Source: a virus. From it: a DNA stretch of 64,000 nt. Both the position numbers and the translations under genes were made by a program. How positions within the stretch are numbered: position 1 is the first letter of the stretch; each line of letters begins with the position of its first letter. Under the pieces are notes generated by a model, which was not told where the DNA came from, did not search any database, and saw only the letters and a list, made by a program, of their open reading frames with translations. Below are positions 1 through 64,000 of the stretch, one piece after another. The stretch is taken from the IMG/VR virus record IMGVR_UViG_3300011115_000879, positions 32,001-96,000 of that record. The stretch is one strand, 5' to 3'.

Positions 1-136
1 CTTCATCAGAATTATCAAGTTTCATAGCATTATTAGATTCAGCAAACCATATTGTTAATAATATGAGTAGAGAACTTGCCTATAGACTTCAAGAAGAAGG
101 TGGAGCAATACTTATGACTAAGAAAAAGAAAAAATA

Positions 137-913
137 ATGAAAATAGTTGCAATCAGTGATACACACAATAGACATAAACATCTAACATCAGTTGGAATGG
201 GAAATATACTCCCTGATGGTGATTTACTAATTCACGGAGGTGACTTTAGTGGTATGGGACATAAAGGTGAAGTAGAATCATTCTTAAAATGGTTAGTTCA
301 ACAAGCACCTCGTTACACACATGGTATTGTATTCATAGCAGGTAATCACGATATATCATTTGATCCTAAATATGGTGAGTATGATATACAAGATGAATTA
401 GGAATAGGACCTAAACAGAAACCGCTTTGGCTTAGAGGACTGTTAGCAACATTACCAAGTAATGTTCGTTACTTAGAAAATAGTGATGTAACGATTGATG
501 GAGTTAAAATATGGGGTTCACCTATTACACCTTGGTTCAATGGTGATAAATGGGGATTCAATAGACATAGAGGTGATGATTTAGTAGAGGTATGGAAACA
601 AATACCAATGGACGCTGATGTAGTTGTAACACATAGTCCAGCAGCATATAAGCTAGATTATGTACCTCGCAATGCTGAGTATACAGGATGTGAAGGATTA
701 AGATATCGACTTGGAGAAGTAAAACCACTAATTCATATCTGTGGTCACATTCATGAAGCGTACGGATACGACTATGATTATACTGAGTCTGAAACGAGTA
801 TAAATTATTTCAATGCTAGTATCTGTAATCACCAGTACGAACCTGTGAATAAACCATGGGAGATTGAGGCTGACTTTAATCTAAGAAAAATAAGCGGTAA
901 TTTTATTTTATAA
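137..913 (+). CDS. Calcineurin-like metallophosphoesterase (MPPED-like)
   Basis: Motifs SDTH, GGDF, GNHD, VTH and GHIHE in canonical order. Confidence 0.9.
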   Translation: MKIVAISDTHNRHKHLTSVGMGNILPDGDLLIHGGDFSGMGHKGEVESFLKWLVQQAPRYTHGIVFIAGNHDISFDPKYGEYDIQDELGIGPKQKPLWLRGLLATLPSNVRYLENSDVTIDGVKIWGSPITPWFNGDKWGFNRHRGDDLVEVWKQIPMDADVVVTHSPAAYKLDYVPRNAEYTGCEGLRYRLGEVKPLIHICGHIHEAYGYDYDYTESETSINYFNASICNHQYEPVNKPWEIEADFNLRKISGNFIL

Positions 914-914
914 T

Positions 915-1103
915 ATGGTAAAGTTATATTCTAAATCAATAGATGTAACGTCTAAGCTACTAAATCTGTGTGTTAAATTACGATTGTGGAAGGCAGCTAG
1001 AATTATATTAGATTTAAGAAAAAAACACATAGTTATTAAGTTAAGAAAAAAATTAAGTTATGAAAAAACAAACACAACAAGAAATGATCGATGGTATTAT
1101 TGA
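915..1103 (+). CDS. Hypothetical protein
   Basis: ORF follows upstream gene closely; overlaps the next gene. Confidence 0.4.
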   Translation: MVKLYSKSIDVTSKLLNLCVKLRLWKAARIILDLRKKHIVIKLRKKLSYEKTNTTRNDRWYY

Positions 1104-1392
1104 TCATTTTGATTTTAATAGAGTTATGACAGCAATGGATGCTCTGAATTGGAGATGGAGTGGAATGAAAGACACACCGACTAAACAAGAACTAATAGAT
1201 AGTGCCTCAGAAAGATTACATAGCGCTATTGAACAGGTTCTTAGTCCTGATAATAAAGAACATAGAGATATTGGTTGGATTAGCGCTAGTGGTGGTTTTC
1301 AAGCTCGAGCTTGGAAAACTAAAAAGAATAACTTAGCAAAGCTTAAATTAGAATTCATAGTATCAGAATGGGATGAAGAAAGAGATTATTAA
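1060..1392 (+). CDS. Hypothetical phage protein
   Basis: ORF with AAAAATTAAGTTATG-type leader. Confidence 0.75.
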   Translation: MKKQTQQEMIDGIIDHFDFNRVMTAMDALNWRWSGMKDTPTKQELIDSASERLHSAIEQVLSPDNKEHRDIGWISASGGFQARAWKTKKNNLAKLKLEFIVSEWDEERDY

Positions 1393-1409
1393 TACTTAAA
1401 ATAAAATAA

Positions 1410-1805
1410 ATGAAAAAATTACTATTAACAGTACTAACCTGTTTTACATTATCATTAGTAACAAACGCTCAATCATTTGTTGGACATTATATTAATGTTA
1501 TCAAAAGAAACAAAGTAACTAATAAATTAGGAGAATGGGAAGAAACTAATTTAAATGTTATATTTAGTGGCAATGCTAAAGGGGATATAATATTCTATTA
1601 TCCTTCAGGTGAAGTAGAACGCTATTATAAAATAACAGATATATTCCATGGTACTACAGTCAATAATCTCAAATATAGATACATTACTACCGTTAATGAA
1701 AAAAAAGATACAGTTATGATGCAACTATATAATAATGGAGTATTTAGAGTACACTATAGTAAATATATCTTAGAGTATCATAGTGACTATAGTGAAGATA
1801 ATTAA
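1410..1805 (+). CDS. Secreted protein with signal peptide
   Basis: MKK, hydrophobic stretch, then NAQ cleavage-like site typical of Bacteroidota exported proteins. Confidence 0.7.
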   Translation: MKKLLLTVLTCFTLSLVTNAQSFVGHYINVIKRNKVTNKLGEWEETNLNVIFSGNAKGDIIFYYPSGEVERYYKITDIFHGTTVNNLKYRYITTVNEKKDTVMMQLYNNGVFRVHYSKYILEYHSDYSEDN

Positions 1806-1836
1806 AATGGCAAAATAACTTTTGTATATTTAGTGT

Positions 1837-2022
1837 ATGTTAAAAGCAATAATTAAATGGAATAGTGGTCACTTGGCTCTATTATGTTCAAGTTGTAGAA
1901 AAATTATTAAGGTTGGATATGAATTCACTGAAGAAGAATCTTTATTCGCTGGAGGTAAAGGTCATCTAGATCCACAACATTGTGATGAATGTATTAATAA
2001 ACTAAAACAATTAGAGTTATGA
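1837..2022 (+). CDS. Small zinc-ribbon protein
   Basis: CSSC..HCDEC; ATG 4 nt after promoter box. Confidence 0.7.
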   Translation: MLKAIIKWNSGHLALLCSSCRKIIKVGYEFTEEESLFAGGKGHLDPQHCDECINKLKQLEL

Positions 2023-2348
2023 GTGGAGGACATTTTGATTATAACCAACATAGAATTGGTTACATAGCAGATGAAATTAAAGAACAGATTGAAAGGAACG
2101 GTAGACCAAAGACGAGAGAGGAAATGAAAGATGAAGGATGGCGTGATGAAAATTGGTATGTAAAGTATCCTGAAGATCTAAACTGGCCAAAATTTTCTCC
2201 TGAGGTATTAGATAAGTTTAAAGAAGCTCTCTATTATCTAGAACGAGCACAAATATATGCTCAAAGAGTAGATTATTATCTATCAGGAGATGATGGTGAA
2301 GAATCATTCCTAAGTAGATTAGAAGAAGATTTAAGTAAACTAAAATAA
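2019..2348 (+). CDS. Conserved-looking hypothetical phage protein (MSGGHFDY...LSGDDGEE)
   Basis: ATGA-coupled ORF. Confidence 0.75.
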   Translation: MSGGHFDYNQHRIGYIADEIKEQIERNGRPKTREEMKDEGWRDENWYVKYPEDLNWPKFSPEVLDKFKEALYYLERAQIYAQRVDYYLSGDDGEESFLSRLEEDLSKLK

Positions 2349-2353
2349 TATTT

Positions 2354-2581
2354 ATGACTGTACAAGAACTAATAGAAAAGCTACAAACAGTAGATCAAAC
2401 AGCTAGTGTATTTGTTGGTGGATATGAAGGTGGTCTTCATGACATTAAACCAACATTCTTTGTTGAGGATGTTAGGTTAAATATAAATGATGAAAGTCAA
2501 TGGTATTATGGTCCACATGAATTAGATAGAACATATGATGAATCCACTAATGAATTAGTAAAAGGTATTATAATAAGTTAA
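2354..2581 (+). CDS. Hypothetical protein
   Basis: Tightly packed ORF. Confidence 0.7.
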   Translation: MTVQELIEKLQTVDQTASVFVGGYEGGLHDIKPTFFVEDVRLNINDESQWYYGPHELDRTYDESTNELVKGIIIS

Positions 2582-2591
2582 AATATAAATT

Positions 2592-3026
2592 ATGTCATAT
2601 TCAAGATGGTCGAGTTCAAGATGGTATACGTTCTGGAGAACAGATGGATCTTCCGATTACGGCTTTCCAACAGAGAAGCGTAAACGAGCTCAAGTATTTG
2701 AGATATGTGACTTCCCTAGTTACCAAATAACTTATGGTGAATTAGTAGATAAAGGTGCATATACTGTATTAAGAGAGGTTAAAGCATTCTACTCCAAACC
2801 ACATACTGAAGAAATTAATTCATATAACCAAGATGAATATGAAACTGAATACTCAGATACACTATTTATAGCTAAAAATCCAACTGGACCAGAATTAGTA
2901 GAATTATCAGGTTATATAGCTCAATTTCAAAAAGATGTAGATGAAGCGTTTACTTTAAAAAGTTACTTAAACGACATATGGCACTTAAAAATTAAAAGAA
3001 GTATCATTAATTTATTTAAAAATTAA
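2592..3026 (+). CDS. Hypothetical protein
   Basis: Tightly packed ORF. Confidence 0.7.
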   Translation: MSYSRWSSSRWYTFWRTDGSSDYGFPTEKRKRAQVFEICDFPSYQITYGELVDKGAYTVLREVKAFYSKPHTEEINSYNQDEYETEYSDTLFIAKNPTGPELVELSGYIAQFQKDVDEAFTLKSYLNDIWHLKIKRSIINLFKN

Positions 3027-3034
3027 GTTATAAT

Positions 3035-3223
3035 ATGAAAACAAATTTAAAAGCAGCTGGTATCACATTATTGATTTTATTAATAATTGTAGGATTTATA
3101 TATGGTTTACTATTCTATACAAGCATAATGGTTCCAATTGGGATGTGTATATCGGGAGCGGTTATTGTGGTATGTATCTTTAATATGGTAAAACTTACTT
3201 TACTTAATGATCGGCAAGATTAA
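3035..3223 (+). CDS. Small membrane protein (2 TM)
   Basis: Two hydrophobic segments. Confidence 0.65.
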   Translation: MKTNLKAAGITLLILLIIVGFIYGLLFYTSIMVPIGMCISGAVIVVCIFNMVKLTLLNDRQD

Positions 3224-3239
3224 TTTTGTATATTCAATT

Positions 3240-3449
3240 ATGAAAAAAAGTAAAAAAGAACCACTTGAACGTAAATGGTTTATTGTTATGAATTCACAAT
3301 TAGAATATTTTGCTGGGTTATTATATGGTGGGCAAATAGTATGGTCTAGAGACTATGATGATGCTAAACCATTAGATTTAGAATCAAAATTCATTACTTT
3401 AAAGAGTATGAGTTATGGCGAAGAACTTATCTTAGATTACATAAAATAA
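3240..3449 (+). CDS. Hypothetical protein (start moved to ATG after promoter box)
   Basis: Cassette at 3213 lies inside the longer ORF call; ATG at 3240. Confidence 0.65.
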   Translation: MKKSKKEPLERKWFIVMNSQLEYFAGLLYGGQIVWSRDYDDAKPLDLESKFITLKSMSYGEELILDYIK

Positions 3450-3454
3450 AAGTT

Positions 3455-3667
3455 ATGACACCAGTTTATCCAAAAGAACATCCTGAACGTAGACAAGAAG
3501 TACTAAATAAGTTCTATAAGCAAGTTAGAGAAACAAGATGGGATACACCTGAAGAGAAACCTATCTCCCTTCGTGGTCGTAAGCCTAAAAAGATAGAATT
3601 ACCTGTAATCAATCAATTACCTCAAACTAAAAGTACTAAAATCAAAGATAGATATAATTGGTTATAA
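3455..3667 (+). CDS. Basic hypothetical protein with RGRKP motif
   Basis: ORF translation. Confidence 0.65.
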   Translation: MTPVYPKEHPERRQEVLNKFYKQVRETRWDTPEEKPISLRGRKPKKIELPVINQLPQTKSTKIKDRYNWL

Positions 3668-3713
3668 AAGGCAAGACTAATTTTGTATATTCAATTAAAT
3701 AAAAAATAAAGCT

Positions 3714-3950
3714 ATGAATATTAACGTTGATATTGATATAGAGGATATGTTATATGAAATGTCTAAAAGGGAAAAACAGCAACTAGCAGATGATCTCTAT
3801 AACGATGGATATATACCTAAGCCATTTCAAAATGAAGCACATAGATACACAGACGATTTTAGTGATGCTTGTAGAAAACTAATAGGTCAAGCTTGGCGAT
3901 TAACTAGAGAAGAAGAAGAATATATTATTAACATATCAAAACGATTTTAA
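3714..3950 (+). CDS. Hypothetical protein
   Basis: Follows cassette at 3670. Confidence 0.7.
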   Translation: MNINVDIDIEDMLYEMSKREKQQLADDLYNDGYIPKPFQNEAHRYTDDFSDACRKLIGQAWRLTREEEEYIINISKRF

Positions 3951-3951
3951 T

Positions 3952-4068
3952 ATGGGACAAGGTAAACGAAAGGATCAAATAGATTCAAGTGAACGAATAG
4001 CTGATATTTGTATTATAGTTTGTGGTGTATCACTACTTATAGCTATACTAATTAACTTATTAAAATAG
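3952..4068 (+). CDS. 38-aa membrane peptide (not in ORF track)
   Basis: MGQGKRK...ICIIVCGVSLLIAILINLLK; fills the gap exactly. Confidence 0.55.
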   Translation: MGQGKRKDQIDSSERIADICIIVCGVSLLIAILINLLK

Positions 4069-4108
4069 GCAAAGTAAAAATTGTATATTTATTTCAAATA
4101 AAAAAATT

Positions 4109-4315
4109 ATGACTACTAATAATAATAATAACTTACAATTGAAATGGGATTGTTTGATGATTGAAAGAATGGTTAATGATTTAGTGTTAAAAGGTATACA
4201 TAAGAATGAAGATTTAGTTGCTGCTGTAGATGAATTCTATCCACCAACTACTGAATTTGAAATGGAACACTACTCAGAAGCTATTATTTATGCTAAATTA
4301 TCATTATTAAATTAG
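4109..4315 (+). CDS. Hypothetical protein
   Basis: Follows cassette at 4068. Confidence 0.7.
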   Translation: MTTNNNNNLQLKWDCLMIERMVNDLVLKGIHKNEDLVAAVDEFYPPTTEFEMEHYSEAIIYAKLSLLN

Positions 4316-4574
4316 GCAAAATAAAAATCGTACATTCACCTCGAACCAAAAATAAAATAAAATATGGCTATTCAAACGAAAGATCAAGCGCAAGGTAAAG
4401 TAGATAAGAAATTAGACAGAGTATTGAATAAGCCTAAAAAGATTGTTCCATTGATGGAACGTAATTTTAACGATTTAGCTACATTGGAAGAACAATTTGA
4501 GTGGTTAAAACGTAAGCAACGCCAAAAAGATAGGGAGGCAAAATAAAAATCGTACATTCACCTCGAACCAAAAA
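4314..4574 (+). repeat. Exact 39-bp direct repeat flanking one gene
   Basis: AGGCAAAATAAAAATCGTACATTCACCTCGAACCAAAAA at 4314 and 4536. Confidence 0.9.
4364..4546 (+). CDS. Hypothetical protein
   Basis: Lies between the two identical cassettes. Confidence 0.7.
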   Translation: MAIQTKDQAQGKVDKKLDRVLNKPKKIVPLMERNFNDLATLEEQFEWLKRKQRQKDREAK

Positions 4575-4584
4575 ATAATAAGTT

Positions 4585-5376
4585 ATGTCAAACGAATTAA
4601 ATTCAACCGCAGTAATGTCTAACAACAGTTATTCATTAGATCAAATCAAGTCAATAGCTCCATCAGTGTTTACTGTTGATAAAGCTGCTCATTTAACGGA
4701 TAAGTATATCCAAACTCCAACATCCCGTGTTGTAGAGGATTTAATGGCTTTAGGATGGCAAGTAACTAAAGCACAAGAAGTTAAAGCACGTAAAGGTAAA
4801 GGATTCCAAAAACATATGGTTGTGTTTCGCAACCCAGATATTATGATTAAGGGTAAAGGTGGTGATGATTCATTCCCACAAATTATATTAACTAATAGTC
4901 ATGATGGTAAAGCAGCATTTAATTTTAGGGTAGGTATTTTCAGATTAATCTGCAGTAACGGTTTAGTTATTAGTGATGCTGATTTTAATAATGTATCTAT
5001 TCGTCATATTAATTATACATTTGAGACATTACAAACTAAAATTGGTGAAGTAATTACTAAATTACCTGGTTTAGTTGCTAAAATTAATTTATTCAAATCA
5101 ACTCAATTAAGTGAGACAGCAATGGCTGAATTTGCTATTAAAGCCGCTTCATTACGTACTAAACAAAGTACAAATGTAGTAGAATTATTAAGAGCAGAAC
5201 GTGACTTAGATAGAGGTAATGATCTATGGACTGTATTTAATCGTGTTCAAGAGAAAATAATTAGCGGTGGGTTTGGTTATGGTAGGAAAAATCGTAAGGC
5301 AAGGTCAATTAAAAACTTTCAACAAGATATTAAGTTGAATGAAGAATTATTTGAATTAGCCGAGACTTATCTATAG
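4585..5376 (+). CDS. DUF932/DUF945-family protein
   Basis: NSHDG, FRLICSNG and LWTVFNRVQE motifs. Confidence 0.85.
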   Translation: MSNELNSTAVMSNNSYSLDQIKSIAPSVFTVDKAAHLTDKYIQTPTSRVVEDLMALGWQVTKAQEVKARKGKGFQKHMVVFRNPDIMIKGKGGDDSFPQIILTNSHDGKAAFNFRVGIFRLICSNGLVISDADFNNVSIRHINYTFETLQTKIGEVITKLPGLVAKINLFKSTQLSETAMAEFAIKAASLRTKQSTNVVELLRAERDLDRGNDLWTVFNRVQEKIISGGFGYGRKNRKARSIKNFQQDIKLNEELFELAETYL

Positions 5377-5382
5377 TAAAAT

Positions 5383-5415
5383 AAGGGGGATGGCAACGTC
5401 CCCCTTTTACATTTA
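5383..5415 (+). terminator. Hairpin terminator overlapping promoter cassette
   Basis: AAGGGGGATG-GCAA-CGTCCCCCTT then T-run and TACATTTA. Confidence 0.75.
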
Positions 5416-5433
5416 ATCAAACAAAAATAAGTT

Positions 5434-5976
5434 ATGAAAAAAGTATTAGTAATTCATCCAAACGACAGTAGTACCGATTTTTTAAAACCGATATACGCTA
5501 ATATACCTAACGCTACTGTTATTAGAGGTGGGATGACTAGAGCTGATGTGGATCAAGAAATTATCAAGCATGATCGTATTATAATGTTAGGACATGGTTC
5601 ACCAGGTGGTTTATTTTCTATAGGTGAATTTGAAGGTAGTTATGGATTTATTATCAGTCATGGTACAGCAGATTTACTAAGAGATAAAGAATGTATATTC
5701 ATTTGGTGTAATGCAGATAAATTTGTTAAGGAACATAACCTAAAAGGTTTATATAGCGGGATGTTTATTAGCGAAGTTGGTGAAGCGTTTTATTGTGAAA
5801 CACCAGCATCACAAGAAGTAGTAACTGAATCGAATGATTATTTTGCTAATGAATTAGGTAAAGTAAGTAATTTAGATTTAAACGAAATACATAATTACAT
5901 CAAAACCAATTACGGTATATTAGCTGAGAGTAATGATGTAGCAAATTACAATAACAATAGAATATATTTAGTATGA
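5434..5976 (+). CDS. Hypothetical protein, possible caspase/CHAT-like fold
   Basis: hhhhGHG..hhhhWC pattern. Confidence 0.55.
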   Translation: MKKVLVIHPNDSSTDFLKPIYANIPNATVIRGGMTRADVDQEIIKHDRIIMLGHGSPGGLFSIGEFEGSYGFIISHGTADLLRDKECIFIWCNADKFVKEHNLKGLYSGMFISEVGEAFYCETPASQEVVTESNDYFANELGKVSNLDLNEIHNYIKTNYGILAESNDVANYNNNRIYLV

Positions 5977-6233
5977 TAATAACATTAATAGTTGTTTTAT
6001 TTGTAATAATTCTAGGAATGGGACGTCATATTAAGAAGATAACAGATCAATTAGAATTATTAGATAGAGAACAACATGATCAAAATAAAGAAATAGCAAT
6101 ATTAATGAAAAATCATTTAAGACATCAAGGAATGTTATTACAACATAGTGAAGTATTAATGTATTTAGCTGAACGAGATGAAACATTAAAGAAATATACT
6201 ATAAAATATTCAGGTATAGTAGGAGAAGCATAA
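5973..6233 (+). CDS. Membrane-anchored coiled-coil protein
   Basis: N-terminal TM segment. Confidence 0.65.
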   Translation: MIITLIVVLFVIILGMGRHIKKITDQLELLDREQHDQNKEIAILMKNHLRHQGMLLQHSEVLMYLAERDETLKKYTIKYSGIVGEA

Positions 6234-6264
6234 TTTATCCATATTTATAAAAAACAAAAATCAT

Positions 6265-6435
6265 ATGGCATCAGCACAAACAGAAATGAAAGTAATTAGC
6301 GTATTATTAGAGGAAGCAATGGATAATGGATTAGAAGTAGAAGTTGTATATGCCGCCTTAAAGGCAATGAGAGAAGATGATGCTATTACACCAGCACAAG
6401 CGTTTCAGGTTGGTATGGATGAATGGGTTAAGTAA
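6265..6435 (+). CDS. 56-aa hypothetical protein (not in ORF track)
   Basis: MASAQTEMKVISVLLEE...; preceded by ATATTTAT at 6241. Confidence 0.65.
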   Translation: MASAQTEMKVISVLLEEAMDNGLEVEVVYAALKAMREDDAITPAQAFQVGMDEWVK

Positions 6436-6518
6436 TCACATAAGCACTCAACATAAAAGATAAAGTGGCTAGGCAAAATTGCCTAGCTATCTTTATGTTA
6501 ACCAAAAAATAAAAAATT

Positions 6519-6710
6519 ATGAGTGTAAGATTAGTGCAAAAAGAAACAACGTACGAAGTAAATTTTAATGGTGATGAATATCAAGTCACAGTAATGGAAG
6601 ATAATATTAGTGTTGGATATACAGTTTATGATGTATTTGATGAGAATGGTGAGTTAGTAGAAGGTGATTTAGAAAGTGCAGTGATTAGTTATTTAGAAGA
6701 AAATAGTTAG
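6519..6710 (+). CDS. Small acidic protein
   Basis: Follows hairpin cassette at 6472. Confidence 0.7.
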   Translation: MSVRLVQKETTYEVNFNGDEYQVTVMEDNISVGYTVYDVFDENGELVEGDLESAVISYLEENS

Positions 6711-6760
6711 GACGGCAAAATAAGAATCGTACATTCACGTTAACCAAAAAATAATAAGTT

Positions 6761-7591
6761 ATGAACCAAGAAAGTAAAAAAAGAGGTCGTCCGTCAAAAG
6801 TACAGAACGTTACCTATGTCCCGTCATTAATTGACTTTTCAAACATTACAAAGTTAAATGAACTTAACATTGATAAAAAGATGTTAGAAGTAATGAAAAG
6901 TGGTTTACCTATAGATGAGTTGTTATCTGAAGAAGGTGGTATACCATGTGCTTCAAATTACATGATGATCGGTGATCCAGGAGTAGGTAAAACTACAGTA
7001 TTATTAGATTTATTATCAGCAGTCCAAAACAAAGGTCGTAAATGTTTATTCATAAGCGGCGAAATGGGACGTAAACAAATGTTCAAATATACAGAACGAT
7101 TCAAGCAGTTCGGTATTATACAAACATTATTCATGGCTGATTATATGTCATATAACACTAAAGACACAATTGAACAAGTATTAAATATGGGATGGGATTG
7201 TGTGTTGATTGATAGTGCAGCTGAAATAATCGATGGTGTACGTGATGATAATGGATGGGATAGAAAAACAGCTGAGGCATGGTTCGTTGATATATGCATC
7301 AAGCATAATAAGGGTGAAAATGAAGGTACTAAATTTACATCATTCCTTGCCATCCAACAAGTAACTAAAGCAGGTGAATTTGTAGGTAGTAATAAATTAA
7401 AACATCTATTCGATGCTATGGGTGAAATGAGACGTCAATCCGAGAAAGAAGGCGGAGATACTTATATTACATTTAGTAAGAATAGAAACGGAAATGCAGG
7501 TATTAAATTCAATTATCAATTAAACAACGATTCAATATATTATGGTAAAGTGGTTAAAGAAGAAAATGAAGATGATAGTGAGGCAGAATAA
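6761..7591 (+). CDS. RadA/Sms-like RecA-superfamily ATPase
   Basis: Walker A GDPGVGKT, SGE, VLIDS, QVTKAGEFVG, KNR; N-terminal KKRGRPSK. Confidence 0.85.
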   Translation: MNQESKKRGRPSKVQNVTYVPSLIDFSNITKLNELNIDKKMLEVMKSGLPIDELLSEEGGIPCASNYMMIGDPGVGKTTVLLDLLSAVQNKGRKCLFISGEMGRKQMFKYTERFKQFGIIQTLFMADYMSYNTKDTIEQVLNMGWDCVLIDSAAEIIDGVRDDNGWDRKTAEAWFVDICIKHNKGENEGTKFTSFLAIQQVTKAGEFVGSNKLKHLFDAMGEMRRQSEKEGGDTYITFSKNRNGNAGIKFNYQLNNDSIYYGKVVKEENEDDSEAE

Positions 7592-7628
7592 TAATCGTAC
7601 ATTCACGTTAACCAAAAAATATAAAAAC

Positions 7629-8450
7629 ATGAAAAAAGAATTCAAAGTAGGCGACAAAGTAGTAATTAGTAAAAAATCTAGATTCTATGGAGATCATTAT
7701 TCAAATCCAACAGATGTGGACGGCACAATCACTAAGATTAGAGATGATTATGAAGGTCCTTTTAATGTTTTAGATATTAAAGTAGAATGGGATAATGGAA
7801 TGAAAAATTCATACAGTGAAATTGATTTAGAATTGGCAAAACAACAGTCATACATTCACGATAACCAAAACGATAAAAATATGAATAAAGCATTTAAAGT
7901 AGGTGATAAAGTAATGATTGATAGTAGTTCCGAATACTATAGTGATAACGATACTTCAAATCCAAGAGATGTGGAAGGCACAATTACTGAAATTGAAGGT
8001 GAGGATTGGCTTGGTGGATTGGGTATTATTGTTAAATGGGATAACGGAAAAATAAATGGCTACAATAAAGTAGATTTAAAATTGGCAAAGAAAGAATCGT
8101 ATATTCATGATGAAGAAAAAATTAACCAACCATTAAAACCTAAAGTTATGATTAAAGCAATTACAATTACAGATTTAGATCAAATTAAAGCGTTATGCGA
8201 AGCTATTCCTGGTATTAAATCTCAAGTACAGGATATGTACCCTGAGTTATTTGAAGTACATAAAGCAGGTAATAGATATGTTGATGTGTATGGTACTGAA
8301 TTTATATTAGCAACTGAACAAGGTGCAGTAGCATTAGTTGATTTAGAAACAGGTAAAATAGGTAAAACAGTATATGTTGATGACATTAATGATGTTACAG
8401 AAGATGAAATGGAGTTAGTATATAATGACAAAGAGTATACTTTAGCTTAG
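7629..8450 (+). CDS. Fusion of three cassette genes: two FKVGDKV (SH3/KOW-like) repeats plus a C-terminal domain
   Basis: In-frame ATGs at 7629, 7881 and 8148, each behind its own promoter cassette. Confidence 0.7.
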   Translation: MKKEFKVGDKVVISKKSRFYGDHYSNPTDVDGTITKIRDDYEGPFNVLDIKVEWDNGMKNSYSEIDLELAKQQSYIHDNQNDKNMNKAFKVGDKVMIDSSSEYYSDNDTSNPRDVEGTITEIEGEDWLGGLGIIVKWDNGKINGYNKVDLKLAKKESYIHDEEKINQPLKPKVMIKAITITDLDQIKALCEAIPGIKSQVQDMYPELFEVHKAGNRYVDVYGTEFILATEQGAVALVDLETGKIGKTVYVDDINDVTEDEMELVYNDKEYTLA

Positions 8451-8530
8451 ATATATTATTGGTTAGGTGGGTGCAGAAATGCGTTCGCCTATCTTTATGC
8501 TTGGCACAACTAAAATCGTATATTCACGTT

Positions 8531-8980
8531 ATGGAATTAGAAAAACGAATAGAGCAATACACACCTGTAAAATATAATCCTTATTATTGGTGGCGTCGTT
8601 TCAAACAACGAGAAACAAAACATCCTTATACAATTCTACAAACCAGAATTGAACATGGTGATTTCGAAGTAAGTGATTACCATTGGTGGATGATGTGGGA
8701 AGATAAATTAGAGCAAGACGCTATATCTAAAGAACGTAACGTAGATAAACAACATGAGTTGAGAGGATTATATGGTGAACGTAAACGACGATTAGCAACT
8801 GACTTTGAAAAAGACGAAGCAAAGATTAAATCAGAAATGTATAAAGCATTTAGAATAGAGTTTAGATTAAACGAAACAGAACTAGAAGATAAAATGATTA
8901 AATTCGACGGAACATTAAGTGAATTTTATTATGAATTAAAAAGTAAGCAACAAAATAAGATAGTATCACTCACGCGCTAG
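8531..8980 (+). CDS. Hypothetical protein (start revised)
   Basis: ATG 4 nt after promoter box of cassette 8503. Confidence 0.7.
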   Translation: MELEKRIEQYTPVKYNPYYWWRRFKQRETKHPYTILQTRIEHGDFEVSDYHWWMMWEDKLEQDAISKERNVDKQHELRGLYGERKRRLATDFEKDEAKIKSEMYKAFRIEFRLNETELEDKMIKFDGTLSEFYYELKSKQQNKIVSLTR

Positions 8981-9142
8981 GCAAGACTACGTATATACAT
9001 TCATTCAAAATTAAGTTATGATAATAGCATTAGTAGTATTATTGATCGTTGTAATTGTCAAGTATATTATATTTGAAATTAAAAATCCGGGAATTTAGGC
9101 AAAGTAAATTCATTACATTTAATCAACCAAAACGATAAAAGT

Positions 9143-9352
9143 ATGTATTTAATCAAATTAACACAAGTATCTAAGGCGTTTGTTATTAAAGATACTAATA
9201 CTCGAAGAGAGTATACAGTAACATGGCGTAACTATACACCTAATCCATGGTTTATTGAAGATGAATATGAAGTAGAAATAGATCAGGAAACGGCATTAGG
9301 TGAAGATTTAATAGTGTTAGTACAAGACCAATTTGATGATTGGGCAAAGTAA
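9143..9352 (+). CDS. Hypothetical protein
   Basis: Follows cassette at 9098. Confidence 0.65.
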   Translation: MYLIKLTQVSKAFVIKDTNTRREYTVTWRNYTPNPWFIEDEYEVEIDQETALGEDLIVLVQDQFDDWAK

Positions 9353-9389
9353 TAGTCATATATTCACATTAACGAAATAAAATAATAGT

Positions 9390-9635
9390 ATGGGTAAGAA
9401 GAAGATGAATAATATAATAACTCAGGACGAAACGAATGATTTACTTCAGCGGGTGAGTGACCTGGAATATATGACAACAACATTGATTAGGGATAATATT
9501 GAGTTGGCTCAATTAAGTAGTGCGATGAAATGCTTGGTTGGCATGTATGAATGTGATATTATTGAGCTGCAAGATGCGCGTTTTTTTGCGCGTTTAAAGC
9601 GCTTTTTTGCGCCGCTTTTTGGTGGTATTAAGTAG
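9390..9635 (+). CDS. Hypothetical protein
   Basis: Follows cassette at 9343; 3' end runs into a GCGC/T-tract repeat. Confidence 0.55.
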   Translation: MGKKKMNNIITQDETNDLLQRVSDLEYMTTTLIRDNIELAQLSSAMKCLVGMYECDIIELQDARFFARLKRFFAPLFGGIK

Positions 9636-10057
9636 TGTTTTTGTATCGCAAGGGTGACGAACAATTGTTATGTGTGTATAATTGGATTTTGTGTTAAGGT
9701 ATGTTGTACGTTGTGTATGTGGAATGTTCGTTATGTGGGTGATGTGGCGTGTTGTGGCAGGTACATTTTTAGCCTTGCCTCTCCAAACACTTTTTTAAAG
9801 CAAAAGATATATACGATTTTTTTAGCACAATTTTGTACGTACATTCACTGAGGTAATAAGTTCTTATATTTATCGACGTACAACAGCATTATTTTGTTAT
9901 AAGGAACCGGCCTCGCCACAAGTTGAACGTAACGCTAATAATACTCAGTACACCACATATTTTTTTTGCAAAACTGTTACATAGGTAACGGCTTTCCTAC
10001 TGCTTGAATTGGCAAGATTTTGTTACTACATTCACCACGAACCAAAAATTAAGTGTT

Positions 10058-10702
10058 ATGAGAATTATTGATAAAGATTTTATTGTGGGTGGACATAAAG
10101 TAGGTGTTTACCAAGCGTACGTAGATATCGACCCTAATTTTGTACCAATGGAGCCGGGTGTACGTGTTTTACCAGCAGCTTTTTTTTCACAGAAGGATTT
10201 TTTTACACTCAAACGCCGCTACTTACCCGGTGATAAACCAACGTTCCCACAAGGTGGCTATGAGGTGTTCGGATCGGGAGGTGAGGTTCGCAGCTACGAT
10301 CTAGACGCCGTCATTTTGTATCCAGAAACACGCGCTCAGAAGAAGATCATCGACGCAATGGCTCCAGCTGACCCGGATGCTCCAACTCGTGGGCGTAAGG
10401 CTTCAAGCACACCGAAAGAGATAAAGATAACAAGCGGAAGACGTGGGCGCCCATCACTCAGTCAAGAAGATAAAGCCGCAAAGGAAGAAGCCGCTGCGGT
10501 TAAGGCTTCAAAGTCGGGAGGTAAGCGAGGAAGGCCGGCGCGTGAAGGTGGTCCGAAACCAATGAAGGAAGCAACAGGCGGTAAACGTGGACGCCCTAGA
10601 ATGACCGAGGCAGTTATCGCCCTTAAAGTGGCGGATAAGGCGCTTCGAGCGAGCAAGTCCGGCGGTAAGCGAGGTAGACCAGCAAGTACAAAACGTAAGT
10701 AA
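10058..10702 (+). CDS. Basic protein with multiple AT-hook-like (RGRP) motifs
   Basis: GRRGRPS, GKRGRPA, GKRGRPR, GKRGRPA; start revised to ATG after cassette 10011. Confidence 0.75.
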   Translation: MRIIDKDFIVGGHKVGVYQAYVDIDPNFVPMEPGVRVLPAAFFSQKDFFTLKRRYLPGDKPTFPQGGYEVFGSGGEVRSYDLDAVILYPETRAQKKIIDAMAPADPDAPTRGRKASSTPKEIKITSGRRGRPSLSQEDKAAKEEAAAVKASKSGGKRGRPAREGGPKPMKEATGGKRGRPRMTEAVIALKVADKALRASKSGGKRGRPASTKRK

Positions 10703-10707
10703 CAATT

Positions 10708-10731
10708 AGCGCTCGTAAGAGCGCTTTTTTT
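10708..10731 (+). terminator. Intrinsic terminator
   Basis: AGCGCTC-GTAA-GAGCGCT followed by T-run. Confidence 0.85.
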
Positions 10732-10788
10732 ATGCTCGTGTTTGTCACAACTACTGTTGTACATTCATGTTAACCAAAAATTAAGGTT

Positions 10789-10980
10789 ATGATTTACAAA
10801 TTATGCATTTCGAAAAACAGAGTACAGTACCTAAAACAACAACTAGGTGATAATATTTTTGTCACTGATGAGGTTAGAGAAGATAACCTAGCTAGTGTGG
10901 AAGTAACCATCAACGATGACATGGACGCACTGAGTTTGTTCCATGCTGGAGTAATGGTTGGAATGAACGGCTCAGTATAA
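10789..10980 (+). CDS. Hypothetical protein
   Basis: Follows cassette at 10744. Confidence 0.7.
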   Translation: MIYKLCISKNRVQYLKQQLGDNIFVTDEVREDNLASVEVTINDDMDALSLFHAGVMVGMNGSV

Positions 10981-11047
10981 ATAAATTAGGGCGGGGCAAA
11001 ATAAATGTTGTACATTCACATCACACAAATAATTAAAAATTAAGGTT

Positions 11048-11371
11048 ATGAGCAAGAAAAAAACAGTAGTAGCACCAGTAGAAACAATCGTAGTTAACAG
11101 TGTAAAAAGAGGCCGCCCAACGCTAGAAGGATCAGCGCGCCAAGCTAAATTAGCAGCACGTGCGGAGCGAGTTGCAGCGGGTGGATCAGTTGAGCGTGGG
11201 CGCCCGAGTAATCCAACGAGTGCTCGTCAAACTCGTCTAGCGGCTAGAGCAGCTAGGCTCGCGAGCGGAGTTGAGGTCAGAGCCGGCCGTCCAAAAGGTA
11301 CAGGTAAAACGGTGGAGGTAGAGGTGAGTGTGGAGCCGGTAGTTGAGGTGGGTGTTGGGGTTGAAGCCTAA
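11048..11371 (+). CDS. Small protein with three AT-hook-like repeats
   Basis: KRGRP..SARQ, ERGRP..SARQ, RAGRPKG. Confidence 0.75.
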   Translation: MSKKKTVVAPVETIVVNSVKRGRPTLEGSARQAKLAARAERVAAGGSVERGRPSNPTSARQTRLAARAARLASGVEVRAGRPKGTGKTVEVEVSVEPVVEVGVGVEA

Positions 11372-11424
11372 CACCCGGGCACAGCCCGCTTCGTACATTC
11401 ACATCGAACCAAAAATTAAAAATT

Positions 11425-11580
11425 ATGTACAGTTTAGATTGTTCTTTTTACACAGCGGAATTTACATGTATCGGTGATTTAGTAACTCACGTTATGCTTT
11501 TAGGTATGGATCCGAATTATGAGATCACTAGAAACGGAAAAGGTATTGGTGAGCAAGCAGCTGATTATCTTCAGTTTTAG
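11425..11580 (+). CDS. 51-aa hypothetical protein (not in ORF track)
   Basis: Fits exactly between cassettes 11378 and 11580. Confidence 0.65.
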   Translation: MYSLDCSFYTAEFTCIGDLVTHVMLLGMDPNYEITRNGKGIGEQAADYLQF

Positions 11581-11627
11581 GCACAGTTTTTTTTGTACAT
11601 TCACGTTAACCAAAAAATATAAAGTAT

Positions 11628-11966
11628 ATGAAAGTATCAATTGAGCAAGCAGTAGTAAAAGTAAATGAGTGTATGTCTTCTGTTTTTACCAAGAATGATG
11701 TACTGAATTTGTTACAGAGTATTGAAATGAAAAAGGAAAATCTTGTGACTAAGGAGATGTTAGTGACTTTTGTTACTGACTATGTTGAAACACAAGTTGA
11801 GCGGTTAGATGCTGGGGATATTTTAGATCTTAGTACAGCTGAGTTTGATTTGAATGGTTGTGAGTTAAGTTTAGAAAGTGTTGATATTGACACAAGAGAT
11901 TTCACTAGAAACATTTTAGGAGAGATTGACGAAGCAGTTGATACTTTCTTGAATTACGATCTATAG
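11628..11966 (+). CDS. Acidic hypothetical protein
   Basis: Follows cassette at 11580. Confidence 0.7.
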   Translation: MKVSIEQAVVKVNECMSSVFTKNDVLNLLQSIEMKKENLVTKEMLVTFVTDYVETQVERLDAGDILDLSTAEFDLNGCELSLESVDIDTRDFTRNILGEIDEAVDTFLNYDL

Positions 11967-12031
11967 ATAACTTAGAGCGGGGCTCGTCAGAGTCCCGTTC
12001 TTATATTTAATCAAACCAAAAACAATTAGTT

Positions 12032-12223
12032 ATGAATGAGTACGCTTACAACCAGTTATTATCTTTGTTACAACAAGCAGCTGCGATAGCAGAGGAGAAC
12101 AAGGACAATGTTACCAATTTTGATCTCGAGGATCTGGGGCTGTCGCTAGAAGGGATCATCCAGGAGATCGAGGACCTAGGAACATTTGTGGGTGAGGGTG
12201 ATGATGAGGAGTACGATAACTAG
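12032..12223 (+). CDS. Very acidic small protein
   Basis: Follows hairpin cassette at 11986. Confidence 0.7.
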   Translation: MNEYAYNQLLSLLQQAAAIAEENKDNVTNFDLEDLGLSLEGIIQEIEDLGTFVGEGDDEEYDN

Positions 12224-12232
12224 GGGGATAAA

Positions 12233-12304
12233 GCCGCGTTGGTCAAGAGGTTAAGACGCCTCCCTTTCACGGAGGAATCACGGGTTCGAGTCCCGTACGT
12301 GGTA
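12233..12304 (+). tRNA. trnE: tRNA-Glu (anticodon TTC), CCA not encoded
   Basis: Acceptor GCCGCGT/ACGTGGT, D arm GTC..GAC, anticodon stem CCTCC/GGAGG with loop CTTTCAC, T arm CGGG-TTCGAGT-CCCG. Confidence 0.92.
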
Positions 12305-12361
12305 CAAGTTTTGTTTGGCACAATCAATTTTATACATTCACATTAACCAAAAATTAAGACA

Positions 12362-12574
12362 ATGGAAAAATTATCAAATGCAATCGAAATGTTTTTGTTC
12401 GACATGATCCCATCATTTTTGTATGGTGAGACAATTAGTGGAGTACCGATGAGTCAGGTGTCCAGGGGCTTCAACACCACTCACCCGCCAGTCCAGCTAA
12501 GTGAATTTGAATGGATACAGGAGTTTAGAGTGGGTTCGCTCCACAGAGTTGAGCAACGGGTTTTTTTGGGATAA
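12362..12574 (+). CDS. Hypothetical protein
   Basis: Follows cassette at 12317. Confidence 0.65.
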   Translation: MEKLSNAIEMFLFDMIPSFLYGETISGVPMSQVSRGFNTTHPPVQLSEFEWIQEFRVGSLHRVEQRVFLG

Positions 12575-12621
12575 GGCAACGCTTTTTTTGTACATTTATT
12601 ACGAACCAAAAACATTAAATT

Positions 12622-13050
12622 ATGTCTACAAGATCATTAATCGGAAAACAAAACGCAGACAAAACAGTAACGTTTATTTATTGCCACCATGATGGCTACC
12701 CTAGTGGGGTGGGTGATACGCTCATCGAGTCTTACTCCACACCAGAGCAGGTGGATGGTTTACTCGCACTGGGGGATCTGAGTGTACTAGGGAGTGAGCT
12801 GGGTGAGCAACAGGATTTTAATAAACACACCCGTGATTGGTGTTTAGCGTACGGAAGGGATAGGGGTGAGACGGGTACTGAGGCTCAAACAATCGATCAA
12901 GAGATGTACGTGCGTGAGAATTTGAGGGGTGAGGAGTATAAGTATATTTATTCACTAAGCAAGAACTGGGTTTGTTATGGAAATGATGATGATGAGGACG
13001 ATGAGGAGTTCACCATCAAGTATCCAACAACAGAATCCAGTACAACATAA
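12622..13050 (+). CDS. Conserved phage protein (MSTR..YCHxDGYP type), function unknown
   Basis: Motif YCHHDGYPSGVG; follows cassette at 12575. Confidence 0.75.
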   Translation: MSTRSLIGKQNADKTVTFIYCHHDGYPSGVGDTLIESYSTPEQVDGLLALGDLSVLGSELGEQQDFNKHTRDWCLAYGRDRGETGTEAQTIDQEMYVRENLRGEEYKYIYSLSKNWVCYGNDDDEDDEEFTIKYPTTESSTT

Positions 13051-13078
13051 GTTCATACTTTAATTTTAATGGTTAACC

Positions 13079-13110
13079 GGGCCGGAGTTTCTACTCCAGG
13101 CCCTCTCTTT
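13079..13110 (+). terminator. Stem-loop, probable terminator
   Basis: GGGCCGGAG-TTTCTA-CTCCAGGCCC then pyrimidine run. Confidence 0.55.
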
Positions 13111-13165
13111 ATGTTTGTAAGGCAGAATTAATTATGTACATTCACGTTAACCAAAAATTAAAAAT

Positions 13166-13390
13166 ATGATTGTTAAAATTTATCATTACGATTGTTCTTC
13201 AAATGAATTATTAAATGTAGATGTTATTGAGTGTAAAACACAAGAAGAATGTGAGTTAGAGATTATAAAACATCACTACCAAATTGATTATGACAATTGT
13301 AATACGGATTTAAGTGAAGAAGAGTATATTGAGAAATATAAAGTTAGTGACTTACAGTTTTATGAGAACTATGATTATGAAATTTGTTAG
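13166..13390 (+). CDS. Acidic hypothetical protein
   Basis: Between cassettes 13121 and 13390. Confidence 0.7.
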   Translation: MIVKIYHYDCSSNELLNVDVIECKTQEECELEIIKHHYQIDYDNCNTDLSEEEYIEKYKVSDLQFYENYDYEIC

Positions 13391-13435
13391 TCAGAATTAG
13401 TTATGTATATTCACGTTAACCAAAAATTATTAGTT

Positions 13436-13630
13436 ATGAAAAAGTATTTAGTTGTTTCGTCTGAAAATGGTAATGATTTTTACATTGTAAATGATTTAAA
13501 AGAATTGATTGAAGAAATGTATGAGTTTGAATTAGTACAAAACGGAGAAACGTTTGAAAGTGTGAGTGAAAAATTATATAGATTCTATCAAGTGTTTGAA
13601 ATTGATGGTGAAATTAAAGTATTAAATTAA
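13436..13630 (+). CDS. Acidic hypothetical protein (start revised)
   Basis: ATG after cassette at 13390. Confidence 0.7.
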   Translation: MKKYLVVSSENGNDFYIVNDLKELIEEMYEFELVQNGETFESVSEKLYRFYQVFEIDGEIKVLN

Positions 13631-13683
13631 ACGTGGGTAGTCAGAAATGACTACCTATATTTATTCAAACCAAAAATTAAACC

Positions 13684-13845
13684 ATGAAGCAAGAAAAAGA
13701 TTACGCGTTCCAAGTAGTAGTATTCCTAGTATTATTAGTGATAGCAACAACCAGCTGTAGCCGCTATAGAGCAGTAGGATCAGATGGTAGGTGTATGTTT
13801 AAAAAACAAACCAATTATCAAATGACTAGGATAATTCGATTATAA
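13684..13845 (+). CDS. Putative small lipoprotein (not in ORF track)
   Basis: Hydrophobic leader ending TTSC; follows cassette at 13640. Confidence 0.55.
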   Translation: MKQEKDYAFQVVVFLVLLVIATTSCSRYRAVGSDGRCMFKKQTNYQMTRIIRL

Positions 13846-13903
13846 AGCCAGTTGGACGTCAAAACTAGCAGCGTACATTCACATCGAACCAAAAATTAAT
13901 GAT

Positions 13904-14074
13904 ATGGCAAACATGAGCTACTGCAGATTCGAAAACACATACAACGACTTAAAGGACTGCCTTGAACACATTAATGATGAATGTGAAAATGAACGTGATG
14001 AGCGTTACAGACTCAGAATGATTGAGCTATTAGCACACGTACAAGATTCAATCGATTCAGATTATATCGATTAA
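13904..14074 (+). CDS. Small phage protein (MANMSYCRFENT..), not in ORF track
   Basis: Between cassettes 13858 and 14088. Confidence 0.7.
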   Translation: MANMSYCRFENTYNDLKDCLEHINDECENERDERYRLRMIELLAHVQDSIDSDYID

Positions 14075-14276
14075 ATAATCAGGGCTAGGCAAAACCAGCA
14101 GCGTACATTCACGTTAACCAAATAATTAGAACATGAACGAATTAAAGATTAAAATTACAGGCGTTACAATGATGTTAGCCTCAACAGCGTATTTAATAGT
14201 TTATATGCTCAATAATTAACAGGGCGGGGCAGAACAATAATCGTACATTTACATCAACCAAAAAAATATAAAGTAT

Positions 14277-14432
14277 ATGAAACAGTTAATCGCTTACAAA
14301 CGCTTCACAATTAAAGTAGTATCTGGATTTATGTTAGGCTGTATAGTCCTGGATGAAGTAATTGGAATAATGATTGGACCAATCCTCATTGAAATTGACT
14401 TCCCCAAACGCGAATCAAGTAATACAATGTAA
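14277..14432 (+). CDS. 51-aa hypothetical protein (not in ORF track)
   Basis: Between cassettes 14228 and 14442. Confidence 0.6.
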   Translation: MKQLIAYKRFTIKVVSGFMLGCIVLDEVIGIMIGPILIEIDFPKRESSNTM

Positions 14433-14488
14433 TCGGGGCTAGTCAGAATAATAAACATACATTTACATCGAACCAAAAATTGAGTATT

Positions 14489-14701
14489 ATGAAATTATTA
14501 AGTGGAATTATCAGTGTAATATTAGGATTCATGTCGTTATTCATCATGTTCGTTAAGGCGAAAACGGATGTAGAAATGGGAGTGGGATTTGGAGTGTTAC
14601 TAGCAGCAATCATCTTTATGTGCTTTATGATCATGGAAGAACAGAAGCAAGAAGTAGAGCGCCTGCGTGGAGTAATACTGAAGAGTAAGGGTATAATCTA
14701 A
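14489..14701 (+). CDS. Small 2-TM membrane protein
   Basis: Two hydrophobic helices; follows cassette at 14442. Confidence 0.65.
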   Translation: MKLLSGIISVILGFMSLFIMFVKAKTDVEMGVGFGVLLAAIIFMCFMIMEEQKQEVERLRGVILKSKGII

Positions 14702-14721
14702 TCCACAGTCGATAGGCGGAT

Positions 14722-14758
14722 AAGTAAGGTGAGCGAGAAATCGCTCGCCATCTTACTT
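14722..14758 (+). other. Long GAAA-capped stem-loop
   Basis: AAGTAAGGTGAGCGA-GAAA-TCGCTCGCCATCTTACTT. Confidence 0.7.
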
Positions 14759-14791
14759 GGATACTGGGCTCCGGGGCCGTATATTTACTCC

Positions 14792-15110
14792 ACGATCACC
14801 AACGTTAGTCCTCCATCCACACTGTATTCTTAACGCCCGCTTGGACACTACGTTTGGTGATCTTCCTTATCCTTCATATATTTATGAATGTTAAGAATAT
14901 AGTGCGGAAATAAAGACTCCACTCACATTCCCCAACATCAAACCAAGTACACAACCAGCTGAAAGTGCTGGGAGTTCCCCTAGCGGTGGCGGTAGCTAGG
15001 ATCAGAGCTGAATTCACATTGATGAATTAGCCGGGTTAAAATAAGCACGTGACAACGTTCCACGGTTTATCAGGCCCCGGCGGAACGGCTTCCTGTTAGA
15101 GATACGAGCG
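14792..15110 (+). ncRNA. Candidate structured non-coding RNA(s), family not recognised
   Basis: No credible ORF; at least six stems, including a 19-bp near-perfect pairing 14816-14834/14890-14908. Confidence 0.5.
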
Positions 15111-15142
15111 GAAATATAAATACAATAACCCCAACCCACGTT

Positions 15143-15361
15143 ATGAATAATAAGCTCAAAAAATCACCATCACCGCTCCGTCTCCACAAATATACTCCAC
15201 CCGAACAAGCACTCATTAATTCCCTATACACCAACGGGCATCTTAAACCCGCAATGATGGAAGTATGGGACCAATTAAAAGCCGGTAATGAGGTTATCCG
15301 CCGCAATCAGCTCAACTTCCACTCACACATAGAACGAGTAATAAAGAACCAGGTAAAATAA
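15143..15361 (+). CDS. Hypothetical protein
   Basis: ORF only. Confidence 0.5.
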   Translation: MNNKLKKSPSPLRLHKYTPPEQALINSLYTNGHLKPAMMEVWDQLKAGNEVIRRNQLNFHSHIERVIKNQVK

Positions 15362-15398
15362 AAATTAACCGTCAGAATAATAAGCGTATATTCACGGC

Positions 15399-15632
15399 AT
15401 GAAAAATAAGAACATGACACCAGCAGTAGAAAAAGCGAATGACTTAATCGATGATTACTATAACATGTTAATGGATAATATAGACGATGAGTTCATTAGA
15501 CGATTAGTAGCTATACGGTGTGCATTAAAGGCAGTAGATGAAATAATAAACACGCTCACCAATTCATGGTGCGTGATATCAGATAAGGAAAACTGGGACG
15601 AGGTAAAACAACAATTAGAAAACAGCTATTAA
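15399..15632 (+). CDS. Hypothetical protein (MTP.EKA..CAL.AVDEI type), paralog of 16473
   Basis: Follows cassette at 15371; shares motifs with 16473..16712. Confidence 0.7.
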   Translation: MKNKNMTPAVEKANDLIDDYYNMLMDNIDDEFIRRLVAIRCALKAVDEIINTLTNSWCVISDKENWDEVKQQLENSY

Positions 15633-15642
15633 ACCAACCAAT

Positions 15643-15849
15643 ATGAACTGGATAGAAGTAACAAAGCACTCAGACATCCCAAGTATAATCTACACCGATA
15701 GAATAAAAATACTAATTGAAGACGTTAACGGGTTCATAGGAGTGGGATACTGGAACTCATATGACTGGGTATTAGACACCTATCACCATGATATTGATGG
15801 TGAAATACGCTTCTATAAGATTAAACGATACGCACTAATAGAATTATAA
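15643..15849 (+). CDS. Hypothetical protein
   Basis: Tightly packed ORF. Confidence 0.65.
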   Translation: MNWIEVTKHSDIPSIIYTDRIKILIEDVNGFIGVGYWNSYDWVLDTYHHDIDGEIRFYKIKRYALIEL

Positions 15850-15867
15850 ACCATTAAACCAACCAAC

Positions 15868-16116
15868 ATGGAAAGAATAAACACAGCACCCACACCCACG
15901 TTTAAAGTAAATGACCGAGTCCAATTCTACACCCAATACAGCGAGCGAGGAAGTGCTCCAACAACAAGTACCATCGAGTATGGAATCATAGAGAAGATAA
16001 ACACCATCACAGCGGAAGTAAGAACACGAGACGGTAAATGGAAACTACGGAGGGGTGAAATGACCCACTACACCGATCCATTTATCGGGTGGGTGGATGA
16101 GGAACCCAGTAAGTAA
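15868..16116 (+). CDS. Hypothetical protein (FKVNDRV, SH3/KOW-like)
   Basis: ORF translation. Confidence 0.6.
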   Translation: MERINTAPTPTFKVNDRVQFYTQYSERGSAPTTSTIEYGIIEKINTITAEVRTRDGKWKLRRGEMTHYTDPFIGWVDEEPSK

Positions 16117-16472
16117 CTAGACGCCCAGCCTATAGATCCGAGGAGCGTGAGCCTTAGAGCTCGCGCTTCCTCTATTGAGATCGAGCCGATAGCGGTTGCG
16201 TGCGGCCCGATAGCGGGGTGGGTGCGGAACGGCCCCACGCTAATCGCGGTACATCGATGGGGCGTGTGCGGCGCGACAAAAGGTATGGGTATTCTCAACA
16301 CACACACGATCTTTAACTATCGACAGTATATACGCATATCCCCATAAACGAACCCCAAATTCCGAAATAACCCTTTCACCCCAAATTCACAAAATCCCAA
16401 CTCTAACTTTTAACAAAATTTTACGTGTCGGCAAGATATATACCGTATATTTATCACATAATACCAAATAAC

Positions 16473-16712
16473 ATGACGCCGCTAGAAAAAGCCAATAGAA
16501 TAATTCAGGAATCTAAATTAAATCTTAAGTGGCACTACTATGATAATTTATCTAAGTACGATAAAATAAAAGTAATCAATTGTTCTTTGCTAGTAGTTAA
16601 CGAATTAATTGACGAAAGTCGAGAACAAGGAAATGTAGAACGTTTTAAATATTTTAGAGAAGTAAAAAAAGAAATCGAAAACCATGATACCAACAGAGAT
16701 ACTATTGACTAA
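16473..16712 (+). CDS. Hypothetical protein, paralog of 15399
   Basis: MTPLEKA..CSLLVVNELI..EVKKEIEN; follows cassette at 16430. Confidence 0.7.
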   Translation: MTPLEKANRIIQESKLNLKWHYYDNLSKYDKIKVINCSLLVVNELIDESREQGNVERFKYFREVKKEIENHDTNRDTID

Positions 16713-16859
16713 ATTAGCGTTTGAGGAATACGTTAAACGCATACATGATAGTAGCGCCGCAAAATATGGATTAACCGTTGAACAGTATCAACATGCCGTA
16801 GCTAGTGGTAGTATAGTTACTCCAAATACGAACCTTAATACCCAGCAAAAATAATAGTT

Positions 16860-17363
16860 ATGTTAAAAGAAATTACACTCGAAGAAGCAAAACAATATCG
16901 TAAATTAAATGATTATGATTTATATAGTATGCATTTGGTTACGGCTTTTAGTAAACATAAAGATCCTAATGACGACCCAAAGTGGGATACTATAACATAT
17001 TATAGCGATATTAGAGGTGGAATTACTGATGAGCAAGGAGATTTAATTCATCCTCACTATGTTTATATTCTTACCAATCCTTCTATACCGGGTATTGTTA
17101 AAATAGGTCATACTACTCGTACAGTATATGATCGTGTGAAGGAAATTAATGCTGCCCCTGGTGTTATTTTTCCTTGGGAAATGCGTTTTACATATAAGTG
17201 TCCTAATGGTCGTATGCTTGAGGAAGAAATTCATTCACATTTACAAGATTTAGGTCTTCGTCCAAATAAAAGACGTGAAGGTTTTACTATTGACGTAAAT
17301 GACGCTATTAAAGTTATTGAGGATTTAGGGAAAAAATACACAATCGCATTATCAAATATATAA
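16860..17363 (+). CDS. T5orf172-like GIY-YIG domain protein
   Basis: YVYILTNPSIPGIVKIGHT..R..E, LEEEIH, REGF. Confidence 0.85.
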   Translation: MLKEITLEEAKQYRKLNDYDLYSMHLVTAFSKHKDPNDDPKWDTITYYSDIRGGITDEQGDLIHPHYVYILTNPSIPGIVKIGHTTRTVYDRVKEINAAPGVIFPWEMRFTYKCPNGRMLEEEIHSHLQDLGLRPNKRREGFTIDVNDAIKVIEDLGKKYTIALSNI

Positions 17364-17388
17364 ATCAACGCTTTTAAAATCGCAAACA

Positions 17389-17574
17389 ATGACTAGAAGA
17401 CAAAAATTGATAAAATTATTGGGTACTATACTTATAATTGTACTTCATAATTATATAATGAGGGTAAAAGGTATAGATTCATTTCAATTTATATCTTTCT
17501 TTGCACTACATTTTTTATGGTGTGAAAGTTGGAGTGTATATACGGAGAGGAAAAGGGAAGAAGTAGTCGGCTAG
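17389..17574 (+). CDS. Small membrane protein
   Basis: Hydrophobic ORF. Confidence 0.5.
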   Translation: MTRRQKLIKLLGTILIIVLHNYIMRVKGIDSFQFISFFALHFLWCESWSVYTERKREEVVG

Positions 17575-17613
17575 TTTTAGGTTTTTGTATTTGTAATATA
17601 TTTATCATCAGCA

Positions 17614-18174
17614 ATGAGTCATTACAAGATCAAATTAGAAGATAAAGCTGCATTTTTAAATCGTCTTGAAAAACAAGACATTCATATTGGTAGCTATGAT
17701 ATAACTGATAATAAGTATGAAGGTTACTTCGAAGTTGATATTGAAGATGAATATGCTAATAAAATTATAAAATCTATTTTAAACAAATCCCCTAAAATAA
17801 ACACAATTAAAGAAATGAGACAACAAATAACTAAAACTCAATTGAAACAAATTATTCGCGAAGAATTGGGTAAAATGAAAAAAATTAATGAGTACGATGA
17901 AACAAATAGTGGTACAGTTGGTCTAGGGTTTTGGGCTCTAGATAATTATCCATGGATTAAAGATGCTCTAGGTACTAGTGATGCAGAACAAATAGGTGAT
18001 GCTTTAATTATGATGGCTTCTTTTGTTCCAGTAGTAGGTGGTGGTATAGCAGGAGTAATTGCGACTATTAGAAATGCTAGAAAAGCTAAAAAACAAGCTG
18101 GCGGTGCAATAGCAGAAAATGAAGGGGATGGAGAATTAGCAGATATTGTTGCTAAAATTAAGTTTCCTAAATAA
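17614..18174 (+). CDS. Putative virion/head-internal protein
   Basis: Late motif upstream; LKQIIREEL..INE segment. Confidence 0.6.
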   Translation: MSHYKIKLEDKAAFLNRLEKQDIHIGSYDITDNKYEGYFEVDIEDEYANKIIKSILNKSPKINTIKEMRQQITKTQLKQIIREELGKMKKINEYDETNSGTVGLGFWALDNYPWIKDALGTSDAEQIGDALIMMASFVPVVGGGIAGVIATIRNARKAKKQAGGAIAENEGDGELADIVAKIKFPK

Positions 18175-18198
18175 TTACTAATACGTTTAATATAATTT

Positions 18199-18232
18199 TA
18201 GGGCAGCTCGAAAGAGTTGCCCTATTCTATTT
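18199..18232 (+). terminator. Intrinsic terminator
   Basis: TAGGGCAGCTC-GAAA-GAGTTGCCCTA plus T-rich tail. Confidence 0.75.
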
Positions 18233-18365
18233 GGATGTCAGAATTTTCTCCACTAACTTAATATTACAAGCGGTTTGAATAAAATGTTTGAGAGAAGAAA
18301 GGAAGAAGAGAGAAAATAAATAATGGAAACATAAAGAATCGTATATTTATATATAAACATATATT

Positions 18366-18566
18366 ATGAGATATAAAAACAACGTCTTAGATAAACTACA
18401 AGCGACGGATACTGCTGTTAATCGTATTAAGATACAAGTAAATAGAAATGTAAGTCAAGATGAAATTCTTGAATCTATTGAAACATTAAAAGAAACATTA
18501 GAACAAATTAGAGAAATAATTTCCGTTGAACCGGATGATTTTGATCAACAATTTAGACCTCAATAA
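18366..18566 (+). CDS. Hypothetical protein
   Basis: ORF after ATATTTAT. Confidence 0.7.
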   Translation: MRYKNNVLDKLQATDTAVNRIKIQVNRNVSQDEILESIETLKETLEQIREIISVEPDDFDQQFRPQ

Positions 18567-18572
18567 GAAAAT

Positions 18573-18848
18573 ATGCAAATAATGTTATGGGTAGTATTAG
18601 TACATATTATTGAAATAATTGGTATTGCTGGTTATTTAATAATTAGAAAAAATACTAAATTAGAAAAAGCATTAGTAAATCAACAACAATATATAGATGC
18701 TATTAGTATTGTTATTAACGATTCTAATACTGTCATTCAGGAATTAGATAATAGAGGTGCTTTTGAATCAGACGATGAAGTAGGTACATTCTTTAGGAAT
18801 ATAAAAGAAATTCAAACTATCTTAAATCAATTTAATAATAAAAATTAA
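18573..18848 (+). CDS. Membrane-anchored protein
   Basis: N-terminal TM; FESDDEVG motif. Confidence 0.7.
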   Translation: MQIMLWVVLVHIIEIIGIAGYLIIRKNTKLEKALVNQQQYIDAISIVINDSNTVIQELDNRGAFESDDEVGTFFRNIKEIQTILNQFNNKN

Positions 18849-18898
18849 TTTGGTTACGTTATTTCCTGTTATTATATTGTCAATAAACAATTAATAAT

Positions 18899-19678
18899 AT
18901 GTCATATTACGAAGAAGACGTAAACGTATTTCTAGATAATGAATTTGGAACAGTAGCATTAAATAAACGTGGACAACCTCGTCAACGTAGACCAAAAGAA
19001 CCTCGTATTTATTTTACTGAGGATACTGATAATGCAATTATTGAATATCTAGACTCCTCAGATCAATCATTTCGTAATCAGCTTTATAGGGAGCGTATTG
19101 AGTACGCTTTCTATAAATTAGCTGAAAATATAATCCATACATTCAAATTTTATTATACTGACTCAGATACTATTGAGGAATTAAAACATGAAGTAGTAAC
19201 GTTTCTACTTGAGAAACTTCACTTATACGATCAATCTAAAGGTAAAGCATTTTCTTACTTCGGCACTATTGCCAAACGCTACCTAATCGTTTATAATAAT
19301 AATAATTATAAAAAGCTTCAGGAACATGCTGAAGTAGAGGAAATAGATGACGATAAAGTTATTTTATACGATACTATCCGTACAGCAGAAGAACAAGAAG
19401 ATCCAAATACATTTATAGATCAGTACATACGATACGTAGATAAGTATTTATATAATATATTTCCTAAATCTCAAGATGCTAAAACAGCAGATGCTATTAT
19501 GGAATTATTTCGTAAACGTGAAACATTAGATATATTTAATAAAAAAGCATTATATATCTATATTCGTGAAATTACGGATACTACAACTCCTCAAATTACT
19601 AAAGTAACTAAAAAACTAGATAGTTTACGTACTAAATTATATAATGAATATTACCAACACGGATATATAAGAAATTAA
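18899..19678 (+). CDS. Phage RNA polymerase sigma factor (T4 gp55-like, region 2)
   Basis: KLAENII..F.Y..E.....LEKLHLYD.SKGKAFSYFGTIAKR resembles sigma region 2 of late sigma factors. Confidence 0.7.
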   Translation: MSYYEEDVNVFLDNEFGTVALNKRGQPRQRRPKEPRIYFTEDTDNAIIEYLDSSDQSFRNQLYRERIEYAFYKLAENIIHTFKFYYTDSDTIEELKHEVVTFLLEKLHLYDQSKGKAFSYFGTIAKRYLIVYNNNNYKKLQEHAEVEEIDDDKVILYDTIRTAEEQEDPNTFIDQYIRYVDKYLYNIFPKSQDAKTADAIMELFRKRETLDIFNKKALYIYIREITDTTTPQITKVTKKLDSLRTKLYNEYYQHGYIRN

Positions 19679-19707
19679 GTACGTATATTTATTAATAAAC
19701 GCAATTT

Positions 19708-20100
19708 ATGGCTAATTTTGATGACGTTACCCTATTCGGTAGCACGTCATTATCCGATTTATTTAAACAAATTCATAGAAATAATAAGGATACTGATAAA
19801 CAAATTAATGAATTGATTGATGCTCTTAAACCATTAGCATCATCTAATGCTGGTTCTGCAGTAATGTTAATGCCTACTGTTAAAGATTTAATTGATGTTA
19901 ATGTAAAAAATAATGATCAATTAATTAAGATGGCAGGTATAGCACAACGTGCATCAACAGCTAATAATAATAATGCAGATTCTTTCTTTAATCCTGATGA
20001 AATGCAATTATTATTAGAAGAACAACGCGCTATACAAATTGAAGGAAATAAATTACTAGAACAAACTGAAACTATACAACACCAAATTGAAAATAAATGA
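19708..20100 (+). CDS. Conserved-looking helical protein, function unknown
   Basis: ORF after late motif. Confidence 0.7.
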   Translation: MANFDDVTLFGSTSLSDLFKQIHRNNKDTDKQINELIDALKPLASSNAGSAVMLMPTVKDLIDVNVKNNDQLIKMAGIAQRASTANNNNADSFFNPDEMQLLLEEQRAIQIEGNKLLEQTETIQHQIENK

Positions 20101-21260
20101 GAATAAGAGAAAATTTAGGTGGGTTATTAGTAGCAACTAGTAAAAAATCTCAAATTCCTGTTATTAAACCCCAAATGGGTAAAGTATTTGGAGTAATTAC
20201 TACCGAAAATACACCTACTAAAGAATTATTTGATAATAATGGTGGATGGAAATCTATAGGTACTATATTTTATCAAGATTATAGTCAATATAAAAATATA
20301 GATACTACTGATTTAACTAAATGTAAAATAGCTAAACCACTTCATGCTAGTAATCAAAATTATCCTTTAGTAGGAGAAATAGTTCAACTTATAGATTCAG
20401 TTGCTCCTACTAGTCAAGTAAGTAATACTGCAATTCAAAAATATTATACTAACGTTATTAATTTATGGAATAGTGGACAACAAAATGCACCATCCGGAGA
20501 TAGTTTAGGTAAAACATTTTCTGAAAATGCTGATGTTAGAAATTTAATTTCATTTGAAGGAGATAGAATATATCAAGGTAGAAAAGGAAATGGTATACGT
20601 TTTGGAAGTACAGTAAAATCCCATTCAGATATAAATGAATGGAGTGATTTAGGAAATGATGGAGATCCAATTACTATATTAGTAAATGGATATGTAACTA
20701 CAAATAAAAAATCATTAGTACCTAATGTTGAAGAAATAGATAAAGAAATGTCATCAATTTATATGACATCTACTCAACAAATTCATCTAACACCAGATAT
20801 AATTACTACTTTAAATCCATTAACACAACCTAAATTTCCAAATGTTTATAAAAATGGATCTCAAATAATATTAAATAGCGATAGAGTTACTTTAAATTCT
20901 AAAAAAGATGAAGTAATGATATTTGCTAAAACAAATATTGAACTTAATACTAATAATATTATAAATCACAATGCTGGAAGGAGAGTACATTTAAATTCTC
21001 CTATAATATGGTTAGGAACTAAATCTGATAATACACAACCAACAGAACCTTTATTATTAGGAAATAAAACAACAGAATTATTTAGACAACTTATAAGTGT
21101 ATTATCAACATTAGGTACAGACTTAATATCAGTTGTAACTCCTTTACCAGGTGCTCCTTTAGTAGGAGTAAATGTTGCTGGAACTAAATTAGCCTCTAGC
21201 TTATCTACACTACAAGATTTACTTAAAGATATTACTTCAAAAAATAATTTTACTATATAA
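20097..21260 (+). CDS. Baseplate hub/spike protein (gp5/Vgr-like, no lysozyme domain)
   Basis: YPLVGE OB-fold-like motif, EGD..QGR.GN.IRF, C-terminal beta-rich repeats and LGN; upstream of gp25/gp6. Confidence 0.6.
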   Translation: MRIRENLGGLLVATSKKSQIPVIKPQMGKVFGVITTENTPTKELFDNNGGWKSIGTIFYQDYSQYKNIDTTDLTKCKIAKPLHASNQNYPLVGEIVQLIDSVAPTSQVSNTAIQKYYTNVINLWNSGQQNAPSGDSLGKTFSENADVRNLISFEGDRIYQGRKGNGIRFGSTVKSHSDINEWSDLGNDGDPITILVNGYVTTNKKSLVPNVEEIDKEMSSIYMTSTQQIHLTPDIITTLNPLTQPKFPNVYKNGSQIILNSDRVTLNSKKDEVMIFAKTNIELNTNNIINHNAGRRVHLNSPIIWLGTKSDNTQPTEPLLLGNKTTELFRQLISVLSTLGTDLISVVTPLPGAPLVGVNVAGTKLASSLSTLQDLLKDITSKNNFTI

Positions 21261-22744
21261 TGATTACATACACATATGAAGTTTTTGAAGATAAAGATTA
21301 TAGATGGGTAAAAGTTTATGATAAAGATAATAAAATATGGTTTGATGGATATGATGACAAACAATTTAAAAATTCTATTGAAGGAGCATTTGATGTTAGT
21401 ATAGTACGATATACTAGGGATTTATTAATTAATTTTAGTAAAACAGATAAAACAAAGGAAGCTATTAGTAAAATGACTAATAGAAGAACAGATCAACCTG
21501 AATATAATAACCAAGCTGCTACTAAAGAACAAATAAAAAAACCAGAAGAACAAACAAAAAAACCAGAAGAACAAACAAATTCATCTTCTTCTACATACAC
21601 ATATGAAATTTTTGAAGATAAAGATTATAGATGGGTAAAAGTTTATAAAAAAAATGAATTATTTCGCGATGGATATACTGCTAAAGAATTTATACTTGGA
21701 AATTTTGAAGCATTACCAACTAGTATAGTAAGAAGAGCTAGAGATTGGATAATTGATTTTGATAATAAATTCACAAAAAAAGAAAAAGAAGCTATTAGTA
21801 AAATGACTAATAGAAGAACAGATCAACCCGAATTTAATAATAAAGCCCCTGTCAAAGAACCCCCAGAATCTAAAAAAGATATTCCTGCTAACGATTTAAA
21901 ACCAGCAAAAGAAGAAAAAAAGAAAATAACTTCTAAAATAAAAAAAGATAAAGATAAAACTAAATTAGATACTTCTAAAGCTAATACTCAACGAAATATA
22001 CAAGTAATTAAAGCACCCCAACCACCTGATAAAAAAATAGCAATAATATTATCTAGTATATTATTAGCAGCATTACTTAAAATATTAGCAGAGCAAAAAT
22101 CTAAACTACAAGATTTAGTAGTAAAAACAAATATTATAGTAGATAAAGCTAATACAACTGATCAAGTAATTCAAGCAATAACTTTAAAAAATGCCGCTTT
22201 ATCTGTAATAAGTAGTCAAGAAAATAAACTACAAGCTATAAATAAACAACTTGAAGTAATAAATACTATATTAGAATTATTAAGTATTATAATATCCATA
22301 TTAACACCATTAATAACTTTAAATCCTGGATTAAAGATAGTTATCGATAAAATTAAAGCTATAATAGATGCTATAAAATCAATGTTAGCTATATTAATTC
22401 CTATATTTCAACAAGCAATTGGTGATTTAGAAGATTTAAAAGCTCAACTACGTGATGCCATATTAAAAATAGATACAACTGCAGCTGCTACTATACCTAA
22501 TCTTAATAATAATATTACTTTTGGAACTAATTCTAATATTAATCCATATAAGAATTTTACATTTGCTTTAAAAGAAGAAGACAATCCTAAATTTAATGTA
22601 AGAGGTAATAAGCGCCATTATGCCGTAGCAATTAATCGTAATGGAACAGAAATAGTAAAAAGTGATTATTCATTCACACAAGATCCAAATGACTTAATAG
22701 AACAACTTAAACTTATTATAGATCAACAAAATTTACAAGGCTAA
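21260..22744 (+). CDS. Baseplate-region protein with N-terminal tandem duplication
   Basis: TYTYE.FEDKDYRWVKVY..KEAISKMTNRRTDQPE.NN occurs twice; helical C-terminal half. Confidence 0.7.
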   Translation: MITYTYEVFEDKDYRWVKVYDKDNKIWFDGYDDKQFKNSIEGAFDVSIVRYTRDLLINFSKTDKTKEAISKMTNRRTDQPEYNNQAATKEQIKKPEEQTKKPEEQTNSSSSTYTYEIFEDKDYRWVKVYKKNELFRDGYTAKEFILGNFEALPTSIVRRARDWIIDFDNKFTKKEKEAISKMTNRRTDQPEFNNKAPVKEPPESKKDIPANDLKPAKEEKKKITSKIKKDKDKTKLDTSKANTQRNIQVIKAPQPPDKKIAIILSSILLAALLKILAEQKSKLQDLVVKTNIIVDKANTTDQVIQAITLKNAALSVISSQENKLQAINKQLEVINTILELLSIIISILTPLITLNPGLKIVIDKIKAIIDAIKSMLAILIPIFQQAIGDLEDLKAQLRDAILKIDTTAAATIPNLNNNITFGTNSNINPYKNFTFALKEEDNPKFNVRGNKRHYAVAINRNGTEIVKSDYSFTQDPNDLIEQLKLIIDQQNLQG

Positions 22745-22756
22745 ATATTTATACAC

Positions 22757-23122
22757 ATGAACGTTAAATTATTTAAAAAACTAATTAAAGACGCAGTAAC
22801 TGAAGCTCTATATGAAGATCTACCAGATATTATTAGCGAAGTATTAGCTAAGCAAAATAAACAACAGCTTAGTGAAAATAGAACAATGAGTTTTACTAGC
22901 GCTAATGTAGCTCCATTATCTGGAGATGTACGTAATTCATTAATGACTAAAATGGGAGCTGAATTTGGTTTTCAACAACCACAACAATCTACTAAATTAG
23001 AAGTAATTGATGCTGTTGATGAAGCAACAGGAGAAAGAGTAAATCCATATTTAGCATTTCTAAATGACTCAGCAGCTAATATGTCTCATGCTGATAGATC
23101 AGGATTAAGAAATTTAGATTAA
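22757..23122 (+). CDS. Hypothetical late protein
   Basis: Late motif; FKKLIKDAVTE leader. Confidence 0.7.
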   Translation: MNVKLFKKLIKDAVTEALYEDLPDIISEVLAKQNKQQLSENRTMSFTSANVAPLSGDVRNSLMTKMGAEFGFQQPQQSTKLEVIDAVDEATGERVNPYLAFLNDSAANMSHADRSGLRNLD

Positions 23123-23123
23123 T

Positions 23124-23537
23124 ATGCCTATACCTACTACCGTACGTGTTAATCCCTTAGATTTGCGAAAAAATATCGCAATTGGGGTATCTCTTCCCTT
23201 TAATGGCCCTTCAGGACCATTTAATAGTACATATAGTACTCAAGATCAAATTAAATCTAATTTAATTAATTTAATACTTACTAATAAAGGTGAAAGAGTA
23301 TTTAATCCTGAATTTGGTTTAGGACTTAGAGATATATTATTCGAAGGTATTACAGATGATATAGTACCTATTATACAGGATTTAATTGTAACAGGTACTA
23401 ATATGTTTATTCCCGAAATAATAATAGTAGAAACTATAGTAGATTTAAATAAAGATGATAATAGTATATCTATAACCGTTAATTATAGATTAAAAATTTC
23501 AGGAACAGCAGATCAAATTACAGTACAATTTATATAA
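23124..23537 (+). CDS. gp25: Baseplate wedge protein, gp25/GPW family
   Basis: IKSNLINLILTNKGERVFNPEFG motif. Confidence 0.9.
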   Translation: MPIPTTVRVNPLDLRKNIAIGVSLPFNGPSGPFNSTYSTQDQIKSNLINLILTNKGERVFNPEFGLGLRDILFEGITDDIVPIIQDLIVTGTNMFIPEIIIVETIVDLNKDDNSISITVNYRLKISGTADQITVQFI

Positions 23538-23539
23538 AA

Positions 23540-25378
23540 ATGGCAGATAATAAAATATCATATTTAAATAAGACATTTAGTGATTTTAAGACAAATCTTG
23601 TAAATTACACCAAAACATATTTCCCTAATTCATATAATGATTTTTCAGATGCTAATCCAGGAGCAATATTCATTGAATTAGCTTCATATATAGGTGATGT
23701 AACATCATTTTATACTGATACTCAAATACAAGAAAATTTCTTATTATATGCTAAAGAGCGAGAAAATTTATTTGCATTATCTTATGGTTTAGGTTATTCT
23801 CCTAAAGTATCATACGCCTCAAACGTAGTAGTAGATATATTTCAACTTATACCTTCTTCAGGAAGTATAATAAGTGTTCCTGATTTAAGATATGGTATGA
23901 TTATACCGGAAAATACAATAATAACATCCATAAGTACTGGTACTAAATTTTTAACCATTGATAAAGTAAATTTTACAGATTCTACTGATACTGAAGTAAC
24001 ATATATAGATACAAACTACTTTTTACTTAAAAAATCAATTACTGCTATTTCGGCTGAAATTAAATCTACTACATTACAATTTAGTACACCACAAAAATTT
24101 CAAATAGCAACTATTAGTGATACTAATATATTACAAATACTAGATGCAACTGATGCTAGTAATAATAAATGGTATGAAGTACCATACTTAGCCCAATCCT
24201 CAATATTAACATCTATAGCTAATCCAACATCCGGAAGTGATGGTGTCCCATATTTAGTTAATTATACTAAAGTACCTCGCCGCTATGTTTCAAGATTCTT
24301 ATCAGACGATACATTGCAATTAGAATTTGGAGCTGGAGTAGCTAATGCATCTGATGGTACATTATTACCTAATCCTGATAATATACAATTAGGATTAATA
24401 CCGGGTATATCTAATTTATTAACTGGGTATAATAAAGCTAATGTATTCTTTACACAAGAGTATGGTTTAGCTCCAAGTAGTAATATTACTGTTAGATATC
24501 TTGTAGGCGGTGGAGTAACAGCTAATATATCATCAAATGACTTAACTTCAATTAATACATCAGGGGTTTATTTTCCTAGTGGAATAACAGGAGCATTAGC
24601 AGATCAAATTAAAGCTAGTATAGCTTCAACTAATCCAGGAGCTGCTTCAGGTGGTAGAGGTGCTGATGAAGTTGAAGAAATACGCAATAATGCCTTATAT
24701 GCATATCAATCACAATTACGTGCTGTAACCAGAGAAGATTATATTGTTAGAGCATTATCATTACCTGCTAATTATGGTAATGTTGCTAAAGTATATGTTA
24801 CTCAAGATGTAGCTCAAGAAATGATACCTACATCAACTGTATCTACTACTGAAATGCGTAACCCACTATCATTAGATATGTATGTATTAGCTTATGACAA
24901 TAATAAAAAATTAACAACAGCTACTAATACATTAAAATCTAACTTAGCTACTTATATTAATCAATATAGAATGGTTACTGATGCGGTTAATATTAAAGAT
25001 GCATTTTATATTAATATAGGTGTAGACTTTGATATTACTGTACAGAGAGATTATAATAATAGTGATGTTGTAACTAATTGTATCCTATCTTTACAAAATT
25101 ATTTTGACATAGATAAATGGACAATTAATCAACCTATATCTATATCTGATATTATTTCTAATTTAGTAAAAGTAAAAGGAGTACAATCTGTAGTTAAAAT
25201 TGAGATAACTAATAAACAAGGAGGAAATTATTCTCCATATGCATATGATATATCAGGGGCAACTAGACAAAATAATATATATCCTTCAATCGATCCTAGT
25301 ATATTTGAAGTTAGATATCCTAACACTGATATACAGGGTAGAGTTTTAGGTTTAGGAAGTACTACTCTAGTATGTTAA
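23540..25378 (+). CDS. gp6: Baseplate wedge protein, T4 gp6/baseplate J-like
   Basis: YNDFS..PG..IEL.SY.GD, FG.G, GG...E..EEIR, RAVT.EDY. Confidence 0.85.
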   Translation: MADNKISYLNKTFSDFKTNLVNYTKTYFPNSYNDFSDANPGAIFIELASYIGDVTSFYTDTQIQENFLLYAKERENLFALSYGLGYSPKVSYASNVVVDIFQLIPSSGSIISVPDLRYGMIIPENTIITSISTGTKFLTIDKVNFTDSTDTEVTYIDTNYFLLKKSITAISAEIKSTTLQFSTPQKFQIATISDTNILQILDATDASNNKWYEVPYLAQSSILTSIANPTSGSDGVPYLVNYTKVPRRYVSRFLSDDTLQLEFGAGVANASDGTLLPNPDNIQLGLIPGISNLLTGYNKANVFFTQEYGLAPSSNITVRYLVGGGVTANISSNDLTSINTSGVYFPSGITGALADQIKASIASTNPGAASGGRGADEVEEIRNNALYAYQSQLRAVTREDYIVRALSLPANYGNVAKVYVTQDVAQEMIPTSTVSTTEMRNPLSLDMYVLAYDNNKKLTTATNTLKSNLATYINQYRMVTDAVNIKDAFYINIGVDFDITVQRDYNNSDVVTNCILSLQNYFDIDKWTINQPISISDIISNLVKVKGVQSVVKIEITNKQGGNYSPYAYDISGATRQNNIYPSIDPSIFEVRYPNTDIQGRVLGLGSTTLVC

Positions 25379-25407
25379 ATATTAATCTTAGATAAAAATA
25401 AAGTAAA

Positions 25408-26007
25408 ATGAACCTAGAAAAACTAAAAGGACACATTCCCGATAGCGTTATAGCAATGCTACCAGATACAATCGCAAAATTTGAATTAAATACTCCACTC
25501 CGCCTAGCACACTTCCTAGCTCAAGCAGGACATGAGTCAGGTGGCTTCAAAGCAGTAAACGAAAATTTAAACTATGGAGCTAAAGGTTTACGCGGTATCT
25601 TTGGTAAATACTTTCCAACAGATGCTAAAGCAGCTTTGTACGAACGCAAGCCAGAAAAGATAGCTAACCTAGTCTATGGTGGTAGAATGGGTAACGGAGT
25701 AGAAGCTACAGGAGAGGGTTGGAAATTTAGAGGAAGAGGTTATATTCAATTAACAGGTAAAGATAACTATACTGCTTTTGATAAGGTAGTAGAAGAGAAC
25801 ATACTTGAACAACCTGACTTGGTTGCTACTAAGTACCCAGTATTATCTGCAGCTTGGTTCTTTCATAAAAATGGCTTACATAAGATAGCGGACGGTGGTG
25901 CTACAGATGCTGTAGTTACTTCTGTGACGAAGAGAGTTAATGGCGGTACTATTGGTTTACCTGATCGTATTAAACATTTTAAAGAATATTACTCATTATT
26001 GGCTTAA
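25408..26007 (+). CDS. Glycoside hydrolase family 19 endolysin
   Basis: FLAQ.GHES, ENLNY, RGRGYIQLTG..NY, VNGG..GL.DR. Confidence 0.92.
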   Translation: MNLEKLKGHIPDSVIAMLPDTIAKFELNTPLRLAHFLAQAGHESGGFKAVNENLNYGAKGLRGIFGKYFPTDAKAALYERKPEKIANLVYGGRMGNGVEATGEGWKFRGRGYIQLTGKDNYTAFDKVVEENILEQPDLVATKYPVLSAAWFFHKNGLHKIADGGATDAVVTSVTKRVNGGTIGLPDRIKHFKEYYSLLA

Positions 26008-26051
26008 GAAATAATAATCTGTCATATTTATATGTAGTAACTATATAAAAT

Positions 26052-27158
26052 ATGTCAGTATATAAAATATTTCCTGAGAAAAGTGCTACGCTCTATTCAT
26101 ATTATCCAACCCTAAATACAGGGATTGATGAAATACTAGAGCTTAGCACATTTCAGTCTATTACAAGCACAAACGAGGTATCGCGAATATTAATTAAATT
26201 TCCATCTGCCGATATTAATACTATATTTAGTAAAGTATCATCATCTGCTTTTGATTGTTATTTAAAATTATGGAATGCCGATTCATCCCAATTACCTTTT
26301 AATTATACTATACAAGTACATCCTTTAGCAGCTGATTGGAATATTGGTACAGGTAGATTAGCTAATTCACCTATTACTACAGATGGAGTTAGTTGGCAAT
26401 ATGTTGATCAATTAGGAGGAAATCCATGGTCTACTTATGCAATATCTGGAGTAACAAGTTCATACCAATCTGGTAGTAATATAGGTGGTGGATTATGGTA
26501 TACTGCTTCTAATTATGAAGCTACTCAATCTTTTACTCACACATCTACAACAGATAATGATATTGAATTAAGAGTAACTAATACAGTAGCTGCATGGTCT
26601 GGTAGTATAATACCTAATTATGGTTTTATATTAAAACATACTAGCTCAATTGAATTTACTACAGCGTCTAAATTCGAAACTAAATACTTTTCTTCTAATA
26701 CTCATACAATTTATCCCCCATGCTTAGAAATAAGATGGGATGATTCAATATATAATACAGGTTCACTATCAGTATTAGATTCAGATCTATATATTACTAG
26801 TATAGGTAATAATAAAGGAGAATACCAACAAGATTCAGTACAACGTTTTAGAATTAAAGCTAGATCTAAATTTCCACCAAGAACCTTTACTACTAGTTCA
26901 TTTTCATTTGCTTTAGTAAATTATGCTTTACCTTCTTCTTCATATTGGTCAATAAAAGATTTGGATACCGATGAAATAGTCGTAGATTACGACACATCAT
27001 ATACAAAAATTAGTTGTGATTCTAATAGTAGTTATTTTGATATCTATATGAATGGACTAGAACCAGAAAGATATTATAAATTATTATTTAAAACTATATT
27101 ACCTAATGGTGAAACAATAATATTTGATGAAAATTACTATTTTAAAGTTAAACGATAA
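26052..27158 (+). CDS. Virion structural protein (tail/baseplate)
   Basis: Ser/Thr-rich beta protein in tail cluster. Confidence 0.65.
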   Translation: MSVYKIFPEKSATLYSYYPTLNTGIDEILELSTFQSITSTNEVSRILIKFPSADINTIFSKVSSSAFDCYLKLWNADSSQLPFNYTIQVHPLAADWNIGTGRLANSPITTDGVSWQYVDQLGGNPWSTYAISGVTSSYQSGSNIGGGLWYTASNYEATQSFTHTSTTDNDIELRVTNTVAAWSGSIIPNYGFILKHTSSIEFTTASKFETKYFSSNTHTIYPPCLEIRWDDSIYNTGSLSVLDSDLYITSIGNNKGEYQQDSVQRFRIKARSKFPPRTFTTSSFSFALVNYALPSSSYWSIKDLDTDEIVVDYDTSYTKISCDSNSSYFDIYMNGLEPERYYKLLFKTILPNGETIIFDENYYFKVKR

Positions 27159-27487
27159 TGTCTCAAATTCCTATAGAAAAACAAGTATTTGATAAAAATA
27201 CATTTGGTAGAGTAATTGATACTCAATTTAATCAACTATTAACAAAAGGAACTACTGAGGTTACTGTAGATGATTTCTTTATATTATATGATCAATTATT
27301 TTATCAAATTCCTGAAGAAGGAGACACAGATTCACATAGATTTATATTAGAAAGAGAAGCAGAATATCTAGGGGTTATAATTAATCAAGACGATATACAA
27401 GCGTTACTAGATGAAATAACATCGTTAAGACAACAGGTATTAGATACTCAAACTATACTTAGTGATCTAAGTAAAACAATTAAATAA
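27158..27487 (+). CDS. Putative structural protein
   Basis: TAATG-coupled within tail cluster. Confidence 0.65.
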   Translation: MSQIPIEKQVFDKNTFGRVIDTQFNQLLTKGTTEVTVDDFFILYDQLFYQIPEEGDTDSHRFILEREAEYLGVIINQDDIQALLDEITSLRQQVLDTQTILSDLSKTIK

Positions 27488-30400
27488 TGGCGGATAATAT
27501 TAAAATAGTAGGTAATATTCTTAATACTACAACAGTTTCACGTTATTCTAGTGAGGATACTAATTTAATCTCTTCTAGAATTTTACAAGAAAATTTTGGT
27601 GAAACTGGTGACTATATTGAAGTTTACTTATATGATGCTGGTGGTAATTTATTAAATATAAACTATGACTATCTTAGTTATAAACTACCATCTGATGCTA
27701 ATTTAAAACCAGGTACTACTACTCAACCTAATACTACAGGTAATATACAAACTACTAATATAGGAGTTATATCTACCCTATCTAACCCTACAAGTTCATT
27801 ATATCCTATAATAGAAATAGATCCTGTAATGGATATTCAAAACTATGGATATTCTTCAGGTGAATTTAACATCAGATATAATTTATTTAAAAATAAAATA
27901 TCAAATAACACTGATCAGGCCTTATTTATTAAAGAAATATCAGCAGATAGGACTGAAATAAGATTAGCCTCTACTACATTAACAAATGATGAAATTGAAT
28001 CAGTTGTAAATTCTATTATAGATGAAATAAATAACTCTGATTATTATGTAGATTATTTATTAAATTTTGGTAATAATGAACAATATATTGCTGTTAATGT
28101 AGCTTTAAATAAAGCTACTACTGGGTATGAAGTATTATTTAAATTATATCAACCATTACCATTAAGTGTACAAGAAAAAACATCATTATGGATTGTTGAA
28201 GAAAAAGTAAATCCATATATTTTTGATATAAATTTAGATAAATTAATTACACCCCCACCACCCCCAACATTGCGTGGTCCTAATTTTGATATTCCTATTG
28301 AAAATCAAGGTACTATAGCTACAGCATATGGTACATATTCTAATTTAATATCTAGTCTACAAAATAAATCATACTATCAGGTATTAAATCTGATGGCTAC
28401 TCAAAGTGCTAATGTAAATGTAGATTATACAGATTTTAATAATTTTGTATTCTTTGGATCAGCAAAACAACGTGTAATTAATTTTCATGTTAAAGCTAAG
28501 CAAATTGAAGATTATAATACTTTAATAAGTACTTATACTCCTCAAACAGCATCTATTCCTAGCTTAATTACAGAAATTAATCAATATTCATCTAATATAA
28601 AAGATATTACCACTCAATTTGATGGATATGAATATTATTTATATTTTGAATCTAGTTCATACACTTGGCCTAAGTCAGGATCTTTAAAACCATATAGTTT
28701 ATTATCTACTACTAATAGTACTGTAACAGCATGGTATAATAACTTAATATTAGTTGCTGAAAATTATGATCAAAATAATTATGATAATTTAGAATTTGCA
28801 ATACCACCATTTTTAACTGAAGATGATACTAATGCTCCTTTCTTATTATTTCTTAATATGATTGGAAATTATTTTGATGATATTTGGATATATATAAAAT
28901 CAATAACTGATCTTAATTTAGCTAATAATAATTTAGATTATGGTATATCTAAAGATTTAGTATATGAGCGATTAAAATCATTAGGTATTAAATTATACAA
29001 TAGTCAAGCTGGCGAAAGCGTAAGTCAATATCTAATAGGAGCCAATACCGGTAGTAGTATATTTGATAATAACTTTACTATTACAGGCAGCTATTTAAAT
29101 AATATACCTCGTAAAGATCTAACATCAGAACTATATAAACGCATTTACCATAACTTACCATTATTAGTTAAAACTAAAGGTACAGTTGCTGGTTTAGAGC
29201 ATCTTAATACAATATTTGGTATTACAAGTAGTATATTAAATGTTAAAGAATTTGGTGGTTCTACTAAAGCAGAATTAATAAATGGGTATAATAACGATAA
29301 AGTAAGAATAGTACAAAATACTATAACAGGTAGTGTATTATCTTCTATGTTAAGTTTACAAACATTCCCTACTGCATCATCTGCGTTTAGAGATAATGAT
29401 ACACATTATATAGATATATCATTTTCACCACAAACACAAATTGATACTTACATATCAGAATCAATATCTATAAGTAATCCAACGTGGAGTTTAGATGATT
29501 ATATAGGTGATCCTAGACAACAATATAATAATTCATATTCCGATTTAAATAATCAACGTATTTTATATTACCAAACAGGTAATACAGGTAGTTTATCCTT
29601 TAACTCAGGTAGTGCTCTATTTAATGGTACAAATAGTAGTATTCAAGTTACTCCTAGTACTGGTATTTCTTTTGGTACATCTGACTATACTATTGAAGCG
29701 TGGGTTTACTTTTTAGATCCAAATAATAGTGATCCTATTATAGGGACAAATAATGCGGGAAGTGATTTATCATTTTATAGAGAAAATAATAGTTTATTTA
29801 TAGATTCATTTAATGATAATACTAATGAATATAAATTTCCTTCTATAACAATAGGATCATGGCATCATGTTGCTGCTTCTAGAAGTGGCAGTGCAGAAAC
29901 AGTATGGTTAGATGGAGTTAGAAGTACTAGTGGAATATTATTAGGTAATTTTAATTTTTCTGGAATAACAAATTATGTAGGTAGTGCACCTGCCTTTCCT
30001 TGGAATTTTAATGGACTTTTAACTAATGTAAAAGCTATAAAAGGCTCTTATCTATATAATCCAGCATCTAGTAGTATTTCCATTCCTACATCTCTATTTA
30101 CTACTACTATCATTAATAGTACTACTTGGCAATTACCATTAATATCTTCTAGTTTAGCGCCCGGTGTTAATAGTATAAATAATGTTCTTTTTAGCCTTTA
30201 TAACCCATTCACACAAGCATACCCCGGATTTACGGGTTCATTAATGGATTATAATGGATTTATTAGATTAATAGATTATTTTGATAATTCATTATTCAAA
30301 ATGTTAGCTGATTTTACACCGGAACGTACTAGCTTATCAACAGGAGTAACAATCAACTCACCAGTATTAGAGCGTAACAAAACATCATTTGCTAACCCAA

Positions 30401-32622
30401 CTAATAGTACTACACAAAGCATATACACAGCACAATTTAATACAGCAAGTATAACACCACAATATAGTCCACTATATAATAATTTAACAGGTGATAAAAA
30501 ACCATACTTTACAGGTGAACTAAGTGGTAGTGTAGTAGATGTACATCAATATTTTACAGATAATTACAATCAATATTTAGGTGATTGGGATGTATATAAT
30601 TCACAACGTACTATATCTCAAAGCATTAATTTAAATAGCTTCAATCATTCTGATTGGAACGTATTATTGAATAATGTTTCTAAAAACGTTACTTCTAATA
30701 AACGTAAAGGCATACAATATATCTATGGTACAACAGGTAGTATTACTAGTAGTGTTGAATTACAAGACTCAAACCTATCATTAAGATCATATCAAATATC
30801 ACGCTATGAAGGTTCTAAAGTAACTAGTGCAACATATAATACTTACACTACTGGTGATAAATCATATGGTAAAACAGCAGCTATTGATCATCAATCACTC
30901 AAAGTGGCTTGGGTAAAAAATATACCAAGTCAAAGTTTAAATTTCTATGATAAAACCACTATCGATTTAAAATATCTAGTTGATAGTAGTACTTCATTAA
31001 TTGAATTATCATTATCAAACACTAATCTTTGTGAAGTACAAAATACATTTAAATCAGGAACACCGGTAGTATTATCAATATCTGATGTACAAAAACCAAC
31101 TAATCAAACTACTTTAAATGGTCTTAAAACTATATTTAGAGGTGGATATTCATATGATCCTATATTATATAGAGAAAATAATGAAACCTTAACATTCACT
31201 CACAATAATATAGTAAGCTCAGCATCGGCCCACTTAGGGGTAAAAGCATATAATTTGGATTCTTATTTATGGGCAGCGGGTGGAGATGGACGTACTATGA
31301 AGGTTGATCCAAATAAAATATCTAACCAAATTGGAGGAGGAACACAGTTTGGACAAGACGGAGCATCAATATATAAAATAAACTCAGTTAATGCTCCTGA
31401 AGGTAGTCAAATATCATACGCTAAAACATTAGCATCTTCTTGGGATATTAAACAATTACAATCAACTTATACTAATAAAGATGCCGTAACAAGTAAATAT
31501 CCGACGTATGGTTGGGATGTAAGAGGAGGAACTGATAACAAATATGTTTATTCTTTTAATGTATTAAATTTTAATAATACTAATTTAAATTTAAGCGCAT
31601 ACAATACAGAACCGGATCCTAATTCTTATGCTATAGATGGTGGTGGTAACTACACATATAAGGTACCACGAACTAGTAACTATAAATTAAGCGGAAGTAT
31701 TCCTTTCTATTTTAGTGGAGATGACACTAAAACCACAGATGGTAATAATAATAATATGTCGGGGTATATTAGATTTAAAGTAATGGGATTAGTACAAAGC
31801 AGCAGAACACCAGATATAGAAACATCATGGATAACAGTAGCCAATACTTTTCTTACTCCACTTGTACTAGGAAACCAGGTAAATTATAGCTCTAATCTTA
31901 ATGCTATTAAATACGATGGTAATTCTAATAGTAGTCTTTTTGATTGTAGTCTGAATAGTACAGCTAATTTAATAGAAGGTGATTATATTAGATTTCAATT
32001 TTATCTATTTGATAATATGGGGTTCTTTTACGACACCAGAAATTTTCTTTTCATGATAAATAGTAGCCCAGATAGTTTTAGTAGAAAACCATCTCCTGCT
32101 TTTTTTGAAATATATGATACTCTCACACCTTTTACTAAATACAATTATACTTCTACATATAGTCAAATACCACCATTATTTATAACGGCATCTGCTAATA
32201 GTATAGTATTTGATCCAACAGCCCAATCTTTAATTAATAGTGATGCTATATTCACACCATCATCTCCTGCTAATAATTATTATTCACCTGTAGTAGATTA
32301 TTTTGGAATACAAAAACAAGATTTATTAAGAGTAGGACAATTTAATAATCCAAACCCCGTATATTACGAAGTATTAAATACATATACGGCTTCTGGACAA
32401 ACTTATGCTACATTAGATAGAACAATAGATACTGGATCTTTTAACAATGCTCAAAGTTTTGCTATTTTAAGACCAAAACCAAATGAAACATCTGTAATTA
32501 TAAATTATAGAAAACAACTTGGAGATGTATCACAAACTATATTAATTCCATATGACGCAAATGATACAATAAAAAATAGCGTAGGTAATATATTTAAAAC
32601 ACTTAATACTAATTTAAAATAA
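27487..32622 (+). CDS. Large baseplate/tail protein with LamG-like insertion
   Basis: 1711 aa; KTKGT..G baseplate-like motif; YTIEAWV..WHHVA..WLDG LamG signature. Confidence 0.7.
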   Translation: MADNIKIVGNILNTTTVSRYSSEDTNLISSRILQENFGETGDYIEVYLYDAGGNLLNINYDYLSYKLPSDANLKPGTTTQPNTTGNIQTTNIGVISTLSNPTSSLYPIIEIDPVMDIQNYGYSSGEFNIRYNLFKNKISNNTDQALFIKEISADRTEIRLASTTLTNDEIESVVNSIIDEINNSDYYVDYLLNFGNNEQYIAVNVALNKATTGYEVLFKLYQPLPLSVQEKTSLWIVEEKVNPYIFDINLDKLITPPPPPTLRGPNFDIPIENQGTIATAYGTYSNLISSLQNKSYYQVLNLMATQSANVNVDYTDFNNFVFFGSAKQRVINFHVKAKQIEDYNTLISTYTPQTASIPSLITEINQYSSNIKDITTQFDGYEYYLYFESSSYTWPKSGSLKPYSLLSTTNSTVTAWYNNLILVAENYDQNNYDNLEFAIPPFLTEDDTNAPFLLFLNMIGNYFDDIWIYIKSITDLNLANNNLDYGISKDLVYERLKSLGIKLYNSQAGESVSQYLIGANTGSSIFDNNFTITGSYLNNIPRKDLTSELYKRIYHNLPLLVKTKGTVAGLEHLNTIFGITSSILNVKEFGGSTKAELINGYNNDKVRIVQNTITGSVLSSMLSLQTFPTASSAFRDNDTHYIDISFSPQTQIDTYISESISISNPTWSLDDYIGDPRQQYNNSYSDLNNQRILYYQTGNTGSLSFNSGSALFNGTNSSIQVTPSTGISFGTSDYTIEAWVYFLDPNNSDPIIGTNNAGSDLSFYRENNSLFIDSFNDNTNEYKFPSITIGSWHHVAASRSGSAETVWLDGVRSTSGILLGNFNFSGITNYVGSAPAFPWNFNGLLTNVKAIKGSYLYNPASSSISIPTSLFTTTIINSTTWQLPLISSSLAPGVNSINNVLFSLYNPFTQAYPGFTGSLMDYNGFIRLIDYFDNSLFKMLADFTPERTSLSTGVTINSPVLERNKTSFANPTNSTTQSIYTAQFNTASITPQYSPLYNNLTGDKKPYFTGELSGSVVDVHQYFTDNYNQYLGDWDVYNSQRTISQSINLNSFNHSDWNVLLNNVSKNVTSNKRKGIQYIYGTTGSITSSVELQDSNLSLRSYQISRYEGSKVTSATYNTYTTGDKSYGKTAAIDHQSLKVAWVKNIPSQSLNFYDKTTIDLKYLVDSSTSLIELSLSNTNLCEVQNTFKSGTPVVLSISDVQKPTNQTTLNGLKTIFRGGYSYDPILYRENNETLTFTHNNIVSSASAHLGVKAYNLDSYLWAAGGDGRTMKVDPNKISNQIGGGTQFGQDGASIYKINSVNAPEGSQISYAKTLASSWDIKQLQSTYTNKDAVTSKYPTYGWDVRGGTDNKYVYSFNVLNFNNTNLNLSAYNTEPDPNSYAIDGGGNYTYKVPRTSNYKLSGSIPFYFSGDDTKTTDGNNNNMSGYIRFKVMGLVQSSRTPDIETSWITVANTFLTPLVLGNQVNYSSNLNAIKYDGNSNSSLFDCSLNSTANLIEGDYIRFQFYLFDNMGFFYDTRNFLFMINSSPDSFSRKPSPAFFEIYDTLTPFTKYNYTSTYSQIPPLFITASANSIVFDPTAQSLINSDAIFTPSSPANNYYSPVVDYFGIQKQDLLRVGQFNNPNPVYYEVLNTYTASGQTYATLDRTIDTGSFNNAQSFAILRPKPNETSVIINYRKQLGDVSQTILIPYDANDTIKNSVGNIFKTLNTNLK

Positions 32623-33263
32623 TGCAGAGCTTATATTATACACCAAACTCACAAAGCTTAGAATTGCATGATGGGGGAAGTGACTCAACATTACTACAAA
32701 CATGGAGTAATATCAGTAATGTAGCTATAACAGCTAGCGCATATGAAACTAGTGGATCTGATTTTGGAACAACATTAGGTAGTCTTAGAATATATGCTTA
32801 TAGTGGTAGTGTATCTGTAGCTTCGTTTCCTATAGATAATACTAATTTATATTATCCCCCATTTCCTATTCCTAGTTCTACTTTAATTCCTACTATTATA
32901 CCTACATCATCCGCTATTTTTATAGATCTAACTTATACTTTTACAGTACCTGACACTTTTACAGATGGACAATTAAGTGGAAGTGGATGTTCATTTATAT
33001 CAAATTCCTTAGTATATATAAGTGAAAGTTATTACAATAATGAAGGGGGAATCTCCATAGCATCAGGAAGTAGTTATTTAGTAAATATATATGGTAGCGG
33101 AAGTTATTATTTTACAGCACTAACTATAAACGATATTACTTACGGAACTAATGTAGTAGACATATCTAATATTAATGATTCATCATCATACACCTTCACA
33201 CCAGAAGCATTTCATAGTTATCAAGCGACATTTGCTATAACAGATCTATCTGGACTTTCATAA
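32622..33263 (+). CDS. Ser/Thr-rich structural protein
   Basis: Coupled ORF in tail cluster. Confidence 0.6.
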   Translation: MQSLYYTPNSQSLELHDGGSDSTLLQTWSNISNVAITASAYETSGSDFGTTLGSLRIYAYSGSVSVASFPIDNTNLYYPPFPIPSSTLIPTIIPTSSAIFIDLTYTFTVPDTFTDGQLSGSGCSFISNSLVYISESYYNNEGGISIASGSSYLVNIYGSGSYYFTALTINDITYGTNVVDISNINDSSSYTFTPEAFHSYQATFAITDLSGLS

Positions 33264-33312
33264 TTAGAATTAAATTTTAATATATTTATAGTATATACAA
33301 TAAACATTAAAC

Positions 33313-33969
33313 ATGGCAATATTAAATCCTACAACAGTAACCGTAGACGCAGTTTTAACTACAAAGGGTCGTGAATTATTGGCTCGTAATGACGGATCAT
33401 TTCAAATAACACAATTTTCATTAGCAGATGATGAAATTGATTATACACTATATAATCCTTCTCACCCATCAGGTTCAGCATTTTATGGTGAAGCAATTGA
33501 GAATATGCCTGTAATTCAAGCATTTCCTAATGATACACAAATCATGCGTTACAAATTAGTAACACTTCCTCGTGGTACATCTCGTATGCCTGTTATCAGT
33601 TTAGGTTCTACTTTAATTACACTTAAACAAGGTGCTTCATTAACAATTACTCCACAAACACTTAATTATTTAGGTGCTACAAGTACATTCGAAGCTAATG
33701 GATATGTAGCTACAATAGCTGATATTAGATTATTATCATCATTTACAGGCACAGGCATTACTGCAACAACAGTTGGTAATCAAAATTTAAATACAACAAC
33801 TGGTGCTGTATTATCTAAATCAGCATTAGGTACATCATTTACTATAACTGGAACAACTGTTAATACATTATTTGGTTCTTCATTAACAACATTAGCTACT
33901 ACAATTACAGTAATTGGTAGAGATAGTGGTGCTAGAATTACTATTCCTATTAATATTACAAAAGCATAA
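33313..33969 (+). CDS. Virion structural protein
   Basis: LTTKGRELLA..F.L.DDEIDY motif typical of tail/baseplate collar proteins. Confidence 0.65.
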   Translation: MAILNPTTVTVDAVLTTKGRELLARNDGSFQITQFSLADDEIDYTLYNPSHPSGSAFYGEAIENMPVIQAFPNDTQIMRYKLVTLPRGTSRMPVISLGSTLITLKQGASLTITPQTLNYLGATSTFEANGYVATIADIRLLSSFTGTGITATTVGNQNLNTTTGAVLSKSALGTSFTITGTTVNTLFGSSLTTLATTITVIGRDSGARITIPINITKA

Positions 33970-33982
33970 ACCAAAATAAAAT

Positions 33983-34954
33983 ATGTCATTTTCAAGATAT
34001 AATACTGAAGACTCAGTAATAAGTGCAGAAACCGTAGTTCGCCCAATGTGGACAAGTGATACCTACACTTTATCTACATTCGCTACAGCTAGTAACAGTA
34101 CTGAATATTACTTAGATGTGTATCAAACAGCATCTTCAGCTACTAATGCAGAAGTACAATTTGATATTCAATATGGTAATATTAAAGGATCAGGTTCAGC
34201 ACCTATAAATCCATCTATAGCTGGATATTCTCCATCTCGTACTGTTTATGGACAGTATAGAAACTTAGTTTTTGGAACTGAAAATACATACTTCAGTTTT
34301 GATAATTATGCTACAACAGCTAGTGATATATACGCCATTAATATATCTAGAAATAGGTATAAACAATCAATTCAACCTGGTACATTTAATTTAACTTTAG
34401 CAAGTGGAAGTGCTACTATTAAATTAACAGATGATAGTAATACAACTTCATTAACTAGATTTATTGGTGAAAATAAAGTATATTATATAATTAGTGGAAG
34501 TAATGGTAATGCTTATACAAGTAGTGCTTCTACAACATATTATGGTGTAATGTTACCTGATTTAGGAGTAATTATATTGAATGCATCTGGAACATTAAGT
34601 CCATATATTCAAGCACCTTCTCAAGCAACAACAGCAGTATATAATCATACTAAATTATATGACTCTATTAGGTTAGGTACTAATTTTCAAGCACAATCAC
34701 AAGAAGTAATATCATCACGTTATTTCTTTACACGCGTTAAAAATAGTGAATTTAACTATACTTCAAATCCATCAATCATAGATGATAATGGTAATTTATT
34801 ATATACTACATTGATTGATAATCCTCAAACATACGTTACAACAGTAGGTATGTATAATGATAATAATGAATTAGTAGCAGTAGCTAAATTAAGTAAACCA
34901 TTAACTAAAGATTTCACAAAAGAGGCCCTAATTAGAATCAAATTAGATTATTAA
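33983..34954 (+). CDS. Virion structural protein
   Basis: C-terminal TTVGMYNDNNELVAVAKL.KP. Confidence 0.7.
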   Translation: MSFSRYNTEDSVISAETVVRPMWTSDTYTLSTFATASNSTEYYLDVYQTASSATNAEVQFDIQYGNIKGSGSAPINPSIAGYSPSRTVYGQYRNLVFGTENTYFSFDNYATTASDIYAINISRNRYKQSIQPGTFNLTLASGSATIKLTDDSNTTSLTRFIGENKVYYIISGSNGNAYTSSASTTYYGVMLPDLGVIILNASGTLSPYIQAPSQATTAVYNHTKLYDSIRLGTNFQAQSQEVISSRYFFTRVKNSEFNYTSNPSIIDDNGNLLYTTLIDNPQTYVTTVGMYNDNNELVAVAKLSKPLTKDFTKEALIRIKLDY

Positions 34955-34957
34955 TGC

Positions 34958-35902
34958 ATGTCATCATTCAAAAGATTAAACAAGGCCGACGTTACAACAA
35001 CTCAATACGCTGCAAATAAGCGATGGGTATTTAACTATAATACAACACCGAACGATACTAGTATAGTTTATTACCAAGGTAAAAATGAACCATTCGTTAA
35101 GAATGGTTCTACTACTACCAACGGTGAATATCAATCTTTGATATTTGCTTCTATGAACCATATGTTCTATCAATCTTATAGTGGTAGTTTATTAAATACG
35201 GGTTCATTAATGTTTAATGTTGATACTTATGTATCTACATCTCAAAATAGACCAACTGCATTTTATTTTGACTATAACAGCAACCCATTACTAATCCAAA
35301 ATCTTCCTACTGCCTCTGGTAATACAATTGGTGTAATAAATGTTAATCATAATATATTTGGTACAAAAATACTACCATATAGTTTTAATATATCCTCTTC
35401 ACAAGTTAATATTATAGATGACGGAAACGGAAATTTATACGGACTATTAGCAGCCGGGTGGGATGATTATATATCTGGTAGTTATATAAGTGCTTCTTAT
35501 TTTGAAACAGGTAGCAATACTTCCTCCTCAATCCATGTTGGTAACATATTTTATGCTCACGGTATAGCAGTACTTACTAATCAATCAGGATTATATCAAA
35601 ATATATTATCTACATCATCATCTATATCATTTCAAAATGAACATATCATTTATGAAAATGAAGTACGATGTATAGTTAAAGAAAGTGATTATAATTTATC
35701 ATATAATCCAACTCTACTATCAGGTAGCTACACTACAGGCTCATTAAAAGACTTTGCAACAGGATCATCATTCTATCCATACGCCACAACAATCGGTTTA
35801 TATAACGATGATAATGAGCTGTTAATGGTAGCTAAATTGGGTAAACCAATAATGTTATCTCCTGATACTGATACAACATTTATAGTTAAATACGATACAT
35901 AG
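34958..35902 (+). CDS. Virion structural protein, paralog of 33983
   Basis: C-terminal TTIGLYNDDNELLMVAKL.KP. Confidence 0.7.
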   Translation: MSSFKRLNKADVTTTQYAANKRWVFNYNTTPNDTSIVYYQGKNEPFVKNGSTTTNGEYQSLIFASMNHMFYQSYSGSLLNTGSLMFNVDTYVSTSQNRPTAFYFDYNSNPLLIQNLPTASGNTIGVINVNHNIFGTKILPYSFNISSSQVNIIDDGNGNLYGLLAAGWDDYISGSYISASYFETGSNTSSSIHVGNIFYAHGIAVLTNQSGLYQNILSTSSSISFQNEHIIYENEVRCIVKESDYNLSYNPTLLSGSYTTGSLKDFATGSSFYPYATTIGLYNDDNELLMVAKLGKPIMLSPDTDTTFIVKYDT

Positions 35903-35905
35903 TTT

Positions 35906-36343
35906 ATGAATAATTGGTTATATGAATACATCCCACTACAGGATGACTTTACAACAGACAATTACGGTTTTATTTATAAAATCACTAATATAGAGACAAA
36001 TAAATTCTACATTGGTAGAAAATCATTTGTCCATAACAAGAAGAAAAAACTCACTAAAAAAGAATTAGCCGAACAACCTATAGCACGTGGTCGTAAACCA
36101 ACTACTAAAGTAGAACAAGTCGACAGCGGCTGGCGTGATTATTGGGGTTCATCTAAAGAATTATTAGCTGATGTTAAATTATTAGGTAAAGATAAATTCG
36201 AACGTGAAATATTAAAGTTCTGCCCTACTAAAAAGCAACTCACATTCTACGAAATACAATACCAAATCCAACACTCAGTACTATTTACTGAAAGCTACAA
36301 CGACAACATAGGAGGTAAATACTTCCGTAAAGACTTTGTATAG
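35906..36343 (+). CDS. GIY-YIG endonuclease (Seg-like)
   Basis: GFIYKITN..KFYIG.K, YWGSS, F.REIL, YN.NI.G. Confidence 0.85.
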   Translation: MNNWLYEYIPLQDDFTTDNYGFIYKITNIETNKFYIGRKSFVHNKKKKLTKKELAEQPIARGRKPTTKVEQVDSGWRDYWGSSKELLADVKLLGKDKFEREILKFCPTKKQLTFYEIQYQIQHSVLFTESYNDNIGGKYFRKDFV

Positions 36344-36369
36344 GCAAAACAACTTCGTATATTGAGGTT

Positions 36370-37308
36370 ATGGAAAATGCTGCTCTATTAATTTTATTGG
36401 AATCTATATTAGGACAGGGTAGTAAGACTAGTCGGGGCAATTATTCATTTAAATGTCCGTTTTGTACTCATCATAAAAATAAAATGGAAATCAATTGCAT
36501 AACAAACGCAAAAAAAGAGAATCCATGGCATTGTTGGGTGTGTGAAGCTAAAGGTAAAACCATTAGATCTCTCCTTAAAGGCGCTAAAGTACCCGCCACT
36601 AAATTAGCAGAATTAAATATGATTATTGTTCCTAGTGGAACTGATTATAAACAAGATGTCACTGTATTAGCATTACCTAAAGAATTTATTCCATTAGTTA
36701 ATACAAATAAACTAAATAGATTAACACAAATAGACTCTAAACACGCCCTTCAGTTTCTAAAAACAAGAGGTATAACAGCTGATGATATAATAAAATATAA
36801 CATTGGATTTTGTAATGATGGTCCATATAAAGATAGAGTTATAATTCCTTCATATGATGAAAATGGAGTAATAAATTATTTTATTGCTCGCGCATATAAA
36901 GATGGAATGCAAAAATATAAAAATCCACCTACCGATGCAAAATCAGCAATAGGTTTAGAACTATACATAAACTGGGATGCTCCTATTATCCTTATTGAAG
37001 GTATGTTTGATGCACTAACAGTTAAACGCAACGTAATCCCATTATTTGGGAAAATTATTCACGAAAAATTAATGAAGAAGTTAGTAAGCTCCTCTGTCAA
37101 CAGAATTTACATTGCATTAGATCCGGATGCTATTAAAAATTCTTTAAAATATGCTCAAGAATTAATGACATATGGTAAAGATATTTACTTAGTAGAATTA
37201 GATGGTAAAGATGCAAATGAAATTGGATTTGAACGATTTTTAAACTGTATCGAACAAGCTCAACCTTTAGACTTTCAAAGCTTATTGATGAAAAAACTAC
37301 AATTATGA
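36370..37308 (+). CDS. DNA primase
   Basis: Zn finger CPFC..HCWVC; TOPRIM EG.FD and D.D; KDANE. Confidence 0.9.
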   Translation: MENAALLILLESILGQGSKTSRGNYSFKCPFCTHHKNKMEINCITNAKKENPWHCWVCEAKGKTIRSLLKGAKVPATKLAELNMIIVPSGTDYKQDVTVLALPKEFIPLVNTNKLNRLTQIDSKHALQFLKTRGITADDIIKYNIGFCNDGPYKDRVIIPSYDENGVINYFIARAYKDGMQKYKNPPTDAKSAIGLELYINWDAPIILIEGMFDALTVKRNVIPLFGKIIHEKLMKKLVSSSVNRIYIALDPDAIKNSLKYAQELMTYGKDIYLVELDGKDANEIGFERFLNCIEQAQPLDFQSLLMKKLQL

Positions 37309-38093
37309 TTATTGAAAGACATGCAAACATTATTAAGGACCCCAAAATCAAACGCCTTGTTGAATATAAGGAAGGGGACAAACAAGTTAATGTTTTAGAC
37401 AGCCGATTCTACAGCCGAGATGGTAAATACTATCCTTCCGTAACATCAGTACTAAACTATTTTCCTAAAAACCAATTTTTCCATTCTTGGTTAAAAGACG
37501 TTGGACACAATGCTGATATCATTGCTCAAAAAGCAGCTGGTGAAGGTACACAGGTTCACAACGCTATTGAAAGATTTATTAATGGAGAAGAAATTCAATG
37601 GATTGATGAGTTTGGTAAAGCTCAATACAATTTAGATGTTTGGAAAATGATATTAAAGTTTGCTGATTTCTGGAATACACATAAACCAGAATTAGTTGCA
37701 GCTGAATACCATGTGTTTTCAGACAATCATGAATATGCTGGTACAGCGGATTTGATTTGTAAAATTAAGGGTAAAATGTGGTTACTTGATATTAAAACAT
37801 CAAATTCACTACATACTAGCTATGGTTTACAATTATCAGCTTATGCTATGGCTTGGAGCGAAACACATAATACTCCTATCGAAGAAACAGGTGTATTGTG
37901 GTTAAAAGCTTCTACTCGCACTACTGGTAAAGAAGGTAAAATTCAAGGTAAAGGTTGGGAACTACGTTCATATGGTAATATAGCGTCAAGTTTTCAAATG
38001 TTTAAAAACATATACGAGATATATAAACTCGAAAACCCTGATTTTAAACCACATACTGAAATGTTACCTATTTCGGTTAAAATAACAGAATAA
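37305..38093 (+). CDS. PD-(D/E)xK exonuclease
   Basis: YPSVT, GT.VH, AGTAD, DIKTS, QL.AY. Confidence 0.85.
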   Translation: MIIERHANIIKDPKIKRLVEYKEGDKQVNVLDSRFYSRDGKYYPSVTSVLNYFPKNQFFHSWLKDVGHNADIIAQKAAGEGTQVHNAIERFINGEEIQWIDEFGKAQYNLDVWKMILKFADFWNTHKPELVAAEYHVFSDNHEYAGTADLICKIKGKMWLLDIKTSNSLHTSYGLQLSAYAMAWSETHNTPIEETGVLWLKASTRTTGKEGKIQGKGWELRSYGNIASSFQMFKNIYEIYKLENPDFKPHTEMLPISVKITE

Positions 38094-38103
38094 TAATATT
38101 TAT

Positions 38104-38135
38104 AGGTGGCTTGACTAAGTTGAGCCACCTTTTTT
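38104..38135 (+). terminator. Intrinsic terminator
   Basis: AGGTGGCTTGAC-TAA-GTTGAGCCACCT followed by T-run. Confidence 0.85.
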
Positions 38136-38157
38136 ATTATTATATTTATGTACAATT

Positions 38158-39129
38158 ATGATTAAACTAATAAGTATCGTTAAACAAATCCTATTAGAGG
38201 GTGGTAACGTATTTGGCACTACAGATTCAATTCAAAAAGCAAACATTGAACCTACAGTAGAAGTATTTAGAAGTCAATTATCTAAAATATTTCCTGCAAA
38301 AGCAGCATCCTTCAAATCATTTGAAAAATTAAGTTCAGCAGGTAAAAAAGATGTATCGGGTGATATTGATTTATCATACGATGTTAAAAATTTATTTCCT
38401 GGAGGTAAACCTGATTTTAAAGGTTGGGGTGTAGATGAAACAAAATACAACGAATTAGTAGCAAAATATACTAAAAGTTCTAGAACAGCATCACCTGAAA
38501 AAATTCAATTACGTGCAATGATTGTACTAATTGGAGAAAAAATTAATGATGCTTTAGAAGATGTTGAAGTAGATACCAAAGCCTCTGGTTCTGGATCTAT
38601 ATTTTGTGCTGTACCACAATACGGACCTGATGGTAAAAAATTAGGTAAAGCAGTTCAAACTGATATTAATATAGGTAATCCAGAATGGTTACGCTTTAGC
38701 TACTATTCTAACACATACTCAGGTAATGTTAAGGGATTACACCGTACACAACTTATGTTAGCTTTATTCTCAAATAAAGGTAGAACATTTGGTCATTCAA
38801 CTGGTGTTGTAGATAAAGAGACAGGAACACAAGAAGCAAAATCACCACAAGAAGCTATTAAATTATTAAATAAATTATATAATTTTAATATAACTCAAGA
38901 TATTTTAGATGATTATTTTAAATTAGAAGATTATATGAAGAAAAATCTATCTAAAGAAGAATATGGTTCTATTATGGATAGATATTTAAAAATATTAGAC
39001 TCAACACGAGCAGATATACCTGATAATCTACAACAATATTGGATTGACAATCAGGAAAGATTAGGATTGAAAGGTAAATTCTTACCGGATACATCTAACT
39101 TAATACCTCACCAAACCGAAAAAGCATAA
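38158..39129 (+). CDS. Pol-beta-superfamily nucleotidyltransferase-like protein with leader peptide
   Basis: LSSAGKK..SGDIDL..VQTD; leader MIKLISIVKQILLE. Confidence 0.65.
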   Translation: MIKLISIVKQILLEGGNVFGTTDSIQKANIEPTVEVFRSQLSKIFPAKAASFKSFEKLSSAGKKDVSGDIDLSYDVKNLFPGGKPDFKGWGVDETKYNELVAKYTKSSRTASPEKIQLRAMIVLIGEKINDALEDVEVDTKASGSGSIFCAVPQYGPDGKKLGKAVQTDINIGNPEWLRFSYYSNTYSGNVKGLHRTQLMLALFSNKGRTFGHSTGVVDKETGTQEAKSPQEAIKLLNKLYNFNITQDILDDYFKLEDYMKKNLSKEEYGSIMDRYLKILDSTRADIPDNLQQYWIDNQERLGLKGKFLPDTSNLIPHQTEKA

Positions 39130-42100
39130 TGTCCGGATCAATAGGAGCAAATAGAATACCAAGATCAGCAGTTGAAGCTACACTTAAAGCCTATACTGAT
39201 AAAGTATTAAGGAAATTTCCTGGCTTTAAATCAGCTAAAATATCTGGCTCATATAATACTAGTGTAAAACCAGATCATGGTGATTTGGATTTAGTTATTC
39301 ATATTGAAGGAGACGAAACTGATAAGAAAATATTAAAGCAAAAATTTGCTGCTTTTCTTAACTCATTATCTGAAATTCCTCCATTTAAATCAGGACGCAA
39401 TGTTGGTAAAAAATCAGCAGGTACAGGTGATATAGTAATTACACAATTCCCTATTGAAGGATATCCAGACTTAACTGTACAGATTGACAATATGATTGTT
39501 ATGTCTGAACAAGAAAGTGACTATAGAAAAAGCTTTTTAGATTTACCGGCTGAAAAACAAGGTTTATTGGTTGGTTTAGCTAAAGCTATATTATTAGAAG
39601 AAAATCCACAAGATATATTTTCGCGTTTAGGTATCACAAATATACCTAAATTAGAGGATAATCAAGAATTTGAATTTAATTTATCAAATAAAGGATTAAC
39701 ATTACGTTTAGTTACATTGAGTGATAATTTTAAAGAAACAGGTAGAAACGAAATATGGACATCATTTAATTGGAGTGATGTAGAAAAACTATTTAAGAAC
39801 TATAATTTAAATGGAAGCTGGGAAGATTTATTAGATGATATAAAAAATAAATTACAAAATCCACGTTCTAAAAACCGTGTAAAAGGAGTATTTAATTCAC
39901 TAGTTGTAATAAATGCTGGTGAAGCTGGGACCCCAAAAGGTGATAATAAATTAAAAGCAAAAGAAAAAGTGAGTGCAACATTATCTGAAAATAATTTAGG
40001 ACGCTATTTAGTGTCTATGTTATTAGAACAAGAAGAAGAAACACAACCAACAATAGCAATATTTCCTGGTGCTTTTAAACCACCTCATAAAGGACACTTT
40101 GATGTAGTAGAACAACTATTAAAAGTATCTGATCAAGTAGTGGTACTAGTATCTCCTAAAACAAGAGATGGCATTACAGCAGATGAAAGTATGGCTGTAT
40201 GGAATTTATATAAAGCTAAATTAGATGGTTCTGTTGAAGTAAGAGTATCAGCAATTACCCCTATTAAAGAAACATATGACGTTGTAGCAGATAACCCAGA
40301 TACTGAATTTAGAGTAGCATTTGGTAAAGGTGAAATAGATCGTTACAAAACGATTGAAAAATATCCAAATGTAAAAATATTTGATGCTGGTGAAGTAGAA
40401 GGAGTAAGTGCAACAGGATTAAGAGCAGCTATCGTTAGCAAAAATGAAGAAAAAATTAAAGAATATCTACCAGAAGGAATTACTATAGAAGAATTCATGT
40501 CTGCTTTAAATAAACCAGTAGAAACATCAACAGCACCACCAGCTGAACCAGCACCCGCTGAACCAGCTCCTGCTGCACCAGAACAACCATTACAAGAATC
40601 ACCACCGCTTGAATTTGAACAAGACGATTATCAAGATTATGTATTACAAAATAGAAATAAAATAGAGAAAGCAGCGTATTTCTTTAATTTACCTATTAGT
40701 GATATGGAATATGCGTTTAATGCTGGTAAAGAAGTAGTATTATCTGATGATATGTGGTCTAAATTAGATAATAGCAAATCATATAAAATGAAAACATTAG
40801 ATGATGCTATTCAACACGCTCTAAAATTAGGTATTAATCCTAAACCATATATTGATTTTATTAAAGGCGGTAAGGAAATGCCTTTACCACTTGTGTTGTG
40901 TTATGCTCAAGACAAATATTATTTAGTTGGTGGAGAGATAGTATTATCATTATATAGAGCATTAGGTTCAATCCCTACAGTAATACAAGCTACATTAAAT
41001 TTAAAAATTAATTCACCATCGTATCCTGTAATGGTAAAGGAAGGTTTAATTAAAGAATATTCTGAAAGTCTAATTAAAAGATTAATACAAAAATATAAAA
41101 TAGAACAACCAGATTTATCTGATGAAGATATAAGAGCAGAAATATTAGAATTTGATAAAATAAAAGATAAATTAGATCCTACTAAACGAGATATAACTAA
41201 ATATGATTGGAGTACATTACAATCAACAATACAAGATAATAAATCAACTCGCATTAAAGCTGGTAAAGTTGATAAGAATAAGGTAGAAGGTGATGTTAAT
41301 TTAGTTTATAATAAGAATGGCATTAGAATATATAAAGCTGACTCTAAAAAAGCCTGTATTAAGTATGGTAATGGATATAGTTTCTGTATATCAGCTCGTG
41401 GAAGTGGTAATGCATTCGATACTTATAGATTTGGAGATGAAGATGAAGAACAAGATCCAGGATTACCGTATTTTGTATTTGATGATAATAAATCTTCTGC
41501 TAAAGATGAAAAAGATAAATTCATTGATCAGGAACATTTATTAGTTATATTCGCCCTAGAATATGGAGGATATGCAGTAACAAAAGCTAATAATGAGGGA
41601 GAAGATTGGTTTGAAACTTTTGATAAATTAGTATCTAAATATCCATATCTTAATGGATTAGAAAATACAATTAAATATGAAAATCCTGATAAAAAAATTA
41701 GTCTAGGTAGAGAATTTACTAAATATGTTGATAATAAAGCAACAGAATTGATAACTATCTGGCTGAATAAAAATAAGGATTTTTATCGAAAAGAATCGGC
41801 CTTTGCACCTAACTTTAATAACTTACCAAATAAAAGTAAACAATTTATTCAAGATATATTGGATGGAAAAAGAGTTATGTATAGCATAACAAATAAATCT
41901 CCATCTGGTAATGGTACTTCTATAATAACTACTAGTCCTGAAGAAGCACAAAAAGAATTAGAAAAATATATAAAAAAATCAGACGATAATTTTAATAACA
42001 ATATTTCATCTTTATCTATAGAAAAACAAAAAGACGTACTTGATTATTATCATAAATATCCATTTCATTTAGTACAAATCCCTATGAATCAATCTACAAT

Positions 42101-42578
42101 TGATTATTTAGAAGGATTAGTTAGACTTGCTGATGTAAATACTAACAATGTAACTCAATATATGACATCTTGGCCTATTAAACATATTGGTCTTTTAGAA
42201 AACCAAGAAACTTCAAATAAAAAAGTAGATTCAAGTATAATAAAAGAATTTATTAAATTTGCTATTAGAAAACTACAAATATCTAAAATACCAGAAGGAT
42301 TAACATTATCATACAACAATGATGAAGCTAAATCTCGTCACTCATTTGGTACATTTGACCCAAATACTGGTAAAATATGGCTATACGTTAAAAATAGAAA
42401 CATGGCTGATATATTACGCACACTAGCACATGAATTAGTTCATCGTAAACAAGACGAAGATGGACGTATCGATTATAGTAGCGGCGAAACAGGATCAGAA
42501 ATTGAAAACGAAGCAAATGCTCAAGCAGGTATACTATTAAGAGACTTTGGTAAACAAAACGAAAAAATATATCAATAA
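39129..42578 (+). CDS. Multidomain polyprotein: Pol-beta NTase, HIGH-type NTase, two unknown modules, HExxH metallopeptidase
   Basis: GS..GDLD..QID; FPGAFKPPHKGH..SAT; YG.G..FCI; RTLAHELVH..E.EANA. Confidence 0.75.
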   Translation: MSGSIGANRIPRSAVEATLKAYTDKVLRKFPGFKSAKISGSYNTSVKPDHGDLDLVIHIEGDETDKKILKQKFAAFLNSLSEIPPFKSGRNVGKKSAGTGDIVITQFPIEGYPDLTVQIDNMIVMSEQESDYRKSFLDLPAEKQGLLVGLAKAILLEENPQDIFSRLGITNIPKLEDNQEFEFNLSNKGLTLRLVTLSDNFKETGRNEIWTSFNWSDVEKLFKNYNLNGSWEDLLDDIKNKLQNPRSKNRVKGVFNSLVVINAGEAGTPKGDNKLKAKEKVSATLSENNLGRYLVSMLLEQEEETQPTIAIFPGAFKPPHKGHFDVVEQLLKVSDQVVVLVSPKTRDGITADESMAVWNLYKAKLDGSVEVRVSAITPIKETYDVVADNPDTEFRVAFGKGEIDRYKTIEKYPNVKIFDAGEVEGVSATGLRAAIVSKNEEKIKEYLPEGITIEEFMSALNKPVETSTAPPAEPAPAEPAPAAPEQPLQESPPLEFEQDDYQDYVLQNRNKIEKAAYFFNLPISDMEYAFNAGKEVVLSDDMWSKLDNSKSYKMKTLDDAIQHALKLGINPKPYIDFIKGGKEMPLPLVLCYAQDKYYLVGGEIVLSLYRALGSIPTVIQATLNLKINSPSYPVMVKEGLIKEYSESLIKRLIQKYKIEQPDLSDEDIRAEILEFDKIKDKLDPTKRDITKYDWSTLQSTIQDNKSTRIKAGKVDKNKVEGDVNLVYNKNGIRIYKADSKKACIKYGNGYSFCISARGSGNAFDTYRFGDEDEEQDPGLPYFVFDDNKSSAKDEKDKFIDQEHLLVIFALEYGGYAVTKANNEGEDWFETFDKLVSKYPYLNGLENTIKYENPDKKISLGREFTKYVDNKATELITIWLNKNKDFYRKESAFAPNFNNLPNKSKQFIQDILDGKRVMYSITNKSPSGNGTSIITTSPEEAQKELEKYIKKSDDNFNNNISSLSIEKQKDVLDYYHKYPFHLVQIPMNQSTIDYLEGLVRLADVNTNNVTQYMTSWPIKHIGLLENQETSNKKVDSSIIKEFIKFAIRKLQISKIPEGLTLSYNNDEAKSRHSFGTFDPNTGKIWLYVKNRNMADILRTLAHELVHRKQDEDGRIDYSSGETGSEIENEANAQAGILLRDFGKQNEKIYQ

Positions 42579-42591
42579 ATAAAATATAGTT

Positions 42592-43176
42592 ATGGCTGAA
42601 TCGAAATTAATAAAAGAATTTAAGGGGCGTGATGTACAACGTATGCGTAACATTATGACTAAAGATTATGGTGCTAAAACATCTGTTCAAGTAGGATATA
42701 ATAAAGATCATATTGAGTACAAGGAAGGTGATGTATGGGAAGTTGATGGTAGATCATGGACAATCAAAAACGGTTTAAAACAAACCGTTACTCGCTTTGA
42801 TAAACTTAAACAATTAGTTGCAATGCCTTTATGTTGTCCTAAATGTAAAGTACCAATGCAGGACAATCGCCCAAACAAATTAATGTATTCTATACATCAA
42901 ATATGTTTTGATTGTGTTATAAAACACGAAACTAAACTAAAACTTACAGGCGAATACGAAAAATACGAACGTAATATAATAAATCAAGGCGTACAATACC
43001 ATATTAAAGAAATGGAAGGTGTATTACTAGAATTATTAATGGACCAATCCGATGAATCTTTCGTTACTGAAGCTGGCGATATTGAAACATGGAAAGGTAA
43101 AGGTATAGACGTAACTAAAACCACACAAGAAATACAGGAGTACATACAAAAACTCAAGGATGCCATAGCTACCTAA
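42592..43176 (+). CDS. Zinc-finger hypothetical protein
   Basis: CPKC..CFDC. Confidence 0.7.
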   Translation: MAESKLIKEFKGRDVQRMRNIMTKDYGAKTSVQVGYNKDHIEYKEGDVWEVDGRSWTIKNGLKQTVTRFDKLKQLVAMPLCCPKCKVPMQDNRPNKLMYSIHQICFDCVIKHETKLKLTGEYEKYERNIINQGVQYHIKEMEGVLLELLMDQSDESFVTEAGDIETWKGKGIDVTKTTQEIQEYIQKLKDAIAT

Positions 43177-43218
43177 TATTTATTAGCATCGTTCCACCTA
43201 AATATATAAATAAATACG

Positions 43219-43386
43219 ATGCATAATAATCCTGAATTTAATACTATTGGACTTGTTTCTATAAGTTTAACCACTCTAAATAGTCTATTTCAAGTATTTA
43301 ATCCTATCCTTACAGGTTTATTTTATATAGCTTCGATTTCGTGGCTATGTGTACAAATATACTACAAATTAAAAGGTAAAAGATGA
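43219..43386 (+). CDS. 55-aa membrane protein, possibly holin-like (not in ORF track)
   Basis: Hydrophobic with basic C-terminus; late motif at 43176. Confidence 0.5.
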   Translation: MHNNPEFNTIGLVSISLTTLNSLFQVFNPILTGLFYIASISWLCVQIYYKLKGKR

Positions 43387-43613
43387 TTAAACTATCAGAA
43401 TTATTAGAACCAGAACCACTACAATTTCCAGATAGTTTTAAACCAGCTAAAAAGGTACCTGAAGGTGGTGCAATGTGCGCTAACTGCGCTAAGTGGAATA
43501 AAGAAACACAATTGTGTGAAGGACAATATTACATTGATTGGAATGGTAACGGTAAAATACCAACTGAACCAACTAAATATGTTTGTATTTGGTGGGTACC
43601 GCAAAATAAATAA
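43383..43613 (+). CDS. Small 4-Cys protein with MIKLSELLE leader
   Basis: CANC-x9-C-x22-CIWW. Confidence 0.65.
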   Translation: MIKLSELLEPEPLQFPDSFKPAKKVPEGGAMCANCAKWNKETQLCEGQYYIDWNGNGKIPTEPTKYVCIWWVPQNK

Positions 43614-43615
43614 CA

Positions 43616-44218
43616 ATGATTAAACTATCAGAACTACTAAGCGAAAAAGCACCATGCTGGAAAGGTTATAAACAAATTGGTATGAAGGAAAAGAATGGTA
43701 AACAAGTACCAAACTGCGTTCCAATTGATGAAGCCTTTTTTATAGGTGAAGATCAAACTATAGAGTGTGAAAAATGTGGATGGAGATGGAAATTATCTGA
43801 TGGTGGAAAAGATCCATATCTTTGCCATAAATGTAATTTCGATAATAGCTACGTCTATCAAGACGAAGCAATAGATGAATACGACGTTGAAAATAAACAA
43901 GACGTATTAGAATTCCTCCAATTTATAAAAGAACACAACAAACTATTATCTGAAGCAGAATGTGATTGTGTTTATGAAGCTGAATATCACGGCCATAAAG
44001 TTACATTAGGTAAACCAATGCAAGGTGATATTAAGAAATTCAAAGTATACGTTAAAGATCCTAAATCAGGAAGAATAGTTAAAGTAAATTTTGGAGCTCA
44101 TGGAATGAATATTAAAAAGAATAATCCTAAACGTCGCAAAGCATATAGAGCAAGACACCATTGTGACAATCCCGGACCTCGTACTAAAGCAAATTATTGG
44201 AGTTGCCGTAAATGGTAA
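43616..44218 (+). CDS. Modular Cys-rich protein with MIKLSELLSE leader
   Basis: CWKGY..VPNCVP module, CxxC Zn ribbon, C-terminal KVNFG..RARH.C..YWSC module. Confidence 0.7.
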   Translation: MIKLSELLSEKAPCWKGYKQIGMKEKNGKQVPNCVPIDEAFFIGEDQTIECEKCGWRWKLSDGGKDPYLCHKCNFDNSYVYQDEAIDEYDVENKQDVLEFLQFIKEHNKLLSEAECDCVYEAEYHGHKVTLGKPMQGDIKKFKVYVKDPKSGRIVKVNFGAHGMNIKKNNPKRRKAYRARHHCDNPGPRTKANYWSCRKW

Positions 44219-44233
44219 AATAAAAATATATAA

Positions 44234-46897
44234 ATGAGAGCAATAGATAAATTCATATTACACGTAGCACATAATCTTTTCCCTTTAAATGAATATTCAG
44301 CAGGAGAAGTATCCCGCTTAATGATTCAATTTAGAGAAGAAGCTGATGATTTAAATATCCAAATTACAGACGATCAACTTAAAGCATATATCAATCGATT
44401 TGATACTTTAAAAAATTCTCCTAAAGTACAGGAGAAAGATTTACGTAAATATACTTTATCAAAACTAATTAAATTAGTAACATCATCCGCCGATGCTGAA
44501 ACAGAAGGTGATGAGGAAGATCAAACACCAGATGTAGTATATCAAGATGGTGGTATTACAATATGGAATGGCTCTAAAGAAGGTAATTGTATTGCTTATG
44601 GTAGAGGAGAAAAATGGTGTATCACTAGAGGATCATTTGGTAACTACCGCTATAGCGCAGATAAAGGATATCCAGTATTTTATTTAGCTAAAAATACTAA
44701 TATATCAGATAGTGATAAATTAAGCTTTGTTGCTATTCAAGTTAGAAATGTAACAGATGACGATAAAAAATACGTCTATACCGATAGAAGTAACTCCCCA
44801 TATGAATCATCAGCAATGAATTTTAGTGCATTATTATCTAAAATCCCTTGGTTGAACGATATTCCAAATATTAGAGGAATATTACGTTATATCCCTTTAA
44901 ATAATAATGAAAAAGTAAATCAAAAATATAAAAACGAATCGGTTAGTATTAGAGAATGGATAAAAATGCCATTTAATACTAAAAAACAATATTTAGTTGT
45001 TAGGGGTGCACGTACTTTATTTAATGATATAGAAAATACAGAATTTGTTGGAAAATATTTACCACAATATCCACAAATAGCTGAATTTATTGTTATTACT
45101 CCTGGTATCATTGATAATGTTTATTTATTAGCAAATTTAGATAAATTTAGCAATCAAGATAGAAGATCAATAACAGCTAACATACAACAACCAATTGATT
45201 TAAGATACCTTTCAACAGAAAACTTTCCATTTGATGTTAAAAAATTATTAACATTATTAAAAAAATGGAAAATTAGAAGTGATGAAAGATTATATGTTAC
45301 TAAAAATGGTGAAGCCATTGTTAAATTAAAATTTGGAGATACAGTTAATATAGGAGTATACACAGCGGAAGATGATTATCCAAATGTTAAATTAAATCAA
45401 CGCACATCAAAATACTTACTTGACTACCCAGAACTAGATAAGATACCATTCAATGTAATGATAAAATTAGCTACTGATGGTGTTATAGATAAAAGCTTAT
45501 TAGATACAATTATAGAAAAAGCTAAAACAGATGAAGATTCTGCTATTGTAGTTAAAGATATTAATGGTAAAGAAATTATAGTCGATTCAAATTCATTTGC
45601 ATCATATAAAATTGAAGATGGTAAAATATCTAAAATACCATTTGATGATGAAGATGTACAAGCTGTATTTGCTGCTGAAAAAGATAATTTATCATTCCAA
45701 CAAAGTGCAGTTGATACTATTAGAATAGCAGCTACTGATGGACAAGATCTACCACCAAGATTAGATAAAGAAGCATTTTTATCCATTGTTAAAGCCACAC
45801 CATACGATAAAAGAACATACACAGATGGGCGATATCAATATGTTGTTTTAGTACCAGAAGGACAAGGTGAGAGAGATATGTTTACAAAATCTACAAACCT
45901 ATACGATAGTATGTTAACTACTGGAGCTGATTTTGGACGTGCTGGTGATTGGAGAGCATTTGATCATAAAGGTGCAATGCAGGAAAGAGATTATAGAGCT
46001 TACTTCAGCTGGATGAGAAATGAAAATAAAGTATATGAAAGTGAACGAGTAATAAGTAATTGGAGGACTACATGGGGTGGTGTAGGTGGTAAAAAAGCAT
46101 GGTTTGCAGCACAACCACCATTCTCACCAACAGACCAATACGCACCCGCAGTATCAGCAGACGGTACTTGTTATCTTGTTAATAAACAAAATTCAAGAGA
46201 AAGTCTTAAATTATCCGACTCAGCTAAATTAGTTAAAGCAAATATACCAGCCTCAATGGCTCGCCAATTAATAGGCGCTACACCAGATCAAGCTACTCCA
46301 GTAGCTGCAGCAGCTACAACACCAGTAGCAAACGCAGCAGCACCAGCAACCGGTAGAAGAGGTAGACCAGTAGGTGTAGCTAATGCTCCACGTGCTGCCG
46401 CTCCTGCAGCAGCAGCAGGAGAAGGATTTATAAATGTAGCTAACGTAATGGATGAAACTGGGTTAGTAGCTGCATTTAACGGATTACCACGTGCTGATAG
46501 AAATAGATTAAACGTAACAGATGGTGTACGTATTACTCCAAATGGAGATAGAGGTGCTGCTCGTCGCAATAATCAATTAGGTGAATTAGTTGGCAGTGTA
46601 GGTAGAGTTATTGGTATTGGAGCTAGTAAAATATACTTAATTCGTTTAAGAGCAAACCAACAAATAATAGCATCTATTAATATACAACCAGGTAATAGAA
46701 ACTACGTACTATTACCAAATGGCACAGCATTAACATTAAATTCACCAGCTGAATTAATGCAGGTATTACGCCAACGTAACTTAGTAGCTGAAGCTCGCAA
46801 TTACATTGTGCGTGAATATCTACACCACAACCCACAACATTTAGATGAGGTACGAGGTTTAATACAACAACACGTTAATGAAACCAAAAGAAAGTAA
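44234..46897 (+). CDS. Large putative head-internal protein
   Basis: 887 aa; N-terminal YG.G.KWCI module shared with 39129; RRGRP motif. Confidence 0.7.
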   Translation: MRAIDKFILHVAHNLFPLNEYSAGEVSRLMIQFREEADDLNIQITDDQLKAYINRFDTLKNSPKVQEKDLRKYTLSKLIKLVTSSADAETEGDEEDQTPDVVYQDGGITIWNGSKEGNCIAYGRGEKWCITRGSFGNYRYSADKGYPVFYLAKNTNISDSDKLSFVAIQVRNVTDDDKKYVYTDRSNSPYESSAMNFSALLSKIPWLNDIPNIRGILRYIPLNNNEKVNQKYKNESVSIREWIKMPFNTKKQYLVVRGARTLFNDIENTEFVGKYLPQYPQIAEFIVITPGIIDNVYLLANLDKFSNQDRRSITANIQQPIDLRYLSTENFPFDVKKLLTLLKKWKIRSDERLYVTKNGEAIVKLKFGDTVNIGVYTAEDDYPNVKLNQRTSKYLLDYPELDKIPFNVMIKLATDGVIDKSLLDTIIEKAKTDEDSAIVVKDINGKEIIVDSNSFASYKIEDGKISKIPFDDEDVQAVFAAEKDNLSFQQSAVDTIRIAATDGQDLPPRLDKEAFLSIVKATPYDKRTYTDGRYQYVVLVPEGQGERDMFTKSTNLYDSMLTTGADFGRAGDWRAFDHKGAMQERDYRAYFSWMRNENKVYESERVISNWRTTWGGVGGKKAWFAAQPPFSPTDQYAPAVSADGTCYLVNKQNSRESLKLSDSAKLVKANIPASMARQLIGATPDQATPVAAAATTPVANAAAPATGRRGRPVGVANAPRAAAPAAAAGEGFINVANVMDETGLVAAFNGLPRADRNRLNVTDGVRITPNGDRGAARRNNQLGELVGSVGRVIGIGASKIYLIRLRANQQIIASINIQPGNRNYVLLPNGTALTLNSPAELMQVLRQRNLVAEARNYIVREYLHHNPQHLDEVRGLIQQHVNETKRK

Positions 46898-46927
46898 TAT
46901 TTATAAATATAAACACAAAAAGATAAT

Positions 46928-47416
46928 ATGAATAATTCAGCAATGCGTCTATTTGTACGCAGCATCATAGCAGAAGCTAAAGCAACAGATAAAAAGGTTA
47001 AAAAAACGAAAAAAGCAATGAGAACATCTGTTGATGATCGTTTGAAAATGATTGACGAAGCTGGCGATAAAGCTGCTTTACAAGCTAAAATAGCTAAAAT
47101 CGAAGAAGATATCAAAGAAGCAAACGAAATCAAAAATGCAATTCCTAGCAACATTGGTCATTTTGTTGATCATGAAATTATAAGCGATTTACATGATGAT
47201 TTAGCATCTAGTATTGAAGAACTTCAAGCTAAAAAAGCTGAATTAGAAGAGCAAATGAAAGGATTAGATGAGGCTCGCTTTAAAAAAGGAGAAGATGTAG
47301 GAGCAAAAGGTAAAAATTTCGCTAAAATCGAAAAATCAGCAGCAAAACATTATGGTTCAGAAGAAGCTGGTAAAAAAGTAGCAGGTGCTATTCTTAAAAA
47401 AGTAGTAAAAAAATAA
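46928..47416 (+). CDS. Coiled-coil putative head-internal protein
   Basis: Late motif; RSIIAE leader. Confidence 0.65.
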   Translation: MNNSAMRLFVRSIIAEAKATDKKVKKTKKAMRTSVDDRLKMIDEAGDKAALQAKIAKIEEDIKEANEIKNAIPSNIGHFVDHEIISDLHDDLASSIEELQAKKAELEEQMKGLDEARFKKGEDVGAKGKNFAKIEKSAAKHYGSEEAGKKVAGAILKKVVKK

Positions 47417-47418
47417 TA

Positions 47419-47775
47419 ATGATTAAGTTAGCTGAATTATTAGATGAAAAACATCTTACTCCTGCTGAAGTAGAAAAAAAGGAAGATATTCTTAAAGCCA
47501 TGAAAAAATCTGGCACTAAGTTAACTCCTAAAGAATATGCTATAGCAACAGCAAAAGCTGAAAAAATAGCTGAAGGAGAAGATCATGAAGCGTCAATGGC
47601 TAAAGGTGAATTACGCGATATGCTTACACACGGAGCAAAATTATACCAAATGATTGAACCAGGTGAAAACTTACCAGGTTGGGTATCATCTTACATCACA
47701 TTGGCTTCAGATTATATTCACAGTGTAACAGAATATATGATTGAAAAATCCGTTGAAGGAGAAACTTATGAATAA
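47419..47775 (+). CDS. Putative head-internal protein (MIKLAELLDE leader)
   Basis: Leader plus DHE.SMA..LPGWV..IT.A.DY module. Confidence 0.65.
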   Translation: MIKLAELLDEKHLTPAEVEKKEDILKAMKKSGTKLTPKEYAIATAKAEKIAEGEDHEASMAKGELRDMLTHGAKLYQMIEPGENLPGWVSSYITLASDYIHSVTEYMIEKSVEGETYE

Positions 47776-48307
47776 AGAACTATTATTAGAAAAATATATT
47801 AAAGTTGCTGTTAAGAAGGCTTTAAAAGAGCAAGAAGTAGCACAACAGAAAGCCGAGAAAGCGATGTACCTAGTATATCGCTTCCCTGGTTTAAAAAAAG
47901 TAATGGAAGACTTAATGTCACCTGCTTTTGGTAAGTATGTTAATGCTATTAATATTATTGCTCCAAAGCCAACTACATTTAAAGTTGATTTAATCAACGG
48001 ACAAGACTTCAGCATTAAATATCTAGGTAAAGGTAAATTCAGTACTAAAGTGGCAGGTAAACAATATAATCCTATTAATTTAGGAGAATTAGAACGTGCA
48101 TCACAATCAATATCTGATTTACTAGAATTAAATTATGCACCTGCTGAAGGTAAAGAACAAATGGGTGCTGAACCTGGAGCAGAACCAGCAGCACCCGGTA
48201 CATCAGCAGCTGAATTAGGTCCTGAATTAGCAGCAGCTAATACTGAACCAACACCACCAGAAGCTACTCCACCAGCAGAAGAAGAAACCCCACCAGCCGA
48301 AGCATAA
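47768..48307 (+). CDS. Hypothetical protein with Pro/Ala/Glu tail
   Basis: Start revised to ATG 47768. Confidence 0.65.
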   Translation: MNKELLLEKYIKVAVKKALKEQEVAQQKAEKAMYLVYRFPGLKKVMEDLMSPAFGKYVNAINIIAPKPTTFKVDLINGQDFSIKYLGKGKFSTKVAGKQYNPINLGELERASQSISDLLELNYAPAEGKEQMGAEPGAEPAAPGTSAAELGPELAAANTEPTPPEATPPAEEETPPAEA

Positions 48308-48308
48308 T

Positions 48309-49451
48309 ATGACAGTTATAGATAAAATACTAAATGAATGGTCTTATCGCTGTAGCGATGGGATTGTAGATATGAATAATCCTACTAAACGAGAGATATT
48401 AAATATAATATTGAAGGAAAATGGTGTTGAATTAGAAGAAGCTAAACCTAAGAAAGAAAAACCAGTTGAAGAAGAAGATACATCTGATATAGGAAATATA
48501 ATATCTACTTTAAAATCAGTAGGAATTAGAAAAGATATTCTTAATGATATTAAAAATATATTATTAAATTATAATGAAGATCAGTTAAAAAATTTCATAA
48601 GCAAATTTAGAACATACGATATAAATAATATCACTGATATTTATAAAACATTCTCTGATTTTTTCAATATTACTACTAAAGGATTAGGTAGAGGTGAAGT
48701 TATGTTAATTATAGGATTAAAAGATAGTAAGTCCGGTGGTACATCATCTAAAGATATAGAAATAAAAGGTAAAGTATACGAAGTAAAGGAATTAGCGGGT
48801 GGTGAATTTAGTTTAGCTAGTGATGGTTATATCGGTGGTACTACTTACCTTCAAAATTTAAACACATTTAAGAAATATTTAACAAAAGAGATTGTACCGG
48901 CTTTAGATATTACTGAAGATGAAGCTAATACTTTATACGAAACTATAAACTATTATACTGAAAATGGTCCCAATAATGCCTCACGAGGATTTTTGATTAA
49001 TTTAGAAAAATCATGTGAAATATTAAAACAAAATATTACTAAAACTAGCATCCAAACTATAAATTATATTACTGTTAGAGGTAAAAAAATAGCAATTAGT
49101 GATGAAGATTGGGATAAAATACAAGCAGGAAGTGGTCCTGTAAATATATCTTTTGGGGATGAAGTTAGTGAAGTTAAAATTAATTTATCTAAATTAGATA
49201 AACACCCTTGGGTTTTAAATCCAAAAGAAATAAAAGATAATTTAAATACCATATGGGATTCATTTCTTAATAAAATAGAAGGAATAATAGCTTTTAAATA
49301 TCAAGATAAATCAGAAGGAATATTTTTAACTAAAGAAGAAGTAAAAGAAAATTTTATACCTTTTAGAATTGTTCAAAACTCCTTACTAGCAAAAGAAAAA
49401 TCAATAGTAAATAAGAAAAAAGAAATAACAGAAGAATATGACACAATTTAA
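48309..49451 (+). CDS. Putative PD-(D/E)xK restriction-like nuclease
   Basis: GRGE..GG...D.....YEVK pattern. Confidence 0.5.
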   Translation: MTVIDKILNEWSYRCSDGIVDMNNPTKREILNIILKENGVELEEAKPKKEKPVEEEDTSDIGNIISTLKSVGIRKDILNDIKNILLNYNEDQLKNFISKFRTYDINNITDIYKTFSDFFNITTKGLGRGEVMLIIGLKDSKSGGTSSKDIEIKGKVYEVKELAGGEFSLASDGYIGGTTYLQNLNTFKKYLTKEIVPALDITEDEANTLYETINYYTENGPNNASRGFLINLEKSCEILKQNITKTSIQTINYITVRGKKIAISDEDWDKIQAGSGPVNISFGDEVSEVKINLSKLDKHPWVLNPKEIKDNLNTIWDSFLNKIEGIIAFKYQDKSEGIFLTKEEVKENFIPFRIVQNSLLAKEKSIVNKKKEITEEYDTI

Positions 49452-49686
49452 CCCACTAGATACAATTACAGTAGACGTACCATTATTCATACGCCTATTA
49501 GAATACGCCCGTGAAGACGCTAAAACCGATATGGATTTACATAACGTAGCTGAAAACGCAATCACATTAAGCGAAACCGGTAAAACATTAAAAATGACTG
49601 ACTATGATGCTATTGTTAAAGATGGCGGACAAGAAGGAACAATAGCTGAATCTAAAAGAATGCAGAAGTTAGCTAATATAAACTAA
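49438..49686 (+). CDS. Hypothetical protein with C-terminal IAE..RMQKLA motif
   Basis: DVPLFIRLLEYAREDA module. Confidence 0.7.
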   Translation: MTQFNPLDTITVDVPLFIRLLEYAREDAKTDMDLHNVAENAITLSETGKTLKMTDYDAIVKDGGQEGTIAESKRMQKLANIN

Positions 49687-49819
49687 ACATACAGACTAGA
49701 TTCATTGCCTAGTCGCATCGGAATAAAATAATCAAAGTAGTGGCTCATCTTAATAGATGGGCCATCTTCTATTTGAAAAATAGGTGGTTGGTCTGATGGA
49801 AAGTCGTATATTTATTGTC

Positions 49820-50443
49820 ATGATAAGCATATACATTTTAGAAAGAAATGGGATACCATTTTATGTAGGTAAAGCAAATGATGTAATAAGACGAAAACAC
49901 AAACACCATCAAACATATGGTCCTGATATAACATTAACTATTGTTGATAAAGTTGAAGATTGGAAATATTGGGAAGAGTATTGGATTGAACAGTTTAAAG
50001 CATGGGGGTTTATTTTATTAAATCAAAATAAAGGTGGTGGTGGTCCTGAACGATATACTGAAGAACAGAAACAAAAAATGAGAAAACCTCGTATAATAGG
50101 AACTGGAGATAAAATAAGTAAAACATTGAAACAAAGAAATCATTCACAATATTATACTGAAGAAGTTAAACAGCGAATAAGTGAAGGAAATAAAATACTA
50201 AAACCATTCTCAGATGAACATAAACAAAATATGGGTATAGCTAAACGTAAACAAGCAACACCTGTACTTATGTTTGACTTAAATAATAATTTAATTAAGG
50301 AATGGGAGAGCAAAGGTCAAGCAGCAGAATGGATTAAAGAACAAACAGGTAAAACAAGTAATGTAACATCACAGATTAAAGATTGTATTTTGGGGAGGCA
50401 AAAAACAGCGTTTAAATTTAAATGGAAATATAAAACAATATGA
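49820..50443 (+). mobile_element. Free-standing GIY-YIG homing endonuclease with NUMOD3/NUMOD1-like domains
   Basis: IYIL..FYVG..R...H..E..N; repeated (T/S)EE.KQK; C-terminal V.MFDLNNNLIKEWES; start revised after late motif. Confidence 0.75.
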
Positions 50444-51750
50444 AATACACAAAGAAAATTGTAATTGTAGGAAGTGGTGTAGCTGGTATTAATGCCGCTA
50501 CCAAATTAGTAGATAACGGTTATCCTGGTGAATTAATCACTATTATTGATAAAGGTAATGATCCTCATAATAGATTACCAAGTGAAGTTATGTGTGGTTT
50601 CGCAGGAGCAGGAGCGTGGAGTGATGGCAAACTAACTTACCATACAGCAATCGGTGGTCAATTAGCTAAGTATTGTGGTGAAGAAAAAGCTATGGAATTG
50701 ATGGATCAAGTCATTAGTAACTTCAGACGCTTTCACCCCAAACCAGAAGAAATATTCTGTTCTGATCCAGTAGCTGAACCAGACTTCATTAAACCATACT
50801 TTGGATTACGTTTATTTCCTGTATGGCATATTGGTAGTAACTATCTACATGAGATTGCTAAAGCATGGTATCAATATTTAGTTGATAAAGGTGTTAATTT
50901 TATGTGGAATAAAGAAGTAAAACGCATAGCATTTGAATCAGATTTTATTTTGTATGATAAGAATAGCAAGTTAGGTACTATGCTTAAATTAAATTATGAC
51001 GAATTAATATTTGCAGTAGGTAAATCAGGTATTGACTTTGCTCAAAAACTATCAGACGACTATAAACTACCAACTGAACCTAAATCAGTACAAATTGGAG
51101 TACGCTTTGAAGCACCACAGAAATATTTCCAAAAACTAATTGATATATCATATGATTTTAAATTATATCAGAAATTCGATAATGTATCTTTACGTAGCTT
51201 TTGTACTAACAACAACGCGGCTTTCGTTGCTGTTGAAGAAACGTACGGCGATGTAACATACAATGGTCACGCTAAGAAAGGTGAAGAATTTAGAAACAAC
51301 ATGACTAACTTTGGTATCTTAATGGAAATTAAGGGTATTGAAGATCCATTTAAATGGTCACGCGATGTAGTAGAAAAATTACAAAGCGAAGGAACAGGAT
51401 TGTATTTCTCACCATCACGTACACCAGCATTAACATCTGAAGGTGTAACAGTATCTGCTACTCAAATTAAAAGTTTAGTACCCTTTGAAGAAGCATTAGG
51501 AGAATACTCAAAATATATTATGGATTTTATCATTCAAATGGATAAAGTATTTAAATTTGGTGATGATTGGGGTATGTATATCCCTGAAGTAAAGTATTTA
51601 AGTCCTGAACCATTAGTAAACTATACAAACTTAGCATTAAATGAATTTCCAAATGTACATTTCGTTGGCGATGCATTAAGTGCTCGTGGTATTACTGTAT
51701 CAGGCGCTCATGGAATTTATGTTTCTGAATATTTATTAACAAACGTATAA
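50440..51750 (+). CDS. FAD/NAD(P)-dependent oxidoreductase (uncharacterised dehydrogenase family)
   Basis: GSGVAG, GAGAWSDGKL, IGVRFE, RSFC, FVGD..RGI. Confidence 0.88.
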   Translation: MKYTKKIVIVGSGVAGINAATKLVDNGYPGELITIIDKGNDPHNRLPSEVMCGFAGAGAWSDGKLTYHTAIGGQLAKYCGEEKAMELMDQVISNFRRFHPKPEEIFCSDPVAEPDFIKPYFGLRLFPVWHIGSNYLHEIAKAWYQYLVDKGVNFMWNKEVKRIAFESDFILYDKNSKLGTMLKLNYDELIFAVGKSGIDFAQKLSDDYKLPTEPKSVQIGVRFEAPQKYFQKLIDISYDFKLYQKFDNVSLRSFCTNNNAAFVAVEETYGDVTYNGHAKKGEEFRNNMTNFGILMEIKGIEDPFKWSRDVVEKLQSEGTGLYFSPSRTPALTSEGVTVSATQIKSLVPFEEALGEYSKYIMDFIIQMDKVFKFGDDWGMYIPEVKYLSPEPLVNYTNLALNEFPNVHFVGDALSARGITVSGAHGIYVSEYLLTNV

Positions 51751-51751
51751 T

Positions 51752-52153
51752 ATGAGTATAAAAAGATTGCGCGAATCTATTCGTCGTATCATATTGCAAG
51801 AGTTAAATGAAAATCTTACAATTAAAGGAAAAAAAGTTAAAACATACAAACAAAATGGTGATAAATCATACGCTGTTGTATATGATGATGGTACCAAAGC
51901 TACAATAATGGTAAGTGATAAGGAATGGGATAATCTTAATGATGCACCTAAATTATCTGAAAACTCACCTGCACCTTCTAAACCAAGGGAAAACCCAGGA
52001 CCAGCAATCGCACCAGGTAAACCAGGTGAAAAAGACAAACCACGTCGTCCATTAGGAAATCCTAACGTTAAACCTGCTCCTAAAGCAAAAGCAACAATGG
52101 ATGAAGCAGAAATGCTAGCTAAGATTATCAAACGCTTTAAATCTAAAAAATAA
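51752..52153 (+). CDS. Putative head-internal protein
   Basis: LRESIRRIILQELNE leader; Pro-rich. Confidence 0.65.
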   Translation: MSIKRLRESIRRIILQELNENLTIKGKKVKTYKQNGDKSYAVVYDDGTKATIMVSDKEWDNLNDAPKLSENSPAPSKPRENPGPAIAPGKPGEKDKPRRPLGNPNVKPAPKAKATMDEAEMLAKIIKRFKSKK

Positions 52154-53166
52154 TGGCTCGTTTATTAGAAGTAGAATATGATAAAATATTCTCGCCAAAA
52201 ACAATGGCTGGTTTAAAGGGTAAAACAGCTGCATCTCTAAAGCAAATGGTTGGTAATAAATCATTAATGCAAACATTAATGAAATCTCAAGAGGTATTAG
52301 ATGAAATTGTCGATGCTGAAGAAGGATACCGTGATGAATTAGAAATGGTAGCTGCCCAAATGGTAACAGATGCATACCCAATCATTGGCTACGCTAACAT
52401 CAAAATTGATGCTAAAATAGCCGGCCTGGGGGATATGAATATTGAACCTGGTGATGGTGAAGTAAGCATAGATGAAATGCCTGAAACTGAAGAAACTGAT
52501 AAAGCAAAACGCCGTATCATTAATGGTATTACACAAGGTGCATCAATTAGAGGTGCTTTTGGTTTTATGCTATTTAAAGAATATATAGACGCTATCAACC
52601 CAGCATTAGTAGAAAAATATAACGAAATCCTAAAAATGGCATTCGGTATATATGATGACGAAAATGCAATTGCAATGATGTTAGCAGCATTAGCTCAAGG
52701 ACAAAAAATGCAAGGTGGTGAAAGCGAAATGGAATATGATGAAGAAAATGAGCAATTTGTTATTAAAGCGAAAGCAATATGCTTCCCAATGCTTGTACAT
52801 GAAATCGTAAAAGGATTGTATGAAATCGTTGGTACAGAAGGTTTTGGTGCTGATAAAGAAAAAAACCAAGCTATCGTAGGTGCTGTAGATAAATTATCAA
52901 ATGAACCTAAAGATTTACAATTAGGTAAATTCATATATGATGCTGTAAGTAAAATATATAATGAAAGTAATATTGATGATGCACGTGTACGTGAATTATT
53001 CTTTGCTGAAGTATATAAATTAAATGATATGGAATTTATTCCATTCATTGAGAATGCTATCAACGATGAATTAACTAACAGTCAAAAACAATGGGCTTCA
53101 AACACAATGAAGGATATTGAACGCGACTTAAAGAAAGATGATACTGGACTTTCAGGATTGGATTAG
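52153..53166 (+). CDS. Conserved-looking hypothetical protein (KRR..N..TQGA; FP.LVHE..KG)
   Basis: Coupled ORF; MARLLE start. Confidence 0.7.
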   Translation: MARLLEVEYDKIFSPKTMAGLKGKTAASLKQMVGNKSLMQTLMKSQEVLDEIVDAEEGYRDELEMVAAQMVTDAYPIIGYANIKIDAKIAGLGDMNIEPGDGEVSIDEMPETEETDKAKRRIINGITQGASIRGAFGFMLFKEYIDAINPALVEKYNEILKMAFGIYDDENAIAMMLAALAQGQKMQGGESEMEYDEENEQFVIKAKAICFPMLVHEIVKGLYEIVGTEGFGADKEKNQAIVGAVDKLSNEPKDLQLGKFIYDAVSKIYNESNIDDARVRELFFAEVYKLNDMEFIPFIENAINDELTNSQKQWASNTMKDIERDLKKDDTGLSGLD

Positions 53167-53200
53167 CAAGATTTCCTTCGTAACTTTAAAATAAAAAACG

Positions 53201-53446
53201 ATGGAAAGTAATTTAGAAACAAAACGTCTTAAATCATCTGATGGAACTATAGCGTATTATTGTTTAGGTAAAATGCATAATTGGGAAGGACCAGCATTAA
53301 TCCCTCAAGGAAATAAACGCAAAGCTGAATATTATTTGTTTGGTATTAAACATACAAAAACTCAGTGGGAAGAAAAGAAAAAAGATGTTCATGGTCAACC
53401 ATGGTATAAAACATCAGCTGGTAAAGCAGCAGGAGCAAGAATGTAA
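53201..53446 (+). CDS. Small protein with H..(D/E)GPA repeat-type motif
   Basis: GKMHNWEGPALI..EYYLFG. Confidence 0.7.
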   Translation: MESNLETKRLKSSDGTIAYYCLGKMHNWEGPALIPQGNKRKAEYYLFGIKHTKTQWEEKKKDVHGQPWYKTSAGKAAGARM

Positions 53447-53452
53447 AAAAAT

Positions 53453-53483
53453 AAGGACCGTCAAGGTCCTTTTTTTATCTTTA
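53453..53483 (+). terminator. Terminator hairpin overlapping early-type promoter
   Basis: AAGGACC-GTCAA-GGTCCTT, T-run; GTCA-N12-TATCTTTA. Confidence 0.7.
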
Positions 53484-53487
53484 TAAC

Positions 53488-53745
53488 ATGGAAGAAAGAA
53501 GAGGAAGACCAAAAGAAATAATAGTAGAAGAAGCACCACGTAAGTATACTAAAGTATATGAGTACGAGGATTCAACAGAAACTTGGGTTTATAATTTAGA
53601 CAAACATCATGGTCCTATTAGCGTTGATATTAAGTATAAGAACAATGTTGACAAAAATTGGGCTAAGAGACAAAAAGAACAAAAGCGAATAGATAGTAGT
53701 ATGCGCAAAATAAAAAAAGCACAATCACTTAAAACACAAAAATAA
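53488..53745 (+). CDS. Basic protein with N-terminal RRGRPK
   Basis: ATG 4 nt after promoter box. Confidence 0.65.
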   Translation: MEERRGRPKEIIVEEAPRKYTKVYEYEDSTETWVYNLDKHHGPISVDIKYKNNVDKNWAKRQKEQKRIDSSMRKIKKAQSLKTQK

Positions 53746-54266
53746 TGAGAATAGGGTTATGTGGAACAATTAGTGTAGGAAAAACTACATTAGTAAAAGC
53801 GTTAAAAGAATTAGAGCAATTTAAAGATTATGAAATTGCAACTGAACGTAGTAAATACTTACGCGATCAAGGTGTAGCATTAAATACAGATTCTACAATA
53901 AAAGGTCAATTGGTGTTTGCTGCTGAACGTAGTATTGAATTAATGAAAGAAAATATCATTACTGATAGAACAATATATGATGTTACTGCATTTACACTCA
54001 GTGCTAAATCAATTGGGTGGACTGAAAAGCGATATTTTACTGAATTATTAATGATACTACGCGACGAATATGATTTACTAATTTATGTATCGCCTGAAGG
54101 TGTTGAACTTGAAGATAATGGTGTTCGTACTACAGATGCTGAATATAGAGAAAAAATTGATCTTTGTATAAAAGAAATGTTAGACGAATTCAAACACAAA
54201 AATTTATTAACAGTAAAAGGTACAACTGAAGAACGTATCGCTACTATCATCTCTCATCTAAATTAA
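53745..54266 (+). CDS. P-loop NTPase/kinase (NadR/AAA_28-like)
   Basis: GTISVGKTT, TDRT..D, EDNGVR. Confidence 0.85.
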   Translation: MRIGLCGTISVGKTTLVKALKELEQFKDYEIATERSKYLRDQGVALNTDSTIKGQLVFAAERSIELMKENIITDRTIYDVTAFTLSAKSIGWTEKRYFTELLMILRDEYDLLIYVSPEGVELEDNGVRTTDAEYREKIDLCIKEMLDEFKHKNLLTVKGTTEERIATIISHLN

Positions 54267-54302
54267 ATATTTATGGATATCACCACAACTGAATTAAAAA
54301 CA

Positions 54303-55280
54303 ATGAAAGCCAAACAACTACGCAGAATAATACAAGAAGTTATAAATGAAGCTACAGAAGTAGATGTTAAAACTGCTAAAAAAGCAGCATTAGATCTAAA
54401 AATGAAATATGCTGATGCTGAATCAAAAGCCGCTGCTCTTGAAAAAACAGTAGCTTCTAGTCAAAAAGCAGCAATAAGTGAAATGGAAATTGATGAAATG
54501 GCTCGTATCGCTAAAGGATTTAGATTAGCTGATCCAAATCTTAATGCTTCTCAATACGCTACAAAACGCATAAGCGGAACTTCAATGGCTGATGTTATTG
54601 AATTTTTTAGAGAAAATCCAGGTGCTGAAAAAACAGCATTACAAGCACAATTTGGTTTCGTTCGCCCACAAATCGCAAACGCAATAGTAAATGGTTTATT
54701 AGATGCAGGTGTATTAGTTAAGTTAGGAGCAGGTGGTGAAGAAGAAGCACCAGTAGCACCAGGCGAAACAGTACCAACACAAGCAACTGAACCAGAAGAT
54801 ATGTTCATGGGTAGTGCTGAAAATCCATTATCAATGTATTTTGATGATGAACCAAATGCAGACGGAAGCGAAAATTTCACTGATGATGAAGAACCAGATG
54901 CCGGTGAAATTGAAAAAAGCAATATGGCCGCTGGTGGTATGTCTGATGCTGATTATGAAGCTTGGATGAAATATGGTGAATTAAAACAACGTTTAGATTC
55001 TACAAAAAGCAATATCTTAAAATTAAGAAAAAATAAAGGTGGATCTTTTGGAGATATATCAGATAAACCATCAACTGAATTACAACGCTTACGTGATTTA
55101 AAATTATCATTAGAAGAAAGAATTGTAGCTTTAATTGCTTCATCTCCATATCTACAAGCTAAACTTAAGAAAGAAGAACCTATAGTTCCTGTTATTGAAC
55201 CTGAAGAAGAAACAGAAGTAGAACCATTAGATGAATGGACAATACGTAAAATGCAATATTATGCTGGAATTAGTAAGTAA
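54303..55280 (+). CDS. Acidic putative head-internal protein
   Basis: LRRIIQEVINE leader; C-terminal LDE..RKMQYYAGI; start revised. Confidence 0.65.
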   Translation: MKAKQLRRIIQEVINEATEVDVKTAKKAALDLKMKYADAESKAAALEKTVASSQKAAISEMEIDEMARIAKGFRLADPNLNASQYATKRISGTSMADVIEFFRENPGAEKTALQAQFGFVRPQIANAIVNGLLDAGVLVKLGAGGEEEAPVAPGETVPTQATEPEDMFMGSAENPLSMYFDDEPNADGSENFTDDEEPDAGEIEKSNMAAGGMSDADYEAWMKYGELKQRLDSTKSNILKLRKNKGGSFGDISDKPSTELQRLRDLKLSLEERIVALIASSPYLQAKLKKEEPIVPVIEPEEETEVEPLDEWTIRKMQYYAGISK

Positions 55281-55623
55281 ATATAAAACACAAATTAAGT
55301 ACGGCTTATATGCCGTGCTTTCTTTGTTTGTAATATATGGGATGATCTATATATTCACTCCAAAACCCCAAATGCCGATTGATTTTAAGGCAACTATCGA
55401 TTCATTGATAAAAGCAAATGCCGCACTGCAAGCTAAACAACTTGAAATTGATAGTACTATTGGTAGATATGAAAATGAAGTTGATATTTTAAATGGAATG
55501 ATAGGAAGTATAACAGAAAAAACTACTATCATTAGAGAATACTATCACGAACAAAGTAATACAGCTGGTAAGTATACTCCAACACAAGTAGATTCATTCT
55601 TTAAATCAAGATATAAATACTAA
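55261..55623 (+). CDS. TM plus coiled-coil protein, possible inner spanin
   Basis: N-terminal TM then coiled coil. Confidence 0.45.
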   Translation: MLELVSKYKTQIKYGLYAVLSLFVIYGMIYIFTPKPQMPIDFKATIDSLIKANAALQAKQLEIDSTIGRYENEVDILNGMIGSITEKTTIIREYYHEQSNTAGKYTPTQVDSFFKSRYKY

Positions 55624-55624
55624 T

Positions 55625-56017
55625 ATGAAACTATTTTCTATAGTAGTAGCACTTCTACTCTCAACAACAACACAAGCTCAAGATACAATTAAAATACCGG
55701 CACCTGTAGCTAAACAAATCGTATTAGATTTAATTAGTGGTGATAGTGCTAAAGCTGAATTAGGTTTAGTACAACAACAACTAACATTAACAAATAAAGT
55801 TGTTGTATTAAAAGATAGTATCATATCTAACTATGTTCAAAAATGTAATATTTATGATGAGCGTATCACTAATGAGCAAGCTAAATATAACGTACAAGGT
55901 TTGTATGTTAAACAATTAGAAAAGAGTAATAAAAAATTAAAAATAAAATTAATATTCACTAAAATAGTATCAATTGCTGTTGCCGGTTCAATTAGCTATT
56001 TTTACTTAATAAAATAA
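55625..56017 (+). CDS. Exported coiled-coil protein, possible spanin-like lysis protein
   Basis: Signal peptide (AQ), coiled coil, C-terminal TM. Confidence 0.45.
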   Translation: MKLFSIVVALLLSTTTQAQDTIKIPAPVAKQIVLDLISGDSAKAELGLVQQQLTLTNKVVVLKDSIISNYVQKCNIYDERITNEQAKYNVQGLYVKQLEKSNKKLKIKLIFTKIVSIAVAGSISYFYLIK

Positions 56018-56020
56018 AAA

Positions 56021-56338
56021 ATGAAACAACCAATCAACGAAATCCGCAGAATGCAGCAATTAGCTGGTATCTTAAATGAAGAAATGGGTGAGTTTAAAGA
56101 GGTTCCATCAAGTGCCGTAGTTAGTGGAAAATCTATTGTTACTGACGGTGAAAATTACTACGTATACAAAACCTCGTTAGGAGCATCTAACGAAAATACA
56201 GCTTTCTTTGTATACGATATGAAAGGTAATGAACTAAATAAATATGATCTAGTGGATGATAAAGCGACTATAGGACAAAGTCGTAAACTAAAAGCAGCAG
56301 TAGACGCATTAGAACAAATAAGCGGATTAGGTTTATAA
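56021..56338 (+). CDS. Putative head-internal protein (MKQPINEIRRMQQLAGILNE leader)
   Basis: Leader nearly identical to that of 63672. Confidence 0.7.
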   Translation: MKQPINEIRRMQQLAGILNEEMGEFKEVPSSAVVSGKSIVTDGENYYVYKTSLGASNENTAFFVYDMKGNELNKYDLVDDKATIGQSRKLKAAVDALEQISGLGL

Positions 56339-56423
56339 TATAAAGTAAAATACATAAAAATAATTGTTCTAGTCTACCTTAGGAACATACCGTTAAGCAT
56401 TTCTAGACCGATGCGAAACACAT

Positions 56424-56453
56424 ACCTAACCCCGTAAGGTTAGGTTTTTTTTT
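56424..56453 (+). terminator. Intrinsic terminator
   Basis: ACCTAACC-CCGTAA-GGTTAGGT followed by T-run. Confidence 0.85.
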
Positions 56454-56472
56454 GCTTTGTATATTTATATAT

Positions 56473-58068
56473 ATGAGCAACCCACAAGCTAATATAAAGG
56501 AAATAATAAAGCAGGAGTATATTAAATGTGCAACAGATCCTGTCTATTTCTTTCGCAAATACTGCTACATATCTCACCCCGTTAAAGGTAGAGTACTATT
56601 CCATTTATATCCATTTCAAGGAGATGTATTAAATGATTTTAGAAATAATCGTTTTAGTATTATAAATAAATCTAGACAGCTAGGTATATCTACTCTATCA
56701 GCCGGATATTCTCTATGGTTAATGATGTTTAATAAAGATAAAACTATACTTTGTATAGCCACTACTCAAAAAACAGCAGCCAACATGATTGAGAAGGTAC
56801 AGTTTATGTACAATAACTTACCATCTTGGCTACGAGGCAACCAAAAACCATTAGCAGATAATAAATTATCACTCAAACTACCAAATAACTCTCAGATTAT
56901 AGCAGCATCCGCCGCATCCGATTCTGGCCGTTCATATGCTGTATCACTACTAATAGTGGATGAAGCAGCATTTATTGAAGGTATTGATAAAATATACACG
57001 AGTGTTAAACCAACAATTGCTACAGGTGGAGGTATTATAGCATTATCATCACCAAATGGTGTTGGTAACTGGTTTCATAAGATGTATACTGAAGCTGAAT
57101 TAGGTAAAAACGATTTTAAAGCAATTAAATTAAGATGGGATTTACACCCCGATAGAACAGGAGATTGGGAGCAAACAGAACGAGCAAACATGTCATTACG
57201 TGAATTTGCTCAAGAGTATGACTGCGATTTCTTAGGTTCAGGAAATTCACTAATTGAACCAGATAACTTATCTTTCTATGAGCAAACATTTATTCAAGAA
57301 CCTATGGAACGCCGCTTTATGGGTGGTGACTATTGGGTGTGGCAGTATCCTGACTATAGTAAGTCTTATATTGTATGTGCTGATGTGGCTCGCGGTGATA
57401 GTAGTGACTACTCAGCATTCCATGTTATCGATGTTGAAGCGTGTGAGCAAGTAGCAGAATATAAATCTCAGATAGATACTCGCTCATATGGTAATATGTT
57501 AGTATCGGTAGCTACTGAGTATAACAACGCTTTACTGGTAGTAGAAAACGCGAATATCGGTTGGGACGTCATAAACACTATAATCGAAAAGGGATATCAG
57601 AATTTGCATTATTCACCTAGAATAAATGGTGATATAAGTGCAGATAAATGGTTATCTAAAATGGAATCTGAACAAACAGTACCTGGATTTACAACATCAG
57701 CAAAAACAAGACCTCTTGTCATTGCAAAAATGGAGTCGTACATTCGAGACAGACATTTTATCTTTCGTTCTAGAAGATTATTAGAAGAACTACGTGTATT
57801 CATTTGGATGAATGGTAAAGCACAAGCACAAAGTGGTTATAATGATGATTTAGTAATATCTTTAGGAATAGGCTTATTTACTAGAGATACAGGAATAAAA
57901 TTTCATTCACAAGGACTAGAATCATCACGAGCAGCAATAGCTGGTATATCTAGTACAGGATATGGAGGTGGATATGGTAATATGCCTATGATGCCTAATG
58001 GTACACCCAATCCCTACCAAATGGAAACGCAATATGGTGTTGAAGATTTAGGTTGGATGATGGGATAA
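56473..58068 (+). CDS. terL: Terminase large subunit (T4 gp17-like)
   Basis: LYPFQ, KSRQLGIST, VDEAAF, SSPNG, QEY.C.F, ADVARG..DYS, NDDLV. Confidence 0.95.
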   Translation: MSNPQANIKEIIKQEYIKCATDPVYFFRKYCYISHPVKGRVLFHLYPFQGDVLNDFRNNRFSIINKSRQLGISTLSAGYSLWLMMFNKDKTILCIATTQKTAANMIEKVQFMYNNLPSWLRGNQKPLADNKLSLKLPNNSQIIAASAASDSGRSYAVSLLIVDEAAFIEGIDKIYTSVKPTIATGGGIIALSSPNGVGNWFHKMYTEAELGKNDFKAIKLRWDLHPDRTGDWEQTERANMSLREFAQEYDCDFLGSGNSLIEPDNLSFYEQTFIQEPMERRFMGGDYWVWQYPDYSKSYIVCADVARGDSSDYSAFHVIDVEACEQVAEYKSQIDTRSYGNMLVSVATEYNNALLVVENANIGWDVINTIIEKGYQNLHYSPRINGDISADKWLSKMESEQTVPGFTTSAKTRPLVIAKMESYIRDRHFIFRSRRLLEELRVFIWMNGKAQAQSGYNDDLVISLGIGLFTRDTGIKFHSQGLESSRAAIAGISSTGYGGGYGNMPMMPNGTPNPYQMETQYGVEDLGWMMG

Positions 58069-58100
58069 GTAAATATTTATTGACATAATAAAAACAAATA

Positions 58101-59990
58101 ATGGCAGAACAACAAAATGATCCAGGATTATTTGGCAAATTGAAACGCCTATTTTCGACGGACGTTATTATAAGAAATGTAGGAGGAGATCAACTGAAAG
58201 TTACTGATGTTGATAGAATTCAAGCTTATGGTAACATAAAAACAAATGCCTTAATAGATAGATTTACTAAGTTGCATAGATACGGAGCTAATATGCCGTA
58301 TAATCCAACAATGAACTACCAAACACTTCGCATTCAGTTATACACTGACTATGAAGCAATGGATACAGAATCTATTATCGCATCAGCATTAGATATTATT
58401 GCTGATGAAGCAACATTAAAGAATGAAAATGGAGAAGTAATTCAAATTATGTCTCCAGACGAAAATATTCAACGCATTCTATATAACTTATTTTACGATG
58501 TATTAAACATTGAATTTAACTTATGGATGTGGATTAGAAACATGTGCAAATATGGTGATTTTTATCTTCACCTTGAGATTGCAGAAAAGTTCGGTATATA
58601 CACAGTAACACCACTGTCTGTATACGATATGGTTCGTGAAGAAGGAATGGACCCACAAAACCCCTCATATGTTTGCTTCAAAATTGATCCAATGGTTATT
58701 GCAGCTGGTGGTATTAATTCTCGAGTTAAAGACAGAGATGGAAAAATTAAGTTTGAGAATTATGAGATAGCTCATTTTCGCTTATTAACCGACGCTAATT
58801 ATCTACCATATGGTAGAGCATATATTGAACCAGCACGTAAAACGTACAAACAATACGTACTAATGAAAGATGCGATGTTATTACATCGTGTTACTCGTGC
58901 TCCGGAAAAACGCGTATTCTATATTGATATTGGTAATTTACCTCCTAATGAGGTTGATGGATACATGGAGAAGTTGAAAAACAAAATGAAGAAAACTCCA
59001 TTTATTGACCAAAATACAGGCGAATATAACTTACGTTATAATCAAATGAACGTAATGGAAGATTTTTATATTCCTCAACGTGGCGCTAATAGTAATACTA
59101 AGATTGATACAATTAAAGGTTTAGAGTATAACGCAATTGATGACGTAAACTTCTTACGTGATGAAATGTTAGCTGCTCTTAAAGTACCAAAAGCATTCTT
59201 CGGATTTGAAAAGGATTTAACTGGTAAAGCTACATTAGCCGCTGAAGATATCCGTTTCGCTCGTACAGTAGAACGTATTCAACGTATTGTATTATCTGAA
59301 TTATATAAAATGGCATTAGTGCATTTATATACTCAAGGATATGATGGTGAATCACTAAATAACTTTGAATTAAATTTATCTACTCCATCAATCATCTACG
59401 AACAAGAAAAAGTAGCATTATGGAAAGAAAAGATTGCATTAGCTAAAGATGTTCAAGATAGTAAATTAATGCCTTCAGATTGGATTTACGATAAAATATT
59501 CCAATTCAGTGAAGATCAATACGATGAATACCGTGATTTGGTAGCTGAAGATATGAAACGTACATTCCGCCTATCTCAAATTGAGAACGAAGGCAATGAC
59601 CCAGCTAAATCAGGCAAATCATATGGTACACCACATGATCTAGCATCATTATATGGTAAAGGAAGAAATGGTACAGGAACAAATCCAGTACCTCCAGGAT
59701 ATGATGAAAAAGCACCTGTTGGTCGTCCTAAAGAAAAAGCATCTATTGTTGGTACACAAGATAGAGCATTAGGTAAAGACCCATTAGGTAGTAAAGAAAA
59801 TGGAACATTATACACTGCAAATATACCTGACGAAACAGGTACACCAAAAGGTGGTTCACCATTAGCATTAGCTGAATCTTATAGATATAAAAGTATGCTA
59901 TCAATGATACCTAGGGGTGAAAAGCAAATAATCTTTGAAGCAGAAGAAAAATCTAATCTACTAGACGAAGATAATATTAAAGGACTATAA
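58101..59990 (+). CDS. gp20: Portal protein (T4 gp20-like)
   Basis: ALDIIADE, RAPEKRVFYID.GN, EDFYIP.RG, AL.VPK; follows terL. Confidence 0.92.
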   Translation: MAEQQNDPGLFGKLKRLFSTDVIIRNVGGDQLKVTDVDRIQAYGNIKTNALIDRFTKLHRYGANMPYNPTMNYQTLRIQLYTDYEAMDTESIIASALDIIADEATLKNENGEVIQIMSPDENIQRILYNLFYDVLNIEFNLWMWIRNMCKYGDFYLHLEIAEKFGIYTVTPLSVYDMVREEGMDPQNPSYVCFKIDPMVIAAGGINSRVKDRDGKIKFENYEIAHFRLLTDANYLPYGRAYIEPARKTYKQYVLMKDAMLLHRVTRAPEKRVFYIDIGNLPPNEVDGYMEKLKNKMKKTPFIDQNTGEYNLRYNQMNVMEDFYIPQRGANSNTKIDTIKGLEYNAIDDVNFLRDEMLAALKVPKAFFGFEKDLTGKATLAAEDIRFARTVERIQRIVLSELYKMALVHLYTQGYDGESLNNFELNLSTPSIIYEQEKVALWKEKIALAKDVQDSKLMPSDWIYDKIFQFSEDQYDEYRDLVAEDMKRTFRLSQIENEGNDPAKSGKSYGTPHDLASLYGKGRNGTGTNPVPPGYDEKAPVGRPKEKASIVGTQDRALGKDPLGSKENGTLYTANIPDETGTPKGGSPLALAESYRYKSMLSMIPRGEKQIIFEAEEKSNLLDEDNIKGL

Positions 59991-60028
59991 AGTACTGTAT
60001 ATTTATACGCAGTGTATACTAACTAATT

Positions 60029-60883
60029 ATGAAGATTAAACATAACAAATTTAAAAATACAGGTATATTATTTGAATTGCTAGTGCGCCAAATCGCATCA
60101 GATACTATATCTGGTAAAGATTCGGCTGCAATTAATTTAGTAAAGAAATACTTTTCTAAATCTGAATTAGCAAAAGAACATAAAATATACCAAGCTTTAG
60201 TTAGCTCAAAAGCATTAACTGAAGGTAAAGCCGAATCATTAATTAATGCTACGCTTGAATTATCTTCACGTTTAAATAAATCTGCTTTACGCAAAGAAAA
60301 ATACAATATCATTAAAGATATTCGTGAATCTTATGAATTGGAAGAATTTTTCAAATCAAAAATCAACAACTACCCTCAATACGCAGCAGCATATATTTTA
60401 CTTGAAGCTAATAATTCATTAGAATTTATTGAGCCATCTCAAGTTATTGAGAATAAAGTAACTTTACTTGAACATATATCTCGTACTACCGTTAATAAAA
60501 CCGATGTTAAAGATCGCGTTTTAGAAGAGTACGCTACTATGGATAAAGGTACTCGCATATTAGTATATAAAATGTTACTAGAGAAATTTAATAGCAAATA
60601 CAATAATATGTCTAATGCTCAAAAATCAGTACTAAAAGAATACATTAACAATATATCTAATACAGTTAAATTAAGAGAATTTGTAAATGATAGCTTCGTT
60701 GCTATTAAATTAGATTTAATTAAACTTAACAAAGTGGTAACAGATAAAACTACTCAGATTAAAATACACGAAGTAGCTAATTTATTAAAACCATTGGATA
60801 AAAATCAAAATGTAAAAGACGATAACATTATTGCTTTACTACAATTCCATCAGTTAGTAGCTGAACTTAAATCTATTAAGTAA
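60029..60883 (+). CDS. Head-module helical protein, function unknown
   Basis: KH.KFKNTGILFELL; lies between portal and protease. Confidence 0.75.
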   Translation: MKIKHNKFKNTGILFELLVRQIASDTISGKDSAAINLVKKYFSKSELAKEHKIYQALVSSKALTEGKAESLINATLELSSRLNKSALRKEKYNIIKDIRESYELEEFFKSKINNYPQYAAAYILLEANNSLEFIEPSQVIENKVTLLEHISRTTVNKTDVKDRVLEEYATMDKGTRILVYKMLLEKFNSKYNNMSNAQKSVLKEYINNISNTVKLREFVNDSFVAIKLDLIKLNKVVTDKTTQIKIHEVANLLKPLDKNQNVKDDNIIALLQFHQLVAELKSIK

Positions 60884-61536
60884 TGACACTGGAAGAATAT
60901 ATCAAAAAAATCATAGATGAAGAATCAGCATCTGGTGATGCTGGTGGATATATGACTCCAAAAGCATTTTCTCCTAAAGGACAAGGCAAAAATGCTGCTA
61001 CTAAATCAGCAGAAAAACAAGGTTGGAAAGTTACTAAAGGTGAAACCGAAATGCCTGCTGATTCTAAAGTAAAAGATTATAAATCTATTTGGAATAAAAA
61101 GAAAAAAAGAACTAAAATATATAACGAAAGCGGCTATACCGAAAAATCTATTTCTTCCCAATCAAGTGGATACACTGCAGCAAGCGGTTATACAGGTGGT
61201 GGAATTAAAGGAGACGATTATTATAAAAAAGAAAGTATGAATAAAGAATTATTGGATATTATTGAAAAAGAAATAATAAACGAGGCTACATACAATAAAT
61301 TCAAAAAAGAAATATCTTACCGTTCTAAAACTGAAATGCTACATAAAGGTATTAAGCAAGTAAAACGTAAGTTAGCCGAAATCGATCGTATCGTTGAATA
61401 TACATCTCGTATGAAACAAGAATTGAGTGAAGGTGAAGAAGGTGTTAAATATTGGAAATCAACTGAAAAAAACGTTACTCAAATCGCTGAAATGGTAAAT
61501 AACTTAAACGAAAAAATTAAAAATTTATATAAATAA
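60883..61536 (+). CDS. Putative prohead core/internal protein
   Basis: IIDE, IYNE and IINE sites; GY.TPKAF. Confidence 0.65.
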   Translation: MTLEEYIKKIIDEESASGDAGGYMTPKAFSPKGQGKNAATKSAEKQGWKVTKGETEMPADSKVKDYKSIWNKKKKRTKIYNESGYTEKSISSQSSGYTAASGYTGGGIKGDDYYKKESMNKELLDIIEKEIINEATYNKFKKEISYRSKTEMLHKGIKQVKRKLAEIDRIVEYTSRMKQELSEGEEGVKYWKSTEKNVTQIAEMVNNLNEKIKNLYK

Positions 61537-61844
61537 TGGCTAATATACCAGTAAACCCAGGTGGAACATTTTTATTTGCAGGTCAAACCGCAACAGGATC
61601 ATTTGCAGGAATGCTTGCCCTATCAACAGGATCAGTATTTGCTCCTACAGGATCACAAATAACAGGATTAAAATATATTAATGGATATAATGTAGTATCT
61701 GATGGAAAAGGATTTCAAAACTATATTCCTACAGAAACTACTATATCAACTGTATTTAATCTAGATCCTGGTACTAAAATTGATTTAGTAATTACTTCTT
61801 GTAGTTTAGCTGCCGGAAGTGCACCTGTAATTTTATATACTTAA
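61536..61844 (+). CDS. Small structural protein
   Basis: TGS-rich beta protein. Confidence 0.6.
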   Translation: MANIPVNPGGTFLFAGQTATGSFAGMLALSTGSVFAPTGSQITGLKYINGYNVVSDGKGFQNYIPTETTISTVFNLDPGTKIDLVITSCSLAAGSAPVILYT

Positions 61845-61856
61845 AATAAAACAATA

Positions 61857-61982
61857 ATGGCAAAAGCATCATCAAGCGACGCTCGTAAAGTAACATTTGG
61901 TGCTCGTAAAAAAGGAGCAGCAAAAAAATCATTCAACAAACATTCACCTCGTCCAAAGAAATATAAAAGTCAAGGCCGCTAA
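61857..61982 (+). CDS. 41-aa highly basic peptide (not in ORF track)
   Basis: MAKASSS..RPKKYKSQGR; fills the gap. Confidence 0.65.
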   Translation: MAKASSSDARKVTFGARKKGAAKKSFNKHSPRPKKYKSQGR

Positions 61983-61994
61983 ACTATACCAAGC

Positions 61995-63032
61995 ATGAAA
62001 AGTGTAAAACAACAATACATCGATTTACAAGAAGGTAAAATGTCTCAAACGCAATTTATGCGTAATATACGTTTAACCTTACCTCAGTATGTTACTAATG
62101 TAACATCATTTGATGATTCAGTTAGAATCCTTAAAAATAAAGGTATATTATCTGAAGCTGATACAAAATCATCTGAAGGTGAAGGTAAATGGAAAACAGT
62201 TACTGGTAAAGATTTATATAGTCATTTTAAAGAAATTGACAATTTAAATGGTCAAGAAGTATTAGTTGGTGTTGATTATGAAATGGAAAAAAATCCTGAG
62301 CTAACTAAACTAGAAGCTCAAAAGATTGTAATTAAAAACCTAAAGAAAAATCAATTTTACTACACAGCACAAGATGTATCTGGTGTAGAAGGATATGAGA
62401 TGGAATATATGGGTTCTAAAGAAGATGTAAAGGCTCGTCAAATGCAATATCTTGAAAAAAACATGAGCAATGTTGTTGACAAGAAAATGGGTATGAAACC
62501 AGTTAAAGGCTTCGAAAACGCAAAAGCATCATCAAATAAAGCATCTAAAGAAACTAATAAAAGTGGAGAAATAGATATAATGTCATTAGTAGCTAAAACC
62601 GTTCGTGGTTTAGTTAAAATGGACGCTACCGGTGAAAAAGCTAAGAAAATTGTAATGAAGGAAGGTGAAGAAATGGATACAATGGCATTAGTACAACGTT
62701 TCATTAATAGCAATCCTACATTAAGACAACACACCACAGATATTGAACTTGAAAATAGCGGTAAAGGTGTTATTTTGAAATACGGATTTTATGATACATT
62801 ACCTGATGAATTATATTCTAAATTAGAATTACAATTTGATGTTAATGGAATGGATGATAATACAGATGAGGAAGGTGAAAAAGTATATTATACATTAACA
62901 CCAAAAAAATCACCATATAACTCACAATACTCAGGTGTCGGTTTACAATCACCATTAGAAGAAGAAATACGCAAACAAGTAAAAGAAATGTTTGATGGTC
63001 GTGACAATTTAACTGATATTGAAAATTTTTAA
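61995..63032 (+). CDS. Putative prohead core/internal protein
   Basis: Multiple hydrophobic-x-E sites; adjacent to protease. Confidence 0.65.
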   Translation: MKSVKQQYIDLQEGKMSQTQFMRNIRLTLPQYVTNVTSFDDSVRILKNKGILSEADTKSSEGEGKWKTVTGKDLYSHFKEIDNLNGQEVLVGVDYEMEKNPELTKLEAQKIVIKNLKKNQFYYTAQDVSGVEGYEMEYMGSKEDVKARQMQYLEKNMSNVVDKKMGMKPVKGFENAKASSNKASKETNKSGEIDIMSLVAKTVRGLVKMDATGEKAKKIVMKEGEEMDTMALVQRFINSNPTLRQHTTDIELENSGKGVILKYGFYDTLPDELYSKLELQFDVNGMDDNTDEEGEKVYYTLTPKKSPYNSQYSGVGLQSPLEEEIRKQVKEMFDGRDNLTDIENF

Positions 63033-63033
63033 T

Positions 63034-63648
63034 ATGAAGCAACTATTAATCGATCATACACCGTTTAACGTAGCAAAACTAACATTATCTGAAGCGAAAG
63101 CAATAGATAATGGTAGAATGCGTATTAAAGGTAAATTACAAGAAGCCGAACAAAAGAATGGCAATGGTCGTGTTTATCCTATGGAAGTATTGCGTCGCGA
63201 AGTAGAAAAATACATTGACGGCCCAATAAAATCTAATACAGCAATGGGTGAGTTAGATCACCCCGAAGCATCAATCGTTAACTTAAACAACGTATCACAC
63301 AATATTAAACGCATATGGTGGGAAGGTAATGACTTGATGGGTGAATTAGAATTACTAAATACACCATCAGGAAAAATTGCTCAAGAAATTATATCTGCAG
63401 GAATACCATTAGGTATATCTTCACGTGGTATGGGTTCAGTAAAGCAAATTGGTGAATCCGTAGAAGTACAAGACGATTTCGAATTAGTATGTTGGGATTT
63501 GGTATCATTACCATCAACACCAGATGCATATATGAGATTATCTGAAGGTAAACAAACATCAACAACACCATCAAAAGACTATAGTAAAATTAATTCATTA
63601 ATAACTGAAATAATTTGCACTCACACAGGTGTATGTGCATTATGTTAA
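63034..63648 (+). CDS. gp21: Prohead core protease (T4 gp21-like)
   Basis: N.NGRVYP, GELDHP, SH, GISSRGMGS, WDLV..PS. Confidence 0.93.
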   Translation: MKQLLIDHTPFNVAKLTLSEAKAIDNGRMRIKGKLQEAEQKNGNGRVYPMEVLRREVEKYIDGPIKSNTAMGELDHPEASIVNLNNVSHNIKRIWWEGNDLMGELELLNTPSGKIAQEIISAGIPLGISSRGMGSVKQIGESVEVQDDFELVCWDLVSLPSTPDAYMRLSEGKQTSTTPSKDYSKINSLITEIICTHTGVCALC

Positions 63649-63671
63649 TATTTATACAAAAATAACCCCAA

Positions 63672-64000
63672 ATGAAACAACCAATTAACGAAATTAAAAG
63701 AATGCAGCAATTAGCTGGTCTTATTACTGAATCACAGTTAAATGAAGTAGAATCGTCTTTACAAACATATTTAACAAGTATAGAAAAAAATTTAAAAAGT
63801 AAACCTGAAGAATTAACAAAAAAGATTACAGATTATTTACATTCTGTTTTTGTTGTAGGAAACGGAATACCAGGAGTTATAAGTGTCCCTAATCATATAT
63901 ACTATGTTATCCCAAGTAAAAAAGGTGATAACTTTATAACAGTAATGGGATACACAGATAGAGATAAAGGATTTATAGTTAATGATCAAATTTTAAAATG
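63672..64000 (+). CDS. Partial ORF with MKQPINEIKRMQQLAGLITE leader (runs off window)
   Basis: Open to window end; late motif at 63648. Confidence 0.7.
   Translation, partial: MKQPINEIKRMQQLAGLITESQLNEVESSLQTYLTSIEKNLKSKPEELTKKITDYLHSVFVVGNGIPGVISVPNHIYYVIPSKKGDNFITVMGYTDRDKGFIVNDQILK

Follow-up and report, generated by a model that had tools for sequence, protein, structure and literature searches.

A GC-rich, ORF-free gap among early-gene cassettes

The DNA analysed here (the window, 64,000 nucleotides) was taken from an IMG/VR virus record of 159.6 kb, of which it spans bases 32001-96000; the record has ~30% GC, and all its genes lie on the + strand. Because a baseplate wedge protein, a portal and a large terminase are encoded in the window, we assigned the phage to the T4-like myoviruses. 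Within a region of small early-gene cassettes lies a 441-nt gap without open reading frames (14702-15142). The gap occurs a single time in the genome, and its GC content is 0.47, compared with 0.30 for the genome. It is bordered by the gene for a small membrane protein (ORF14480) on the left and by ORF15143 on the right (Table 1). Six-frame translation, tblastn with 10,865 ORFs of relatives and a peptide comparison with the related contig L179, described below, were negative for a hidden ORF or pseudogene in the gap.

The whole gap folds better than shuffled sequences (z = -3.0 for the + strand and -4.4 for the - strand), and these scores stem mainly from a terminator-like hairpin behind ORF14480 and from the region of the helix B:B' described below. 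A first-pass annotation of the locus had recognised no known RNA family in it. This holds in a search of Rfam 15, which gave no match in the gap, the best matches of the region at relaxed E-values being noise; the only match at the gathering threshold in the window was a tRNA-Glu at 12233-12304. Regions poor in ORFs also occur in the whole genome (G000) at 23521-25608 (window -8479 to -6392) and at window 9636-10057; these gaps measure 345-1074 nt, and their GC content is likewise raised (0.36-0.45). Separately, a GC-rich folded element at 16117-16420 contains a 66-aa ORF with a GTG start (16147-16347), for which tblastn found homologues of ~50% identity in 12 related loci, so that this element is at least partly coding.

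Table 1 Features of the gap and its neighbours in the window, and of the corresponding module on contig L179
Feature	Position	Strand	Sequence, basis or remarks
ORF14480	14480-14701	+	73-aa membrane protein; left neighbour of the gap
Hairpin, terminator-like	14721-14758	+	after the stop of ORF14480; MFE fold; terminator scan 14728-14749; local z ~ -3
Promoter P1 (predicted)	14757-14788	+	TTGGATAC-N13-CGTATATTTAC; -7 box at 14780-14787; predicted start ~14792-14794
Arm A (5' arm of A:A')	14794-14805	+	begins at predicted RNA1 5' end; fold of 14793-14889
Segment B	14816-14834	+	TCCACACTGTATTCTTAAC; apical part of the A:A' hairpin; complementary to B'
Arm A' (3' arm of A:A')	14850-14862	+	one bulged T; fold of 14793-14889
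Pyrimidine-rich tail	14863-14876	+	after A'; read from the sequence; counterpart in L179 of 11 nt
Promoter P2 (predicted)	14877-14885	+	TATATTTAT; -7 box without upstream box; predicted start 14889-14890
Segment B'	14890-14908	+	GTTAAGAATATAGTGCGGA; first 19 nt of predicted RNA2; complementary to B
RNA2 body (predicted)	14909-15142	+	ORF-free; also long leader of ORF15143; stretches with C>G
ORF15143	15143-15361	+	72 aa; right neighbour of the gap
L179 box 1	555		TATATTTAT
L179 arm A	570-579		GAAGCCGAAC
L179 segment B	600-617		CGTTTATCTCTTATTTGC
L179 arm A'	641-650		GTTCGGCTTC; pyrimidine-rich tail next
L179 box 2	662		TATATTTAT; 4-nt spacer to B'
L179 segment B'	675-692		GCAAATAAGAAATAAACG

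Promoter motifs of the gap

The first-pass annotation had pointed out two TATATTTA boxes. Located here at 14780 and 14877, both are promoter-like on the basis of their motifs. The first belongs to a predicted promoter, P1, whose sequence TTGG(ATAC)-N13-CG-TATATTTA follows the layout of Bacteroidota sigma-A promoters, with a 19-nt spacer between TTG at -33 and the TAnnTTTG-like -7 box. In the published consensus the -7 box occupies -12 to -5 (PMC9723704), and the starts predicted for P1 and P2 follow from this spacing. They coincide with the first bases of two 5' helix arms, A for P1 and B' for P2. The -33 element of P1 is overlapped by the 3' foot of the terminator-like hairpin.

P1 is the only host-type consensus promoter in the genome of the window phage, where TTGGATAC-N13-CGTATATTTAC is present in one copy only. 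Low-GC phages (contigs of 26-38% GC) share the 19 specified bases of P1 in at least 119 stretches of IMG/VR, and in the stretches examined the motif stands nearly always at most 65 nt before an ORF. It usually precedes a leader like GGGGTAAATAAGG...AAATAAAGGTTATG (loci L181-L299). At two loci (L200 from ~7363 and L218 from ~3970, both on the + strand) the motif is followed by long, mutually similar stretches of non-coding look, rich in GGTAA and TATAC, which may be non-coding RNAs.

P2 consists of a -7 box alone. The genome has 21 copies of this box, TATATTTAT, on its + strand and three on its - strand; 15 of the 21 + strand copies lie at most 45 nt upstream of an ORF, and the genes preceded in this way include that of the terminase and others in the structural region. 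P2 thus falls into a box-only class that is presumably late, for which the T4 late promoter TATAAATA and its sigma factor gp55 offer a parallel (PMC3014915). A conserved, weakly sigma-like gene is located at 18899-19678. A third arrangement is shared by ~39 early cassettes in the window, which carry G[GT]CA-N12-TAYATTYA followed by a cgttaaccaaaaa leader; neither P1 nor P2 has the G[GT]CA element. Both P1 and the cassette promoter of ORF14480 lie upstream of P2, and the hairpins on the path of read-through transcription are the terminator-like one and A:A'. In several genes of the whole genome (window and flanks), for example at window 1825, 56460, 118097 and 122749, and in the ORF15143 homologue of L179, an ATG follows the TATATTTA box after only 1-5 nt, a spacing that suggests leaderless or near-leaderless mRNAs for these genes. 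Three promoter classes are thereby defined in the window phage, and one of the motifs, found in at least 119 stretches of viral contigs, is useful for genome annotation.

Two interleaved helices

All sequences quoted by the first-pass annotation are present at the positions it gave. Its central observation, the complementarity of B and B', was reproduced: over 19 nt there are 17 Watson-Crick pairs, one G-U pair and one A-C mismatch, and the two segments form a 19-nt inverted repeat with 55 nt between the arms, B' being placed 56 nt downstream of B. Pairing of this quality was equalled in none of 1000 dinucleotide shuffles of the gap, and the 150-nt segment 14800-14949 reaches z = -5.0 on the + strand. 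The best partner of B anywhere in the 160-kb genome is B', and no convincing trans targets of B or B' were found elsewhere in the genome. The stem GATCACCAA/TTGGTGATC is also real and grows to 12 bp with one bulge, forming the helix A:A'. B lies within A:A', and A' in turn within B:B', so that the helices are interleaved; they could be mutual alternatives or form jointly as a pseudoknot. The tail that follows A' is not a classical U-tract and may act as a weak terminator tail for RNA1, the transcript predicted to start at P1.

A second module conserved by compensatory change

A full HMMER scan of 1.84 billion cluster representatives returned exactly one relative of ORF15143, a 62-aa protein (P0001) with 41% identity (E = 4.9e-6), which is encoded on L179, a metagenome contig of 1355 bp. 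L179 derives from a related phage and carries the same GTCA-N12-TACATTCA early promoters as the window phage, and its ORF15143 homologue is directly preceded by the same TTGGATAC-N13-CGTATATTTAC promoter. Behind this homologue follows an ORF-free gap of ~430 nt that carries the module in diverged sequence (Table 1). The element order common to both phages is box, A, B, A', tail, TATATTTAT, 4 nt and B', with the 4-nt spacing between the second box and B' being identical. The L179 helix was reached in one of 1000 shuffles.

Because L179 was retrieved via protein homology alone, it constitutes an independent test, and it supports both helices. Covariation in homologues had been named by the first-pass annotation as the check on its pairings, and in this one relative A:A' and B:B' are both kept by compensatory change. 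Compared in register, B:B' has eight identical pairs and eight pairs changed on both sides, and A:A' has six identical and four changed on both sides, with no one-sided change in either; taken together, the two helices were scored with 12 two-sided changes, no one-sided changes and 14 unchanged pairs. All compensatory pairs are Watson-Crick, and the one central mismatch of B:B' occupies the same position in both phages. These counts were made by script on two sequences, since MAFFT lost the register of the arms even with N-padded loops, and they cover the two instances of the module found in all, in the window phage and in L179. Short extra outer helices beyond B' occur in both. Predicted cofolding of RNA1 with RNA2, the transcript that would start at P2, gains -8.6 and -7.7 kcal/mol for the cognate pairs and only ~ -3 kcal/mol for the cross pairs.

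The order of module and ORF differs, the module preceding ORF15143 in the window and following the homologous ORF in L179, where it cannot serve as a dedicated 5' regulator of that ORF. The -7 box of P1 stands in the window where L179 has its separate box 1, and we infer that a rearrangement between TATATTTA boxes would explain the difference in order.

Rarity of the module

Around ~4000 boxes of the TATATTTA type in 2.6 Mb of phage loci, a comparable bracketing helix was found at three sites only, in the window, in L179 and in a further locus, L289. In a promoter-agnostic scan for interleaved helices, the window and L179 were the only places where a box was combined with arms that are not AT-rich. 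At L289 (~2071-2300 in + coordinates, on the - strand), a terminator hairpin and a TTGGATAC-N13-CGTATATTTAC promoter stand between the arms of a 17-nt inverted repeat, TGTGTGTTTTAATTATA/TATAATTAAAACATATA; the 3' arm of this repeat is a 5' UTR that ends 6 nt before the ATG, so that this site resembles the masking of a start region at T4 e and soc, in a phage with a P1-type promoter.

The module was not found in ~110 related phage records, two of which are at least 93% complete, and a degenerate module pattern matched, among 106 records, only the window's own genome. In relatives with an ORF14480 homologue, densely packed ORFs occupy the position of the gap. Comparison of the gap with the INPHARED phages (blastn) and with 80 loci around the sigma-like gene of relatives (blastn and nhmmer) gave no match, while five near-complete related genomes and 50 further records gave chance matches of 16-32 nt only. 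A metagenome scan with the pattern GTTAAGAATAYAGTGYGGA returned chance matches in unrelated genes, exact patterns from other parts of the gap matched neither viral contigs nor genome contigs, and a pattern for the anti-leader element of the same phage (see below) matched an unrelated contig only. With a covariance model built from a single sequence (R1), L179 did not rise above noise (11.2 bits, E about 1).

The predicted RNA2 body and ORF15143

Between B' and ORF15143 the module is followed by a non-coding stretch, the predicted body of RNA2. Local alignment and k-mer chaining revealed no significant local similarity and no collinear k-mers between this stretch and positions 693-967 of L179, where the body after B' shows no excess of structure (z = 0.06). 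Stretches with C>G are present in both bodies; from their composition they could suit Rho loading, and they are not decisive. In neither phage does an ORF longer than nine codons begin within or close to B', and folding predictions that include or omit B give the start region of ORF15143 the same accessibility (0.72 versus 0.71).

ORF15143 has no promoter of its own, and its sole homologue adjoins the second copy of the module. It is predicted to form a three-helix bundle (AlphaFold pLDDT 80), and this fold had no match in the PDB or the atlas. A profile of the two proteins (ORF15143 and P0001) detected no further relatives, peptide patterns of ORF15143, ORF14489 and ORF12622 retrieved no loci, and a word-based protein search found nothing.

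A proposed two-promoter RNA module and its alternatives

The reading that we favour, and to which we give about half of our credence, is that positions 14757-14908, a core of 130 nt, function as a two-promoter RNA module that has not been described. P1, as a strong promoter of the host type, would start RNA1, whose first bases would form A:A' and carry B in the upper hairpin, with the pyrimidine-rich tail next. P2, of the box-only class used by structural genes, lies between B and B', so that RNA2 would begin exactly with B'. The first 18-19 nt of RNA2 would be free only if transcription starts at P2; in transcripts from P1 or from further upstream, B would mask B' in cis, and a terminated RNA1 could mask the 5' end of RNA2 in trans. 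RNA2 would then run through its 230-nt non-coding body into ORF15143. This reading implies that both promoters fire, at different times, and that RNA1 terminates. A paired or unpaired 5' end would in turn affect the stability of RNA2, its processing (RNase III), Rho access or the binding of a partner. We prefer this more general form, in which the choice of promoter would mask the 5' end of RNA2, because the masked segment is no start region and the accessibility of the ORF15143 start does not change. The first-pass annotation had proposed either two transcripts or one switch linked by B and B'. That part finds support in the credible promoters, in the predicted starts at the helix arms and in the retention of both helices in L179, while a closed RNA of ~320 nt spanning 14771-15080 does not.

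In a more specific version, which we consider rather unlikely, RNA1 and RNA2 would be a regulator and decoy pair made from one strand, with an immediate-early RNA1 neutralised by, or gating, a late non-coding RNA2 whose 5' end is its exact complement. Such a pair, if real, would be a timing device without a described counterpart in lytic phages, and as the first-pass annotation had framed it the pair would gate an RNA-primed replication origin.

The inverted repeats might instead act in DNA, either as protein-binding sites or, where the DNA is single-stranded or supercoiled, by folding into hairpins or a cruciform, serving as an origin or initiation signal or as an operator pair of P2. We assign this a minor though appreciable probability. 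Watson-Crick compensatory changes carry no strand information and are explained equally well by DNA pairing; the single central mismatch of B:B', kept at the same position in both phages, and the location of the element in a compositional island with altered skew also fit, and T4-type phages use promoter-linked origins. Models at the DNA level do not, however, require that the arms begin at predicted transcript 5' ends, as they do in both phages, and the extra outer helices past B' in both phages also speak against them. No iterons or repeats were found in the gap region, there is no partner protein, and the R-loops of an origin would be disfavoured by a transcript that is partly rich in C and A. 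On balance, the register of the arms with the predicted transcript starts favours a role at the RNA level.

A conventional T4-type device, in which the start of a gene is masked in read-through transcripts and B' serves, or served until recently, as leader to a gene that is small or has decayed, appears improbable to us. The layout agrees with that of the T4 genes e, soc, 49 and I-TevI (PMC3014915) and with that of L289, and B' is A-rich and, compared by eye, resembles the leaders of early genes in the respective phage, with agreement at 9 of 14 bases for the window and at 10 of 14 for L179. Against it stand the lack of any ORF longer than nine codons at B' in both phages and of a conserved peptide in any frame; two independent decays that both kept the pairing are also unlikely.

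It is very unlikely, in our estimate, that the element is non-functional, whether as the remnant of a decayed cassette or as a phase-variable invertible promoter between inverted repeats. Such a view would accord with the mosaic make-up of the early region, with the lack of the segment in the ~110 related records and with the packed ORFs that relatives with an ORF14480 homologue have in its place; inverted repeats flanking promoters are moreover common in the invertons of Bacteroidota. The 12 compensatory pairs without a single one-sided change nevertheless indicate selection, an invertible segment of 55-57 bp would be very short for a recombinase, and no recombinase gene was found near the gap.

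Least probable of all is a single large structured RNA of an undescribed family, ~310 nt in length and closed over 14771-15080. The raised GC content and the folding excess of the whole gap would suit it, but this signal comes from the upstream terminator hairpin and B:B', whereas segments within 14850-15150 are ordinary (z -0.4 to -2.1) and the L179 body has neither excess structure nor sequence or collinear k-mer similarity. The stems that the first-pass annotation had listed downstream (GACTCC/GGAGTT, CCAGC/GCTGG, CCTAGC/GCTAGG and GCTGAATTCA/TGAATTAGC) are present at chance level. The closing stem, CCGGGGCC/GGCCCCGG, is not conserved, and about one 8-bp match of this kind is expected by chance in 441 nt; the 5' arm of this stem also falls within the spacer of P1, ahead of the predicted start. 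With a downstream half that is neither unusually structured nor conserved, and with no Rfam match, an RNA of ~310-320 nt is not supported.

If the two-promoter module functions as we propose, a choice of promoter that sets a 5' end free or paired would carry a classic T4 principle beyond the control of translation. Regulation at the RNA level is almost unexplored in phages of Bacteroidota, whose hosts have unusual promoters and initiate translation without Shine-Dalgarno sequences. The module, with two promoters and two helices in ~130 nt, offers a compact and testable system for temporal control in environmental T4-like phages.

Comparison with known systems

The closest parallels in layout are the T4 genes e, soc, 49 and I-TevI, where the 5' part of an inhibitory helix contains a late promoter, so that masking affects read-through transcripts and spares late ones (PMC3014915). 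P2 is likewise placed between B and B', with its predicted start at the first base of B', and a transcript from P2 would therefore lack the 5' arm; the same is seen in L179. The setting, a T4-like phage with temporal promoter classes, is also shared. In T4, however, the 3' arm hides a Shine-Dalgarno sequence or an AUG, whereas B' is the predicted 5' end of a transcript with no start codon nearby. The module further differs by the additional interleaved helix A:A' with a dedicated upstream promoter that would start at it, and by a Bacteroidota host in which initiation is not based on Shine-Dalgarno sequences.

The c4 RNA of phages P1 and P7 and the CI RNA of P4 are hairpin RNAs encoded upstream on the same strand, whose loops pair with downstream segments and which act in cis or in trans. 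B resembles them in being part of the upstream A:A' hairpin and complementary to B' downstream on the same strand, an arrangement kept with covariation. The covariance model of the C4 antisense RNA, Rfam family RF01695, found no match even at E-values up to 10 at positions 14300-15500 of the window or in L179. The module also shows no sign of RNase P-type processing, its paired segment is not a ribosome-binding site, and the window phage is lytic and has no immunity function, unlike those systems.

Copy-number control in ColE1 uses RNA I, which is made from the strand opposite to that of RNA II. The likeness lies in a short hairpin RNA whose complement forms the beginning of a longer non-coding transcript and which would change the folding of that transcript. 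The two RNAs of the module would, in contrast, both be made from the + strand via an inverted repeat; reading of the - strand of 14650-15250 revealed no promoter box, and the Rfam search gave no RNAI match. No sign of an origin, of an RNase H site or of a G-rich R-loop segment was seen in the module.

Within the same phage, the anti-leader element at 13051-13110 has an antisense-like segment with TTAAC at its end, followed by a hairpin rich in GC and then by a tail of mostly pyrimidines, comparable to B, A' and the tail of the module, and a box-only TATATTTAT stands at 12943, ~100 nt upstream of it. The anti-leader element mirrors the shared leader of ~30 early genes, whereas B has a single partner, B'. 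Taken together, these comparisons suggest that the module is best read as a novel variant on two themes, the late promoter placed within a hairpin of T4 and the same-strand antisense RNA exemplified by c4 of phage P1.

Follow-up and report, generated by a model that had tools for sequence, protein, structure and literature searches.

A modular 1149-residue protein of an aquatic T4-type phage as a candidate capsid-cargo polyprotein

An aquatic T4-type phage (genome ~160 kb, T4-type head) encodes, within the stretch of 64,000 nucleotides that we analyzed (the window), a modular protein with the module order A-B-C-D1-D2-E (Table 1). On the evidence of sequence, structure models and analogy to T4, we lean modestly towards the view that it is a capsid-cargo polyprotein cut by the phage's own head protease. 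Every inter-module joint carries the cutting motif of the head protease; thus, loading into the capsid, cutting and injection along with the DNA are probable. By analogy, the joint motif [LIVM]-x-E is the rule of gp21-type proteases (T4 gp21 cleaves after L/I-x-E; PMC9026906), and the N-terminal leaders of this phage end in it too.

Under this proposal, an operon of leader genes would yield the full-length polyprotein, which would enter the prohead core via its internal leader or together with the leader-tagged partner A'; the head protease would cut after Glu to release A, B, C, D and E, and the pieces would exit with the DNA to be active at the very start of infection. Their roles may lie in nucleotide or NAD-type chemistry, nucleic acids and proteolysis, with counter-defence a probable further role. 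Packaging, cutting, ejection and substrates are what we infer for the protein. The dicing into 'five separate effectors', put forward in a sequence-only reading of the window, is a guess, D itself consisting of two parts.

Table 1. Features of the target gene and its surroundings in the window
Feature	Residues	Coordinates	Strand	Remark
Intrinsic terminator, start of cargo-type unit		38104..38130	+	12-pair stem then T-run
Gene A', Pol beta-type transferase related to A	323 aa	38158..39129	+	
Target ORF	1149 aa	39129..42578	+	
Module A, minimal family-X-polymerase-like (Pol beta superfamily) nucleotidyltransferase	1-258	39129..39902	+	
Joint site 1, T-L-x-E	284-287	39978..39989	+	module A end; within low-pLDDT stretch 259-306
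Internal leader-like peptide	288-300	39990..40028	+	ends L-L-E
Module B, HIGH-class nucleotidyltransferase	307-463	40047..40517	+	
Linker 2, hypervariable Pro/Ala/Glu spacer then conserved island	464-499	40518..40625	+	pLDDT < 50
Joint site 2, P-L-Q-E	487-490	40587-40598	+	in conserved island of linker 2
Module C, ParB/sulfiredoxin-like fold	500-625	40626..41003	+	
Joint site 3, I-K-E	641-643	41049..41057	+	low-pLDDT stretch 626-643
Module D1, conserved Cys/His module	644-852	41058..41684	+	
Module D2, variable, mostly helical part of D insert	853-1005	41685..42143	+	
Joint site 4, L-L-E	1022-1024	42192..42200	+	before module E; low-pLDDT stretch 1006-1031
Module E, minimal zincin	1032-1149	42222..42578	+	
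887-aa neighbour		44234..46897	+	20-residue leader ending L-N-E, then D1 paralog starting Y-S
Terminator, end of 11-gene unit		49740..49765	+	11-pair stem
Prohead protease, T4 gp21 family (Peptidase_S77)		63019..63648	+	

The motifs cited in the sequence-only reading were all present at their residues (TLSE at 284, MLLEQEEE at 297, the HIGH motif at 316, PLQE at 487, MVKEGLIKE at 635, YG.G..FCI at 746, GLLE at 1021 and HExxH at 1101). Domain borders were confirmed by two independent sources: the low-confidence linkers of the AlphaFold2 model (residues 259-306, 464-499, 626-643 and 1006-1031) and the positions where natural architecture variants start or stop (289, ~463, ~641-661 and ~1015-1027). 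The 240 homologs showed the architectures ABCE (82), BCE (82), ABE (42), ABCDE (17), BCDE (7) and ABDE (5), B and E being the modules common to all of them.

Module A has palm and thumb, a GS motif and a D-x-D pair (D52, D54); D120 is likely its third carboxylate. It matched Pol beta/lambda over ~220 columns (Foldseek E 3e-5 to 2e-4), the Pol beta palm-thumb with Z 10.3 and ASFV Pol X with Z 8.6 (162/176 residues aligned; both VIA); the Pfam DNA_pol_B_palm score stayed below threshold (19.9 versus 25 bits). In module B, the H-x-G-H (320-323) and S-A-T-x-L-R (427-432) motifs are invariant in homologs. It matched Pfam CTP_transf_like (E 5e-5, 23.9 bits, cut-off 21), NaMN/NMN adenylyltransferases and PPAT (Z 12-14, VIA), and a PDB profile search led to PPAT and NMNAT; from sequence and model, it looks like an NMNAT/NaMNAT/PPAT-like HIGH adenylyltransferase.

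The earlier list of a Pol-beta NTase, a HIGH NTase and a zincin stood, while its 'unknown module' proved to have a ParB/Srx-like fold (C) and its single 'YG.G..FCI module' to be two parts, conserved D1 and variable D2. Foldseek matches of C in PDB were to PadC (E 0.07) and also ParB, Noc and Srx; it aligned with Srx at Z 5.7 (79/89 residues, VIA) and with phage ParB/Srx proteins in BFVD at E 5e-5 to 3e-3. A Pfam search with C gave no match, and the usual Arg-rich catalytic motif of the fold is absent from it. D1, with invariant Cys743, Cys753 and His803, had no match in Pfam or PDB searches. Phage proteins widely carry it as their N-terminal module (527 clusters at E <= 1e-3), with partners including Acb1, ART-PolyVal and 2H domains, and it looks like a conserved carrier-like module. 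D2 is poorly kept in A2 and had generic helical structural matches only (Z < 7). The D insert is bounded on both sides by a repeated L-x-E-G-L.

Module E combines HExxH (1101-1105) with a downstream E-N-E-A-N motif, the motif residues being invariant in homologs. It aligned with Wss1 (Z 10.2 and 8.6) and YbeY-like proteins (Z ~9; VIA) and with the stand-alone gp332 of cyanophage B23 (hhalign probability 99.1%, E 9e-19); Pfam M78, DUF6782 and Tox-MPTase3 were all sub-threshold on it. Sequence and model make it look like a small Wss1/SprT-like zincin.

The claim of a hydrophobic-x-E site at every junction held for all four inter-module linkers; the D1/D2 joint is without one, and the whole protein is not enriched (28 sites versus 29.6 +/- 4.3 in shuffles; for [LI]xE, 15 versus 14.4 +/- 3.3). 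Mapped against AlphaFold boundaries, the joint sites lie in disordered linkers and none is inside a fold. They beat chance in placement and conservation, not in overall number. The linkers, 128 residues in total, hold five of the 15 [LI]xE sites (binomial P 0.02); they are Glu-rich (14% versus 8% overall), raising the chance rate of sites. At joint site 1, [LI]xE is kept in 49/49 module-A-containing homologs. The second has [LIVM]xE in 53/54 homologs, its island staying as the spacer differs in length and sequence. Joint site 3, immediately ahead of the Y-S start of D1, keeps [LI]xE in 38/38 D-containing homologs and is exactly the B-to-D fusion point in ABDE homologs. For the fourth the figure is 38/45 ([LIVM]xE, mostly as [LM]-x-E-G-L), and both paralogs of the major capsid protein have its L-L-E-N-Q context in their propeptide region.

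One could see coincidence here, hydrophobic-x-E being common, the linkers rich in Glu and the sites picked after the fact; the whole-protein count is indeed as expected, and the broad site occurs in 36% of 20-residue windows. The sites are, however, kept at aligned positions in essentially all homologs, natural architecture breakpoints coincide with them, and the same motif precedes D1 in unrelated proteins (67/101 leader-tagged and 9/11 internal copies). Given such conservation, chance is disfavoured, and we consider it very improbable. Besides the Glu-richness of the linkers, two observations on the joints count against capsid cargo: the [LI]xE ahead of D1 could belong to the D1 domain itself, and the whole segment 262-306 is conserved, so that the two sites in it are not isolated islands.

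With hydrophobic positions -6, -3 and -2 ahead of a Glu at 0, the internal leader-like peptide follows the pattern of the T4 capsid targeting sequence (CTS), which in full occurs at only two places in the protein. Its site is kept in 57/57 homologs, with L290, Y293 and E300 invariant in them. With a Met in front, the peptide opens ~90 B-first homologs (13-residue leader, L-L-E end), and the D1-only protein P0254 starts with it as well; the B-type leader is thus portable and does not belong to B. The homolog in phage immuto lacks the peptide, and in T4 no CTS is known to act from an internal position; both points count against capsid cargo.

Homologs carry modules as separate leader-tagged genes, as the sequence-only reading had suggested checking: this was so for B, D1 and E, and for a paralog of A. 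D1 stands behind a 7-32 residue leader in 101 of the 112 D1 representatives, and the stand-alone E of cyanophage B23 has a 9-residue one. Genome-wide, 12/217 proteins have Glu at residue 10 in [LI]xE (2.2 expected, P 3e-6), and the full T4-like leader pattern was found 20 times versus 4.8 expected. The target protein itself lacks a leader at its N-terminus, where the first 20 residues belong to the A fold, which counts against capsid cargo; homologs do not conserve the A-V-E at 14-16. The polyprotein idea is favoured by joints in disordered linkers, leader-tagged stand-alone modules and a gp21-family protease, and weakened by the missing leader. A head protease gene is indeed present in this phage: it matched Pfam PF03420 (108 bits, E 3.5e-32) and PHROG 207, head maturation protease (E 3e-57). 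The gp23/gp24-like capsid proteins have four sites like those at the joints in their first ~60 residues.

The missing leader would also suit an uncleaved cytoplasmic multi-domain enzyme of nucleotide/NAD metabolism or DNA/RNA repair, expressed with replication genes, whose [LIVM]-x-E joints and internal leader would be gene-fusion scars or favoured recombination joints. We take this to be rather unlikely. Some A-B forms resemble a recent fusion by stop-codon loss, with Met retained just ahead of the leader, and in immuto the proteins persist although neither A' nor the A-B linker has the leader. Decay would be expected of a relic; yet, E300, L290 and Y293 do not vary, and all joint sites are kept in homologs down to 46% identity. 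The target gene lies downstream of genes for primase and exonuclease, a synteny shared with immuto (again a point against cargo), where its copy is annotated as NMNAT. However, a strong terminator separates it from these replication genes and precedes a cargo-type transcription unit of 11 genes that ends at a second strong terminator; all 10 others in the unit are leader-tagged (10/10 with an N-terminal [LI]xE in residues 8-25; genome baseline 27%).

In this neighbourhood, A' has a 14-residue leader with an L-L-E end, and its stop codon and the target's start overlap. It was found only where A is present; its similarity to module A (residues 9-58) is weak (hhalign E 0.065), and its immuto ortholog begins exactly at the predicted cut. 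The D1 paralog of the 887-aa neighbour spans window positions 44363-44869.

The internal head proteins IPI, IPII, IPIII and Alt of T4 carry a CTS, are cut by gp21 and are ejected with the DNA. As with them, the target phage combines a protease of the gp21 family with a diverse, shuffled repertoire of genes whose short N-terminal leaders are hydrophobic at positions 4 and 7-8 and have Glu at 10. Enzyme cargo is common to both (Alt is an ADP-ribosyltransferase; for the target protein this is predicted). In T4, a 10-residue CTS loads proteins into the head, residues 4 and 7 targeting and 8 and 10 serving processing (PMC9026906). Unlike the single-module T4 internal proteins, the target protein chains several enzyme modules with a cutting motif per joint, and its sole leader-like peptide is internal (288-300) rather than N-terminal.

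Polyvalent proteins of phages and conjugative elements (Iyer, Burroughs, Anand, de Souza, Aravind 2017; PMC5512222) likewise join disparate catalytic domains in one polypeptide, with NTases of the Pol beta type, ParB-like domains and zincin MPTases all represented, and share predicted early injection and extensive domain shuffling (PMC5512222). A non-exhaustive text search of PMC5512222 found neither the HIGH transferase nor the D1 module. Packaging without prior cutting occurs among polyvalent proteins, as in N4 vRNAP (PMC5512222), which counts against capsid cargo.

Autoproteolysis by MPTase domains, proposed in the same paper, and the processing of P1 DdrB ahead of packaging (PMC5512222) suggest that the linkers might be cleaved by the protein's own C-terminal zincin E, either prior to packaging or once the protein has been injected. 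E, like B, is in all 240 homologs, and its HExxH and flanking residues are invariant. The joints instead have the head-protease motif: [LI]-x-E also ends the leaders of many unrelated zincin-free proteins and occurs in capsid propeptides, which is more simply explained by a single protease acting on all of them. Moreover, cyanophage E is stand-alone, leader-tagged and adjoins a leader-tagged HIGH transferase; E thus resembles a cargo protein or a partner to B more than a device for processing. We regard self-processing as improbable.

Cutting by a head protease has a further parallel in the giant phages phiKZ, 201phi2-1 and SPN3US, where a gp21-related protease cleaves many proteins inside the head after Glu, some of them at several sites (PMC9026906). 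These phages are of another capsid lineage than the target phage, and their ejection/inner-body proteins, unlike the target, do not string together recognisable enzymes that have stand-alone homologs. Their cleavage motif also differs, with small residues at the -2 position.

The HIGH transferase annotated as 'cytidyltransferase' in cyanophages (PHROG 395; e.g. S-SRM01 gp258, S-SSM4, S-RIM8 gp184) is related to B. It differs from the target in being 290-440 residues long, with another C-terminal part and unfused to A, C, D or E, and its profile similarity to B is local only (hhalign E 3e-4, 41 columns). The two have the idiosyncratic motifs F-x-P-P-x-x-G-H and E-G-V-S-A-[ST]-x-L-R in common. 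The cyanophage proteins have a 10-residue T4-type leader, a Pro/Glu-rich spacer and an adjoining stand-alone gene for an E-like zincin, and they were repeatedly found in virion proteomes (PMC10665884).

The ORF of the 1149-residue protein is intact, and the motifs named in the sequence-only reading are all present where it had placed them. The virus record (159.6 kb, estimated to be 94% complete) holds, within the window, phage genes nearly all on a single strand; baseplate, endolysin, terminase, portal and head-protease genes are among them. Sequence profiles, natural architecture variants and a full-length AlphaFold2 model, for which 57 homologs were used (mean pLDDT 70.6), give concordant borders for the protein's modules.

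Locations of the modules of the 1149-residue protein and of the genes and signals considered with it
Feature	Position	Description	Basis or remark
ORF of the protein	window 39129-42578 (+)	1149 residues	
Module A	residues 1-258	Pol X-like NTase	Foldseek and VIA matches
Module B	residues 307-463	HIGH-class transferase	PF01467 and fold
Module C	residues 500-625	ParB/sulfiredoxin-like fold	weak to moderate fold matches
D1	residues 644-852	conserved part of D insert	invariant Cys and His
D2	residues 853-1005	variable helical part of D insert	
Module E	residues 1032-1149	minimal zincin	HExxH and fold
Low-confidence linkers	residues 259-306, 464-499, 626-643, 1006-1031		AlphaFold2 model
Gene A'	window 38158-39129	323-aa protein, directly upstream	translationally coupled
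First terminator	window 38104-38130	closes primase-exonuclease genes	12-pair
Second terminator	window 49740-49765		11 genes further on
D1 neighbour	window 44234	887-aa leader-tagged D1 protein	
M-I-K-L-x-[ED]-L-[LI]-x-E leaders	window 43383, 43616, 47419, 48309; genome 104751, 105094, 144738, 145387	10-residue leader	
Shared 20-residue N-terminus	window 56021-56338, 63672-64598; genome 135760-136269		ends in [IL]-x-E
Prohead protease	window 63019-63648	gp21 family (Peptidase_S77)	PF03420, PHROG 207
Capsid paralogs	genome 97818-99527, 99601-101304 (locus L019: 2219-3928, 4002-5705)	gp23/gp24-like	PHROG 138
Homing endonuclease	window 35906-36343 (+)	145 aa, SegE-type GIY-YIG	Pfam
P-loop kinase	window 53745-54266 (+)	173 aa	PHROG 2107

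Module A aligned with the palm and thumb of Pol beta/lambda over ∼220 columns (Foldseek E 3e-5 to 2e-4; VIA Z 10.3) and with the minimal ASFV Pol X (162/176 residues aligned; VIA Z 8.6). It has the G-S and D-x-D motifs and lacks the 8-kDa and fingers domains; its Pfam palm scores, 16.6-19.9 bits, are below the cut-off of 25. Module B is a HIGH-class nucleotidyltransferase (NMNAT/NadD/PPAT type) by profile (23.9 bits, above the cut-off of 21) and by motif: H320, G322 and H323 of H-x-G-H, as well as A428 and R432 of S-A-T-x-L-R, are invariant, with T429 nearly so. The fold points the same way (VIA Z 12-14 to NaMN/NMN adenylyltransferases and PPAT). Module C had no match in Pfam or PDB sequence searches; fold matches were weak to moderate (PadC, E 0.07; Srx, Z 5.7; phage ParB/Srx proteins in BFVD, E 5e-5 to 3e-3), and the position of the Arg-rich motif (GxxR/DGHHR type) is taken by G-G-E, without arginines. 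Module E has the HExxH motif, the downstream third ligand and the fold of a minimal zincin (Wss1, Z 10.2; YbeY-like, ∼Z 9 by VIA), with H1101, E1102, H1105, E1126 and E1128 invariant; every Pfam match was below cut-off. The protein is of the polyvalent type, as its modules A (Pol X-like NTase), B (HIGH NTase), C (ParB/Srx-like) and E (zincin) share one polypeptide.

The sequence-only reading had seen a hydrophobic-x-E site at every apparent junction. Such sites are not enriched in the protein overall (28 observed versus 29.6 ± 4.3 in shuffles); the joint sites exceed chance by position and conservation, not by count. L/I-x-E sites at residues 285, 298, 488, 641 and 1022 are all in linkers with pLDDT <50, that is, in accessible regions of the model and not inside folded domains, where that reading had looked for its refutation. 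The linkers make up 11% of the protein length yet hold 5 of its 15 [LI]xE sites (P 0.02); no such sites were found in intradomain loops of similar disorder. Counted across homologs down to 46% identity, the T-L-x-E site was kept in 49/49, the L-L-E site in 57/57 (Glu300 being invariant), the site after a hypervariable Pro/Glu/Ala spacer in 53/54, and the [LI]-x-E before the Y-S start of D1 in 38/38; the site before module E, mostly [LM]-x-E-G-L, was kept in 38 of 45. Thus, the overall count would suit a coincidence, while position and conservation make it very improbable.

Architecture shuffling takes place at the same joints. The 240 homologs included forms with the module orders ABCE (82), BCE (82), ABE (42), ABCDE (17), BCDE (7) and ABDE (5), with B and E as the constant modules. 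B-first forms start at the position of residue 289; ABDE forms have B joined to D at an I-K-E/Y-S site. As L-x-E-G-L flanks the D insert on both sides, a single repeat-bounded block is all that sets forms containing D apart from those lacking it. That B-first phages encode module A in a gene of its own could be rejected, with neither A nor A' present ≤5 kb upstream (L003, L004, L007-L009, L011 and L012); the module is simply missing from the B-first phages examined.

The phage uses a T4-type head system. Its prohead protease is well matched (PF03420, 108 bits, E 3.5e-32; PHROG 207, E 3e-57), as are the two capsid paralogs (PHROG 138, E 1e-70), the first of which probably starts at an internal Met, 28 codons past the listed TTG. 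The first ∼60 residues of the paralogs are nearly identical and contain four [LIV]-x-E sites each, one of them in the L-L-E-N-Q context also seen at residues 1021-1026 of the 1149-residue protein. In T4, gp21 cleaves after L/I-x-E, and in the 10-residue capsid targeting sequence (CTS), residues 4 and 7 serve targeting and residues 8 and 10 processing (PMC9026906).

Leaders, short N-terminal peptides ending with [LI]-x-E, were counted in our own ORF call over the whole genome (217 proteins). Glu of an [LI]xE site was exactly at residue 10 in 12 proteins versus 2.2 expected (P 3e-6). With T4 leader sequences taken as a pattern only, the full T4-like leader pattern occurred 20 times versus 4.8 expected. 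One 10-residue leader is common to eight otherwise unrelated proteins. Over-representation extends to Glu at residue 20 (11 versus 2.2 expected), and the 20-residue N-terminus shared by three proteins seems to be another class of leader, a longer one. The ORF at 63672-64598, encoding 308 aa just downstream of the protease gene, is a candidate scaffold with no family match.

The 1149-residue protein has no N-terminal leader (∼10-20 residues ending with L/I-x-E); its N-terminus belongs to the A fold, and A-V-E at residues 14-16 is not conserved. Since this defining feature was tested and found absent, the protein cannot simply be counted in the CTS-cargo class. The full leader pattern is present in it internally only, at residues 288-300. 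We know of no experimental precedent for an internal leader; this and the missing N-terminal one count against dicing by the head protease.

All other genes of the unit bracketed by the two terminators have an N-terminal [LI]xE within residues 8-25 (genome baseline 27%). The terminators and the leader-tagged neighbours place the gene in a leader-gene operon, not in the replication module. The T4 late promoter TATAAATA was not enriched (27 versus 25 expected) and is uninformative in this AT-rich genome; a sigma-70 scan gave a count below shuffle expectation.

Modules encoded as separate leader-tagged genes, which had been proposed as a check, were found for B, D1, E and a paralog of A. All of the ∼90 B-first proteins begin with Met followed by the counterpart of segment 288-300, ending with L-L-E. 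The same B-type leader stands directly on a D1-only protein (P0254), hence it is portable and not part of B. Stand-alone E is represented by the 124-residue gp332 of cyanophage B23, whose first 9 residues form a leader ending with L-R-E; hhalign matched it to module E with E 9e-19 (probability 99.1%). In A', a 14-residue leader ending with L-L-E precedes a domain of Pol beta type, for which hhalign gave a weak alignment to the beginning of A (E 0.065). Gain and loss of A' and A go together: L005, L006 and L013 have the two, the B-first loci neither.

In phage immuto (L001), the A' ortholog begins precisely where the A' leader is predicted to be cut off. In the neighbouring gp088 (907 aa), A and B are present but the middle differs, and an HExxH module is joined by a C-terminal extension containing a second HExxH. 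As immuto lacks both the internal leader and the A' leader, leader presence co-varies in adjacent genes; still, that both proteins are kept without leaders counts against dicing. So do the Glu-rich composition of the linkers and the conservation of the first linker throughout, which means that its sites are not isolated islands; the [LI]xE before D1 might, moreover, be part of that domain. One could think of an uncut cytoplasmic enzyme with fusion scars at its joints. With the gene in a leader-gene operon and the joint sites kept across homologs, we hold this to be unlikely.

We lean slightly towards dicing: the protein would enter the prohead core, the head protease would cleave it after the joint Glu residues, and the modules would leave the capsid together with DNA. 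We infer the steps from loading onward, with delivery into the host suggested by the leader-gene context only. The system would work like the T4 internal proteins and Alt. Zincin self-processing has been proposed for polyvalent proteins (PMC5512222), and module E could likewise cut its own chain; the joint sites are of the L/I-x-E type, and we regard self-processing as quite improbable. One could speculate, tentatively and with some doubt, that segment 288-300 is a CTS acting from inside the chain, targeting the whole of it, including A upstream, and excised by two cuts; the system would then be a plug-in one with D1 as a general carrier. If so, any enzyme module bounded by [LI]-x-E could be spliced in, loaded, released by the protease and injected, and D1 would carry variable effectors, e.g. 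Acb1- or ART-type domains.

D1 and D2 had no match in Pfam or PDB sequence searches, and fold searches gave in these tests generic helical matches only (Z < 7). A hint of PcfJ came from one Atlas neighbour cluster (score 0.86; PcfJ in 25% of its members); the PcfJ profile (PF14284) gave no support, with no match on D at E ≤ 1 nor, at E ≤ 0.01, on any of the 30 and 50 family members searched. The D1 family is large and uncharacterised: an exhaustive search put it at 527 clusters (50% identity). D1 follows a leader of 7-32 residues (mode 14) in 101 of the 112 representatives aligned to its start; [LIVMF]-x-E immediately precedes that start in 67 of these 101, with most others one residue off, and a joint-type site is present in 9 of 11 internal copies. 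The C-terminal partners of D1 elsewhere vary: Acb1, ART-PolyVal and 2H/LigT phosphoesterase (one match each), also LRR; the first three fit an early counter-defence role. Family members P0372 and P0381 are fused to another HIGH transferase.

Cyanophage 'cytidyltransferases' have idiosyncratic motifs in common with module B. Those of S-SRM01 (L015), S-SSM4 (L017) and S-RIM8 (L018) start with a 10-residue T4-type leader, M-K-[KN]-F-x-x-F-[LI]-T-E; in Synechococcus phage S-SRM01 the gene directly follows one for a stand-alone E-like zincin. A cytidyltransferase was detected in the S-CREM2 virion proteome, whose authors state that such proteins often turn up in cyanophage virions, though they caution that carry-over is possible (PMC10665884). 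This detection lends indirect support to a presence of the 1149-residue protein in virions. We found no literature linking the leaders to the repeated virion detection; the loading and dicing proposed here, if true, would explain it.

What is new here is that enzyme modules are chained by conserved joints of protease type, that the leader lies inside the chain, that A' and A are paired and that D1 forms a large family. If the proposed mechanism is true, aquatic T4-type phages would bring inside the capsid a changeable enzyme kit (nucleotidyltransferases, protease, probable counter-defence domains), and recombination at head-protease sites would be enough to build new kits. The T4 internal-protein paradigm would be widened from single small proteins to enzyme polyproteins, and a leader with [LI]-x-E joints would become a sequence rule predicting injected proteins of uncultured phages. 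The protein would also offer a natural design for putting foreign proteins into phage heads.

Two nearby genes may be mentioned. The 145-aa product of 35906-36343 is labelled 'NAD synthetase' (PHROG 447, immuto record); the label seems to have been propagated in error, as Pfam identifies a GIY-YIG homing endonuclease of the SegE type (E 8.6e-29). The P-loop kinase at 53745-54266 matches thymidylate kinase PHROG 2107 and also the C-terminal half of NMNAT PHROG 3462 (positions 168-335); it may be a kinase of nucleosides or of ribosylnicotinamide, related to the chemistry of module B.
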